A stretch of 63,990 nucleotides of DNA, counting the filler, from Basidioascus undulatus (Eukaryota), in assembly GCA_000826855.1 (NCBI GenBank). It is 4 parts of 4 records of this genome, joined end to end, with 100 filler letters (N's around TTAATTAATTAA, not from the genome) between each part and the next. Parts side by side here need not be neighbours in the genome. Positions count along the whole stretch, not along the records: positions 1 to 29,835 come from JTLS01000121.1; 3 more parts are not named here. The stretch is one strand, 5' to 3'. Both the position numbers and the translations under genes were made by a program. Shown here in pieces: positions 1 through 63,990 of the stretch; the stretch's first letter is position 1, and each line of letters begins with the position of its first letter. A model generated the notes under the pieces. That model was not told the origin of the DNA. It did no database searches and worked only from the letters and a program-made list of their open reading frames with translations.

Positions 1-1255
1 GTGTGGGGGTGGAGGGGGGGGAGGGAGAGGGACCGCGCAGCCCGAAGGAGGAGGAGCCGAGGGTGAGGAGGACGTCGGATTTTGTAGGAGAGGGAGGACG
101 GAGGACGATGTAAGATGTTGACCATGCGGCTGCTATGTGCGTGGGCGTGTAGCCTTCCAGTTCGGGCGAGAGTGAGAGCGGGAGGGGCACGAACACCTCC
201 GAGCCGGACGAGGGGAGGCCGAGCTGGCCGTCGCTCGAATCGCCCGCTCCCCACACCTGCGCCTTCCCGCCCTGGCACGGGGAAGGGACAATAAGAGCAA
301 GAGTATGGTTCCCCCCGCACGCGAGGGCGGTGATCCGTCCCGGGGGCTCCGGGGAGTGGGAGGAGGAGGGGGAGGAGAGAAAGAGCGCGGGCGAGAAGGT
401 GTGCGCGTCTTCGGAGTGGTTGAGAGCAAGCTGCCCCCGTGCGTTTGAGCCGGTTGAGAGCAGCCGCTGGGAGAGGTGGGGGGTCATTAGGATAGTACTG
501 AAGGGAAGGAGGACAGAGTGCAGAAGGGAAGCAGAGGCTGAGGGGAAAGTGGGGGGGGATGACGTAAACAGCATTACGGAGGTCCGGCGCCGATACGGTC
601 TTCTTTTCCAATGCTTGTGAGTAGTAATAATATTCCTTCGTTGAACAAAGTGTATTGGATCCCCAGAGAGGCGAGCACAAGCGAACAGGAACGGCGAAAA
701 GAACGGAATGAAAGGACGACATCAAAGTCAAGCGCGTCCGCGTCGCGTCGCTTCGCCTTCGATCGGCCCGCTGTCGTGGCCCCCCCCTCACATCGCCCTG
801 ATCCTCCATCCACCAACACCTCATCCCCATTCTCCACCTACACGCATCACCAAATCCCACACAAGCACCTCCTTCATCGCACCGGATCACCCAAGAACCA
901 GTGTGTTTACGAAGCGAGCGTTGTGACCACCGACCGCTTGACTGCCCGACCGCACACCGTCCCAGTCGTCGGGTTCCGGCTCGCCCGCGTGCCTACGATT
1001 ATAGGAGGCCGTTCCGCGATTGTCGTTTCCTCTTTCGCCGACAACAAACGAGCTCCAACATTTCTCTTCTTTCATGGCTTCCACTTCTACCCGCCCGCGC
1101 TCTCACACCTCCGACCAAGCACAATCGCCCGCACCGAAGCGGCAGTGCGTCGAGCCCTCACTACCACCCACTCCCGTACGCCTTCCTCCTTCCTCCTTCC
1201 TCCCAACCCTTCCCCTCCTCCTCCACTTCTCAACCTACCTGCATAGGGGCAGCAA

Positions 1256-1693
1256 ATGCAGCACGCCCAGCAAGAGCACGCCGCAGCCCTGGCGGCAGCG
1301 GCAGCGCACCACACCGCGCCCCCGCCGCCCCCGCCCGTCCCAGCGTACAAGCTGCCCGTCACGATCCTGAGCGGCTTCCTGGGGGCGGGTAAAACGACTT
1401 TGATGGAGCATATTCTGAGCACTAAGAACACTAATCTGAAGGCGGCGATTATCGTAAATGACATGGCATGTGCGTAGACACGTCTCGCCATCTTCCGAAC
1501 GGATCTGGAGGACCTGACGCCTCCCCGAGCCTTGTACAGCTCTCAATGTGCGCAGATCTTGGTTACTAGATCTCATTTGCCTCTTGAATGGAAGGATTAC
1601 AGGCTGAGGATGGGCGCAGATCGACGCGGAGCTCATCAAGAAGCATGGCGTCGCGCAAGCCGACGAGAAGGTCATCCAGCTTCAGAACGGCTG
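1256..1693 (+). CDS. COG0523/CobW-family (Zng1-like) G3E GTPase, 5' exons only
   Basis: [23 protein letters not shown]...AAIIVNDMA, then spliced [11 protein letters not shown]...VIQLQNG(C). The sequence breaks at a donor (gtacgt, 1694) just before the CxCC motif and no continuation is visible. Confidence 0.85.
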
Positions 1694-1771
1694 GTACGTC
1701 CCCTCTTTCCTTTTTCCCCTCCTGCTCCCTCCTCCTTCCTTTCCTTCCCCTCCTGCGTCCCCCCCCCCCCC

Positions 1772-2324
1772 GCCCTCCAAGGGTTCGACCTATTAGGCGA
1801 AGCTGCCGGCATTCCACCCTACCAACCCTACCATTACGAGCATCGACGCCACGCGGCACCCTACCTCTATCCCCCGGCCCCGCCCGCGCATGACCCCCCT
1901 TTCGCGTTCGGATGGCGCGAAAGGCTCGCCGAGCGGCGGCGGGAGGCGGCCGCCCTAGGCTACATGGGCTTCCCCGACGAGGGCCGCCACCATGCTCAAC
2001 GGCCGCCGCCGCCTGCACCCCAGCCGCCTGCGCCTGCGCCTGCGCGGGGACCGAGGCTGCCGGACTTGACGCCATGGATGCGGAGGGACGAGGAGACAGG
2101 GGAGGTGCGTCTTTCTCGTTCTCGCCCTCCTCTTCGACTGTACGTAGGCTTGAAACTGACTGATGATGGGAGCCCGCGAGCAGTTCATTGTCGACCAGAT
2201 CCCGCCTGATATGCAGGCGGAACTCGAGGCGTATTATGCGGCCGTCCGGAGGGGTCGGGGTTGGGGAGGAGCACCTCGGAGCGGAGAGAATGGGGGAGTA
2301 GGGGGGTGGACGTGCGCTACTTGA
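1772..2324 (+). CDS. 3' end of an unrelated hypothetical Pro-rich protein (2 exons)
   Basis: Open frame after the poly-C (GFDLLGEAAG...RRDEETGE), a gtgcgt...cag intron, then FIVDQIPPDMQAELEAYY...WTCAT*. No CobW motifs. Confidence 0.45.
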
Positions 2325-3330
2325 AGGGTGGATTCCGGCAACCAGGTTGACTCTTGAGTCTCGGAGCGAGGCCATTATGTATCAAAATGCTTCTATATAC
2401 TTGCGTTTATCTACTGGATGCGAAGCGGCTGAACAGAAACCCGCAAGGGGGAGGCCGGGCTGCGTCGCAAACCTGCCATCGCCTACACTCCGTGCGTATC
2501 AACATACCGACCGCATTCAGGGCCTGGATTAATAGTGATATGTATTTTCGAACAGTACGTTTAACGGAAATTCGACATTGAAGAAAGGGTCGACCATAGC
2601 TGTGGTTGATTGGCAGGAGTACGACACGGACGTTGGCGGCGGGTCGGCTGGCGTGCGTGAGGAGGATCCGGACTCGTAGAACTATTAGCGCCTATCTTGT
2701 TCGGGCTGGCAATACAATTAAAATGATGGCTGCGCCTCGCGGCTTGCCTGCGTGCGTGTGTGTATCTTGCCGGACCTGCGTCCTACACGCAGACACGCGT
2801 TGCAGATTCGACAATTTTAAGATGCTTGAAACCTTTTGAATGCCTTGGAGTTTTCCCGGAGAGTTTGAGGGGGAATATTCAAATTCAGGACCAGCCACAG
2901 GCCGATTTACCGCGCAAACGAAGCTCGGTGTTACCCTGGCCCATTGTCATCTTAATTGAACAGAAGACAATTGCAGGCCCCAGCAGGACCCAGACTCACC
3001 TTGAAATCCAGATGTTGTTAACCTAAAATATCAGCAGTGTGGGGTATATGTTTAGGTGGTTGTTGATTATGCCGGGTAAGATGAGAAACAGGCCACCCAA
3101 CGCCCGGTATGTCTGTCTGCCACACGCTGCCGACAGACTTGGTCTCAAATTAATTGAAGTTAACGTCCCAACTGAATTTTTGATACATCCCGTTTCATGA
3201 GGCAGATGGCTCTTCCAGCTGCGGGCGCAAGGCGAGTAACATTGCGAAGCTCGCGCCATGTGAAAGTGAGCTGAAAGACGATGACTGCTTCCACCTCAAA
3301 CCTGTGGAAAGTACAGCCGTTCGTGAAAGT

Positions 3331-5813
3331 CTAAGCGCCGTCCTTGCCGAGTGCCCCCTCGATCACCTCTAGAGCCCGCATCACTTCCTCATCGCCCCAC
3401 CTGCGTCCGACGACTTGAAGGCACAGTGGAGCGTTCTCAAACACCTCCGACGCATCTGAGTATCGCAAATGAAAAGAAATCAGAGCTTCGTGCAATAAAA
3501 CTGAAGGCGGCGCAGGGGGGCAGCTTTGTGTACTCACAGGCCTCATGGTTGATTCGGTCGTGCTGGACGAGCGGCTGGAAGTTTTGGTCCACCGGGTCAA
3601 GCTCCGCAGAGGCGCGAAGCGGTGTTGGAAAGACTGCGCAGGGGTAGTCGAGCAAGTTCCACTGAGCAGTGTACCCCCAGTATTTCCTGTTGTAGGCAGC
3701 GAGAAACGTCAGATCGTTGCAAGTGAAAACCACACGGCAACGTACGCAGTGTCATGAGCAGGCGCGGGGCCAGGGCCAACAGGACAGAGAACCACGTCGA
3801 CCTTCGAGGTATTCCAGTGCTTGAGGTAATCTTTCCGCTATATAATACAATTTGCACAAGAGTGTCAAGTGCTCGGTTTTGCACACATGGCCCAAGCTCT
3901 ACGTACGTAGGCATCCCGTCGGACATGTGCCTGTGGGAGATCGAAGACATCGTATCAGTACACCGAATGAATACAAGAGACAGCAATCCAGACGCACCTC
4001 CCACATCTCGTGCTGTGTGTGGTCTCTAGCCGGCTCAAGCACCCACTCTGTCAAGGGAAAGAGCGGCTCGCCCGTCTCGGCAAGGATCTCGCGGATTCGC
4101 TTCCCGCCATCTGGGAAGTACAAGTCGCGCTGCATGCCAGCGTTGCATCAGTTATCGGCGCAAGCGGGCAAGCGGTTCTTTGAGATCTAGACAAAAAAGG
4201 CTGAAAGCGTACGATGATATCGTAGCCCTTCTCATGTTCCCACGGCTCGAAGTCGACAAGCTCGATGTTCCGAGTCGCTCGCAGCGCATCAACCGCCCAG
4301 CGCAGCGCCCGCCGGATCGGGGGCTGCGGAACAACAACGCGGTCGTCCCACATGACACCGACTCGAAGCTTGCGGTTCTCCCGCTCCCAAACTGCGCCCG
4401 CTGGATGAAGCGCCCAGGGCTTGTCGGAGAGCAGCGGGTCGTTCAGGTGCGGCGAGGCGGAGAGAACGGCCGACATGAACAGAGAGACGTCGCGTGCGGA
4501 GCGGGCCATCTATGTACACGAGAGATATCTCAGTTCAGGTAGTTGGAAAGTGCGATAAATAGGGAAGGCAGGATTTACAGGACCTGCGACCGCCACGATG
4601 GAGTCACGCCCGGGCTGGGACTGGCGAAGACTAACTGTCAGAACATGATTTCCGGTTTTAAGTCGAGGAACTTACCGATCGAGATCCGCTGGCGGGAACG
4701 CGGCCGATAGTTGGACGCAGTGTGTATATACCGCAGCACGCGGCCGGAGAGCTATCCCAGAAGTCTTGGCTATGTCAGTCACCCCTCGAACAACCCCGTC
4801 CTCAGTACAAGGAACGAACCGGACAGATCCACCAATATCAGCTGCAAAGGAGAGATATTTAGTCGGTGTTCGACAAAGGTGTTCCAAAATACCCACTTCC
4901 TACTCCCAGAGGCGAGCCTCGCATTGCTATGAGGGCACTTTCTCCTCCAGAACTTCCTCCGGCGGTGAGATCGCGGTTGAACGGGTTGAGGGTCCGACCC
5001 TGTATGAGAGGGGGGACATCATCAACGGTCGCTGTTCCGGAGGGAGAAAGAGCGGTGTACATACCCAGAATGAGTGGCTCTCGAGGTGCATCACCGTCTG
5101 AGGCAAGTTGGTCTGCGACACGCCTCTCCGGTAAGTTTCGGTAGCTGAGGATAAGGCCAAGGCGGCCACGTCTACCTTGCAGTACAAGATCGCCCCTGCA
5201 TCCCGCAAGATCTGCACCACTTGCGCATTCTCCTTGGCCACCTTATGGCCGATCCAAGCCGTGAAAGAGCCCGACGTCTCCTTGCCAGTGACATCGAAGG
5301 TATCCTTTGAGAGGACACATTCAGCTATGTCAGAACTGTAACGAAGCAGTCTGGGCGTCGGCTTACCTTTATCGACACCGGTACCCCGTGCAGCGCACCA
5401 ACCGGCTTCCCAGTCTTGGCTAGATGCTCGTCGAGCTTCTTTGCATCCTCAATTGCCTCGGAGAGAAAGAAGTCGGTAAGACAAGAAGTCTTTACGAGCT
5501 CACGTCAGCATCGTAAGATCTCATCAGTGGAATTCAGCAGACGTACAAGTTGGTGCGCAATGGCGGCCGTTTTTCCCACAGCCTCAACGACCTCAACCGC
5601 CGAAAACTTCTTCGCAAGCACCGCATCCCTGATGCCTGTTGCATCGAGCTCTACGATGTCAAGTTGCTTCGGTGTGAGCAGTCCGCAAGTGGCCGGGATG
5701 GACGAGACGTCGCGCGAGAGGTCGGAGAGCGTGGATGGCAGAAGCAAGGCCGCTGCCTGCGTTGCTTGGAGCACCCTCGCGCGTTGGGCTTCAGCGATGT
5801 TCTCCCAAGACAT
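3331..5813 (-). CDS. Amidase-signature family enzyme (fungal acetamidase/general amidase), multi-exon
   Basis: MSWENIA..., LHGVPVSIK, GAILYCK/TNLPQT, TAGGSSGGESAL, DIGGSVR, WNLLDYPCAVFP, LQVVGRRWGDEEV. Confidence 0.93.
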
Positions 5814-6114
5814 GGTGTTGTTGTTGGAAGAAGAAAGAATGGGCGACGGGGCGGGTTATGTGCACGATAACGAGAGCCGGTACCGTCGGAAGATGAAAGC
5901 CGAGGTGCCGTATCGGGAGACGCTTACTCGGTAGATAGTGATTGAATATGCGTGCTTCTGAGAAATCTCGAGAAGTTGATAAAAAACAACGACGGTTAAT
6001 CCTGCCAGTTAATCCAGGTTCATCATTATGCCCGAGCTTCCAGTGTCGTAAGGAGGGTGAAGGGGACATGTGCCCGAAGGCGAAGACAGTGCCTCTCTCT
6101 CTCGAGACCCTCTC

Positions 6115-6337
6115 GCTGCCCGACACGTCTGGCTGTCGTATTTCGAGAACGCGGTGATCCACCATGGATACGGTGATCCGATTACTGCGCTCGGACGCTG
6201 TGCCGGGCATAGACCAGACGGTTACGCTGGTCATGCCGAAGCTTGCAACGGACTTGTCTAGCACACAGCGACGGAGTCATGCGCATTTGCTAAAAGACAG
6301 CGATGCATCAAAGCCCTCCGGAGACACTCGACACGCC
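6115..6337. repeat. Flank X: diverged inverted repeat of 16160-16380
   Basis: Both copies give near-identical conceptual translations (MDTVIRLLRSDAVP...SKPSGDTRHA vs MNTVIRLLRWDAVP...SKPSGDTRHA) on opposite strands. Confidence 0.85.
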
Positions 6338-6507
6338 TTACTTGGTCATTATAAAGTCTCCCTTCTCATTACCGTCTTCCACAGCGACCCGACACCCGAC
6401 ATCCCGAATTGTCGAATTGGCGCCCTCCAATGAAGCAGGTACGGTATCCCTTCACGTCTCTGCACGATCTACACGCTCAAATATATTCCAACGATTACTT
6501 GGTCATT
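6338..6507. repeat. Two copies of the STI1 terminal codons (ttacttggtcatt at 6338-6350 and 6495-6507) bracketing a diverged copy (6354-6494) of the STI1 3' flank 9002-9106
   Basis: Shared blocks with 9002-9121: aagtc(t/a)cccttctca, cgtcttccacagcgaccc, ttcacg(t/g)ctctgca(c/t)gatct, ttacttggtc. Confidence 0.75.
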
Positions 6508-9106
6508 TTTACATACTCTCCACTTCCAATGCTTACAGCCTCAGCAGGCGATTCGAGTCGCGCAGGGCTGCCTGCGCCCCTTGACTGGCAGTTCCTTTCC
6601 CTCACCATCTGACGACCGACCAGACTGTTGATCACAAATGGAAGACAATAAGAGCCATTGAGATGTGCAATTCTTCAAGCAGCCGGCTCGCCCTCAGACC
6701 TAAAGCTCCGCCCTCGCGTCTTTCCGCAACCACGCCTTTAACTCGCCCTCACCCACCACTTTCTCCACAAGGCCCACGATCGACTCTTCCATTTCGAATG
6801 AGAAGTGCAGCATGTCTGTGACAGAGATATACGCGGCAGCGAGCGATACTGTTTCATGGCGGAGAGAATGTGCCTCGACGCGCCAAGGTACTCCATCGCG
6901 TCCGGAATGTCGGCCGTGTCCAACAAATCCCAGCTCCACGACGGCACCTCCGAGTCAGGCGGGAGACTGGCGACCCCTGCCTCCCGCCAGAAGCGCTCGG
7001 GAAGGCGCTGCTTCGCATGCTTGCCGTAGCTGAGCAGCAACGCGGGCTTGCGCCTCGCGAAGGCGTGGCCGTATGCGCGGATCGGGCGGAGTGAGGGCGA
7101 GTCGGAGGTGATGCGGAAAGATGGTCGAGAAGAGAAATGGACCGTCCGGAGGGATTGACCGTGAGGGAGGCCGAGGCCGACAGTCGAGACGCGATGTTGG
7201 CGTTGAGCATGGAGTGGTTGTCCAGGTGCCCTAGTTGCAAGTTGATCGACGGGTCGAGGATGTCGCAGAAATGCCCAGCGCGGTGATCGTGGTCGAGGAC
7301 GTATTTCTTGAGGGGCCGTCTTGTCAAGAATCAGACCCGCCATATCGGACTATAAGAGAATAACGTTATTTATGAGGCTCATCTTGTTCACAGCAACGCA
7401 TCAGCTAACCTTTACGAGCAGCGCATCCATTACCGTTTGGTGCTTCTTATGGAACTCGTTGACGAGGTACTGGAAAGGAACCGGGAAGATATTCAGCGCT
7501 CTACGTAGCTGTTTCTGGACGGTACGTGGCAACGACACCTGCGAAGGCCTCCCGTGTGATGCTTCACGCGTGGAGATCTTCCCACGCACATCCCTATCCC
7601 TGCACCATCGCCTCCCACGCCGCCATCAGCGGCGCTTCGTCCGTCGCGCCACCAGCGTTGGAGATGTAGCCAGCAAGAAGCGCAGCGACGCCAGGCACGT
7701 CGAGACCGTCCCTCGCGTCGGCGATGTACCGGATAAGCGGTTCCGTGTGGTTGCAACTGCGCAGTGCTTTGTCAGTCTCGGTTTTTCTCGACACGCCGCC
7801 AATGGGGGCGCGAGGACGCTCGCGATCTGCGTCTCGTTGTCCGTGCGGTAGAGGTCCTACATGGCGAGCGCGTACTCTGCACGGAATTGGAACGGAACGT
7901 CAGCATGAGAAAGATGTGCATATAGTCTTATGGGATGCACGAACTGATGTAGTCCTGTCGTGAAACAACCGCGCCGAAGTACGTGTGCTGACGCATCCGC
8001 GCGTGCCGATTGGGGCTCCAGCTCTGCACGTGATCGTCTCGCCGTTCCTCGAACTTGTAGCTCGGTACGACTCCGCTGATAGCCTGCTGTGCAGTCGCCA
8101 CAAAGACGCTACAAATTTGAGGCAGTCAGCAGGAGCTTTCGCAACGCTACATCGATGTCTGCAGAGACTCACTGACAGGATAGGCAGAGCCAGCCATCAT
8201 GACAATGACGGTCTTGGCGGCAGAGGAACAGAGGGAACTCGTTCTTGCCGCGGACGTACTTGACGTGCAAGGGGCCCGTGCAGCTGACCCATCCGCCCCC
8301 GCAGAGCATCTCGGACCCGGCTTGGATGGTAGCGACCAGGGCCGTTGGTCGTTCGGCCACAGCGCGAGCACGCCCTCAGCCTCCGCTAGAGAGCATGGGT
8401 TCAGGTCGCTCAGCGCGTGAGCGTAAGTCATCCAAGGTGCGCTCGCGAAGATCGCCGACGAGCGACTGCAGGAGATATCTGCATGGGAAGTGATCAGGAT
8501 GCCGACGGAACGGAAACTGAGCAACTCGAGAACCGTGCCATGAAGTTTACGCACATGATGAGGCGTCGCAGGATCAGCGAGATACCGGTTTCGAGGTGGA
8601 TGATCGGCTGCAACGCAGCATCGCGCCCGTCCTCGCCTTACGTGCTCGATGCTGAACGTAGCGCGTGCGCGCGAGCTCATCGAGTCGGAGGGCGCGGTCG
8701 CTCTGGAGGAAAAGCGCCTTGCGAACGAGCCTAACCTGCCGCGACCGGAGCTGCGCGGCGAGATCCTTCGAGTTGCGGACGACGAAATCGTTCAACTCGA
8801 AAAAGAACCGCTTGCGCGGTTTTGAATGCCGAGTATCGCGCCCGTACGGAATGACGTAGGAGTCGCCGACGCGCGATGTCGAAGAGACACAAGAGGTCAA
8901 ATATTATAGGGCAGTCTGCTTTCGCGGCATCCTCAGTCGTCGACTTACGCGGCGTGCGTGATTTCGCCAATTTTCGGAGGAACAAACTGTTACATATGAG
9001 CAAGTCACCCTTCTCAGTACGCAGTGCCGTCTTCCACAGCGACCCCGAAATCAAGCAGATCTTCTTTCACGGCTCTGCATGATCTTCATTCTACATGCTG
9101 CGAGAA
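6508..9106 (-). mobile_element. Putative site-specific insertion at the STI1 stop codon
   Basis: Bounded by direct copies of the STI1 terminal codons and carries the nuclease-like pseudogene. Confidence 0.4.
6700..8900 (-). pseudogene. Decayed intron-containing gene with a Cys cluster and an endonuclease-VII-like (His-Me) motif
   Basis: Spliced reconstruction gives LCGGGWVSC...FLCRQDRHCHDGWLCLSC and SDMAGLILDKTAP/LKKYVLDHDHRAGHFCDILDPSINLQLGHLD. There are in-frame stops at 8376-8378 (TGA) and 7857-7859 (TAG) and several frameshifts. Confidence 0.6.
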
Positions 9107-11950
9107 TTACTTGGTCCTTATGATTCCGGCGGACAAAAGCTTCTGGATCTTCTCCCGAACAACCGGGTCTGAGTGAACGAGAACAGGCAGTCAGCACTTG
9201 TTGATCAAAACATGAGCTGGCGAAGAACGCACTCTTCATGTGGTCCTGCAGCGCACGCGGGTCCGACTGTGCCTGCTGGAGGATCTGCTGCATGACGCTG
9301 GTGGATGGGCGCCAAAACATCTCGTCAGTACGTGTGGGGGCTAGAGGGAAGAAGGAGAAGCGAAGCACGGATCCTGCATGATCTGCGCGACCTCCGGGTC
9401 CCTCATCGCGCGCTGGAGCGTCTGCTCGTCCGTCTCGCCCTCGCGCTCCTTGTACAGCGCCTGAGACACCTTCTGCATCCACTCTTGGATCTCGCGCGTG
9501 TGCTTGCGCTCCGTGTCGGCGTCCTCGGCCTGTGCGATCGGTGCCCGTCAGCCTGCGCGTGCGGTAAAAATCGTCCAGGGTGGCCAAATAACGTACCTGC
9601 TGCAGAGCAGACATGGCCTTGGTGTACTCGCGCATGCCGAAGAGGACGGTCGCCTTGCGGATGTAGGCCTTGACTGTGGGCATCACGCGAGCAAAATCGG
9701 GTGAGCGATAAGTGACGAAACCGAGGACAGCAACGGCACGCACCAAACTTTGGGTCGAGCTCGATCGCCTTCTCCACGTCCTTGAGCGCCTCAGGCAAGG
9801 CCGCGAGCTTCGTGTATGCGGACGCGCGGTTGTTGTAGCTCCGCGGGTCGGACGGGTCGCGCTTGATCGCTTCGGTGTAGTGTTTGACGGCAGTCGCGAA
9901 GTCACCCGCCTGCACAACACGTCGTCAAGATAGCAGCAAAGGGTCGGTATCAAGGTCTTACGCCGCCTTCGGGAGACAATGAGCGCTAACGAACCTTGAA
10001 AGCCTTGTTGCCCTCCTCGCGCTCCTTCTCCGCCAGCTCAGGGTTGATGTACGCCTGCTTCTCCGCCTCCGACTTCTTCTTCTCCGCCTGTTTCGCAAGC
10101 CCATGCCCGTTACCCTAATCAGCGCAATGACCCTCAAGCAAGGGAAGCAATTTCGACCACGCACGTCACGCAGCTTGCCAAGAATGTCGGGCGTCCGGTG
10201 CTCAGTGAGCGACTTATTGAAGTACTTGATCGCGTTCTCCAGGTCGCCCTTCTTCATGTACGCCGTGCCAATGCGGCCGAACGCCCTGTGCGCGCGCGCG
10301 AAAAGCAGGTCAGGTCAGAACATGCCAGCTGCAAGTCAGAAGCGAAACAGGCAGACATACTTGGCGATGAGCTTGAAGTCCGCGCGGATGTTCCGACCCT
10401 CCTCGATCGCCTTCTCGCACGTCTCGATGCACTTGTCGTGATCGCCCTGCTCGAAGTAGACGGCTGTGAATCGCCCATCGCCTGGCTGTCAGGCGACTGG
10501 TCCGACACACAAGAGGCAAAGTGAGGCACGACCAGAGAACCGGACGCACCAGCGAGGTTAGTCAGGTACGAGATGTCGGTCGGGTCGACCTCCCAGGCCT
10601 TCTCGTAGTGCTTGATGGCCTCGTCGAACTGGCGCTTCTTGTACGCTTCGTTGCCCTTGAGCTTCTCCTCCTGCGCCTCCTTCTTCGCCTTCTTCGCCTT
10701 CTTGCTCTCGTCCTCCTCCTCGGGCTCCGCCTCCGGCTCCTTCATCTCTACCTCGGGCGCCTGCGGCTGCTGCGGCGGCGGAGGCGAGGCGACTTTCTCG
10801 GCTGCGGGCGGCGGGGGCGGGGTGGAGCTAGATTCGGAGGGGGCGTTGAACCCGGGAGGCATTTCGTTCGAGCCTTCGGGTCGCTCGAACGCTTGCATGT
10901 CCACGCCCATGAGCGCGCCGAGTACCTGGGTAGGCGAGCCAGGGTTAGTGCCAGGGAGCACAATTGACACCGTGATCAGAAACTGTTGTACCTGGATCAT
11001 TCGCGGGTCTTGCAGCGCGTCGCTGCCCAGCTGCGGGTTCGCCTGAAGCGCCTTAAGCTGTTCGCGTGGAGCCACCCAAGCCTTCTTCATCAGTAGCTGT
11101 CCATCTGCCCATATGCAATAGAAGGCCGAACGGACCTTGTTGACAAAGGCGGGATCAGCGAGAAGAGGTGCAGTCTTAGGGTTGGACGCGAGCTTTGCGA
11201 CCATGTTGGGGTCGCTGAACATCGCGCCGATGCCGTCGCCGCCCGGCCCACTCTCGGACGCAGCTAAAGCGCCACAGTAAAACCCCCCCCCCTCGTGAGC
11301 ACACATTCTGTGTATCCCATGAGCCGGAAAGAACTGAGTGCCACGTACTCTGATCCCGCTTGACCTCCTCTAGCCCACGCTTCAACATGGCGTCATCAGG
11401 CGCGAGGTCGAGTCCCTTCTGATACGCGCCCACCGCGTCGTCGTATTGCCGTGCTCCGTGCAGGGCGGCACCGCGACGAGCGTAGCCCTTCGGCCAAGAC
11501 GGATTCTTCTCGATAGTCTGAGAGCGCAGGGTCAGTCCAGATCTTTGCATTGCTCGTGTGCGCCGCCTGCTGCCCTCCGTTCGGTATCCTCTAGCGTGAA
11601 TTATCACAAAGGACGAACAAGCATCTTTGTACCTTCCCACACTTGTAGTACAAACAACACTCTGCCCCAGCTAGAAAGAAGCCGGCACTCACCTTGTCCG
11701 CGTCCTCCAGCGCCTTCGCCCAGTTCCGCAAGCCCGCATAACTCGCCGAACGGTTGGAGTAGAGGACATGGTTGTCCGGGTCCTGCTCGATAGCCTTTCC
11801 GAAAAGGTCGACGGCCTCGTCGTACTTCTTTGCGGAGAACGCAGTGTTGCCCTGCGCCTTCAAAGCGGCAGCCTGCAGGCGTCCAAGAGATAATTGTGAG
11901 CTGAAGGCCTGCCGGTGGTGCTGTGGGTCCTAGCCACGCACATCAGACAT
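9107..11950 (-). CDS. STI1: Hsp70/Hsp90 co-chaperone Sti1/HOP (TPR-DP-TPR-TPR-DP), multi-exon
   Basis: [104 protein letters not shown]. Confidence 0.96.
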
Positions 11951-12744
11951 GATCAGTGGGTTTCGAGAATGTCAGTGCTTCTTGAACGATACGAGCGTGA
12001 AGAAAGATGAACGGCGATGATGGCGAGATGGAGACAGGCAACGTCGAGCACACCGAGCGAGATCCCCATGTGCTCGAGAACGTTCCCGCGAGGCCCAGAT
12101 TAATTCCCACGCTCCGGCGTCTTCTTTCACTTTGGGCATCATTTTCAGCCAATTTTCAGCTTACCCATGGCTACACTGAAGAAACCGCACCTATAATAAG
12201 CTTCAATCAGAGGGCGTATGGTTTATACCGGCCCATGATTGGCATCCTGGCGCTAGCACATCAGCGCCACCAGACGGGTACTTACAGGTTGAAGCACACG
12301 CACTTCTTAACCAGTGCGCACTAATAACTGTCGACTTTCTTCAGGCTTGTCAGACAGCTTTGGAACTTCCACATAAGAGAACCGCAGTCTCACATCAAAA
12401 CAGACGTATTCCCTTCAGGTGAGGAATGCCTCGCGACCGAAAGACAATGCCAATGAGGACTCTGCGCACAGCTTTCGCTGCCGTCCTCGTGAGAGTCTTG
12501 CGGGTCAGCCTGCTCTCATGCCGACTCCCTTATCGGACCATCTAATGCTTTATTTTATCTTGCTGCTTGCCGATAAGCTTCTCCATGGCCCTGAGACTCG
12601 GCATCGCACGTGCTATTGAAACAACGATGCCATGCTGTCACACTCCCAACTTTCTGTGCTGCCGCCGTTGCGCTGCTGCCTTGCTTGCCAAGTGCTGCCG
12701 CCCTCGACCCTTAATACCCCCTGCTACATCTGTACTACCTATTC

Positions 12745-15616
12745 ATGTCGGCTACCCCGCGCCGAGAGCTCCGGAATGCCACTCAACAGGCGACGGCCGT
12801 TTCCGTAGACAAGTGCCGCCGCTGGCTGCGTAAGAGCCTGCAAGCAGCGAACAGGGAAGGGGATCATGAGGGCGGCGATAGCGGTTCGGAGAGCAGCGAT
12901 TATGAGGATCAGCTGCCCACGAACCGGTACGCATTGCTTGCTGTCTTTGAGCAATATTCCAAATGCTGACAGAGGGTTGGCCACGGGGCAGTTGGGCGCC
13001 ACTGCTCAGCGGACTTCTTGTCCCTTTCGCTATCCTGTAAGCTCTACAATGCCCTCAATGAAATTCAAGTGGGTTTGAAACGTTTCAACCAGTCTCGAGA
13101 CAGGGGGCCTCGTCGGCCGGTGGTATGTGCGTACCGCAGACGATGCCAGTGGTCACAACGACATCGTGGAAACGCGACCGAATCCCGTCAGTACGGACAC
13201 TTCTTTGACCACCGGTCGACTGTTCTCTCCTCTGTTCACTAAAAGACTCATTCCTGGCCGACAGTCCTGCGCTTCGGACTGGCCGTATCCCTCTTCTGCG
13301 CTGTAACCGCGAGCGTGTGCCTAATTCTCCGATACATCGAAGTGCGAGCGAAGGCGGCTACGAGAGGTGCTGTGATCGCTCTAACGATCCATGGTGAGCC
13401 ACCAAATCCATGCAATCCACCTTCCCCGGCTTATGAAGTTCCGGCATCAAGACCTCATAAACATCATCGCGGTGAGCCGCGCCTTATCTGCTTCGGGCCC
13501 ACCTGCGCCAATCTATCATCGCGCAGCTGTCGATCTTCGCCGCAAAGCATGCTCCTGACGACGGATTCACCTTCGGTCAAGTGCGTTGTTGTCCACTCCT
13601 TGTGTGAATGTAAGCTTACCATGGCTTCCTCGCAGCCGTTCTGGATGACGTTCGCGTCGACGTGCGTAGCTACAGCGACGAATATCATGCTCGTTTGGGA
13701 CCAGTGGAGGACCAGGGGTATCCCTGAAGGACGTGAGCCCAGCTTCCCACTTGACATTGGGTAGTCGGTGAAGCTATCTTCTCCCCAGGGACTGCGCTCA
13801 ATCCGAAGGAGCGCTATTTGCTGAGCACAGTCATAGTGTTCCTCGGATACGTCGGCTTCGGCGGCTTGTTTTATTCGCTGTTACTGAAGACACTTTACAT
13901 GGATGCACTGTATTGTAAGTGCATCCTTTACTCTCGACTACCCTGATGCCATTATGATTGCAATACAATCCGAGAAACAGTCGTGGTCTGCACAACTACC
14001 ACTGTGCGCCGCCTTTGCTCCTTACATACCACGCTTGGGGTTAATGCTGTGTTCTTGGGATCATAAGGCGGGTTTCGGGGACATAACACCCACCAATTGG
14101 GAAGGCAAACTGTTCTTGTTCTTCTACGCATTAGTATGATTGCTCCTTATACCTTTGCCAAGAACACGGGTGGGCGACATGTTGACGAACAGCCTCCTAT
14201 AGGTCGGAATTGTGCTCATGGGTTTGTATCGCTGTTAAATTTCTCACACACATTAGGTGGCATGTTGAATGAGGTCATTCGGGGACAGGTATGGCGATTC
14301 AAGCAACTCAAGAGACCATAGCGCTTTACTTCGAGAACGGGTCCGTTTTACTCTCTTGCACAACGTCTCCAAATCCCCAATCATGGACACACCCCCATCT
14401 TCAGGTATCGACGCAGACGCGAGCGTATCGTCCGGCATCACTTCGAGCACAAGCACCGCCCAGCAGCCGATCGAGAACGGCTACGCCAAGTGCAGCGGCG
14501 CTTAGAAGAAGGGCAGCTCCCATCGCACACGCCGACACCACTGCGCCAGTCAATGGACGACCGAAGTCGTCAGGGTCGTCCTGGGAGGACGCCGAAAGCA
14601 AACAGCGGACCTCGTAACATGATCGAACGCACCGCCCGAGCACGCGCCCTCAAGCGTCGACTCGAAGAGGCCACGGAAGATGCGGATGACTGCTGGCCTC
14701 GTTTCAAACGGCAATTAATTTGGGAGAGAAGAAAGGAATATTGGAGGAGGGTAGGCCTCCCCTCTCTGCTGTTGTAGGATTCCAGCAGCTGACTAGTAGC
14801 AAGCACGTCTGGAAGTTGGCTTTTGCCATCACAATCTTTCTCATCTTCTGGTTGGTATGCCAGGAAGTTGCGGCTCCGTTTGCACTCCCTCTTCTGACCA
14901 CCAGTTCCTTTCCAAGGGTGGGGCGGCGGTCTTCATGCGAACCGAGGGCTGGAGCTATTTCAACGCAATGGTGCGTGTTGCACGTTGCTGCCAGTTGCTT
15001 GTGGCCGCGATCTGACCATACCTGTTTGAGATAAAGTACTTTTGCTTTGTTTCCTTCACTACTATAGGGTAAGCTCTTGTTACATAGGTTGGTATGCGTT
15101 TGTTGAAAAGAGATGAAAACAGGTTCGGCGACTTCTCGCCTCGTACTAGTGCTGGACGAGCGTTCTTCCTCTTCTGGGGACTGCTGGGAATCTCTATCAT
15201 GAGTGGGTCGATTTTATTCATAGTTAGGACCACAACTGCCCTCGGTTTCACACCCAAATACAGCTATACTCATATCCGTTCTGTCGGAGTCGTGGACGAA
15301 GCGGTACAAGCAGGCCGTGGGTGACGATCCCGAAGACGATAATCCGGTGCAGGACGTTCAACACGGCGGCGAGGAGCCGACGCCGCTACCATCACCGTTC
15401 CACGGCCTTACGCCTTTTATTAACGAGATACAGGAAGAAAAAGAGAGAAAGAGGAGCGAGGGCGAGGTTGATGGTGACGAAGAGAAAGGGGAAGGGCTCG
15501 GATCGGACGCACAGGGGAAGAACGAGGATGCGGAGAAGTTCGAAATAAGCCCAAGCAGCCCAACAAGTGGCACGGCATTGCTTTCGCCGACGGTTTTCAA
15601 AGAGGGAGAGGAATGA
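12745..15616 (+). CDS. TOK1-like two-pore outward-rectifier K+ channel, multi-exon
   Basis: Two pore loops (TTTT/AGFGDITP and FTTIG/FGDFSP, followed by GRAFFLFWGLLGI) plus extra N-terminal TM helices (PFWMTFAST). Gene ends approximate. Confidence 0.85.
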
Positions 15617-15962
15617 GGAACGATTGTGGCTGAATAAGCCTCTCGCAGGAACTTGCTTTATGCATTCATCGCATGTGAGCGTCTGGCATGTCAATGTGTG
15701 GCAAAGTTTCTGCACGACAATGTAGGACATTTGCATCTTCTTAAAACAGGATTGGAGAAATGGCTAAGATTGTGTGTTCCCAGTAAGAAAAGGGCACAGC
15801 TCGAGATTGTCGGATGAGATTGTCAAGAGGACAGATGCAGACAAAGGCGCTGCCAGAAAATAACGACCACGAGCAGTGAGAAAATGACCACCACATGGTC
15901 CCGTCTAGTTTCATTTTCTTCTCCGGCTGATAAGATTGTCACTGCTGTCGCTACCACCAAGA

Positions 15963-16159
15963 TCATGCAGCAGATCCTCCAGCAGGCGCAGTCCGACCCG
16001 CGTGCGCTGCAGGAGCACATGAAGAGTGCATTCTTCGCTACCACAGGCCACATGCCTTAATCACAAAGTGCTGATTCCCCGTTTTTGGTTTCTCAGACCC
16101 CGTAGTGAGGGGAAAGATCCAGAAGCTTGTCTTGACTGGAATCAGTCAGGATCAGGTGA
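15963..16159 (+). pseudogene. Inverted duplicate of the last two STI1 exons, with their intron
   Basis: [41 protein letters not shown] matches 9296-9107 on the minus strand. It has a 1-nt insertion before the TGA and no upstream exons. Confidence 0.85.
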
Positions 16160-16380
16160 AGCGTGTCGGGTGTCCCCGGAGGGCTTTGATGTATTGCTTT
16201 CGCTGAGCAAACGCAAGTCGGGCGGTGTATGCTCGACAAGCCTGTTGCAAGCTCGAAGCATGACCAACACAACTGTCTCGCATACGCTAGGCACAGCGTC
16301 CCAGCGCAGTAATCGGATCACCGTATTCATGGTAAATCCCCGCATCCTCGAAATACAACAGACAAAAGACTCCGACAACA
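16160..16380. repeat. Flank X copy (inverted repeat of 6115-6337), directly after the duplicated STI1 stop
   Basis: gcgtgtcgggtgtccccggagggctttgat matches the reverse complement of 6307-6336 with a few substitutions. Confidence 0.85.
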
Positions 16381-16433
16381 TGGGGCCAAGCAACCTACGG
16401 AACGAGCCCGCTCTCCGCGCTCCGTCTCCCTTC

Positions 16434-19400
16434 TCACCTGTTCCGCTCGTCGACTGTGCACAGGCAAATCGGAAGTCAGCCGACTGGCAAGCGGCCGCAG
16501 TCACAGGAAGCATAATGGCAGATTAGTCGTCTAACTCCATACGCACGGTACTGCTGCTTCCAGCTCCACTCGAGCTTCTCGACGCGCTGTGGATTGGCAG
16601 ACACTCATCAGCGTCCGGTGCCTCTTCGCTTCACTTGGCCACTTACCGTCCGTGGTACTCTCCTCGACAAGCCCGCAGCGATCTGATAGCCCACGTTCAG
16701 TGCCCGTCCTCGCTTCCAGGGACCGAAAGAGGGAAGAGAACAGTTAGACACACGAGCGCCGCGACCCCTCCAAAGCGTAGCACCCACGCAACGCCGTTCG
16801 AGCCGACACGCATGCCCTTCCCGCCGCCGCCCCCTCCGCCCGGCATGTCGTCGTCCCCAGCGAGCGCTTGAAACAGATGAGCATGCGGCGATGATGATTC
16901 GCTGGCTGAGGCGGCTGCGACGATACGGAAGATGATGGATGAGACGATAGCGACCTTCACACGACCCGCGCGCCATGTAAGCGGCTTGCGGCAAATCAAG
17001 ATTGAGGGAGACGCAAGCGTACGATGAGCTGTGACGAAACGATCGCGAGGTTATGGATGCCGAGCACTGTCCCGCCCGTCATCTTCGGTGCGTCCGCGAC
17101 GTCCTCGTCTTCTTCCTCCTCGTCTTCCTCAACGACCTCCTCGTTCACGAGTCTCCCATCCCTGCCGTACGCAGCATACTCCCCGCGTTCAGCGTCAGGC
17201 AAGAGCGGTGCGCACTCGCCGAGGGCTGCCTCGGCGCGGCGGCGACCGCTGATGGGAGAGGCAGGCGAGTAGGCAAAGAGGGGGCCGGGCATGCTCGCTG
17301 CGCGCCGGATGGGCGTGCGCGAGGGAGACAGAAACGTCGGCTCGGAGTTAGTTTCGTCTGCGAGCTCTTTCAGGACCTCGCCTGCGGAGGAAGGGAAGGG
17401 ATTCATGGGATCGTGAGGTCGTTGGCGTCAGCGTCTAGCTGCTGACAAGTTGAGCGGGAAAACTTACCGAGAATTGCGAACGGGACCCAGCACGAAACTG
17501 CCCAGGGAATCCCGACCAAGGCCATCATGATCGTAGCCTGTTTCCTCCAGTGGGTCCTGGGTTGTCAGCACCGGCTCTTTCACCTTCTCCCTTCACGACC
17601 CCCGATTCCTTTCACGCACCCCTTGAACCGACTGGATCCAGAACGTCGAAAACATGCATCCGGTGAAGAGGAGCAAGGCGCCAGTCCAGATATTGCGGAG
17701 CGTGAACGGGCTATAGCGACGAGCGAGGGTGCGGCGAGCAAAAGTGAGTCTTAGCGTCCGGCTCGCCTTGTTGGAGGGCAGCGGGGAGAACGGGACCCAC
17801 TTCTTATCAAGCTTTGGAGGATGCTCAGTCGGCGACGAGGGCGGTTCAGGCTGGTGTTTCGAAAGGTGTGGCACTGTACGTGGACACGAAGAACAATGTT
17901 GAGTTTCATTTTCAGCAAGACTGGCCCGGACCTGATTGAAGGAAGCGGCGCACGAATGGTCCCCGCAACCATGGCGACTGTCAGTTGGCGTAGGCCCAAC
18001 CCATCACGTTCTCTCTGTCAGCCGGATCTTCTCACAAGCAAAACCGGCCAACGCACCGATCGCATACAGCAACAGCGCAAACGATCCCGCCCTCGTCGCG
18101 CGCTCGGGATCGGGCAAGCGGCCCTTCGAATCGGCCATGATCTCGGCCATGTAGGTAGTTGAGTAGAAGAGGACTGTCGTATCAGGGTTTTGAGAAGGGC
18201 CAGCCTCAGATCTTGGGACTTTATGCAACAACCGGAGAGGTAGGACGGCAGAAAGAGCGTACAGGGGAACCTGGGTGATACTGTTTGTGAGCGTATGCTC
18301 CGCAAAGAAAGACAGCTGAGTAAGAAGGGTAGCAGCTTACCAGCCCATGAACGCAAACACTTGGACGTAGCATACCCGCCTCACGGGCTTCGGTAGGTGC
18401 GTAACGGCGTAAACGATCGTACGAAACATGTTACTGATGACTCTATGTTCCGCCAAACCCCGAAAAACAACATCTCGCCTCGTCAGTAGCTCGGTTCCCC
18501 TCGGCTGATGACAGGGCACTTACCCGCCCGGCTTCTCCTCGTCTGGATCCCTCGGCTGCTCCTCCTGCGTCACGCACGTGATGACCACGGTGACCGTGAG
18601 GAAAACAAGTCCGAAGAGACAGAGCTTGCGGAACTGGCCGTCACCGAGCGGCTGGAGCCAGCGGATCGCATCGAGGTCGACGAAGCCTGAGTTTGTTTCC
18701 GCAATCAGCGTCAGTAGCGCGAGAGGAGGTCAACTAGAGAGGGTCATAACGAAGACTGACCAAGAGTGTATCCAACAATATTGGCGGCATGCGTGAACCG
18801 CCCATGCCACGCCATTGCTTGGCTCTGCTGTGGCCCGGGCGCGACGTCGAGGACGAGTGCGCGAAGGGACGCTTGGAGGGCGTTGAGGCAAAAGTCGAGG
18901 ATGACGAAGGAGGCGATGGCGATGAGGATGGTAATTGTGTGTACCTGAAACACGTTGGAGATAGCGGTCAGCTACATCGGACAAACGGGAGCAAGAGGAA
19001 TGGAAGAGGCAAGGGAGCGGAAGGCAACAGTCACGGCCGGAAGGACGCACTCGGGAAGCGAAGACTGGATCCCAATCGCCCTCGCCTGATCCGGCGAGGT
19101 TGACGAGCAAGCGAGCGACCTCGCGCGCGAAGGCGAGGAGGAGCATCGTGAGAATAATGCCGGCTGTTCCGCCCGCCTGTTCGAGCGCATCCCACCATAC
19201 TTCAGCTCAAAATGACCAGCGGGTGTAGTCATGAAGGGTAGTAACCCACGATGTAGGCTCTCCGTCTGAAGCGTGAGGGTGATGCGTCGGACAGGGCGCC
19301 AATGACAGGTTGCGTGAAGAGGCCTGAGATCGGGCCTGCCATCCAGACTATTGCCGTCGCTGTTTTAGGTACGTCGAGGGAAAGCAGGAAGGGAGTTCCG

Positions 19401-19900
19401 TATCTTTTATCCGTCCCAGCACAGCTCGTTCAGTCGACATCATTCCGATACTACGCGAGCTGGGAGAGGAAAGACGCACGCCATCTCAATTGCCCAGGCC
19501 AGCTGCGCCCCGCCCATGCTGCACGTCAACCCGAGCATCTTGCCCAGCCCCATGGGCCGCTCATCTTCCTTCTCTACGCCAGTACCTCCTGCGGTGTCAC
19601 CAGCATGGGATGACCCGGACGAGAGGGCAGAGGTGGACGAGACGAGGTCGCCCTGGGAGAAGGTGCGGCGGTGGGGGAGAGCCGGGCGGCGGAGAGGCTG
19701 GTGGAACGTGAATCCTTCCGAGTCCCAAGCAGGTACAAAGGGAGTAGACTGGGGGTAGTTCCGACCATTATTACGACATTGTGCACATGGAAGCAGAGTA
19801 ACACGAAGGAGATGACACGCACGATGACTTTGAAGATGGGCGGACGCGACTGCCTGCCCCGCGGCGCACTGGGAAGCTGCAGCGGTGGGGAAGGGGGCAT
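16434..19900 (-). CDS. MFS sucrose/alpha-glucoside transporter (SUT1/SLC45-type), multi-exon
   Basis: GGAQLAWAIEMA, VWMAGPISGLFTQPVIGALSD, LDFCLNALQASLRALVLD, QVFAFMGW, GTVLGIHNLAIVSSQ, WVLRFGG. The 3' end is approximate. Confidence 0.88.
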
Positions 19901-20732
19901 CGCGATTTCAGATGCGCGAGTGAGACCTGACTGTTTGAGTGTCGTCGACTACGAAACAAACGCGACTTTGGAATGGTACAAAATCAACGAGCAAGGGGCA
20001 GTTGGAGGCTCAGGGCGACTCCCGGCGATCCGAACGTCATCTGTGGGAACCTCGCACGTGATAAAAGATCAATCGCCAGGTGCCCTCGACCTGGCAGTCG
20101 TTTCTATGGCTTTTTTGTCAAGGTCGCACTAAAATACACTGAAAATGATAAATGCTGGTCCTTAAGGAGTTCCGGATCAAGACCTTCGAACAACCCGAAT
20201 ACGCCCGAGCGCCAAGTCCTGCAGCATACCCATGGTCAACTCGGGTATGCGAACGAGTCGACTGCGCCCCGTCGCCTTGTTCCTCTCCCGAGCCTGCGCT
20301 AAGGGTCCCGCCCACTCGGACTTCCATCCCTGTAGCTCCCAGCCGCGCTCGGCAAGCCAGGCAGTCGGATCCTGAAAGATGTACAGTACAGGTGTGGCAA
20401 ACAGCCGCCAGTGGTCTAGACATTGCTGGGCACTTCAGGGAATAGTAGGGAGACATCTCCGACGCACGTTGAGGAAGCAATGGGGAAGCTGTTTGCGATT
20501 CTTGCCCCTCTGTGCGAGAGGACAACGAAGGGATGCGTGAGTGAGCTAGATTGAGCAGCACAGTGGTACCGATTCGCCCAGCTGGCCTCGCGGATCCGCG
20601 CGCTGGAGAACATGCAAGAGCTCTTGAGCGCACCAGCGTGAAAGGCCCGGACGATAGCCGTGGGGTCCGAGTTCATGTTCAGGCACGATGCCGAGCGCGA
20701 CGAGCGTCACGCTGAGCGCGGTAGTGCCATGC

Positions 20733-21619
20733 ATACCTCATAGTATGACCATAAAACCTCATAAAGTATCATACCTCATACTCATGCATACTGCCCTGTC
20801 CTGGAGTGTATGGTCATATATGAGGATAAACCTCATAGCATGAGGGAGTGTATGATGTTCTGGATGCCGAACAAGATCTGTGCATTGAGTTACTTTTTAG
20901 GCATTCCAATGTGGTGGAGACAAACAAAGTCAATTTCCAGCTCATATATTCTTTCAGCCCGCCACTGCAATTATATGGGAAAGAGAGTATGGGATCAGTT
21001 ATGATGCTACAGGCAGAAGTAGAACCGCCTCTCAGAGACCTCATGCAGCCTGAGTCAGTCAGTCACCTTCTTTGTAGTCACTGGGTTTCAAGAAAACTGG
21101 CCACATTTGAACATACATCTTGAAGAATACATTGTTAGTCAGCCTTTCTTGCATTTTGCCATGATGAGCGTTGACAAGCAAATAAGCATTGAGCCTGGAC
21201 TTCCCTCCTTCTGACCTGCAGATTTTCGGAAAGTGCATGCCATTTACCTTCCAGCTATGCTTGCTCTATCATATCACCCTGTCAGTCAGTTGTAGCACTC
21301 CTTGAAGCATTGGAAACCACCTTGGGTGGGTGTGCTGACATGAAACGTGGGTTCTCACTCTCAGGTTACTTGAGACATGTTCAGTAGAAAAAAGAACTCA
21401 GCTTGGCCCATTTGACGCAATCTGGCTGTGTGTTTCTGTGTTACGAGTCTGAACTGCTGACCTCCGCCATTGAGATTCCCTCCCAAGCCCCTTCGGAATA
21501 CCAACCTCATACCAAAGTCATATACTATGAGGAAGTATAGCCATACATGCTCATCCTCATACCCATACTCATACATACCCAAAAAAATGTATGAGTACGA
21601 GTATGAGTTCCAGCCTTAG
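20733..21619. mobile_element. Degenerate DNA-transposon remnant with ctcata/tatgag subterminal repeat arrays (hAT-like end)
   Basis: Dense ctcata/tatgag arrays at 20733-20860 and 21504-21608, ending in ...gagttccagccttag. The interior is AT-rich and CpG-poor compared with neighbouring genes. Confidence 0.45.
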
Positions 21620-22587
21620 GCAAATGGTCCGTTGATGCCAGATACTGTCAGGTCTTCCCGCTCGGGTGATATTGTGCATATTTCTAATTGAGCTGCGTCC
21701 TTTTAATCCCAAGAGGTCGAGACACAAATGCGGTGCCACTGCTCACTTTCACTTGCTGTACCGTGCCGGCTCGCTCTCCGAGATCTTCAGAAGCATCTGG
21801 CGCACCCGCTTTCTTGAGACAGCTGAATTTATGATAATCCTGGAACGGGTTGGTAGACTCACATGAAATTGTCTGGGCAGGATGCCTCGAAGAAGGGAGC
21901 GGCAAATGCTGGCGCTTGGAGAGCATACAGTTGAGGACACGCCTGCTGGAGTCAATATAGAGATGCAGATGTTTAAAATATGACACCACAAGAAAATTGG
22001 AAGTGCTTTGGATGATCTTTAATGTGAATGGCGACTGAACTCCATGGGTCAACCTGCACACAGCGTAAGAGCAGAACTCGAACACGGCGAGGACTTGGTG
22101 AATATTGCCCCAGGCTGCACCACCGTGGTACATGCGGCTTTCAGGGTGAACTAGCATGTGAATCATCTGGATACCATGAGATTAGTGGCTGTTGCAGAAG
22201 GTCCCGCTTCGATGACGCAGCCCTCTGCAGCCGCGGTGCTTGAGGCGGCGCCTGTTACACCCTGCTTTTAAGCTCATTAAAAAGCAGCCCGATGACATGT
22301 ACCTCATTTAGTATGTCATACTATTTTGCATGCGGCCGTCTTACAAGCACAGCGGCGAGCGGATTGTGACTTCCCATCCGGCATGCCAAGTGTAGTCTGA
22401 CTGCATTCGCGGTTCTGACTAGCAACAACCCACAACAAATTATTTTGATCCCTACCTGAAGCCGGCCCTTGTGCTTTGTGCTGTTGCCCTTCTCTCTTCT
22501 TCGTTGCAAGCAGCGCGGCTCTCCGTCAAATCCCGCTCACACTCATCCACCGCAGCGCCCCTACCCCCTCCGCTCAGTTCACCCCAC

Positions 22588-23410
22588 ATGCCCACCGTCC
22601 AGATGCTCAAGTTACCTCCCCTGCCGAAGCAGCCGACCGACCACGCATGCCGAACGGTCCGCGGTCGCGGACAAGCTCGAACGGGCACCCGTCAACTGTG
22701 AAGGCCGTCTCCGATGCCGCGTTCCGGGAGCAGTGGGTCCGGACCCACGGCGTCTCCAGACCGGGACATACGGCATCGACTCGAGAGATTCAGCGGAGCA
22801 TGGAGGGAATGGGGAAGTGGGCAGAGAGCCTGAAGGATGGGTTAGTGGAGGAGCAAGGTGAGTGGGCGGTCCTTCTAGCGCTCAGCTGTGCGCCGGCACG
22901 GTAACCCAATATTGTATGCGTTTGCTCTCGCACGTCTCAAAAAGGCACCCAGAATTCTCGATCCAGAATGGTATCCGGTCTTTTTAAACACCAAGCGGTT
23001 CGGTCTAGTCCACGGGCGCTTCCCGGGCTTCGTCCCATTATCAGCTTGCTAGGACCCGGCCTCTACGAGCTGGAGCCCTGGATCCGCAACCGGATTTACT
23101 ACCTCGAGATGACTTCGACGAAGGCTTGCGCACATGCGGCCCGGCAGCTCAACGCCCTCGTCCAGTCCGTCATCGCGCTCGCGTTCGTTCGGTGTCGGCG
23201 TCCTCCTCACGCCGTTCTCTACGCTACGGCAGCCCGCCCGAACGCCACGGACATACTCCGCATACTCTTTCGGGTTCAGGGTTTGGACCACCTCAGATCG
23301 GAGTACGTGCTTGCTGACGAGAGGCCGAACGGGCTGCCATCATCGGCCGGGACTTGACTGCACGCCTGGGCGACTATGGGGAGACGCTGTACATTACTAT
23401 CCCGCTTAGC
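22588..23410 (+). pseudogene. Hypothetical, apparently frameshifted gene
   Basis: Coding-like GC-rich segments in shifting frames (MLKLPPLP..., SDAAFREQWVRTHG..., LYELEPWIRNRIYYLEM...) with a gtgagt donor at 22858. Confidence 0.3.
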
Positions 23411-24007
23411 GCTTAATTGTTTGCCGTGTGCTATAGAATTAAAGGATTTTAAGGAGCTTGATTCTGATAACGGCTTCAGAACCAACTGACTCCTCGCTTG
23501 CACCGTTTTGGAATGCAGACACGCAGGGCCGACGTTTGAGATTCACGCTCACTACACCAAAGTCAACCGTTCTCGAACTTGGACAGTCAAGCTGGTTCCC
23601 AAATTTAAATCAATGGTATTACTTTGGTCTTTCTAGAAGCCTCGCGGTACGGCATGGTCCCATGGACGCTTCCTGCGGATCACGGAAGCGGAGAGCTGCT
23701 GGACGATCCCACAAGCAATTATGAGCTTCAAGATCTTTATCGGGACACAAGCGCCCACAGATAGGAAAATGCATCCACAGGCGGACCGAATGATCCAACG
23801 AAACGAGCGATACGGTCTACTCCGATTCATCACATGCAGATGCATTAAGGCTCGTGCCAGGCCGTTTTACTAATTCGAATGCTGCAAATCGAAGGACCGA
23901 TGATCGATTAACGAAGAGAAAGCATGCACATGAAAGCGAAGTGCCTCTGCGACTGCGAGGCCGGGGAGGGTGTAGAAAGGAGATTGCGAGAGCGATGAAG
24001 ACGAGAA

Positions 24008-26181
24008 TTAGTCGTCCCATTCGTGTGAGTGGCCGTTGACCTTTCCGTTGGAGAGGCAGAAGGAGCCCATCTCCATGGTGCGCTCAGGCTCGGCGAAGGG
24101 GAGGGTGATATCTGTTCCGGTCGCTCATCCATCTCTCAGCATCCCCGTGCGCACCAGGCAGAAACAGCAACCAAGGCAGAGCACGTACCCTGTCGTCTCT
24201 GCGCGACCCTGACCCACCGCCTACGCCTGACCCAGTACTTCTCCTCCTGCGCCCCGTTCGCCTTCCCCTTCGCTGCCGCGGTCGTCCCCGCCTTGGCCGT
24301 CGCGGGGCCCTTCGCCCCGCTCACTTGGCCCGACATCATCTGCGCCGTCTTGAACCCGCCGACGCCCTTGCCCGCGAGGAGGGCGTCGAGGTGCGCCGGG
24401 CGCGCAGAGCGCCAGGCGTGTGGCGGTGCGGCGAAGGACGGCGCGTAGAGCCAGCCTTCGGGGTCGGGGTCAGTGGGCGTGTCGAGGAAGGGAGAGGGCG
24501 GCAGGGGCTGCCAAGTATCGGAGCTGTCGGTAGGCGCATGAGTGTGTGGGGCGCGAGACATGGAGGGGATTGGGAAGTGAGAATGGGAAAGGAAGACGCA
24601 CAGCCAGAACCACGCCTTCCCCTCCTCTCCCTTCGAGCCCAGAACGAGCTCGAACGGATCTTCCAAGCCAGGCAGCCCCACGTCGTCCCTGCCTTGCGCA
24701 CCCAAGGCCCGCAGCGCCTCGCCGCCCGCGCCCTCGGAGCCGGGCATGCGGAGCTCCCACGCCGCGCGGCGTCCGTCGCGCCCCAGGCCGCTCGCGCTCC
24801 ACCGCGGTTTTCCCCCGTTCCCGAGGAGCGTCTTGAGCCGCATGTCGAGCCGCTGGTTCTCGTAGACCACTACAGGGACGGTTTGGTGCGCGGCGAGAGG
24901 GTTGTAGGTTGAGGGAGAGGGGAAGAGGGGGGACTCGTGGCGGGCGAGGAGCTGCGCGGGGCAATTGAAGGGAAGGGGGTGAGAGTGGGATCGGATAGCA
25001 GGCAAGACGTAAAGGGAGGGAAGGGGGAAGGAAGGAGAAGCAGAAAACACATTTCAGCACGCACATCGCAGGCGGCGAGATGGAGCATGGAAGCGGCGAG
25101 CGAGTACGCCGTTGTACCGAAGCGGTTGCGGGTGAAGGGGTATGCGGGCGTTGGCGGGTCGGTGAGGAGGTACGAGAGCACCGAGAGGTGGCCCTTGCTC
25201 GCCGCGTTCACTTTTCCCGATCAAAACCAACCGAGCACCATCTCAGTTCAACCGCAGTCTGAAAGAGAGGTCTTTCCAAACGTACTGAGCGCAGTGTAAC
25301 CGCCGCCCGTCCCGCCCAGGCTCTCAATATCGGCGCCAGCCTGCACCAGCGCGCGCACGCCGTCCTCGGACCCGGCAGAGGCGGCGTTGTGCAGCGCCGT
25401 CCAGCCGTCATTGTCAGTGTGTCTCGCGTCGGCTAAGGTGGCGAGTAAGTAGAGGAGCGTGGGGAGGTGTGCGGGCGTGTGGGAGGCGCGGAGGAGGGGC
25501 GTCTGGGTTGATGGTGTTTCAGAGCGTGTAGAGGATAGAGGAGCGGAAAGAGAGAAGAACGCACCTCGCCCTCCTTGTCTTCCATGTCCACTATCGCCCC
25601 GCATTCCTCCACCACTGCAGCCAGCCTCACAGTCTATCAACCAACCTTCGTTCACGCCATACTCCCAACAACGACTCACAGTACTGCGCGACCCGCAAGT
25701 GCCCCCGTCCAGCAGCAGCATGCAAGACCGTGACGCCCGTCCTGGCGTCTGCCTCGTTCGCCGCCCCAAACTTGTCGTCCGAGTCCTCCCCGAGGAGCGC
25801 CTTGAGCGCGTCCAAGTCGCCCTCGAGCGCAGCGCGCTGGATCGCGCGCCTCTTCTCAGAATCCGGCTCGGGCTCGGGAGGGAGGGAGGAGGGCGCGGTG
25901 GAGATCGCGGGTTCCTCCGGCTCGGGGTCCAGCTCGGGCGTGAGCGTGCGAGGGGGGGTGGGGGACGCCGGGTAGCGGAATTCCTCCTCTTCGTTGGCGG
26001 CGGGGGTGGTGGTTGTGGTGGAAGATGTGGTAGGCGGTTGCGACAGAGGGTCGGTCGAAGCTGCAGGGCCGTCTGCTGGCTCGTCCTCAGCTGCGCCGGG
26101 GTAAACGAACACCTCGTCGTCCTCGTCCTCGTCGGGCGGCGCAAGACCGGCGGATTGGAGCGGGTCTACAAACGAGGCCAT
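24008..26181 (-). CDS. Upa1-like protein: two PAM2L-like motifs, ankyrin repeats and a DysF/Pex24-type domain, with no FYVE/RING seen
   Basis: DEDEDDEVFVYPG and EEEEFRYP; GVTVLHAAAGRGH, GWTALHNAASAG, GYTALMNAASKGH; VYENQR...EGWLYAPSF...WVRRRRWVR; last exon ...HEWDD*. Confidence 0.8.
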
Positions 26182-26859
26182 GCTCTGCTGTTTTGTAGGT
26201 GCGACGTAGGGGAGATGGAGGATTCAAAGAAAGTAGAGAGGTCCAAAGAAGTCAGCTTCACGATGGGCCAGCGACACGCGACACGACGGCCCGCCAGGCG
26301 CCGAGAGCTCAAGCGGCGCGTGCACGCTATGAAAAATGAAAAGAAACGCTCCGGGTTCTCGAGGACCACGACGGGCCTTGCATTGACCTTGACCTGTATT
26401 TGAGTATCTCCAAACTGTACAGCATAAAGATTATCTCAAATTGAGCAAAGAAGGAAGCATTGCTCGACACTGCATCGGTACCATGAAAGTTTGGACTTAC
26501 AACGACGCCGTGCTGCGAAGACAACCCATCATTATACGGATAACCTCAAGAAGTGGTGTTGTAGTGTTACCATATACTCAGGAGAACTGTCAAATTGACC
26601 GAGTGCGGGACATGCAGAGTTCAAGACGGTGGTCTCCAGGGCCAGGAAGAGTGTCGCCGCACACCTCGCAAAGACGCAGCATGCAGATGTACTTTATGGT
26701 GCTCAAAGCTTCAGGAGGGGTATGAGGCAGCGAACGAGGTATATAATAAGAATTGTGGTCGTAAGGCTCGGTACGGATCTGCACGGCGCCGCTTTGTCTG
26801 TGGAAGTCGATGGTCAGCCTACGGACTCCACCACTAACACAAGGTGAAACCGGCGCACC

Positions 26860-27366
26860 TCAGTCCCACTCCTCCAGCACTGCGATCATCCCCTTCGCCA
26901 TCTCCAGCCCCTCGACCAGCGGCTGCACGACCGCCTGGACTTTGCGAGTTTCCTTGTCGACCTCGCGACTCAAGTCTGCGAGCCCGCGCCTTCCCTCCGC
27001 GAGGCGGCGTTCGCAGTCGGCGACGACTTGGAGCGTCAACCGGGGCCGGGCGCGCTCAAGCTCGAGCTCCGACTGATGCTGCCGCGCCATTACCGCGCCC
27101 AAGGCGTCCTTCCACGACTGCAGCTGACGCTCAACCTCATCGTACTCTCTCTGGAAGGCGTCGAACAGTCCACGCAGGGGAAGCAGGACCTCGAGAACGT
27201 CGGCACTCCCCCACTCAGCTTTCTCGATTTCCATAGCGTTGAGGACGTCGAGTGTGGCGGATACGGCTCGGAGGGCATCCGGGTAGTCAGGCATCCCTTG
27301 CTTTATGAGCAGGAGGGCGTCGCGGAGGCTGAACAGAGATTGGGGGCACGAGCACTCTGCTGCCAT
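26860..27366 (-). CDS. Hypothetical coiled-coil protein (168 aa, intronless)
   Basis: GC-rich ORF with heptad-like pattern MAAECSCP...REYDEVERQLQSWKDAL...LEEWD*. Confidence 0.55.
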   Translation of the reverse strand: MAAECSCPQSLFSLRDALLLIKQGMPDYPDALRAVSATLDVLNAMEIEKAEWGSADVLEVLLPLRGLFDAFQREYDEVERQLQSWKDALGAVMARQHQSELELERARPRLTLQVVADCERRLAEGRRGLADLSREVDKETRKVQAVVQPLVEGLEMAKGMIAVLEEWD

Positions 27367-28424
27367 GATGGGAGTGGAAAGAGTTTCTGAAAATGAGATC
27401 GGCCTGTGAGGTTTCCTCAGGCTGGTCGCTTGACGATGAGGATGAGGGTAAGAGGGGAAGATACTGTTCGCTAATTGATACCGCTGGACGGGCTGAACGT
27501 CTTCCTGGGACGGGCGCACGCGCGAACAACCGTAATCCACGGACACCTCAACCTCCTCCGTGCGGAAGCATGACGATTTGTGTACATTTCCGCCTTCACG
27601 CATGCTTGCATCAATGTAAACGCGGCTATGGCGCGGCTGACGCTGACTACAGCAAGTGGTCAGTCAACGAACGACCAATTGGTGGGACACTGGCCGTCCT
27701 AGATGTCATTTCAGGCTGATATAGGCCGTAAAAATAGGTTGATGTGTAAGGGAACCCCCACCCGAGATGCCCAAGAGAACGGTTTGCGTGGTTAGAAGCG
27801 GTAACACAGGTGAAAAGCACTCGTGGCGAGGCACAAAGGCGGTAGCGCGGCTTCACTACGCAAGACGTACACAACACGAGTCCTGTAGAAGTGAAGATTT
27901 TCCGTGCAGTTAGCAACGTGATTCACTCCTGTGCGTCAGAGTGAGGTTTGAAACAAACCTGGATGCGATGGTCTGGGATCGCGTCAAGGCTGCGCTGTAA
28001 AACTTCTATAATTCACTTATACATGTTGATCGGATTTAATCTTCAGCGGAAGCCTCCATGTCACCGAATTGAAGACCTCCAAAAATGTGAGGCACAGTCC
28101 TGCTGGCTGTATCAGCACGGTGGCGCCCACGGCGCTGCACCTTGCGCTGGAAGCGCTGCGACTGTGACTTTCGATCTGACACACGCGAAGTGTCCTGGTC
28201 ACAATTAAAGATTATGTGCAACTTCCAGAATAAGTGTAACGCGGATGCACGGCAGGCGATTGCGCATTTCTTCCGAGTTCTTCAAAAATGCGAAGTGCCA
28301 GGCTGTAAGTGCTCAAATGGATCATAAAAATGGTATCAAAGAGCCAAAGAGGGCCACAGTACAGGACTGGCAGGTGGATAGGGATCGCCTGGACGAGGGT
28401 GAGGTCTGCATAAAAAGGAACTTC

Positions 28425-28496
28425 TGCGTCATCCGGGAGTCGAACCCGATTCTCCGCCTTGGGAAAGCGAAATCATAACCGTTAGACCAATGACGC
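28425..28496 (-). tRNA. tRNA-Gly(CCC)
   Basis: GCGTCAT/ATGACGC acceptor stem, TGGTCTAACGG A-box, anticodon loop TTCCCAA, GGTTCGACTCC B-box, and a T5 terminator at 28412-28416. Confidence 0.93.
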
Positions 28497-29835
28497 TGTT
28501 GAAAGCTCATTTCTGTGTCGACTCCCCCAGCTCAACAGTTGCAGCGCTGTAAGTTGTTTTTCACCAGGATCCAGAAGCCCTTCTGTTTGTGGTACCAATA
28601 AAAAAGCTTTATATTCCTATCAGTAAGCCCGAAGAAGAACATGTGGCCCATCTGGACTCCGTATGGAGTGTCACGAAGGTGGAACGATCCCACGAGTCCG
28701 GGTTCACTCTGACGCAGCTTGGAGGTGAGGCTGAAAATCGAAAGTGACCAGAATACGTGGTGCAATGGTTATTTCCAACAACAAGCAGATTCTGACCGTG
28801 AGAGCGAGTCTAAGAAGAGCGAGACCACGTCCGCCCTTGATGAAAAATGAAGCCCGTACCACCGTTGCTGCTGCATACATACATTCGCTTTGCGCGAGTT
28901 GACCTTCCCCTGCAGCCTGTGACTTCAGTATAATGGTAGGACAGACTTGCTGGTTTGTTGGAAATATTTAGTCATTGACGGTAAATGGTGAACGATGAAT
29001 CGACGCAACTGTTGGCAACAGGTCGACTGTAGGCAAGTCGCCCGAACGCTGGGCATGTTTCTTGTACCCAACGAACGTGGACATAATTAGTACACAAAAA
29101 TCTATTGAAAAATCAAAGTCTCGGACAGAAGAATTCACTGCGTGAGTGAAACTGACATAAAGAGCGCACGACTCTTCGGAATCACAGTTCGCCTGCACGT
29201 TGAGAAAGACAGCTTCATTCAAGATCATTCAAGCGGATGTAAATACACGATTATAGGTAATTCTTTTGATCTCGCTGTTGCAGCTTCCCGCGGGCACTGT
29301 GGGGCAGCCAGTGCGTGCTCTTTGACTGGAACACTCGAGTCCAGGCAGCGGCGCGCACTCCAGTGGGAGTTCTATGAAAATGGTGCCTGTTGGCATATCT
29401 TCTTTTGCAATAAGGTCTTTGAATACTATGGAGCGAGTTTGGCCCAAGCTGAGCAAATGGCTAATGGCTAACAATATTCCGACTAGCTCCTCGGAATGGG
29501 TATTTCCAAGAGCAAGGTAAACGCGAATACGTAAGATGCTGCACGATAACGTCCCAAACTCCTTTGTGCGCCTTGCTTCAATCTCACTCATCATCGCAAG
29601 AAGAATGGGATCACCTTCATCGTCAACAGCCCGCTTCGGGAGATTTCGAAAGTGAGTATCATATCGTACCCATGGAAAATGGAATGCTGAAGCTGCCCTC
29701 GACGCAACAGGGGCCGCCGATTCCCCGAACACCTCATCCACCCTCTACTCGGCAAGGTCCTCCGACTCATCAGTCCCCAGCAACTAGTTCGTGTTCCTGA
29801 GGCAATCATTTATTTATAGGTATCGAATTCACCCC

Positions 29836-29935
29836 NNNNNNNNNNNNNNNNNNNNNNNNNNNNNNNNNNNNNNNNNNNNTTAATTAATTAANNNNNNNNN
29901 NNNNNNNNNNNNNNNNNNNNNNNNNNNNNNNNNNN
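29836..29935. other. Artificial contig linker
   Basis: N44-TTAATTAATTAA-N44, exactly 100 bp. Confidence 0.97.
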
Positions 29936-30016
29936 AAAAGTATATAGACGGCATTCAAGAGCGGTTTCGCGGTGGCGGAAGGGGTGGATCGCACCTCGCA
30001 GGTTGGTATGAAAGCG
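29936..30016 (+). repeat. 81-bp perfect inverted repeat, left copy (truncated by the contig start)
   Basis: Exact reverse complement of 34478-34558. Confidence 0.93.
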
Positions 30017-31744
30017 GCCTGTGTCCGCATAAATGCTCGACCCGTTTACGCGTCCATACCCGAAAAGAGGCCCCGGAATAACTTATCCTACACCATTGAC
30101 ATGGGTACCCACATATCGTCCAGCAAAGAAGGTCAATTAAGGCGTCCCCGTCTGGCCCGGCCGGCCATCCGATGAACCGAAAGGCTGGTGTGCTCCTGTA
30201 AAGATTTGCGTTCAAACATTTCACATAGTCCATTAAACCGACTAGGAATTATGTAAATACCACATGCACACAAGTGTGACATAGTGCCACCAGGCTCGCA
30301 AAATGAGGCGCAGCCACTGAATGGCGCGGGGAGGTGCAGCAGGGATCATCTGGGCCATTTCCCGTGTCAGTCGTTGGCCCGAGAAAGCAGGTGTGATCAA
30401 TTTATTCTTACGGGGAAATCTTGAAGAGCATGGACTGCTTCAAGATGCACGGTAGGTACTTTGCCTTCACGTTTGTCAAGCAGGTGAGGATGAATGTGAC
30501 CATCGACAGACTTAAATCTCATACAACCCTATGCCAGCTCCAGAGTTTTAGCTGATCCCTTTTCGGGCCTAGCACTTTGAGCCTTCCGCGCTCAATGTTG
30601 CATTCCTGGCACTACCGTCCTTTCAGGCGGTTCAACCCACGTTCAACATACCTGATGCAACAACAGCGCAACAAAGTCCTTTTGTCTTTCGAAGTATTTT
30701 AAGTGGTTTAAATAGGACTACAAAGATACGACTGGTGTTTGAAGAAATTCGAGAGCAGAGAAGATGCGGACGCGAGGCGTGGACGCGCAGTTTCCGCTGT
30801 TAAGTGATTACCTGCTGTAGCGCTACCGCGCCCCTACTGACTACGCTTCTTGCGCAGAGAATCTGAACGGGTTGTTTGAGTCTCAAATGGCTTTCGCGGG
30901 GTTTCTTTCTCGCTCAAGCCAGGTCGCTCGAGCCACGTCCCAGGTAGCCCAAGGGCTGCACCTCATGAACGGGGATCTGTCCCGGCGCGAACGTGCTGAT
31001 CAGTCTGACGAGTTGGCCGTCTTATTTTTGGAACTAATACCGTTTCCCTAAATTAATTTTCCTACTTTATCTCTATACGCAAATTCAAAGAACAGGGCAT
31101 GCTGACGTGCGCAGAGGAGTTTTATGCAGTGTAGGCCATGGGTGAATATTGCTTGTGGACACATGCATGCGGTGGTCCAAAAAAGGCATATATGGTACAG
31201 ATTCAGAGTATGTCCTAGTATGGGTAAACGGGAAAGTGAACACGCTTGGGAGGAAAAAGGTGGAGAGCAGAATGCGGAGGGCGCGCCCACCTTGTACCTT
31301 GACGCTGGTTGTCTTCTTTCACGTCTAACTAAAGGTATACCACCAAAGTTTCTTGAATCAAAAGGCAACAAGTCCTCGCCTAAGACTGATCTACACCATT
31401 GCTTGAGCTTTTGAAGGGTTGGTCGGGACGTAGCAAATGAATGACTTCCTACGAACTTGGCAGCCTTTGAGTGCATTGCGTCTCTAAGTTCTGTTGTGTC
31501 GTCGGGTTGTGACTACACCATCCGACGACAGAGTAGCAGTAATGCTTTGCCCTGTATCGACAGAACCCTCCATGAACTGACGGCGCAACAGTACGAACGA
31601 AAGGTGTAGCGGCACAATCAGAACAACGTGTCATTGCGAGATGTCAATACTCGCATTTGCGCTTGGCAAAAGGCCCGTCCACGACATCCAAGAGGGACGA
31701 AAACGAAACACCATAGCTTTCGAGCCCCACAGATGCCCAGACGA

Positions 31745-33177
31745 CTAGGCTGAGCAGAGGACTACGCGCTGTGAGCTATCGACAGCTTGAATGCGCAGCG
31801 CCTTGCCATGTTCCATGTACACGGGATGCTTGTCAACCAATTGAACTTGAGAATGGTCCTCATCGCTGTCCAAAACTTCGACGAGGACGCCTTGGTGCTG
31901 CAGATCTAGCTCGAGGCTCTCGACCTGTGTTGCCAACTCACATGCGTCTACGAGTTTACGTGTCAGTTGCGATAAGTTTCGGGGCTATACCGGTACAGGA
32001 AGGACCTTGCAGTGCAGATGGGCGGCGTCTCTTTGAGACGGAAAGAGAGGCTCTTGAGGCTCGGGCAGCAGTGCATCATTGTCTCGAAGTCGTCGATTTT
32101 GAACGGAGCAAAAATATTCAAGTCTGGGAGCTTCGACGGACAATGAAGGCCTCTGAGTATCTCTGTAACGATCGATATATCGTCTACATAAGATCTATGT
32201 ACTCTAGATACTTGGGCGTGTCCAGTAAATGCGTGCCAAGCTGGCAGTGCTCCAAGGTGAGCGTTCGCAGGGATGAGAAGGGTGTAGCGTGAGCGTTGTC
32301 TTGAAAAGCATCTAAGTGCGAGAGATGTCTACCCAAAAGGCTGGCTCCTTGAATCGAAGAAGAAGACGGCATAGAATCGTAGAGGAATCGCCGCAAAGCG
32401 GGTACACATTGAGGTCCAAGCTGGTCAGAGTCGCCGGGTTGCCTTTAACGTGCTCACAGGACAGTTGGAGCATTGTACTCTTCTTCTCGGACCTCAGTAG
32501 TTACTTCTTAAGAGCTACGCGACAGATGGAAGGGGTCCTCAGACTGGTAATGCCCGTAATCGATCGAGGGGTTTCGGGTTCCATTAACATCATGAAGCTA
32601 TCAAGGCACCATAAAGCAGCCAGGGTGGTGAGGTGCCTGCTCAACACAATTGTTTTTACTAATAGGTATTCCAGCGTGTTTGAAGAGATCTATTAAAGGG
32701 GGGGAAGCTTCGAAATGAAGTCGTCCAGGGCGGTGAGGGCATTGACATCTTGCATCTGTCCAGTCGTCCTCGGTCGCGTCGCCCCATCCAAGCTAAGTGT
32801 CGGTTGGCAAAATATGATCTACAAGATCCTATGAAGGTGCTACGCAAATCAATTTCTTTATGGGGTACCGAACGGCATTTGCCAACGCCGCGTTCGCCCT
32901 GAATAAGCATAACCGCCAATCTCGAAAAAGGAGCCGGATGCGACGCGAACGCCGTGTTCGAAGACTTTAGACACCAGAGCATCATCGAGTCTGACACTGA
33001 AAGATGAGGAACCTTGAGAGTCTCACCGTTGCAGAAAGAGCCAATCTCCTGCTGGAGCAGCTCGTGCGGAACGCTGTGGAGGGGCGAGCGCAAGGCCCTG
33101 TGGGCGGCAGACAGGGACTGGGCGCTATGGGGGATAGCGGCGGGGAGACCCTCGAGCGTGTGTGAGTACGTTATCAT
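31745..33177 (-). pseudogene. F-box/LRR(RNI)-like gene, probably degenerate
   Basis: LHSVPHELLQQEIGSFC..ETLK (F-box-like), RLLFRD...LANAVR, LRTLTLEHC, LEYIDL, VESLELDL. Frames are inconsistent between exons. Confidence 0.4.
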
Positions 33178-34477
33178 CTTTTGGTCTGGAAGATGTTGGG
33201 AAAGAAGGGTAAGGAAGAGGACGCTGAGAAGGAAGGACTGCCTTGGAAGAAGCCCGCCTTTCGCCTGAAGAACTACGGACCTCAAGCATGTTTCTCAGTA
33301 CCTCGCTAGTACTCTTATACCAGTTTGTATTTTCTAGAGATTCCATTCCAGTCTTTTTCTTATGTGGCAAACGTGTCAAGAGGTGAGGACGGTGGACCCA
33401 TGTCAATCACTGCGGGCCTCTGGGTGTGTCTCTATCCAGTCCCTCAAGACCCTCGCGACATTCCCAAGCCTTAACATAGTCCCAACACGCATGATTTAAT
33501 ATTGTTATTGCAACATAGTATTGCGCCTGGCTTGACGTCATCTCACTCCGCCTTATCGTCTGTGTTTGTCTTCCCTTCAGTTTGATTTCACGTTCCGGGG
33601 AGTCCGTTTGAGTCCGAGAGGGTGTGGAGAATTCGCACCGCCTCCTCTTCAGCTCCACTACAGCCCCACCCTGGTGATCAAAAGCTCTATCGCATCCATG
33701 TGGCCACCCCGCCACGTCAGACCCTCACGGCTCTTCAAACACAAGCCCCTGCATCCCCAAGCCATCATGCTACCCCTCCCGGCCCCTTCCAGCACGAACC
33801 TCCCCGACCGGACAACCAAAAAGCACACTTTCTTGGCATTCCCGCATAGCTCATGCCTTGGCACCCGCCCCCAAACGTGGCACTGCACCCCATGCAGCCG
33901 GTCGTGCTTGGGCTCGCCGCTCGGAACAGCATTCTTTGAAGACCGACTCGTCGATTGCACAACACTCGTCCCCGTTCTCTTATCGTCATCATCACGCCGC
34001 ATCTTTTCCCGTGCCTTTCTTTGAGGATCCAGCCGAACTGCATGACTACGAGGAGGAGGAGAAGGCGCCGTCCCCCAGCTCCTCCCCACGTCAAGCGAGG
34101 TGGACGACTTTCTCCGCTCCCTCAAGCACGATGCTGAGAGCTGGGCCGCGCCTCCAACCCTTCCGGATGAGAGGGTGGTGAAGCGAGCGCCCAGGCGGGC
34201 GGACGAAGGGACGGTGCGAGAGAAGGGAAAGGGGCGGGAGCGAGTCGTGCCCTCCGACGCGGAGTAGAACGCTCCAGGCGGACGCAGCCGGGTGTGCGGG
34301 CCGCACCCGCCGTCATGAGGTGGGAGGGCGCGCCGATGGATGAGGACGTGGAAATGGGACCGTCGATGGGGCAGATAGGGATGGACATAGACTAGCCAAT
34401 GTGCAGCTTCCAAATTGAAGAACACCATGCGTGCTGAAGTACACAGAAGTTCCTAGGGCTGGCCGGGCGCGGTGGGA

Positions 34478-34558
34478 CGCTTTCATACCAACCTGCGAGG
34501 TGCGATCCACCCCTTCCGCCACCGCGAAACCGCTCTTGAATGCCGTCTATATACTTTT
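34478..34558 (-). repeat. 81-bp perfect inverted repeat, right copy
   Basis: Exact reverse complement of 29936-30016. Confidence 0.93.
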
Positions 34559-34725
34559 CTACAGACGAATCAGATTGCATTTGCAACAAAGAATATCACG
34601 TCGACCGCACGGAATGCTCGTCAATGAAGCTGGGCGGGCCAAGGCGGGCGAGATGAGCAGGCGTGCCCCTCCTCCAAAGTGCAGTGGGCCATTGAATCGG
34701 CACCGCTGTTCACTAGTACTCCTTT

Positions 34726-34840
34726 GCAGACTTGCATACAATTGCAGACTTGCATTCATTTGCGGACACTGGACTCCCTTTCAATTGCCGACTCGCTTTC
34801 ATTATTAGCGGACCTGCTTTCACTAACGGACTCGCTTGCC
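34726..34840. repeat. Degenerate ~18-bp tandem repeat (gcagacttgcat(a/t)ca(a/t)tt-like)
   Basis: gcagacttgcatacaatt, gcagacttgcattcattt, ggactccctttcaatt, gccgactcgctttcatt, gcggacctgctttcact. Confidence 0.5.
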
Positions 34841-35081
34841 GCGCCGGACCGCCACGATCCCTCGGCTCGAGCCACCTTCGCTTGTCTGGTCAGGTTCGGA
34901 ATCGCTAGATATTGTTCAAAAAGAAAGACACAGAGAATACAGCGCTGCGCGTGAAGTGAAAAAGAGTGTAAATAGTCGGTGATCTAGAGATGAACAATCC
35001 TCCGCATGCGCCAACACAGGGGACCAAACTACAAGTGGAAAGCTAGCACGAAACACGCAAAACTTCATTGCAATGCGTATC

Positions 35082-36090
35082 TCAACGGCCCTGCTGGAGA
35101 GCCTGGCCGGACTGGTGCGCGGAGATGGAGCTGAAGCGTTGCAGCCTGTAGCATGGAGGGGTCAGCAAGTGTCCGGTCGGGCAGTAATGAGTGGCAGAAC
35201 GCACTCGGCACCCGACATCTTGGGCTTGGACGAGAGCGCGCGGCGAGGGTTGATGCGCTGCAGGAAGGTAAGGCGGTTCGAGTACCTGTGGGGAAGGGCA
35301 AGGTCAGTAGCTGTCGCAGCAGATGGGAAACGAAGCAAGACGTACAGGCTCTCGTGGACCGAGGCAGCACGAGACTGGGTGCGGACGAGCGGGACGCCAG
35401 TCGAGGCCAGAGCGTCGAGCTCCTTCTGGTGGCGGTAGCGCTTGAAGGGACGGATGACGGCGGCGCGGACCGCGAACTTGATGAAGTCGAGCGGCACTGT
35501 AAGAGCAACTGTCAGTCGCCGTGCACATTGAACAGAAGAAGAAAATCAAACGTCGACTCACCGTACCACACGATATTCCAAACCCACACAATTCCGATCC
35601 AGCCACCGGAGATGCCGCGCACATACGTGAAGCCCCAGTCACCGAAGGCGGCGATGATGCACGCAACGAGCTGCGCAAGGCAGAACGCGCCCATGAGAGC
35701 GAACGACGGACGCTCGAGGTACGACTGCCCAGGGACGGTGGTCAGCGTTGATGGAGGAAGTAACGGTCCTGCAAAAAAACATACGAAGGAGTGCGAGCGG
35801 GTAACAAAGATCAGCGCCTGCGAGATGATGGCCACCTGAAGATAGATGATCATGTGCAAGTGCGGGTCGTTGGGGTCGTCGTGCATGTTGTACGCGTCGA
35901 CGCCGAAGCGGTCCTCGAAGAACGTCGACTTGTAGATGACCTGCGATGTATGGGGTTTTGTGAGCGAACGTGGCCCACTGAACAGCCGCAGGCGATGCTT
36001 ACGATGAAGAAGATGACCGTGGACAGCATGAGGTAGAGACCGTACGCAATCGCGTAAATGAAGATCTCGACGAGGTCCCACGCTCAGGCG
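35082..36090 (-). pseudogene. PMA1: 3' fragment of a plasma-membrane H+-ATPase (last TM helices and C-tail, introns retained)
   Basis: WDLVEIFIYAIAYG, LHMIIYLQVAIISQALIFVTRSH, ERPSFALMGAFCLAQL, WIGIVWVWNIVW, LVRTQSRAASVHESLYSNR, LQRFSSISA. Homology stops at about 36090 with a frame break. Confidence 0.85.
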
Positions 36091-36428
36091 CTATACAGGG
36101 ATGGTTTTTACCTCGTCGGTAATTTACCCCACTGTTGAAAGAATTGAAAATTATCAGGAGTCCTGTCTGCCACCGCGATCTTCGTTTCGCTCCTTTGCCA
36201 GCTGTTCAGGTTCGACGCCAGAAACAGGACCACCATGTTAAACAACAGGGGCTGCGAGCGTTGGTTGTGCGGGTGGCTAAATAGCATAATGCAAGAAGGC
36301 TGACGCTTGCCAAGAAAAGGAACGAACGGGTTGTCAAGAATGGAACAAAGGGTTTCAAGAAAGGAGCGAAGTGGTTCGAATGATTCGGGGAGGGAGATTG
36401 AAATGGGCCATTATTTCTTGAAATAAGC

Positions 36429-38764
36429 TCAGACCATGGAAAGGTCGGCCGAGCGGGAGCTGCTGGTTGTCTGGATCTCGAGCTGGATCTGGAGCGACAT
36501 GGGCGGCAGCCTCGGGACTTCGATGAGCTCTGCACCGCGCCATATCCAATCACCATCAGGCACAGTTCTCCTGATCAACCAGGGGGCTCAACACACCAAG
36601 CGGCGACCGGTACTCCTTTACGCCCGGGTGGAGCGTCTCCGTACTGCGCCCGCGTGAGGGACCGCTGACGGTGAAGCGCCGCTCGCCGTCGCCGCGCACG
36701 AAGTCCTTGTCGTCCTCGCAGATGGACGGGGTGTGCGGGGATGGAGGATGTGGGACGTACGTCCGCTCTTGACCGGAAGCAAGCGGTGAAGAGCGAGATG
36801 GGGGTAGCGAAGCTGGCGGACTTCCAGGCTGTGTGGTGAGGGGGGCTTCAGCGATCCTGCCGCTGCGCAAGTTCGAGGGCTGCGAGAGAGAATCTTACGG
36901 TCCACGGGATACTGTCGTAAGAAAAGATTTAGAATTTTCAGAAACGATCCACTACTGTTGTAACTCGGAGGACAACGCACGAAAATGAGAAACGTCAGTA
37001 CAGCTGATGCCCCGAAGCCGAGAGTCGCAATGGTCGAGAGGATGTCAACCACGATCCTGTGGGTTTAAGGTCAGCGCCTCAAGGGGAAAGATGGTATAAA
37101 GCTCAAGGCTCACATGCGTTCATTCAGATACGGCTCATCCAGGAGGCCGTCGATGGAGAGCATGAGGAACGGGATGGTGAAGACGTAGCGGCTGAGCGTC
37201 TGGAGGATGTTGAGCTCGTGGAAGCGATGAAGGCGAACGATCTGTGTGATGCTTGACGAGAAATTTAGCTGCCTTTTGGACGGGGGAGGACGCTCTTGGA
37301 ACAACCGAGGTGAAGGAACGCACGAGCTCGCTTTGCGCCCCGCTGATGCGCTGCAGGAAGGGGAGGAAAGCAAAGGTTCAGTAACGCTTTGATCACTCCA
37401 TGAGGGATAGAGCATGAAACGTTACGATCCGGTTCAAGGACTTGGGAAAGATGAAGATGACGTATGTGAAGACGATCGTCTCAAGGAACGCGAGGCATGT
37501 TCCGATGAAGTATACGCAAGCTTCCACCTGGTCGTTCCATACCCCAGCCAAGTGCAGGTCAATACCGGAAGGGCGAGGGAGAGAATGTTCTCGGGGGGGC
37601 CTCGAACGTACCTTGAGCGGATCTGTCTTGAACGCGGCCGCGAAGAGCATGAGACCGAGGGAGACGAGCGAGCCGACAAGGAAGACCTGCGGCAGGAACG
37701 CCCGAGGGTTCAGCGTCTCCTTCTAAATCCAAGGGTTAACTCCTAGCAAACTTACATGGAAATCGATTGAGCTCGTCCAGTTGCCGTGCCTCGCAGAGGC
37801 GCGGACCAGGAAGGTCCAGAAGCAGACTCTGCACGTAGCCGAAAAGGAGAGCTGAGAGTTACTACGAACGCGGGGAAGGGGCAGTTCGAAAATAAAACAT
37901 ACTCTTCAAGGTACGCTGCGACTGAAAGTTTGCGGACGCATTAGCAATGGACCGAGTGCGGTTGCGCGAGCCGGACGCACCACGCGAGTGCTAGCATCCC
38001 GTAGGCGGGAGGGACCCAAGCTTGCTGTTTCGGTGTCCTAAAGAAAAAGAAATGGCATTTAAACGAAGCGTGGGATATGGATGGGCGCAAGAGGATCAGA
38101 CGGACCAGAGCTGGTACGGCACCGGGATGACTGTAGTTTCACCTCCCCCACATCAACAACGCTGCTCGTCGAGTTGCACTTATGTAAACTCTCCGTACCT
38201 CCGTGACCTGAATTCATGCATCGTATGTATCTGAGCCTTCGAGTCCCGGTCGCGTTTAAAGAAACGTGAGAGAGAGGGAGACAGCCGAACCTGGGATAGG
38301 CGCGAACCCATTCTGGTACTTGATTACCAGGAAGATGACCGCCTGCCCTGCGAGTGCTGCGGCCCCAAAGGCTGTCAGAACCAAGCCCGTATGCGGGATG
38401 GCCGGGGTGCTCAGTCTTACGAGGCCCGAGAATGAACATTCATGTAACGGAGCGCTTGAACGCGTCCCGCCGCGTGCGGATCTTCCAGAACGCGAGGCAC
38501 GCCAGGCGGTCGTACTCTGCTCGGCGAAGGCTTGGTTGGATGAGAAACGGACCGGAACAAAGAAAAGGGGTAAGGGAAGGGGACGAGGAAGGGGCGCAGG
38601 GGACAGATGTACTGTAGAGGTGGAGGAAGAAGAAGAGCGAGATGAGGAGGAGGAGGGCGACTTGGAGGACGGAGGCCTGCCATTCACGAAGGGTTAGACC
38701 CTTAGAAAACCCCCAATCACATCAGAGTAGAGAGCAGACGTGCGAAGCCAGTCGTGTGGGTCAT
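36429..38764 (-). CDS. Conserved basidiomycete multi-pass (about 7 TM) membrane protein, many small exons
   Basis: Hydrophobic exons plus IVRLHRFHELN, PFLMLSIDG, LTFLIF/YP and LHPGVKEYRSPL. Start codon uncertain. Confidence 0.65.
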
Positions 38765-39676
38765 ACTGGAGGTCGTGCGGTGGACTGCGTGTGTGTGGGT
38801 GTGGGTGTGGTAGATTATCGATGAGCCAAGATGGCGTTAGGCGAAGGTATAGCAAGAGTAGAAGAGAGGTAATAAGCGTGGGTGGGTCGCGTTCGATTAC
38901 AGGCGATCGGATCAGGGGAAAGGGGAGCGAATGGGAGAACTGAAGCGGTCGGAAGAAGATCACTCGGGCGAATTATGCCTTGGCGACGGAACAGCGTTCG
39001 CGTCGGTGCCTGAAAAAATTGAAAAGCTGGGGCGTGCCGCTGATTTCTGGACTGAATTAGGTCATATGAAGGGATGGAAAAGGAAAGAGAGAATGGAGAT
39101 TTGTGGGTGAGCGTAGGGCACGAAGTCCGAGAGACACGGCAGAGGCGGTTCGGAGACAGTTGTACAGGTGTCGTGCGTGGTTGCGCAGGAGGAAGTGGGC
39201 ACGCTGTGGATAGTTTGGGGGAGCGGAGCGGGCGGAGGCGTACACAAGTCCCGAGGCTTCTCAATAAAGCAGAGATATGTGCAAGTAGTGGTGCTTGACA
39301 TACTTGTGATACGTAAGGGATCCAAGGACGGCCGCAGATATCCCCAGATGCGAAAGTACTGGCGCACGGCGGACGCACTTGATGCTTCTCAGGCAAACAC
39401 TTTCCGGACTGCGTGTTGGTCAAACACCTAAACAACAAGACATATCGCTGTGCGGATACCCCGTTGCATGCTTCCACCCGCGTGAGGCTGCCCGAAAGTC
39501 GGAGAGGGTGTAGATGCGACCGGGATGTCAATATACCGTAACCATATTGCAGGACTCCCACAGCGCTGTCTATCGGGAATGAACGTTCACAAAGCTGAAC
39601 AACATTACTTCCAATCTGCCGAACAACATCTTCCAGCCGACTTCACGCTCCCTTCTCCCCCCCCCCCCCCCCCCCC

Positions 39677-39776
39677 NNNNNNNNNNNNNNNNNNNNNNNN
39701 NNNNNNNNNNNNNNNNNNNNTTAATTAATTAANNNNNNNNNNNNNNNNNNNNNNNNNNNNNNNNNNNNNNNNNNNN
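39677..39776. other. Artificial contig linker
   Basis: N44-TTAATTAATTAA-N44, preceded by poly-C. Confidence 0.97.
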
Positions 39777-41172
39777 CCGCCGCCCTCCTCCGCCACCCTT
39801 GCCCCGTTCGTTTTCCCCTGCCGTCTCACCGCCTTGTCGCCTGCGCCCTCTGTTTGCACTGCATCCGTAATATTGCGAGTCCGAGTCGACGCCTGCGGTC
39901 GTGCTTCGGTACGTCTTCCGTCCTTTCCTTATCTTCTAATGCTGTTCCCAGCAGCTGACAAGTGTCCACCGCTCACAGCAGAACCTCGTACCATGCCATT
40001 CCTCGATTCCCCGCTCGCCCTTCCTGCCTTGCCTTGCCTGCTCCTGCTGCATAACCAGTATATCCCCCGCCCGTTCTCTTCTCACTCCCCACCGTGCTCG
40101 CCCCTCCATCCATCTGTCCCATCCGCAACGTTGCGCTCACTCTGCTCCTGTTTACCCCGGCGTTCCTTCTTCCACTCCCACATCAATCACTCCACTTCGA
40201 TACCTTAATCCTTCATCCGTCATCATCATCATCATCCCACAGACGCGTCACCCTCACCCATCTCTCTCTCGCTCTCTGCTGCATGTCCACCTTTTTCTCT
40301 TGCCTTCCCCTTTTCGTTCCGGTTTGTTTCCTTACTTCCGGCCTTCGAACACTGCACAATGCCCTTGCCTTTGCCTCTTTGCCTTGCCTTGCCTTGCCTT
40401 TACCTCTTCTCTTCTCCTCTTCTCTGATTTGCCCTTCTCACGATTTGTCTTTCGCTTCGCCTTTACCTTACCCTGTCTTGTCTCCGCCCGCGTTCTCTCA
40501 AATCCGCACTCGTCTTCATCTGCCCTTGCCTTCTTGCGCCGCCCGCCCTAGGCCCCCTGCCCGATGCAATGATCGTTCATGACACTACAGATTACCCGTG
40601 CTACTGCGCCTGTTGTGCCATGAAGGACTGCAGGAGCTCCTGTTGGGAAGGATGCGGTAGGTGCGGTAGGTACGTCGTGAGGGGCAACCGGGATCGCGTA
40701 TGGGAGGGGTGTGCGTCAGGTCGAGTACCGTTTGCTGAAGAGCCTTCTGACAGAGGTGAGAAGTTCACTGACTCCGTGGGCATTAGGAGGGAAGGGGCAA
40801 ATTGGCCCGAAATAGGATCGCCGGGATTTCGGTCAACGTCGCTCCCGTGACCGTTGACTCACTCCCCTCTTGTCGCTGTCGTCTTCTCGCGCTTCGCTTT
40901 GACTCACCTGCACCTCGAGGAGGATATATTGACCTCCTCTTTCTCTCTTTTCGAACCATGCTCACTTCGTTTTGAGCTGCTCGTACGCCTCAAGGATACC
41001 CAGCCTCTTAGCCGTCACCCTGGCACCTTCGCTCGCTCGCTCGCTTCGCTTCGTCTGTCGGGGCATTCGCACTCCTCCTACCCCGTAATCCGCGTAGAAG
41101 TTTTATAAGTACGTGTGTATCACGCTCCACTTGATGTAACTTAAGTCTTACATAGCATCTTCAGGCAGCGCC

Positions 41173-42190
41173 ATGTCGTCTCCCTTATACCGAGTCACAT
41201 CCTACACATCACCCGCCTCTTTCGTCGATGCGGTACAAACTCATCTCGAGCCTCGGGCAGCAGCCAACAACCTACCCCTCACTTCTGCTTTTCTCCCGCC
41301 CGCGCCGCCGGCATCTACGCTCTTTCTCGCGCTCTGGTCCGGCCTCGAAGCGGATCAGCTCCTCTTGACGCTCACCGTCTGTGCAACCTTCCCCATCGTC
41401 ATCGGATCAAAGCTCGAGCCGCACTCCTTGACCCCCTCGGACCTCAGCGACGCAGCCCGTGCCCTGGCCGACGCACTCGCGGAGCACGTCCCCGCCCACC
41501 GCGCATTCGGTATCGTAGGGCCTCTGCCCATCACGCGGGCCTTCTCGGATGCGTGGGCGTCCAAGCACGGTCTGACGCCCAAGTCCGAGCCGCACCTTCA
41601 CATGTTCCTCTCGCACGTCTCGCCGCGCACGCTCCGGCCCGGCGGGGCCGGGGCGGGCCTTCCCCGCTGTGCGCCTAGCGCGCCTGAAAGACCTCGACGT
41701 CGCTGCGCCCATGTGCAAGGACTTTGCTGCGCAGGGCACGTACCACCTCACGGATGAGAGCGCGCGCACGTACGCGCAGACGCTCATCGACGCGGGGCAG
41801 CTGTGGATCGAGGACGGGCGGAGGAGGGGCATCTTGGTGCTCCGGCGCCCCGGGATGGGCATCAAGGCCATCTCGACTGTGTGGACTATCTCGGAGGCGC
41901 GGGGACAGGGCGTCGCGGAGGCGCTCGTCCGCGCTGCATGCGAATGGTATTTTCATTCTTCTCTCCTCTCACCTGCCTCGCTTTTGGACTGCGCTCACTC
42001 AACTGGACGCAGGGCGTTTGCCAACGGCACAGACCAAGTGTGCCTCTATGTGGAGCAGAAGAACCCCGTCGCAGCGCGCGTGTACGCCCGCGTGGGCTTC
42101 GTCGGCCTCGAGACGGGCGTCCCCGGCGAGGGGACCGAGGAGTGGTGCGAGCTGGGGTTCGAGGGCGTCGGGGTTGGGAAGTGGAGCTGA
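41173..42190 (+). CDS. GNAT (FR47-like) acetyltransferase with a +1 frameshift near 41660
   Basis: ISTVWTISEARGQGVAEALVR, intron, then VCLYVEQKNPVAARVYARVGF. The N-half (41173) and C-half (41669) are in different frames. Confidence 0.8.
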
Positions 42191-42906
42191 AGACTTGAGG
42201 TCTCAGGAGGTCGGGCCTTAAGACTTTGATTGGGACGGACAACAGACATGCACGTGAGGACACTTTGCTTTTTTCACATCATGGAACATCGCTGCAAAGC
42301 AATGTGATATGCTGTTTCAACCGCGTGCTCTGAATTGTGCGCGCTCAGTTGACACCATACTGCAGCTGACTCGTCAAACGCATTTGAGTTGAACATTCTT
42401 TGATTGGCGGTGGGAAGAAAGCAGCGATCGGGGAGCCTATGCAGAGCGAGTGCCGCACCTTGCACAATCGACGAGCACTGCGTGATGTCTTGAACACGCA
42501 TCCACCGTACATGTTCGTTGCGAAACAAGCAGAAACCCTGTGCGCGCCGACCAAAGCACAGCCTTTAAGTCTTTTCCAGCCGTGAGCCTGTGGTTCAAGG
42601 CCCGGTCGACAATGCGGAATGCAGGCGCTACCGTTCCCACATCCCTTCCTCTTCGCACAAATTTCCAAGCTCCTGATATTTCAATCTGACATACAAACAG
42701 GGTTTAGTCACTGTCTTGGAAGCAGGTGGCTACCAGTTCTTCAGATGAAAGCCCATATACATTTCAACATCGACGCAGTTCACCCTTCACCGTCTGTTTG
42801 TTCGCTCTCGCAGTCCACAATTTCTGGTAACTAGTTCTGATAGAGACTATAAATATTTTTATCGCATTATTCACCTGTCAGCGCCCTGCCGTCCCTTCAT
42901 CCTGGT

Positions 42907-43131
42907 TCACCGTTGCAGCCGAGAGAACATGCTTACCTTGGGCGGGCAAACCCTCTTAGTGCTGACTATCGTGCCGTCCCTCAGCATTTTGCAGCTGTTG
43001 CACCCGTCTTCGCAAATCAATGGTTCGCCGGGGTTGTGTTCGAGGTCAGATCGCCCGTCGGCCGATGCGGCGGAGCCAGTCATTGCAGTGAAGACCAAAG
43101 CGACGCCGACGGCGATGATGTTGAAGCGCAT
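42907..43131 (-). CDS. Small secreted Cys-rich peptide with a pacifastin-like motif (3' exon uncertain)
   Basis: Signal peptide MRFNIIAVGVALVFTAMTGSAASA, then CEDGCNSCKMLRDGTIVSTKRVCPPK and a gtaagc donor at 42936. Confidence 0.65.
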   Translation of the reverse strand: MRFNIIAVGVALVFTAMTGSAASADGRSDLEHNPGEPLICEDGCNSCKMLRDGTIVSTKRVCPPKVSMFSRLQR

Positions 43132-44024
43132 GGCGATCAGGTAGGAGGAGATACACAGGTGGATTTTGAGAGAGTTTGAACTGCTGGTTTCAAGTGTTGG
43201 GGGTGGATGTAGAGAAGTGAGACGAAGCCTTGTTCGCTCAGTGCAAAGGGACCGCACCACTTGTTTCTAGGTCTTCCAGCCACCGCGGCCAGGTGATTAC
43301 ACGGTACTCCATCACTTCGACCCATTACACAAGGTACCAAGATATCGGGTGCATGGGTTGCATCTTCACAAGCGCACGCGGAAGGGTCGCCGCTACTTAT
43401 CGCACGCTTCAGCTGAGCAGCACAGGCCCGCATATGCCAGGATGTGCCAGAGCCAACAAGAGTTGCAGGGATACCCCACTTTTGCATGCCAGTATACGAT
43501 ACCTGACTTCATCATTGAAGGCGGAATGCCTGACTTCATCATTGAAGCAGACTTGTGATACCAACAAGCAACTCATGCGACTACGTCTGTATGGCGGTGT
43601 CGTCGGGCCGGGGTTGAACACCAGTGGGACACACGCATTGGGGTGCCACACTCTCTTCCGCTGTATGTTCTTTCATTGAATGTGACAGCTTCACTCTAGT
43701 GCCCAAATATCCGGTTTACAGATCTGGGTGGAATCGATCAAGTTGGGTGCATCCCGCGGCCTGCAGCTCATTCAGGCCGCTACCGTCGCCATTACGTCCT
43801 TCTAGTGGTGGCTGGTTGTGCCCAATGCCTTTTAAGACTTATATTTTGCTCACATAAAAGTGCATTACCTACATCAGTTGAATTGCTATTTGTTGAGGGA
43901 TAGAAAAGAACTCCAGGAGTCGCGGCTGCGCATTCGGCTGGACGACGAGCGGCAAATAAAACAGATAAAACGCGCGGAATGGCTGGGTGAGGCCTTGACG
44001 CTGAACGACCATCTTCACCTTGCC

Positions 44025-46355
44025 ATGTCCACGCTCGAGCAACAGCAAGCCGCTCTCCAAGCGGAGATCGCTCGCCTTACCGGTAATTATCAGCACAGTC
44101 TTTTGAGAGAGGGAAACACTGACCCAAATACAACCCCGCAGGCGAGATCAACCGTCACAAGCAGTCAGCGACCCCTCCTCCTGCTCCCCTTCTGCCAGCC
44201 GCTGCTCCCGCGTCCCACCCGCCTTCTTTCCGCCCGGGTATTAATACGTGGCGACCGTCATCATCCTCCGCACCCATCTCTCGCCATCCGACCCCTCCGC
44301 CGTACGCGACGAAGAACAAGACGCTCAATCGCGCTGCCGTGTTCAACACCGGCACTAGCACGAGCGCCGCTCCTCCTCCTGCCGCGCCGGCTCCGCGACC
44401 CCCACCTCCCCGTCAAGCAGTGGTACCGCAGTCGCATGTCCTCCAGGCGTCGCGGAACCGGAAGCTCGTGCTCAACGGCGCGGTGCCGACTCCGGCTCCG
44501 GCTCCTACGTTGGCGGCGGCGCCCAGCGCGCCCCCAGCGCACGGGGGCGAGACTTGGGTGGCGAGGAAAGACCGGCATATGTCGCTCATCAACACAGCGA
44601 CTTTCCAGAAGACGTGCGTCTCGAGCTCTCTTGTGCTGTCGGATTTCATAGCTCATCTCATCGCCGTCAGCGAACCTGCGCGGCAAGCTTCAATCGCCGC
44701 TACGCTGCAGGCGAAGTCCGCCGCCAAAGCTGCGAAAGCCGCTGCTCGCGCGGAGGCGAAGCGTGCTCGCCGCGCAGCTGTCGTTGCGGGCAAGTCAACC
44801 GCGTCCGTCACTAGTGCCGACGGCAAGCGTCGCATCATGATCGACGGCGTCGCGTTCGAGTTCGATCCGAGCGGGACCAAGCTCGTCAAGGTCGCTGCTT
44901 CAGATCTCCCTGCCACTCGTACGTTACGACCACTCGGAGGATATCCTGGGGCCACGCCGATTGATCGTCCGTCTGTCGAACTCAGCCTCCGCCTCTACCT
45001 CGCCCGCTGCTGCCTCCGCCACCGCCGCCGCTGCGTCTCCCAACACGCCGAAGCACACCACAATCGACGGCGCGGCGTACATCCGCACCAAGTCCGGCAA
45101 CCTCGTCAGCGCGGCTCTCGTGCGCAAGCGATCTGAGCGGCAGCACGCGCAGACCATGGCGGCGAAGCGGGAGCGGTTGGGCAACCTCAGCCTCGTCTTG
45201 GGCCATATGCAACGAGCAAGGTACGTCTGCACGGAATGGATTGAGGGCGGACCGGTTTTGGGCGCCGAAGAGTTGCTCAAAGCGGTATGGGTCATCGGGT
45301 GCGCGCAGGAACACCAAAAAACCGCCAAGGGCTGCACCGCCCGCTCCGATGAACGAAGAGGCCAAGCGACAAGCCGGACGCAAAATGTGCCCGAGGTTCA
45401 CCAAGACCGGTGCGATGATCCGCAGATTAACGATTAGACCTCCGACTGACGCCATCTTTCGTTCAATCTGGCATCTCGGATGATTGCTCACCGCTTACGC
45501 AAACTTCGATCGACTTTCTTTCACGCCACAGGTCGCTGTCCCAAGGCGCTTCACTGTCCCTTCACGCACGACTCCGACAAGACGGCGATCTGCCAGCACT
45601 TCCTCAAAAAGCGATGCCGCCACACCGCCTCGACCTGCCCGCTCTCGCACTCGCCCAACCCGCACAACATGCCATTCTGCGCGCACTTTGACTCGCCCAA
45701 CAGCTGCCGCATGGGCGCAGACTGCCCGTACCCGCACGTCCACCTCGGCAAGGACGCCGGCGTCTGCCGCGACTTTGCCATCCTCGGCTGGTGCGAGCGC
45801 GGCGCCGAGTGTGCGCAGCGCCACGTCTGGGAGTGCCCCGAGTTCGCGGAGAAGGGCACGTGCTCGAACCGCAAGTGCCGACTCCCACATATCCTTCGCT
45901 CGGAGAAGGGCAAGTGCGATGTCGAGGACGAGGAGTTCGCGGCGCCCGTGTCGGGCCCCAAGCGCAAGACGGGTGACGACGCCGACGAAGGCGCTGCGCT
46001 GGACAGCGAGACCGCCCTACGCGCGAAGCGCTTCAAGGTTCCGCGCAAGCGCTTCGACGCGGCAGACGACCTTATGGCGCAGAACGACTTCGTCACGTTC
46101 GAGGTCAGCGACTCGGAGGACGAGGAGAGCGGGAGCGATCAGGAGGAGGACGACTGGGATGGCGAGTCTGTGGAGTCCGAGGGGCTTGAAGAGGAGGATG
46201 AAGAGGAAAAGGAGGGTGGCAGCGGCTCAAGATCCGAGGACGAGGCGGACTCGGACGCCGAGAGCGAGAAGGGGCCGTCGGTCTCCCGTGGCGGTTCTTA
46301 CGCTGATGGGGAGATGTCCGTCGAGGGATCGTCTGAGGACGTTCCCATATTCTGA
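44025..46355 (+). CDS. CCCH zinc-finger protein (ZC3H3/Red5-like)
   Basis: LQAEIARLTG/AINRHK, IDGVAFEF, YIRTKSGNLV, five C-x7/8-C-x5/6-C-x3-H-type fingers, acidic tail. Confidence 0.88.
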
Positions 46356-46946
46356 TTGTTTCTTCCGTTCTCGTTCACGAGCATGGTTCCGCAATCTCAT
46401 TCGTTGCAGTCCTGTACGCAGTCGAGTGTCTCCCAATGCATTGTGTACGCGTATTGCTTGCTTGATTTATGTCTCGATTCACGTCACAATATGGTCGTCT
46501 TTTTTCCGTGTAAGAAGATGACTGGGAACATCGTCCGGGAGGCATCGACCGTTTGTTTCAGCGTCTACGTCGGTCCAACACGGCCTGGCGTGCCAGTCCG
46601 ACGACAGAGCTCTGCTGGTGCTGAACCCTCAACGTTTCTTGGCCATCAACTTCTTACTACCGGAAAGAAGGAATGTCACTTTATTATCAGCAATATATGC
46701 GCAGACCCCCACGCGCCGACAGCGCAGCGCAGGCAACGTGAAAAGCCTTGCCGCATCGCCAGACAAAGTGGGCTCCAGCATGTGAAATTACCGGCTTTCA
46801 AAGATCCCGGCCGGTGCTCGCCGCCTCCTCTCTTGTCTTTCATCATCATCGCTCTTCTCCACTCCCATCTCCGCTTTCGCAATAACGTTACAGCTCTTTA
46901 TAGATACACCTTCACTCACTGCGCAATAATCGGGACGATACACATC

Positions 46947-47956
46947 ATGGAGTTTATCGAGCGCATCGTCGCCGACCCGGCGTACCACGATGTGCTGGCT
47001 ATCGTGAAGGGCGCGAGGAACGGGCTCGTCTACGGTGGTGCGTGCATCTACCTCCCATCCGCATGAAAGGGCAGGAGCGCGAGGGTATTTGAGGCTCATT
47101 CAGTCAGTCCACAGCCAAGATCCGGTTTCCCCATGCCCTGGTTATGGCGATTTTGTTCGGGCGGGGCGAGTGCGTGCCGATCTCTTCCCCCATCCCGCTC
47201 GCTGATTCCGCGGAAGCTCATACCGATGGCTGGTGGTGTTCGTTGTGATTAGCTGGAGGGCTCGAGCACGGATGGTGTACCGGGCGACCAAGCAACACAG
47301 TCTGAATCTCGCCAAGTTCGTGACGTGCTACAAGATCGCGCTCCTGCTCCAGCGCAAGGCCAACGGCGGCAAGCCGCGCGGGAGCGATCCGTTCTTCGCC
47401 GGCCTGATCGGCGGCTACCTGTGAGTATTGGATGGCTCTGGTTTCTCTGTGTGCGCGATGGGGTTGGTGGGGGCAAGGCTTGCTGATGCTGTTGGGTCCG
47501 CGGTTGTGCAGGATTTTTGGCGAGCGCAATCCTGTTAACGAGCAGGTACGTCCAGTGCCTCTTCACTTTTCGTCCCTGCGGTCATGTACTGAATCTGCCT
47601 CCTTCATTTCGATCCAACTCTAGATCATTCTTTACGTTCGTCCCTCCCCAATCCTGACATTCCCATCTGCTTAGTCCGACGACTGCCTCTCATCCCAGAT
47701 CCTCTCTCGAGTCATCGCCTCCTTGATCCCGCGCGCCCCCACCCCCGCAGGCAAGACGCCCGTGCCCGGCAAGCCGCAACCGCCCGACCCGCGCGCGTTC
47801 ACGCCCGTCGCGGCGCTCGTCTGGGCGAGCGTTATGTGGCTGTTCGCGCACCGGCGCGAGACGCTCCAGTCCGGGCTCGTCAACTCGATGGACTACCTCT
47901 ACCTCCAGTCCGAGCGGTGGAAGGGCCTGCGCACGCTCCTGTGGCATAACGCGTAG
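46947..47956 (+). CDS. PXMP4: Peroxisomal membrane protein 4 (PXMP4/Pmp24, Tim17 family)
   Basis: KGARNGLVYG/AKIRFPHALVM, FFAGLIGGYL, VNEQIILY, WASVMWLF, SMDYLY...TLLWHN. Confidence 0.92.
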
Positions 47957-48607
47957 ATGCGTCGACGCGTTGCGGACTCGGGATGACATACATCGCTCTA
48001 GACATTGACATGGCTGCGGCAATAGGGATTGTCTGGGATTGGCGTCTGAAAGAGTGAACAAGATGCAATCGGAAAGGAGCATTCTATGGCAGAATCGAAA
48101 AGGGGAAGCTCGCGCAGTCTGCAGGCTGGTGAAGCAGCTGGTGAAGGCGTGAGCTCACGCAACGTTACGTTGCTTCCTGTGCCTTCATGGGACAGGGAGG
48201 CTTGAGGACGCTGCAGTAGTCCACCCATTGTTTGCTGCGAACAAAATACAAAATTGACCGCTCCCGAAAGCTGCGGCATTTACGAAAATAATAATGCATA
48301 CCTCAGCTCCACCGCGCAGCGTGAATGCACACGGCAGCTGCATCAACGAGCAGTACCTCAGGCAGACCACCCATGCAACGTGACCTGTAGCCAGCAGACT
48401 CCAGAGCAAAGCAGCAGTACGTAGTAAGTCCATGTTGTGATGCGTAGAAACTAGACTTGGGGGAGTAGGAGAAGAGAGAACAAGCGAGAGGATCGGAACG
48501 CAGCAGCAGAAATAGCAGCAGAACAAGACAGGACAGAGCGCAACGGAGTGGAACGGAAGGCGCAAGAGGGAGAAATGAGGCGAGGATCGTTTGAAGGTGG
48601 ATGTGAC

Positions 48608-48670
48608 TGTGAATGTGAATGTGAATGTGAATGTGAATGTGAATGTGAATGTGAATGTGAATGTGAATGT
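48608..48670. repeat. (TGTGAA)n microsatellite, about 10 copies
   Basis: Seen directly, downstream of the Bni4-like gene. Confidence 0.95.
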
Positions 48671-49163
48671 GGGGAGATTGAGGAAGAAGGAAGAAAACGA
48701 GGACCTTGCCCCGGGGAGGGAGGAAGAAGGCGCGGGATGAAAGGGAAGGGGCAGCGCCCAGAGTCAAGATGAGACAGTCAGTGTTTTGAAAGAAGAAAAG
48801 GGCGTGGCGGGCAAAGCGGAGGGGAATGAAGGGTAAAGATGATGATGAGCGTGAGTGTGGTGTAGTATTGTGTTGTGTTTGTGGGTTCGGAAACGTGATG
48901 AGGGTGCATGCATACAGGCGAAGGAGATGGGATGACAAGTGAGTGCGGAAGATAAGAGCGTGTGAAGAGCGGGTTGCAAGTGTGCAAGAAGGAGAGAGAT
49001 GAAAAAGCGAGCGAGCGAGCGAGCGAGTGGTAGCCTAACGGTGAGGGAGGGAGGATTGTGCGTGCGGCGCGGGTGAGTCGAGGGGATGAGGAATCGAGGG
49101 GATGAGGAATTGCGGGGAGAATGTGCGGAGGAGGGGATGGATCCCAGCGCGGAGTTGGAGCGA

Positions 49164-52097
49164 TCACAGGAAGAAGTGGGTGCTGTCAAGTGAAAAAGGC
49201 AGGCTTCGTAAGTCACCGGTGCAAAACGGAGGAAGTGGAGAGGGGACGAAAGACGGAGCACGCACTGGACCCTCGACTGCGCGTGCACTCGCATCTCCTC
49301 CATCTTGTACGTGTTGAGCTCCTCCTTGATCATCTGCGCGAGCTCGGGCGTAAGGCGGTTACAAGTCGCGGGCTCGCCGCGGCGGTCATAGACGTTGCTC
49401 GGCCACGTCGTCTGGATCGACATGTTTGCCGCGAACGTGCACCGCTTCTTGCCCGCGCCGACGGCGGGCGAGCTCGTCGCCGTGCGCGAGACGGGCGCCG
49501 ACGTCGCCGCGGCGTTGGTCGCGTCGCCGAGCGGGAGCGAGGGCGCGGACGAGTTGGCGCCCGTGTTGGCGTACGAGAACGAGAAGGGCTCGGAGGAGAT
49601 GGAGGGGAGGCTGAGGTCGAGGTCGAGCGAGCCCTTGGCTGCGCCGGACGCGGTCGAGAGCCCGTCGATGTGGTCCGGGTCGGGAGGCGGGATATGCGCC
49701 ATCGCATGCGCGTTGGACGCCTGCTGTAGCGTCCCGACGCTCGAGTACGAGTTCGACCGTCCGCGCATCTCGGGTCGCTCCTCGAAGTCCTCCTGCCGGT
49801 ATGAGCCCGCGGCTGCAAGAAAAGAAGCCAGAGTCACCGTCTGTCACGGTAGAACCTACACAGCGCGGAAAAAAAAATGAGAACGAACCCTTTAAGATGC
49901 CCCTCAGCTGGTACGTGCGCCGATGAGACCCCACGCCAAGATCAACAGGCCCGTTCCACTCCTGCGCAGGCGGCTGGAGGAAGATGGGCTCGTCGTCGTC
50001 GTCCGACTCGGGCTGATACGGTGCGACCTCGCCGTCGACGCTCGGCCGGGGCGTCTCGTCCGCATCCCACGCCGCGCTTGCGCCGCCCACGTCGCCCGTG
50101 CTCGGACCCCGGCGGAGCGAGCCCTGCAGCATCCCCGGCGACAACGACGACGGCGCTGCCGACTGCTGCTGCTGCTCGGCTGCGGCTTGCGCCGCCTGGT
50201 GCTGCTTGACGAACGCCGCCGCGGGACTGAGGCCGCCGAAGGAGCCCGAGGCGTCGCGGTCGACCTCGGCGGTCGCGTGTGAGACGGAGGACGTCGCGCC
50301 GCCCTTCTTGCTCTTCTTGTCCTTTTTCTTCTTCTTCTTGTCCTTCTCCTTGCTCTCGCGCTCATCCGCCTCGTGCCCGATCGGGAACTCGCCGCCCGCG
50401 CCGTCCTTGTCCTTGTCCTTGTCCTTGAACAGGTTCGTCAGGCTGATGAGGCTGTGTCGCCGCGCGAGCTTGCCCATGCTCCCGATCTTGCGGATCATCA
50501 CGCTCGCCGACGACGCCGCGGACGAGATCGAGATGTTGTCCGTCGACATGTTGAACTTGGAGTTGAAGATCGAGTGCTTCTTGGGCGGCGCGTCCGACGG
50601 CGCTGCGCCGCTGTCCGCGCGCGGTCGCGGTGAGGTGTCGTTCGGCGGCGTCTGCGGCGGCGAGGTCGAGCGCGAGGAGCCGTTCGTGTCGTGGGAAGAC
50701 GCCGAGTGGTTGATGCGGTGCGCGCTCGTGCTCGGGCGGGACTTGCTCGCGGTGGAGGGGGAAGAGCTCGACCGGCCGATGGCGCTGTCGTCCGTCGCGC
50801 CGTTCGCGAGCGCGGAGGAGCTGGAGAGTGCGCGTTTCAACCGGCTCTTGAGCCCGCCCTTGCCGTCCTTGAGCGCGGGCGACGCGGGTCGCTCCTCCGC
50901 AAGCATCTGCTGCTGGCTGAGCGGCGACGGCTTGGACTGCCGCGTCGGCAGACCGGAGCGGGGCGTCGCACCAGTGGGAGAGGGCGCGTTCGAGCTGTTT
51001 TGGGACGAGACGGAGGTGGAAGACCCGGGCACGCGCTGCTGGCCGGGGTAGACCTGCGTCGAGGAGGGTGTCGGGGTGGCGTTGCGGTCGGAGGAGTGCG
51101 AGTGATGTGACGGTGGGCGACTGGAGTGGTTCGAGGAGAAGGAGGACTGGCGGTCGTGCGTGCGGGGCGGAGGAGGGATGAAGTCGGAGGATAGGGAAGC
51201 CGCGGGGGCGAACGAGGGGTAAGGGCTGAGTGTGGGCGGGACGGTTCCGCGCGGCGAATCGCCAGTGCCGTACAGGCTTGTCCGGCTCGGGCGCGACTCG
51301 GAGACGTGGCTGACGGACCGTCGTCGATGGTCCGACGAGTCGACAGACGTCGATGAGGCGCCGCCCGCCGGCTCGCGGTACATGCCCGAGCGCGCTGTGC
51401 CCTCCGAGCTGACAGACCCGGACGACCCCTTCCGGAACGGTGGGTTCGGACGCGCGTGCGGACCCGTGTCGTCGCGGAGGATGGACGCCGCGTCGACGCT
51501 GCGCGAACGGCGGTGGCTGCCGCCGTGATCGGCGGAAACGGAGCGCACGCTTTGCGCAGGCCGCTGAGGCGGTGGCAGGCCGTGATCAGACGCGGCGGCG
51601 GTGAACGCGCAGTGCATGGCCCCGCCCGCGGGGTAGACGGCGCCGGCTCCGCCCCAGCCCGACTCCAGGTAGGGTGAGGCGGACGAGGGATGTTGTGGCC
51701 CGCTCGACGTCCGCCTGCGCCCGCCAAAGTCCGGGTTCTGGGGCGCGAACGCCTGCTGCATCATCAGCTGCTGCTGGTGGTACGCGGCCGCGGCGGCCCA
51801 TTGCTGCTGCTGGAAGAAGAGCGCCGGGTTCTGCGCGCCTGGAGGGAATGCGCCGAAGTAGCCCGTCCCCCCAGGTGGGTAGACGCCCCACGGTGGTGCC
51901 TGGTGGGAAGGGAAGTGCTGCGGGCCCTGTGGGTACGGGGGGGAGCCCGAGGGGGAGCGGGGGGTGGACGCGAGCATGGGGGAGTGTTGCGAGTTGCGCT
52001 GGTGGGCTGAGGGCGAGTGGTGGGCGGCCGGCGAGGAGGGGTTGTCGAACGAGCGGGGGTCCATCGGCGGAGAGGCGAGAGCGAGGGCGAGGGCCAT
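49164..52097 (-). CDS. Bni4-like / phosphatase-and-actin-regulator C-terminal domain protein (PP1-targeting)
   Basis: Long low-complexity N-terminus, STDNISISSAASSASVMIRKIG, RGILK, then TWPSNVYDRRGEPATCNRLTPELAQMIKEELNTYKMEEMRVH...THFFL*. Confidence 0.85.
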
Positions 52098-54211
52098 GAG
52101 TGGGGAGGACCTGGAGATGGAGAGCGACGGGCCCGAGGGAACGCCGTCAGTTTACAACTCCGCTCAATATTCCATCGGCGCAGGGAGCGTATGAGAAACT
52201 GCAGCCGTTTCACGCCAAGCACCGCCCGCCACAGCGAGCGACCATTGCCACGGCGAGCACGAGCGGACGCGACAGAAGCCCCACCCAACCTCCGCGGCGG
52301 CGCCCGCCTGCCAACGCAGGCAAAGAGCCGAGCAGGCCACCCAGGGCGATGCACCGCCCCACCTGCCCATGCCCAACGACGTGGCGTATATGTGCTCGTA
52401 CGACCCACGCCGTCCACGCAGCTAGGCCATCAGGCGAGCGAGCCGCGACCCCAAAAGCGGAGAGCGAGCGGGCCCATCACGACCGACAGGCACGCCCCTG
52501 GTGCGCGCACCCCAGCAATTAAGGGCGACTCACCAGCTCTCTGAAGGTGTGTATCAGGCAAAAGGAAGAAAAGGAGAATCGGACAGTGGGCTGCAGAAAC
52601 GAACAGATGCGGTTTGCGAATGGCGGGTGGGCAGAGAGGGTGAAAATGAAGCAAGCGGTATACGGCACGGCGGCGGCGAAGGGAAGGATGCAGAGGGAAG
52701 GGGTGGGGGGGCCGGACGGTATTATGAGGCGTGCATGCTCCCCGTCGTCGTCGTGCTCGTCGTCGCCGTTGCCGATAGCGTCCTGATAGTCGTCAGTGGG
52801 GAGCCCGGGGGTGCAGAGTCTGGCGAGGAGGAGGAGCAAGAGCAAGATCTACAGGCGGAGGGCGAACGTGCGGAGGAGAGAGGGCAAGGCCAGCGCCGGT
52901 GTTCGCGCGGACGCACCTGAGATCGTGGTGTGGTCGAGTACACTACGCCTTTCTTCATCCCCGCACGGACCGTTCCCTTCAAAACCTTGACTTTTTTGCT
53001 GCATTCCGGCGCATCTTCGTGCCAGTGCAGCCCGATGTACATTTTAACCGTCCATATCTTTCACAAGTAGCTCTGATCGTGTGCAGCAATCAACGCCAAT
53101 AGCAAGTCAACCCTGGATCTCAGTCAAGTCAAGTGAGTTGATTGACATCAGGCGACAGCAGATCGGCAGCGATGTGGTCCGAGTCGTCGCCTGGCGTTTC
53201 ACCTTTCTCCTTCCCCTCGCAGCGCAGCTCGCAGCACGTACGCAGCATGCAAACCGCGGTCGCCCGCCTTCCTCACTTGAACTCTTCCAACTCTCCATTC
53301 TTCCCTCACCAGTCCTTACATCTCTGCTCCAAAAAACAACAACATCTACGTTCCCATTCATTCCCATCCTCCCTCCGCCGACCCTCACCGTGACGGCGCC
53401 GCGCCTCCTTCCCCCACAGTCACCTCAATTTGACACGTGCTTCACAGCAACCGCGCTGCCGCGATTTCAGTGCTGTGTATGCCCGTCTGTTTCTGTTCGT
53501 GCACTCCTCAGGTCCATCATTAGAACCGTAATTGTCGATATGCTTATCATACAGGAACACTTTCACGATGATCCGGAATCTCCTCGCGACATGAGGCCTC
53601 CGAGTCCAGTACGGCACCCGGGGCTCCGAATCTTCTCATCCACTTCGCCCGGCGAGCGCCTGATACCACAGCCTCAGTAGCTACCCTCAAGGTCATGGAG
53701 GGCCGGGCCGTCGTCTGGACACTCCTCACATGGATCTATGTCAAGTTGTTAAAGACACCCATTCCATCCGCAGAGGCTGTGCAGCGAATGTACTGAATCG
53801 TCTTTCCTGCCCAAGTTCCCGACGCCTGCCAGATTTCACTATTCTTCTCTCGGTGGCCTTTGTCTAGTTCTATAAAATTCTCTGATGAAGTAGAATCCAG
53901 ACTCATTGATCTCGAGCAAGAGAAAGGCTGGTCGGGTCTTCCACGGAAGGCTCTGAATTCAGCAGTCATCGGGAGTGTTCTTGGCTGTACCCCGCGTGCG
54001 CTATCACCGTCCAGCCAGTGAACTGCTGAAACTACTCTTTTGTGAACTTCCATGAACAGGAAATCCCGAGCGAAAGGAGCGCAACAAGTGCTGTCGTGAC
54101 GATGGGTGGCGAAAGTCTCTTTTTGGCCGTAGGTCTTGCGGAATCGACAGACTGGTACTCAAGAGGGTAAAGGTGTCCTTCGGAAGGCCAGGCCCTGTGG
54201 GACGTGCATGT

Positions 54212-54257
54212 GGTTCGAGGCTTTCAGAGTTGGAGGTTCGAGGCTTTCAGAGTTGGA
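54212..54257. repeat. 23-bp tandem duplication (ggttcgaggctttcagagttgga x2)
   Basis: Seen directly. Confidence 0.85.
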
Positions 54258-54616
54258 AAGCTTTCAAAGGCTGCATGGCGAAAGCAGAGCAAAACACCTT
54301 CATCGTGGCTCGTCTTCGTTACATCAACCACCAAATTAAACGTACTCCTGAAGCCGAGCTGTGCAAGACCTGTGTTGTTGAACCTTCCCGTTCAAGTTGA
54401 CAACTTCAGCGCTTTCCAAAGACGCCCTTGGCCTTCGCCTTCGCGGCTCTCGCACTGTGTGAGTGTGGGACAATGCGGGAGGGGTCAGCTCGAGGCTCCC
54501 AAGAGCCGCATGGCAGCAGACCCCGCAAGACACGCACAGGTTCTGCATGGTCAACGAGTATCACTGTCAGAATGGCTCCAGCACGCATGGGCATAGAAGA
54601 GAAGAGAAGGACGGAC

Positions 54617-55005
54617 CTCGAGGCTCTGCTCCGCGATCACCGTCGGCGACTTCTCGTCTTTGAAGAACACTTTCCCGAGTTCTGTGCTGGCATCGTCTAC
54701 CGCAGTCCCCAAAATTAATCAATCAGTTACTTGTCGGTCCTGTCGTGAGCAAGCAAGCCAACGCACTGTACCGGATCCCCTTGTCGAGCTGGTCGATCTT
54801 CTCGACGTCTTCCCAGGCAAGTTCAAAGACTTGAAGGTTCTCCCTGATCCGCTCGGGCTTGGAAGACTTCGGGAGTGCGACGAATCGGTGGCTGTTCGTT
54901 CCCGCCCCCTCGTGTCAAATGCGATCAACCACAAGAGGAGAAGGGAGGACGGAATGCTTACGCGATGTGCCAGCTGAGGACGACTTGCGCTGGAGTGCGA
55001 TCGTA
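54617..55005 (-). CDS. Aldo-keto reductase, 3' exons (5' part lost at the contig end)
   Basis: YDRTPAQVVLSWHI, ALPKSSKPERIRENL, DVEKIDQLD..RY/NDAS..FF. Confidence 0.8.
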
Positions 55006-55054
55006 CTTTGAGAATAAAAGACTGATTAGCAAAAAAAAAAAAAAAAGGGGGGGG

Positions 55055-55154
55055 NNNNNNNNNNNNNNNNNNNNNNNNNNNNNNNNNNNNNNNNNNNNTT
55101 AATTAATTAANNNNNNNNNNNNNNNNNNNNNNNNNNNNNNNNNNNNNNNNNNNN
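55055..55154. other. Artificial contig linker
   Basis: N44-TTAATTAATTAA-N44, preceded by poly-A/poly-G. Confidence 0.97.
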
Positions 55155-58100
55155 GCGGCGGCGAGTCGGAGGCGGAACGCAGCTGCATCCAGCGCCGGCG
55201 CGGTCGCTGTCGGCAACGACGAGGAGTAGCTTTTCGATGGCGAGCAGATGACGTAGGTAAGCTGCTCGGATAGCGTGAAGAAAAGGGTCGAGCAAGGCAA
55301 GGGACAGGAAAGTGTGCACGAGGACAAGGGTCAAGTTGGGTCAAGCGAGAAGACGCGACGTTCGAGCCTGAAACCTGAAGCCTGAAGCAGGCGCGTGTTT
55401 GGCGCCCAAAGCGTGGCGTGCCTGGCTCAGGCCTCAACAAAATATGGGTCGAGCGTAAGACTGCTATTGGCTGCATCTTGCTTTTTCACCCAGCAACGCT
55501 TTAATTTTTTCCATGCTCAGACAGCCTGTACCTATTGAATTTTCCGACTGATGACATGTGGAAACAATCTGCCCACCGCACTACTACTCCTCCTCATGCT
55601 CATCCTCTTTCATGACACTGTCTGTCCACAACACTAACGACAGCACCGTTTCTCTTGTTATTCTCCTTCTTACTTGCTATAGTACTGAAGTTCATGTGTG
55701 ATGCACAAGGCAAGCCCTGATCGCATGAGTTCACTGTGCTTGTGACGCGTCGTTGTTGATACTCAGGCTAGAAATTTAAAGAGACATATCATGCAACTCT
55801 CCGGCGGTATCCCATGATGCAGGATCTTTTGATAGACACACCTATCTGCGTGATCGTTTGAACTTGGTCTCTCTTCGTCTACCTGCAAACAGCAGCAGGC
55901 GTTGGCCAAGTCCTTTGGTTCCAGCTGTTGCGGTGGACTGCAGTTCTGAAGCTAGTTCGGCACCTAGGACTCAGGGGAACCCACCCCCTGGAATTAATCC
56001 ACGACTTCACATCTGCCGCCGACTTGGGCAAGGCACCTACTCTCATATGCGAGGTAGCCTGCGTGATATTGACTTCGAACCTCGCACCGCGGGCACGTCC
56101 CTTACACGACGACGAATATCAAAGCTCCGGACCAGGCGCTGCAGACGAGGAGGAGAGGGAGCATTGTCTCGGGATGAAACGGTCAGGCGGACATTCGTAT
56201 GTTGAGCGGAAGTTGAAGTATGCAAGGAGTTCCTGAACGCTTCCTCCTAAACAACTGCTTCAGGCCGCCTCTCCAAGAGGAATATCCGTGAGGAGTAAGA
56301 GCAAGTGTATCCCAAAAAAATCTATGGCCAGTCAGCGAGGACCGAGCCTGGAGCGCACCGGTTGACAGCGGACAGTAGCCCAAGCTTGGCGTATGTTGTG
56401 CCTGCCAGCGAAAATTCTCTTTACTCAAAATTAGACAGACATGTTCAAGTTAGGGTCCCTTTTTTAGCCGAACAGCTAGTTAGGAGATAGGGGAAGACTC
56501 TTTCTTCGATGTGGGCTGCAAAGACCCATATTTTTGCTTCACTTCTTCAGACCATCCCTGCTTCTCATGAATTGTACGCTGAGTGTTACCGTCTATTATT
56601 AAGCTTTATCCGCTAAAGCCACCTGGATGTGAACTTACGCACAACCACGAGGCACGCGATCGTCGGCGTGAACTGGCAGCCTGCTGGTAAACTTGCTGTC
56701 CGGCCGAGTACGTTGTGCAACCTAGAAACCAAGCTACGAAACAGATTTTGGTCTGAATGATCCCCGGAGGTCATCAAGGCGAGGTTCTCCAACAGTCTCG
56801 GGGAAAGCGGCCACCGTTCGAGCCTGGACATGATCTCGTGCGGCCGTTGACGGACAGAAGGGCACCCCTATGAACTACTATGACGGCTTGCGAGACAATT
56901 TTGTGGCAGGCAGAAGTCGCACTGAGGACGATAATATCGCGGTTTGTCGGACGCTGTGACGACTCCGACTTAGATGGAATCTAATGTCGCCTCGTGAGCC
57001 GTCTTCATCAGCACTGCAGCCATACAGTGTTGGTGTTTCTGGCCACGGCTAGGCTCTGCGACCGCCTGTAAAACGGTGTGGTGCCGTCTTGTTCGGCAAT
57101 CCAACCACTTCAGATTCCATATGGTCCTCATCAGTGTCAGCACATCGGCACTGTAGCCGTTAACTTGTGCCAGTGTGCTACGCTCCGCGGCCGTTGCTGC
57201 ATCAACGTCAACTTCAAAGTTGTTCTTTCTCTTAGATTCTGCTAAAATTCATGAATTTTATTCTATTGTATACATATATAGCTCATGGTACAGAATGTGA
57301 AGAATGAGAACTACGGCGATCCTTTACGGCCCCGAGCCTGTGTCGAGACCCCCAACCCTGCAACCCCACAACCAGACACTGCATGCTCGTACCGCGCGCA
57401 GCTGAAACCACAAATCAGTACACATGATGACTGCCCAGAATTCCCTCAGCAAAACGGCAGGCAGCTTTCCAGTCGGCCTCGCTAGCAGACCGTGTGTTGC
57501 GTGTTGGGCAGAGCCGGCTGGTCGAAGCCTTAGCGGGTGCGGGATCAGTACTGTTACAAATCTTGGGAGTTGAGTTCCAAAGCAGGCGCATGAGCCATGG
57601 ACGGCGAGGTCGGTCCGCTGCGCGTCCTGTCCAACCAACCAAGCGACTGGCATCACGAGCCAAGGAAGCGCCTGCACTGAAGCTACCAAAACCAAGTCTG
57701 AAAGGAAAGAATCTTCGGACCCAAACGTCGCATGTTTCCGAGCTCTGCGTTGCGTGAACAAGGCGATACCCACGCCTCCGACAAGCTCGAACAACGGGGG
57801 CTGTCAAACAGGCGGACAGCAGCTTCAGGCCCCCACGTCCAATTTCCTGAAAGAGGGAACAGAAAGCAACGCCGCGCCTTAGTGCAAAACTGTACAAATG
57901 CCCAAATCTGTCGCTCTCAATCAAGCTTGACTTCAAGCTTGACTTCAAGTCCAGCAGAACAATGTATTGCAGATCCGCCCCGACACATATTAGCATATCC
58001 CCTAATCAATTCAATTAATTTGCACGAAAACGAGCGCCTAAATGCAGAGTCGACTGTAAGGCATCCGAAGGCAACCTCAGGAGAAAGAAAGCTGGCTTGT

Positions 58101-59905
58101 CACGTCGAAAATGGGCCCGTCATAGCCGTACTGGCTTGTGCCACGTCGCCAGTGAAGATCAAGTCTGATATTCAGTGGGAAACCGAGATACAACTGGGTC
58201 AAGCCGAACTGATGTTAAAGGGCCCGATTCGCACTCACAGCGTATGGCGTGGTGTTGCTGCACACATGGGAGAGAGAGTGCTCAGCACCGTCCGCAAGCG
58301 GCTGGTCATGTCACTCTGGAGAACCAACTCACTTCCATCCGGATTGACCCATTGGACAGTGACGGCCGATGTTTGAAGGTTCACATAGAACTGGGTTGGG
58401 GGTTAGGGGATGGTCTTCCCATCTCAGCCCAAAGGTGCAAGGCAAGACATACCACAGTAGCGCCCGAGGCTGGACTGCCGCAGGGCGACTCAATGTGAGC
58501 CACAGACCGTCGCCATGAGGGGCTGCAAAAGGAGACGCGGAACCCACGCGCTCACGGGCCAGTTTTTCTCCTTGTGGATTTCAGCAGCGGCAAACACCGC
58601 CGCAACCGCTCGGCGTTGGTGTCGGGGGGCGCATTTTTGAGAGATGGAGCGAGCGTGCCGACGCAGTGGTCGTCGAAAGAGCACAGTGTCGACGAAGGAA
58701 GCGCGACAACCCTTCCTGCCCCGTCGGCCATGAAGGTGAGTGATGTGGATGGTGAAAGAGAGAAAGGAGTCGAGCGAGGTCTCGACCAGACGTACGCAAG
58801 GTCCCGGCGAAGTGCGTTGTCAGAGTGTTGCCCGCGGCCCCTCACCTGCGTCAATGTCAGTCTCATCATCTTTGCGGTCAATCTCCTCCCTTTGCCTCAC
58901 GCCCCTCTCCCAGCCCGTCCCTGCCGCTCCCTGTACACTGCCCCCAAGCAGCCTTCTCCCATCCCGTAACCCAAACCGTTTTTCCCAGCCGGAGAGTCTC
59001 AAGCTTGCTGCCAAGCCTAAGTACACGTCCTTGCCCGCCAACACCGGCTTGGCTCTGTCCGAGGTCGGCTTGTCTGCGCTCAATGGCTGGTCCGGCACGC
59101 CTAAGCCGTTCCACAACTCGCTCCAACCCGCACCCCCGCCTCCTTTCGAGGCCGCCCTTAGGTTCTTCGTTTCTAGACCGACTGCGTCCGAAGAGGAGTA
59201 CGCTCCGCTATGAAGCGGCCCCTTACCCCACCTCCTTCCCCTTCTCCCCCACCCCTCCCGCGACCCTCTCCCGCCTCTTCTCCACCACTTGCTTCACTGC
59301 TCGAGCATCTATCTTGCATCTTCCCACGCCAATCATCGCATCTTCTCATCGCATCACGCGTTTTCCTCCACACGAACGGCATCTTTAGAGCCTTCCTTCC
59401 CTGTTTTTGCTGCGCCGGTACTCCGTGGATACACGAAGATCGTATTGTCGCTGGCCTCACTGCTGCGTGGGCTTCTCTATGAGTGTCAATGGCAGTTGTC
59501 CCAATCGCTGGATTTTTGAGTGGACATGTAGGACCTGTAGACCTGCCCAGAGAGTTCTGCTCCCATACGCACACGCGTCACAGCCTGTTTTGTTGGGTGG
59601 CCAACCATAGGAAGTCTCGCCATCGGGTACTTGAAGTACTTTGTCAATCTACGCTACAGCTAAAGGCACACCAGACCGTCTGAAGCCAGGCAGGCCGATA
59701 CTGACTTACGAACACCTAATAAAGTCGTTAACAAGTGACAGCAGAGACCGGTTGATCCCAGCAGTTTGTTCATACCCTCCATGTTGTATCGGGTATGTCG
59801 ACTGGCAGAGTTTGAGTTCCTTTCGCCAATAGTGTAGCGCATGGCATTAATAGCAGTGCATGGAGAGCCTCACATGTTCCGAGACACCGAAACAATCAGT
59901 CAACG

Positions 59906-59958
59906 ACCTTGATTGATTGCATCACCTTGATTGATTGCACGCACCTTGATTGATTTCA
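59906..59958. repeat. Three copies of ~18-bp accttgattgatt(g/t)ca
   Basis: Seen directly. Confidence 0.85.
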
Positions 59959-61317
59959 CACACGGCGCAAGTGCCGTAAACGTCCAATCAAGCGGTCATG
60001 GGTACGATGACAATGATTAAGCTAGATGCTAAGCGAAGTTCCGTGTCAATCGCCGTCGACACTAAGCCGCTCGACGAGGATGGCGTTCTCAACACAGAAA
60101 GCGAGAGAGTTGCCCGAGTGGGTGGAAAGGCAGAGTTTGTAAAGTTGTAATGAAAGATACCTGAGCGGCTTCCAAGCTTTGGTCTCTCGCTGTCGACTAT
60201 CCTTTGCAGGGCAAGGGGTATCATCGGCATAGACGGGTGAGGGGGCCAACAATAGAATATTTAATGGACATGCCCAGGAAGTTTCATACTGCCCCAGCGC
60301 TCCAGGTTTTTAACGAGTTGGTTTATCTGTGGTGACGAGTTAATTGCGCTGCGGATTGGCTCATGAAGCGGTGGAGCAAGGCAGGGCGCGCTGATGACCA
60401 TGGTAAGGGGTAGCCGTATATACAGGCAAATCGAGATAACAAGACAAGTGTGTAGCGCTTCCATAGCTAGGACAGTAAGTATCCTGTCCGCGTTGGACGA
60501 TTTGGCCTCCCCCCTGCTCCGTCCATGTCTCCTCCTTTCGAATGTCTGTGCCAAGTCTGTCATGAACCAAACCAATGACATCATAGGATGGTGTCCAATG
60601 CTTTCGGCTCTGCACCCCACCTGGAGTGGTTCTCGCAAGAGTTAAGATTGCAGGCAGAGAGGATAGGACTTGGCTCTGTTTGGAGCGTTGAACTTTGATA
60701 TCTGTGCAGCCATGGAGTCTAAAAGATATATATATGCGGAGATTCAATCTCACAGTGGAAAAGAAAGAGGGGACCAGGAACAAAGAAATAGCGACGGCCG
60801 GGGCAATCTTGCCTCTCGGAGTACTGCTGGATACGCATGCCTCGCACATGGACTTGGGAACACACTCCCATCCTCAGGGTGACTTGAAGGTTAGATAGAG
60901 CCTCCAAGGAGACAGCGAACCCGTCCACAGTATGTAGGTGCGCGTCCATGAGCGCGCCTTCTACTACTGGCGGCGGCTTTTTCCTGCCCCTTCCACTTTT
61001 GCTTTGTCTGTTGACGGGGCCAAAAGATTGGTGATTGACAACGGTCCATTGTATCCGCCACCCCACGATCCTGATTGCTGGAGAAGACGCCGCTGCATGC
61101 TCCCTTGCCTTGAAATAGCCTGCACTGGCGAGAGATACGCACCACGCCTGCCCGGTCCATTTTGCATTGCTTTGAAGCGCGATCTGGGGCAACTGCTGTG
61201 TTGTCATAAAAGGTTTGGTGGGTCGGCCAACATATAAAAGGTCTGGTCTTCAAGCATGCTTTCCTCCAACTGTCATCCCTCTTCTCTTCGATCTTCACAC
61301 TCTCTTCCAAGCCAGCT

Positions 61318-63990
61318 ATGCACATCTTACATACAATCTTCACGCTCTCTGCTCTCTTTGAACTCTCCGCTACAGTTTTATCCGCTATAGTTGAGTGTTC
61401 AACTCACGGGCATGGCGCTCATCATCCAACTCACGGGCATGACGCTCATCATCCCTACGACTAGGTGGACGGCAGCGTTTACCCCAAGGGCGCAAACCAC
61501 ATTCCCTCAAACGGCGGAAACGCAGCGCCTCCCGGGAGTGACTCAGGCATGGTCCGCGAATACAGCTTCAACGTCGGCAATGCCGTGATTTCCGCCGATG
61601 GCTTCCCACGTTCCGCCACAGTCGTCAACGGCATCTTCCCCGGGACGCTGATCGCCGCCAACAAGGGCGACACCCTCAGCATTAACGTTACCAACAGCTT
61701 GACCGACCCGACGATGCGCAGGAGTACTTCAATCGTGAGACTTTTCTTTCCTTTTACTACCCCGCCCTATGCCACAATGTGCACTGAATGGTCACGTTCT
61801 CTCTATCCATCCAGCATTGGCACGGGCTGTTCCAAAACACGACAGCTCATGAAGATGGTCCATCTTTCATCACGCAGTGTCCTGTGAATGTTCATTGCAC
61901 CCCATTCCGGGAGCGCAGCTGAACTTTGCCTATTCACAGATCGCACCTGAAATGTCATACACGTACACAATTCCGCTCGGTCAACAGACGGGCACCTTTT
62001 GGTACCATGGTCACCTTTCAGCGTTCGTCATGCTCCTTCAGTCTATGTATCATTCGTGGGATCATCTGTTGAAACCTACCACTTGCTCCCGCAGGCAATA
62101 CGTTGATGGCCTCCGTGGTCCACTGGTAGTCTACGGTGGGTATTTGTCTCTCCATTGATTTTCCCAGCCTTTTCCTGATCTTTCAATACGTGAGGCAGAT
62201 CCTGATGATCCACTGGGGCACCTTTACGATATCGATGACGAAAACACCATCATCTCACTTGGCGATTGGTATCATCAACCTTCGCTGCCTCTAGTGGAAC
62301 AATTCTTCTCGGTACGTCTTGGGGCGTCCCCCTTCCCTCCGTCTCATTCTTTCCCTTTCGCTATTTTCCGTGTGATATTTGCGCTGACCTGGATTGCCTT
62401 GTTCACTTGCTTTGTCCTCGTTTCCGTACCCTTTTCACATAACCCACTCTAGCCTGACAGCAACGGTGATGAGCCAGTTCCGGACGCTGGCACTATTAAC
62501 GGCCTCGGTCGCTGCCGCAGCGGCAGGCCAGAATGCCCGTCTGACGCTCCGCTTGCTGTCATCAATGTTCAGCAGGGCAAGCGCTACCGCATGCGCGTCA
62601 TCAACAACTCTGCTTTTGGGCACTTCCGCCTCAGAATGGAGGGTCACCGGATGACCGTGATTGAAGCGGATGGCATCCTGCACCAGCCCTACACCGTCGA
62701 CGAGATTGATATTTATGCCGCACAACGGTACTCCTTCGTTGTCAGTTGTTTCCTTTCAAGTGTCGTCCCGCCGTACCATTTCTGACCTATATCACTTGAA
62801 TCCGTTCAGCTTGAAGCAAATCAGCCTGTGGGCAACTACTGGATCACCGCGCCCATGGAAGTCAAAGGGGCAAGTCGGAACCGCAACCGCAAGTAGCGTT
62901 CCACCCGCCCTTTTCTGTTGCTTATGACGGGACACTTACCCACCTCAACACTCTTTTTTATGGCTCATAGTCGACAAAGACCGTGTACTTGCAATCCTGC
63001 GCTACGAAGGGGCTCCGGACGCCGAACCAACCACTCGGCCAGACATGCCGAACACTAATGTAAGTCTTAATTCTACTCTTTCTCCTGACCAAGTTCTGAG
63101 GAAAAGAGAGTGACCCCATTACGCCGAACCAACCACTCAGCCTCTCATTCCGAACACTGATGTAAGTCTTAATTGTACCCTTTCTCCTGATGAAGTTCTG
63201 AGGAAAACAGAGTGACCCCACTCCCCAAATAAAACTTTCAGGCGCGCTCTTCCGATATCTTGGAAACCGCGGAAATAGAGCTTGGTGCTGTTCGAGCTAC
63301 CTTGGTCAAGCAAGGTGCAAGTTCAGAGATTCTCTTGGCGCACGACTCGCTTGTTGCAGCCTTCAAAGCAACAGAACAAGACAAGGAGTGTGATGAGGAC
63401 ACCGATGATGTGCCTCCGCCGCCCCCTTCGTTCGAGAACGCTGATGTAAGTCTTTCATTCCTTCCTCTGGTGGCCGCCAACTGGCCTCTTTTGGCACGCT
63501 GACTGAAGTTTTTTCCCAGCCTGCGACCGTCGCCGTCATTGTTGAGGCTGAACGTCAGCTCAAGGAGGTTGAAGCGGCGCTGGTTGAAGAAAACGCGGAC
63601 GAGGAAGTGATCGCGACCCAGCGCAAGATTCTTGCCGGCTTGGATGCCATTCGTACTGGGACATTTGAAACATCCACGTGTAACAGTGACAACAGCAGCT
63701 TTATCAGTCTCAAAGAGTACAAGCTCGTACCTCTTATCGATCCCGGCCCGCCCGGTGGTGCCGGTCCTGCCGACCACGTTGTCGAGCTCGATTTTGATCG
63801 GTAAGATCCCTTGGCAGTGCCTCCATGCTGATCATCACTGGCTGATCAATCTCTCCAAAACAAGTTCTACCGATGAACAGGGCAGAGTTGCTTGGCGCAT
63901 TAATGGCATCCAGTTTGTTTCTTTGCATCAGCTGGCCTTGCTTTTCTGATCCTGCAACTTACTTAAATCAATCAATCCCCCAGATTCAGG
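61318..63990 (+). CDS. Laccase-type multicopper oxidase, runs off the window end
   Basis: Signal peptide MHILHTIFTLSAL..., NGIFPGTLI, STSI/HWHGLFQ, DGPSFITQCP, GTFWYHGHL, DGLRGPL, GKRYRMRVIN, IEADG, AQRYSFV, NYWI, AILRYEGA. Confidence 0.93.
63019..63220 (+). repeat. 102-bp tandem duplication of an exon end plus intron start inside the laccase
   Basis: acgccgaaccaaccactc...gtaagtcttaatt...gagtgacccca at 63019 and 63121. Confidence 0.9.

Follow-up and report, generated by a model that had tools for sequence, protein, structure and literature searches.

WHO elements are known in Torulaspora and Lachancea (PMC7282813; bioRxiv 10.64898/2026.08.13.744650). They are a third structural class, described from a few budding yeast genera, and the introduction of the 2026 preprint states that known eukaryotic nuclear homing elements use LAGLIDADG nucleases. 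The closest described nuclease to the one reported here is F-CphI, a phage homing endonuclease of the DHHRN group (PMC6083498). A 2017 census gives the row Endonuclease_7 as 330, 289, 3 and 0, which we read as viruses, bacteria, archaea and eukaryotes, the column heads being inferred (PMC5714182).

We describe here a locus of Basidioascus undulatus in which a broken gene for a nuclease of a mainly viral and bacterial type lies between repeats of the end of STI1. It is possibly the relic of a self-spreading element of a new kind, seen in one genome only. The window, that is the whole 63,990-nucleotide (64-kb) stretch of DNA that was analysed, contains the following features.

9107..11950, minus strand: STI1/HOP co-chaperone, the host gene (Pfam TPR and STI1-HOP_DP; 11 intron joints in RNA contigs)
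9107..9116, minus strand: repeat copy 1 (GACCAAGTAA), the functional STI1 end
9002..9106, minus strand: Y, forming the left end of E1, the inserted unit; at this locus only
6700..8850, minus strand: endonuclease VII-like pseudogene, 5' end uncertain (RNA-contig introns, motif match)
7241..7294, minus strand: D-H-x-H..(R)..N motif (Pfam, phrog_423, F-CphI spacing)
6505..6699, minus strand: tail, right end of E1
6495..6504, minus strand: repeat copy 2, a displaced STI1 end
6354..6494, minus strand: Y', a diverged copy of Y, read as the remnant of a unit E2 with its interior deleted
6338..6347, minus strand: repeat copy 3, the oldest displaced STI1 end
6130..6337, minus strand: X, which originally flanked STI1 on its 3' side and lies upstream of an amidase gene (identical in 167 of 203 columns aligned to 16160-16364)
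15954..16364, plus strand: copy, in inverted orientation, of the final two STI1 exons, running straight into X; the pre-insertion state

The STI1 protein ends in ...GIIRTK*, and a one-exon query against its own genome gave a single match. The last 10 bases of the gene, GACCAAGTAA, occur exactly three times in the window, all on the minus strand, and the three STI1 ends, Y, Y' and X lie where the original prediction had placed them. Its target repeat of about 15 bp held in part: short direct repeats are present at the STI1 stop, and compared as 15-mers the outer copies each agree with the third at 14 of 15 positions, but the exact core common to all three is 10 bp, and 13 bp for copies 2 and 3. 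The three bases that precede the 10-mer in both of these copies are absent from STI1, and the 13-mer occurs just twice genome-wide. Among 54,070 10-mer positions of the contig, seven have two further copies within 2.8 kb, and two of those seven belong to the GACCAAGTAA repeat. The insert at STI1 is about 2.6 kb, with a repeat-to-repeat span of 2612 bp. Beyond X, the amidase gene has its Pfam Amidase match at 4054-5242; an Rfam search of 5800-17000 gave no match at E<=0.1.

Three sequencing runs were used, from at most two samples and possibly the source of this assembly. Contigs of the two DNA runs, both possibly among that source, span 5500-17000 unbroken with 0 differences. Run X3 was treated as RNA solely because its contigs skip GT-AG introns; its coverage has gaps at 8956-9339 and upstream of 8760, and it is uninformative on the 5' end of the pseudogene.

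The 16-kb inverted copy agrees at 78% with the final two exons of STI1 and at 79% with X, with zero intervening sequence, as had been predicted. It ends in AGG-TGA (Arg-TGA) after a 1-nt insertion, whereas AAG-TAA (Lys-TAA) is common to STI1 and the displaced copies 2 and 3. Among 80 metagenome STI1 loci, nine have no located stop and were excluded from the end counts; an Arg-stop end is present in 70 of the 71 located ends, and Lys in none. Because STI1 and copies 2 and 3 carry Lys-TAA and the 16-kb copy carries Arg, the insertion is younger than the copy at 16 kb. That copy can thus serve as a proxy for the empty site, in agreement with the proposal that STI1-X is the empty state.

Aligned with each other, Y and Y' score 55, or 53 if the repeat is left out, and 0 of 1000 dinucleotide shuffles reach this (maxima 27 and 32), so the claim that the alignment exceeds shuffled controls stands, and Y and Y' are homologous. 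Globally, 79 of 98 aligned columns are identical, with a further 50 gap columns, and the resulting divergence of 19% is close to the 18% between X and its counterpart at 16 kb (X16). Identity is lower next to the repeat, with 11 of the first 21 columns identical vs 68 of 77 later ones (Fisher p 0.00075, boundary chosen post hoc). The last 30 nt of the tail are weakly like the last 30 nt before copy 3, a score reached by 31 of 1500 anchored and 20 of 2000 local shuffles in a post hoc comparison. A genome-wide search with the Y pattern gave two exact matches (Y and Y') and two with one mismatch; the latter, on contigs C501 and C2552, do not extend beyond the core and were rejected as further Y copies. 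Y' and the third repeat may reflect two successive insertions, or one insertion followed by tandem duplication and deletion.

The endonuclease VII-like gene is transcribed and spliced, yet dead. RNA contigs join the introns 8479-8554, 8109-8172, 7877-7944, 7470-7538 and 7350-7409; two more introns, 7757-7860 and 6816-6883 (GC donor), are probable and are retained in the RNA contigs. The gene has four net frameshifts (near 8636, 7560, 7335 and 7120) and two to three stops: near 8378 (or two compensating shifts there), near 7596 and one before the 7470-7538 intron. Assembly error behind the frameshifts was rejected, since the three runs have no differing letters or indels where they cover them. 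As a fungal gene it is intron-rich and spliceosomal, at about 600 codons.

A nuclease gene of this type inside the insert had been predicted, and two profiles bear this out. The motif matches Pfam PF02945 at 23.9 bits (E 3.8e-5, marginal against a cut-off of 23.6) and phrog_423 endonuclease VII at E 4.5e-5 to 1.4e-4. In a whole-genome search PF02945 scored 24.3 bits, with 0 of 14 control genomes matched, and it was the one family that passed in 11 reading frames of the insert body. In the same frames no recombinase family (broken frames lower the sensitivity), no transposase family and no LAGLIDADG endonuclease with a C-terminal zinc finger was found. The motif spacing, D to R 9 and R to N 8, is that given for F-CphI (PMC6083498).

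D-H-x-H and N are present both in the window copy and in its relative on contig C57; the Arg position is Cys in the former and Arg in the latter. Zinc-binding cysteine pairs flank the motif in T4 Endo VII. Neither copy has a Cys between the Arg and Asn positions, and the C57 copy has one Cys upstream of the motif. Cys-rich segments precede the nuclease motif. The predicted structure of 75 residues has a mean pLDDT of 45.5 and is uninformative on a beta-beta-alpha-metal fold.

The C57 copy, the second family member, is equally broken, shows about 43% identity in the best blocks, and does not lie beside STI1. Over 308 aligned codons, a few of them from weak blocks, codon positions 1, 2 and 3 are 62%, 62% and 41% identical, and intron positions are common to both copies. 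As the insert is young but this relative is old, a recent duplication of the C57 copy is not the origin of the insert. The C57 frame extends about 115 codons further upstream, and the window copy may therefore derive from a longer gene by 5' truncation. No similarity to Y, Y', the tail or X was found at C57 (Y/tail-type scores were reached by 58 to 203 of 300 shuffles), nor any homology between window positions 8780-9106 and C57 1-800. A frameshift splits its motif, and it gave no profile match.

We tentatively read the insert as a WHO-like homing cassette, now decayed, whose nuclease was of the endonuclease VII (His-Me finger) type and whose target was the STI1 stop codon, a reading we place first while holding it somewhat short of probable. 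X once directly followed STI1, and DNA with the nuclease gene was inserted there, with about 10 terminal STI1 bases repeated on both sides and STI1 kept intact. The nuclease may have cut empty alleles at the junction of STI1 end and flank, with repair from the filled allele copying the cassette; the filled allele, having the new flank Y after the stop, would be resistant. There may have been two rounds, the older unit E2 consisting of Y' and a right end, and the later unit E1 inserting beside STI1 and pushing E2 outward. The gene then decayed while still transcribed and spliced, and the C57 copy would be a deeply diverged relative at another site.

Several observations favour this reading: the insert is young and its sole genomic relative old, the motif spacing is that of a phage homing endonuclease, both family members are pseudogenes, the layout fits the WHO model as outlined in PMC7282813, Y and Y' diverge most over the 21 columns that directly follow the repeat, and three extra bases are common to copies 2 and 3, with weakly similar right ends. 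It is weakened by the single genome, in which neither an intact gene nor an empty allele was found; by the marginal Pfam match and the Cys-free interval between the Arg and Asn positions; and by the 10-bp repeat, which ordinary insertions also leave.

The likeness to WHO elements lies in a free-standing nuclease gene (here a pseudogene) immediately behind a conserved host gene that remains intact, and in host 3' ends displaced from one fixed point, here two STI1 ends of 10-15 bp, much shorter than the FBA1 fragments and each then followed by old flank. In both, the newest unit is nearest the host, units decay to pseudogenes, relatives occur off target and nothing is spliced out of the host product. 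The nuclease differs, being LAGLIDADG with a zinc finger in WHO elements and endonuclease VII-like here; WHO nucleases cut near the middle of FBA1 and replace its 3' half, whereas the host here is STI1 and the displaced piece 10-15 bp. The present gene has at least five spliced introns and a host that is basidiomycete-like, judging by STI1 likeness and intron style, and whereas cleavage and polymorphism are shown for WHO elements, this locus is known from sequence alone. F-CphI is alike in D-H-x-H..R..N, with identical spacing and with the profile matches above, but is a cyanophage protein, not a broken spliceosomal fungal gene lacking a Cys between the Arg and Asn positions.

Cryptons and Starships are tyrosine-recombinase att-site elements. 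They resemble the locus in short direct repeats that restore the target and differ in that the unit here has no recombinase domain; the suggestion of att-type integration in the original prediction was accordingly abandoned.

It is conceivable, though we would sooner doubt it, that the WHO strategy arose independently in a basidiomycete nuclear, spliceosomal endonuclease VII-type element that homed repeatedly into the STI1 stop, an arms race having changed the near-invariant final Arg to Lys and diversified the post-stop bases. If so, insertion behind a conserved gene with its 3' end regenerated would be a general, convergent strategy, used with a nuclease of unrelated fold, at a different host gene and in a different fungal phylum, and a simple screen would be to look for orphan nuclease genes surrounded by repeats of a conserved gene's terminal codons. 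Even if homing is wrong, the locus represents a family of intron-rich fungal genes, hitherto unrecorded, that carry an endonuclease VII motif.

One-off insertion with local duplication is nearly as likely as the homing cassette, if itself somewhat doubtful. A gene from a lost locus or another lineage, or a 5'-truncated piece of one, would have been used to patch a staggered break at the stop codon of STI1, leaving a 10-bp duplication; local tandem duplication and deletion would then have given Y' and the third repeat, and the motif would be incidental, without homing. Several of the points that suit such a capture also count against homing. The longer C57 frame points to possible 5' truncation. 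WHO elements occur as clusters of several diverged nuclease genes; the supposed cluster here holds just one nuclease gene, the locus containing one pseudogene and a 141-bp remnant. The Y/Y' divergence is near that of X and X16, so that a duplication at the locus shortly after the 16-kb copy arose could give the same picture. Homing is also weakened by the 80 other STI1 loci (distant, <=79% identity, only 36 with >=3 kb downstream), none of which carries a relative or a twice-repeated end. In favour of capture, the homologue searches gave no family elsewhere, and the same spot is also duplicated and inverted at 16 kb, and thus rearranges anyway. Against this, capture calls for a series of independent, rare events, all within 150 bp of a single stop codon, and for a nuclease-family gene to have arrived by chance in one of them; the assembly has no close donor copy; and the divergence maximum directly after the repeat is left unexplained.

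Fungal driver genes include Spok and transposon-derived nuclease toxins. A general mobile nuclease or poison-type driver gene, entering many sites with short direct repeats and without preference for STI1, is improbable. It would account for the C57 copy at another site, which lacks Y and tail similarity and in that respect also weakens the homing cassette, and for the Cys-rich segments before the motif. A 14/15 direct repeat brackets the C57 copy (L004 584-598 and 2997-3011), its 2413-bp span being similar to that at STI1, but this repeat is borderline (30 of 600 shuffles reach its score, as do 8 of 181 pairs of real flanks), just two copies were found in the genome, and the third repeat and Y' are not explained.

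Mutator-like elements make target duplications of 9-11 bp. Non-autonomous cargo of such a cut-and-paste transposon, comparable to a Pack-MULE, would suit the exact 10-bp repeat around a gene-bearing insert, but is less probable still, as terminal inverted repeats are lacking (the ends match at 5 of 30 bases, best 15-mer 8 of 15), no transposase family was matched, and Y and the ends are not dispersed. Slightly less probable again is an ordinary resident gene downstream of STI1 that died recently, the 16-kb copy having lost the block by between-repeat deletion and not being an ancestral empty site: it would fit the intron-rich, spliced structure, with intron positions shared with C57, but in that case copies 2 and 3, as old non-coding sequence, should not have the same derived Lys-TAA as STI1 when Arg persists in the 16-kb copy, and 0 of 80 other STI1 loci carry the gene.

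In 3 of 71 other STI1 loci (L054, L055 and L058) the terminal 10-mer is repeated once; these repeats do not extend further and were attributed to chance. Word-index protein searches gave 891 candidates for a 203-aa frame (0 at E<=0.001), 582 for the two-copy motif alignment (0 at E<=10) and 2374 for the two-copy C-terminal alignment (0 at E<=1); it should be noted that blank homologue searches are weak with such short, broken-frame queries. None of 325 metagenome and 32 viral candidates for the family was confirmed, and no precedent was found in open-access PMC or bioRxiv. Two phmmer matches among 1.84 billion representatives (E ~6e-4) were repetitive proteins without the motif and were rejected, as were four extra and one weaker own-genome C-terminal candidates, which failed against the spliced frames, two of them being other genes. 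This own-genome search and one other missed the true C57 paralog, and a third copy may likewise have been missed. A solved-structure search gave one match, at E 1.8. In the ESM Atlas the C57 N-terminal frame returned nothing; PF02945 clusters were reached at 0.79-0.81 only, which is a lead, and eukaryotic PF02945 clusters are present there.

We found a decayed, previously unrecorded nuclease cassette at the stop codon of STI1, a co-chaperone gene. The cassette is plausibly a convergent homing element resembling the WHO elements behind FBA1 in yeast, a reading that is unproven from one genome. The window joins several contigs with N spacers between them, from an assembly of 32 Mb in 2992 contigs, and the locus lies on contig C235 (window 1-29835). 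Its short GT-AG introns and 56% GC, together with an STI1 end resembling the fungal loci of a metagenome scan, suggest a basidiomycete-like fungus. In brief, the order on the minus strand, and a second family member elsewhere, are as follows.

Window 9107..11950, minus strand: STI1, ending in copy 1 of a 10-base repeat
Window 9106-9002, minus strand: Y, the left end of the inserted unit
Between Y and repeat copy 2, minus strand: 2.5-kb body with an endonuclease VII-like pseudogene; its right end is the tail
Window 6494-6354, minus strand: Y', a diverged copy of Y, followed by repeat copy 3
Window 6337-6130, minus strand: X, the original STI1 3' flank
Contig C57, ~700-2960 (L004): second broken family member, in tail-to-tail orientation with a CASP-like gene

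This anatomy of repeats, Y, body, Y' and X, proposed in the original prediction, was confirmed when the window was re-examined at sequence level. Three copies of the 10-mer GACCAAGTAA are present in the window, all at the STI1-end locus; 10-mer positions with two further copies within 2.8 kb number 7 of 54,070 on the contig, and two of the seven are the STI1-end repeat. Y and Y' are identical in 79 of 98 aligned columns, and the concern that they might align no better than shuffled sequence is not borne out, as 0 of 1000 shuffles equal the score with the repeat included or excluded. Two DNA runs, which may be the assembly's own source, each give one contig across the region with zero differences.

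One frame of the body matches Pfam Endonuclease_7, just above the cut-off, and the same gene's frame also matches phrog_423. The motif reads D-H-D-H, the Arg position following D by 9 residues and Asn following Arg by 8, the spacing of F-CphI, a phage homing endonuclease with motif residues D101, H102, R110 and N118 (PMC6083498). The Arg position is Cys in the window copy; in F-CphI this Arg is required for DNA binding (PMC6083498). Contigs from sequencing run X3, recorded as 'DNA?', read across five GT-AG introns of the body (8479-8554 among them) and eleven shown in STI1 with the intron left out, and X3 is therefore spliced RNA. These contigs, whose cover leaves out the 5' end of the body gene, attest splicing and do not gauge expression. 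The spliced body transcript has no long frame. Splice signals and the C57 paralog predict two further introns, 6816-6883 and 7757-7860, which the RNA contigs still contain; the donor of the first is GC, as against GT in the C57 copy. Removal of both introns leaves four net frameshifts along with two or three stops, and these breaks are real because three runs agree with no differing letters.

Non-exhaustive searches of the genome itself, two of which failed to recover C57, gave one relative, on contig C57, whose CASP-like neighbour has a weak CASP_C match. The C57 copy is colinear with the window gene from first to last homologous exon, with introns at matching places. Their two best blocks share 25/57 and 31/72 residues, and identity at codon positions 1, 2 and 3 is 62%, 62% and 41% (308 codons). 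Codon-position identities, colinearity and matching introns together indicate a protein-coding family with an ancient split between the two copies. The one on C57 is broken too, a frameshift within the motif being among its breaks, and has the Arg; its frame extends ~115 codons further upstream, in a stretch matching no known family. The C57 locus showed no similarity to Y, Y', tail or X. A 15-bp direct repeat (14/15 match, spacing 2413 bp) flanks it, a hint only, since 30/600 shuffles and 8/181 real flank pairs are as good.

At 15954-16364 the last two STI1 exons are fused directly to X in inverted orientation, and X matches this 16-kb copy in 167/203 columns. Scanning metagenomes with a single STI1 exon gave 98 confirmed loci, of which 80 were retained; the stop was located in 71 of these, ending T-R-stop in 70, G-R-stop in one and T-K-stop in none. 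AAG-TAA ends STI1 and both displaced copies, AGG-TGA the 16-kb copy. On the simplest reading, the 16-kb copy preserves the ancestral end and flank as they were before the repeats arose. The end-codon comparison supports the earlier argument that STI1 joined to X is the empty site, although the fragment at 16 kb is paralogous rather than allelic. A staggered-break inversion could explain its inverted position. Within the fragment (15954-16160) the penultimate exon keeps 62/67 bases, against ~75% for the intron and the final exon; many changes look silent or conservative by eye, and it may have been functional for a time. The last residue of STI1 itself is Lys (9107-9112), and Arg in 71/71 located fungal ends.

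We tentatively read the insert as a homing element, which falls somewhat short of probable. It holds a nuclease-family gene and occupies a site at which cutting followed by homologous repair would keep STI1 whole; no recombinase, transposase or terminal inverted repeats were found in it. The predicted insertion at the STI1 stop stands as an observation; its proposed interpretation finds partial support, in that the empty-site argument holds and att-type integration is not supported. Three bases 5' of the 10-mer are common to copies 2 and 3 and absent at STI1. The 30 bases before these copies are weakly alike (31/1500 shuffles reach the score) and showed no likeness to the STI1 upstream sequence (585/1500 and 132/1500 shuffles). 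The shared three bases and this weak likeness fit two units that end alike on the right, with an internal deletion in the outer unit. For a second round the bases beside the cut site would have had to differ, and Y/Y' divergence would be highest there; identity is 11/21 in the first columns and 68/77 in the following, with the boundary picked post hoc. The same early divergence is expected from an untidily made junction. A one-off capture with local duplication is, in our view, only slightly less likely than homing. The insert is not a duplicate of C57, as it is young and this sole genomic kin ancient; it came from another allele, another lineage or a lost locus.

The closest system is WHO, of which the layout is a miniature likeness (PMC7282813; bioRxiv 10.64898/2026.08.13.744650), although nuclease fold and host gene both differ, and the cassette is not a WHO member. 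WHO families also include pseudogenes and off-target copies. The nuclease itself comes nearest to the DHHRN family (PMC6083498). The Endonuclease_7 row of PMC5714182 ends in 0, taken as no eukaryotic members; eukaryotic PF02945 clusters are present in the ESM Atlas. We found no relatives in protein collections, metagenomes, viral contigs or solved structures, and, in the open-access literature, no fungal homing element that targets STI1 or is of endonuclease VII type; PMC1702500 proved irrelevant. The 80 other STI1 loci, all from distant relatives and 36 of them with 3 kb or more of sequence beyond STI1 (29 distinct ends), gave no tblastn match to either copy, no motif pattern and no Y or X similarity.

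Elsewhere in the window, an 84-bp inverted repeat (29936-30019 and 34475-34558, 98.8% identity) has arms 4.5 kb apart, the left one beginning at a contig end. It may represent a terminal-inverted-repeat element, or else an artefact of assembly; the frames of at least 120 aa include no obvious transposase. Two tandem 100-bp copies with 89% identity lie at 63019-63220.
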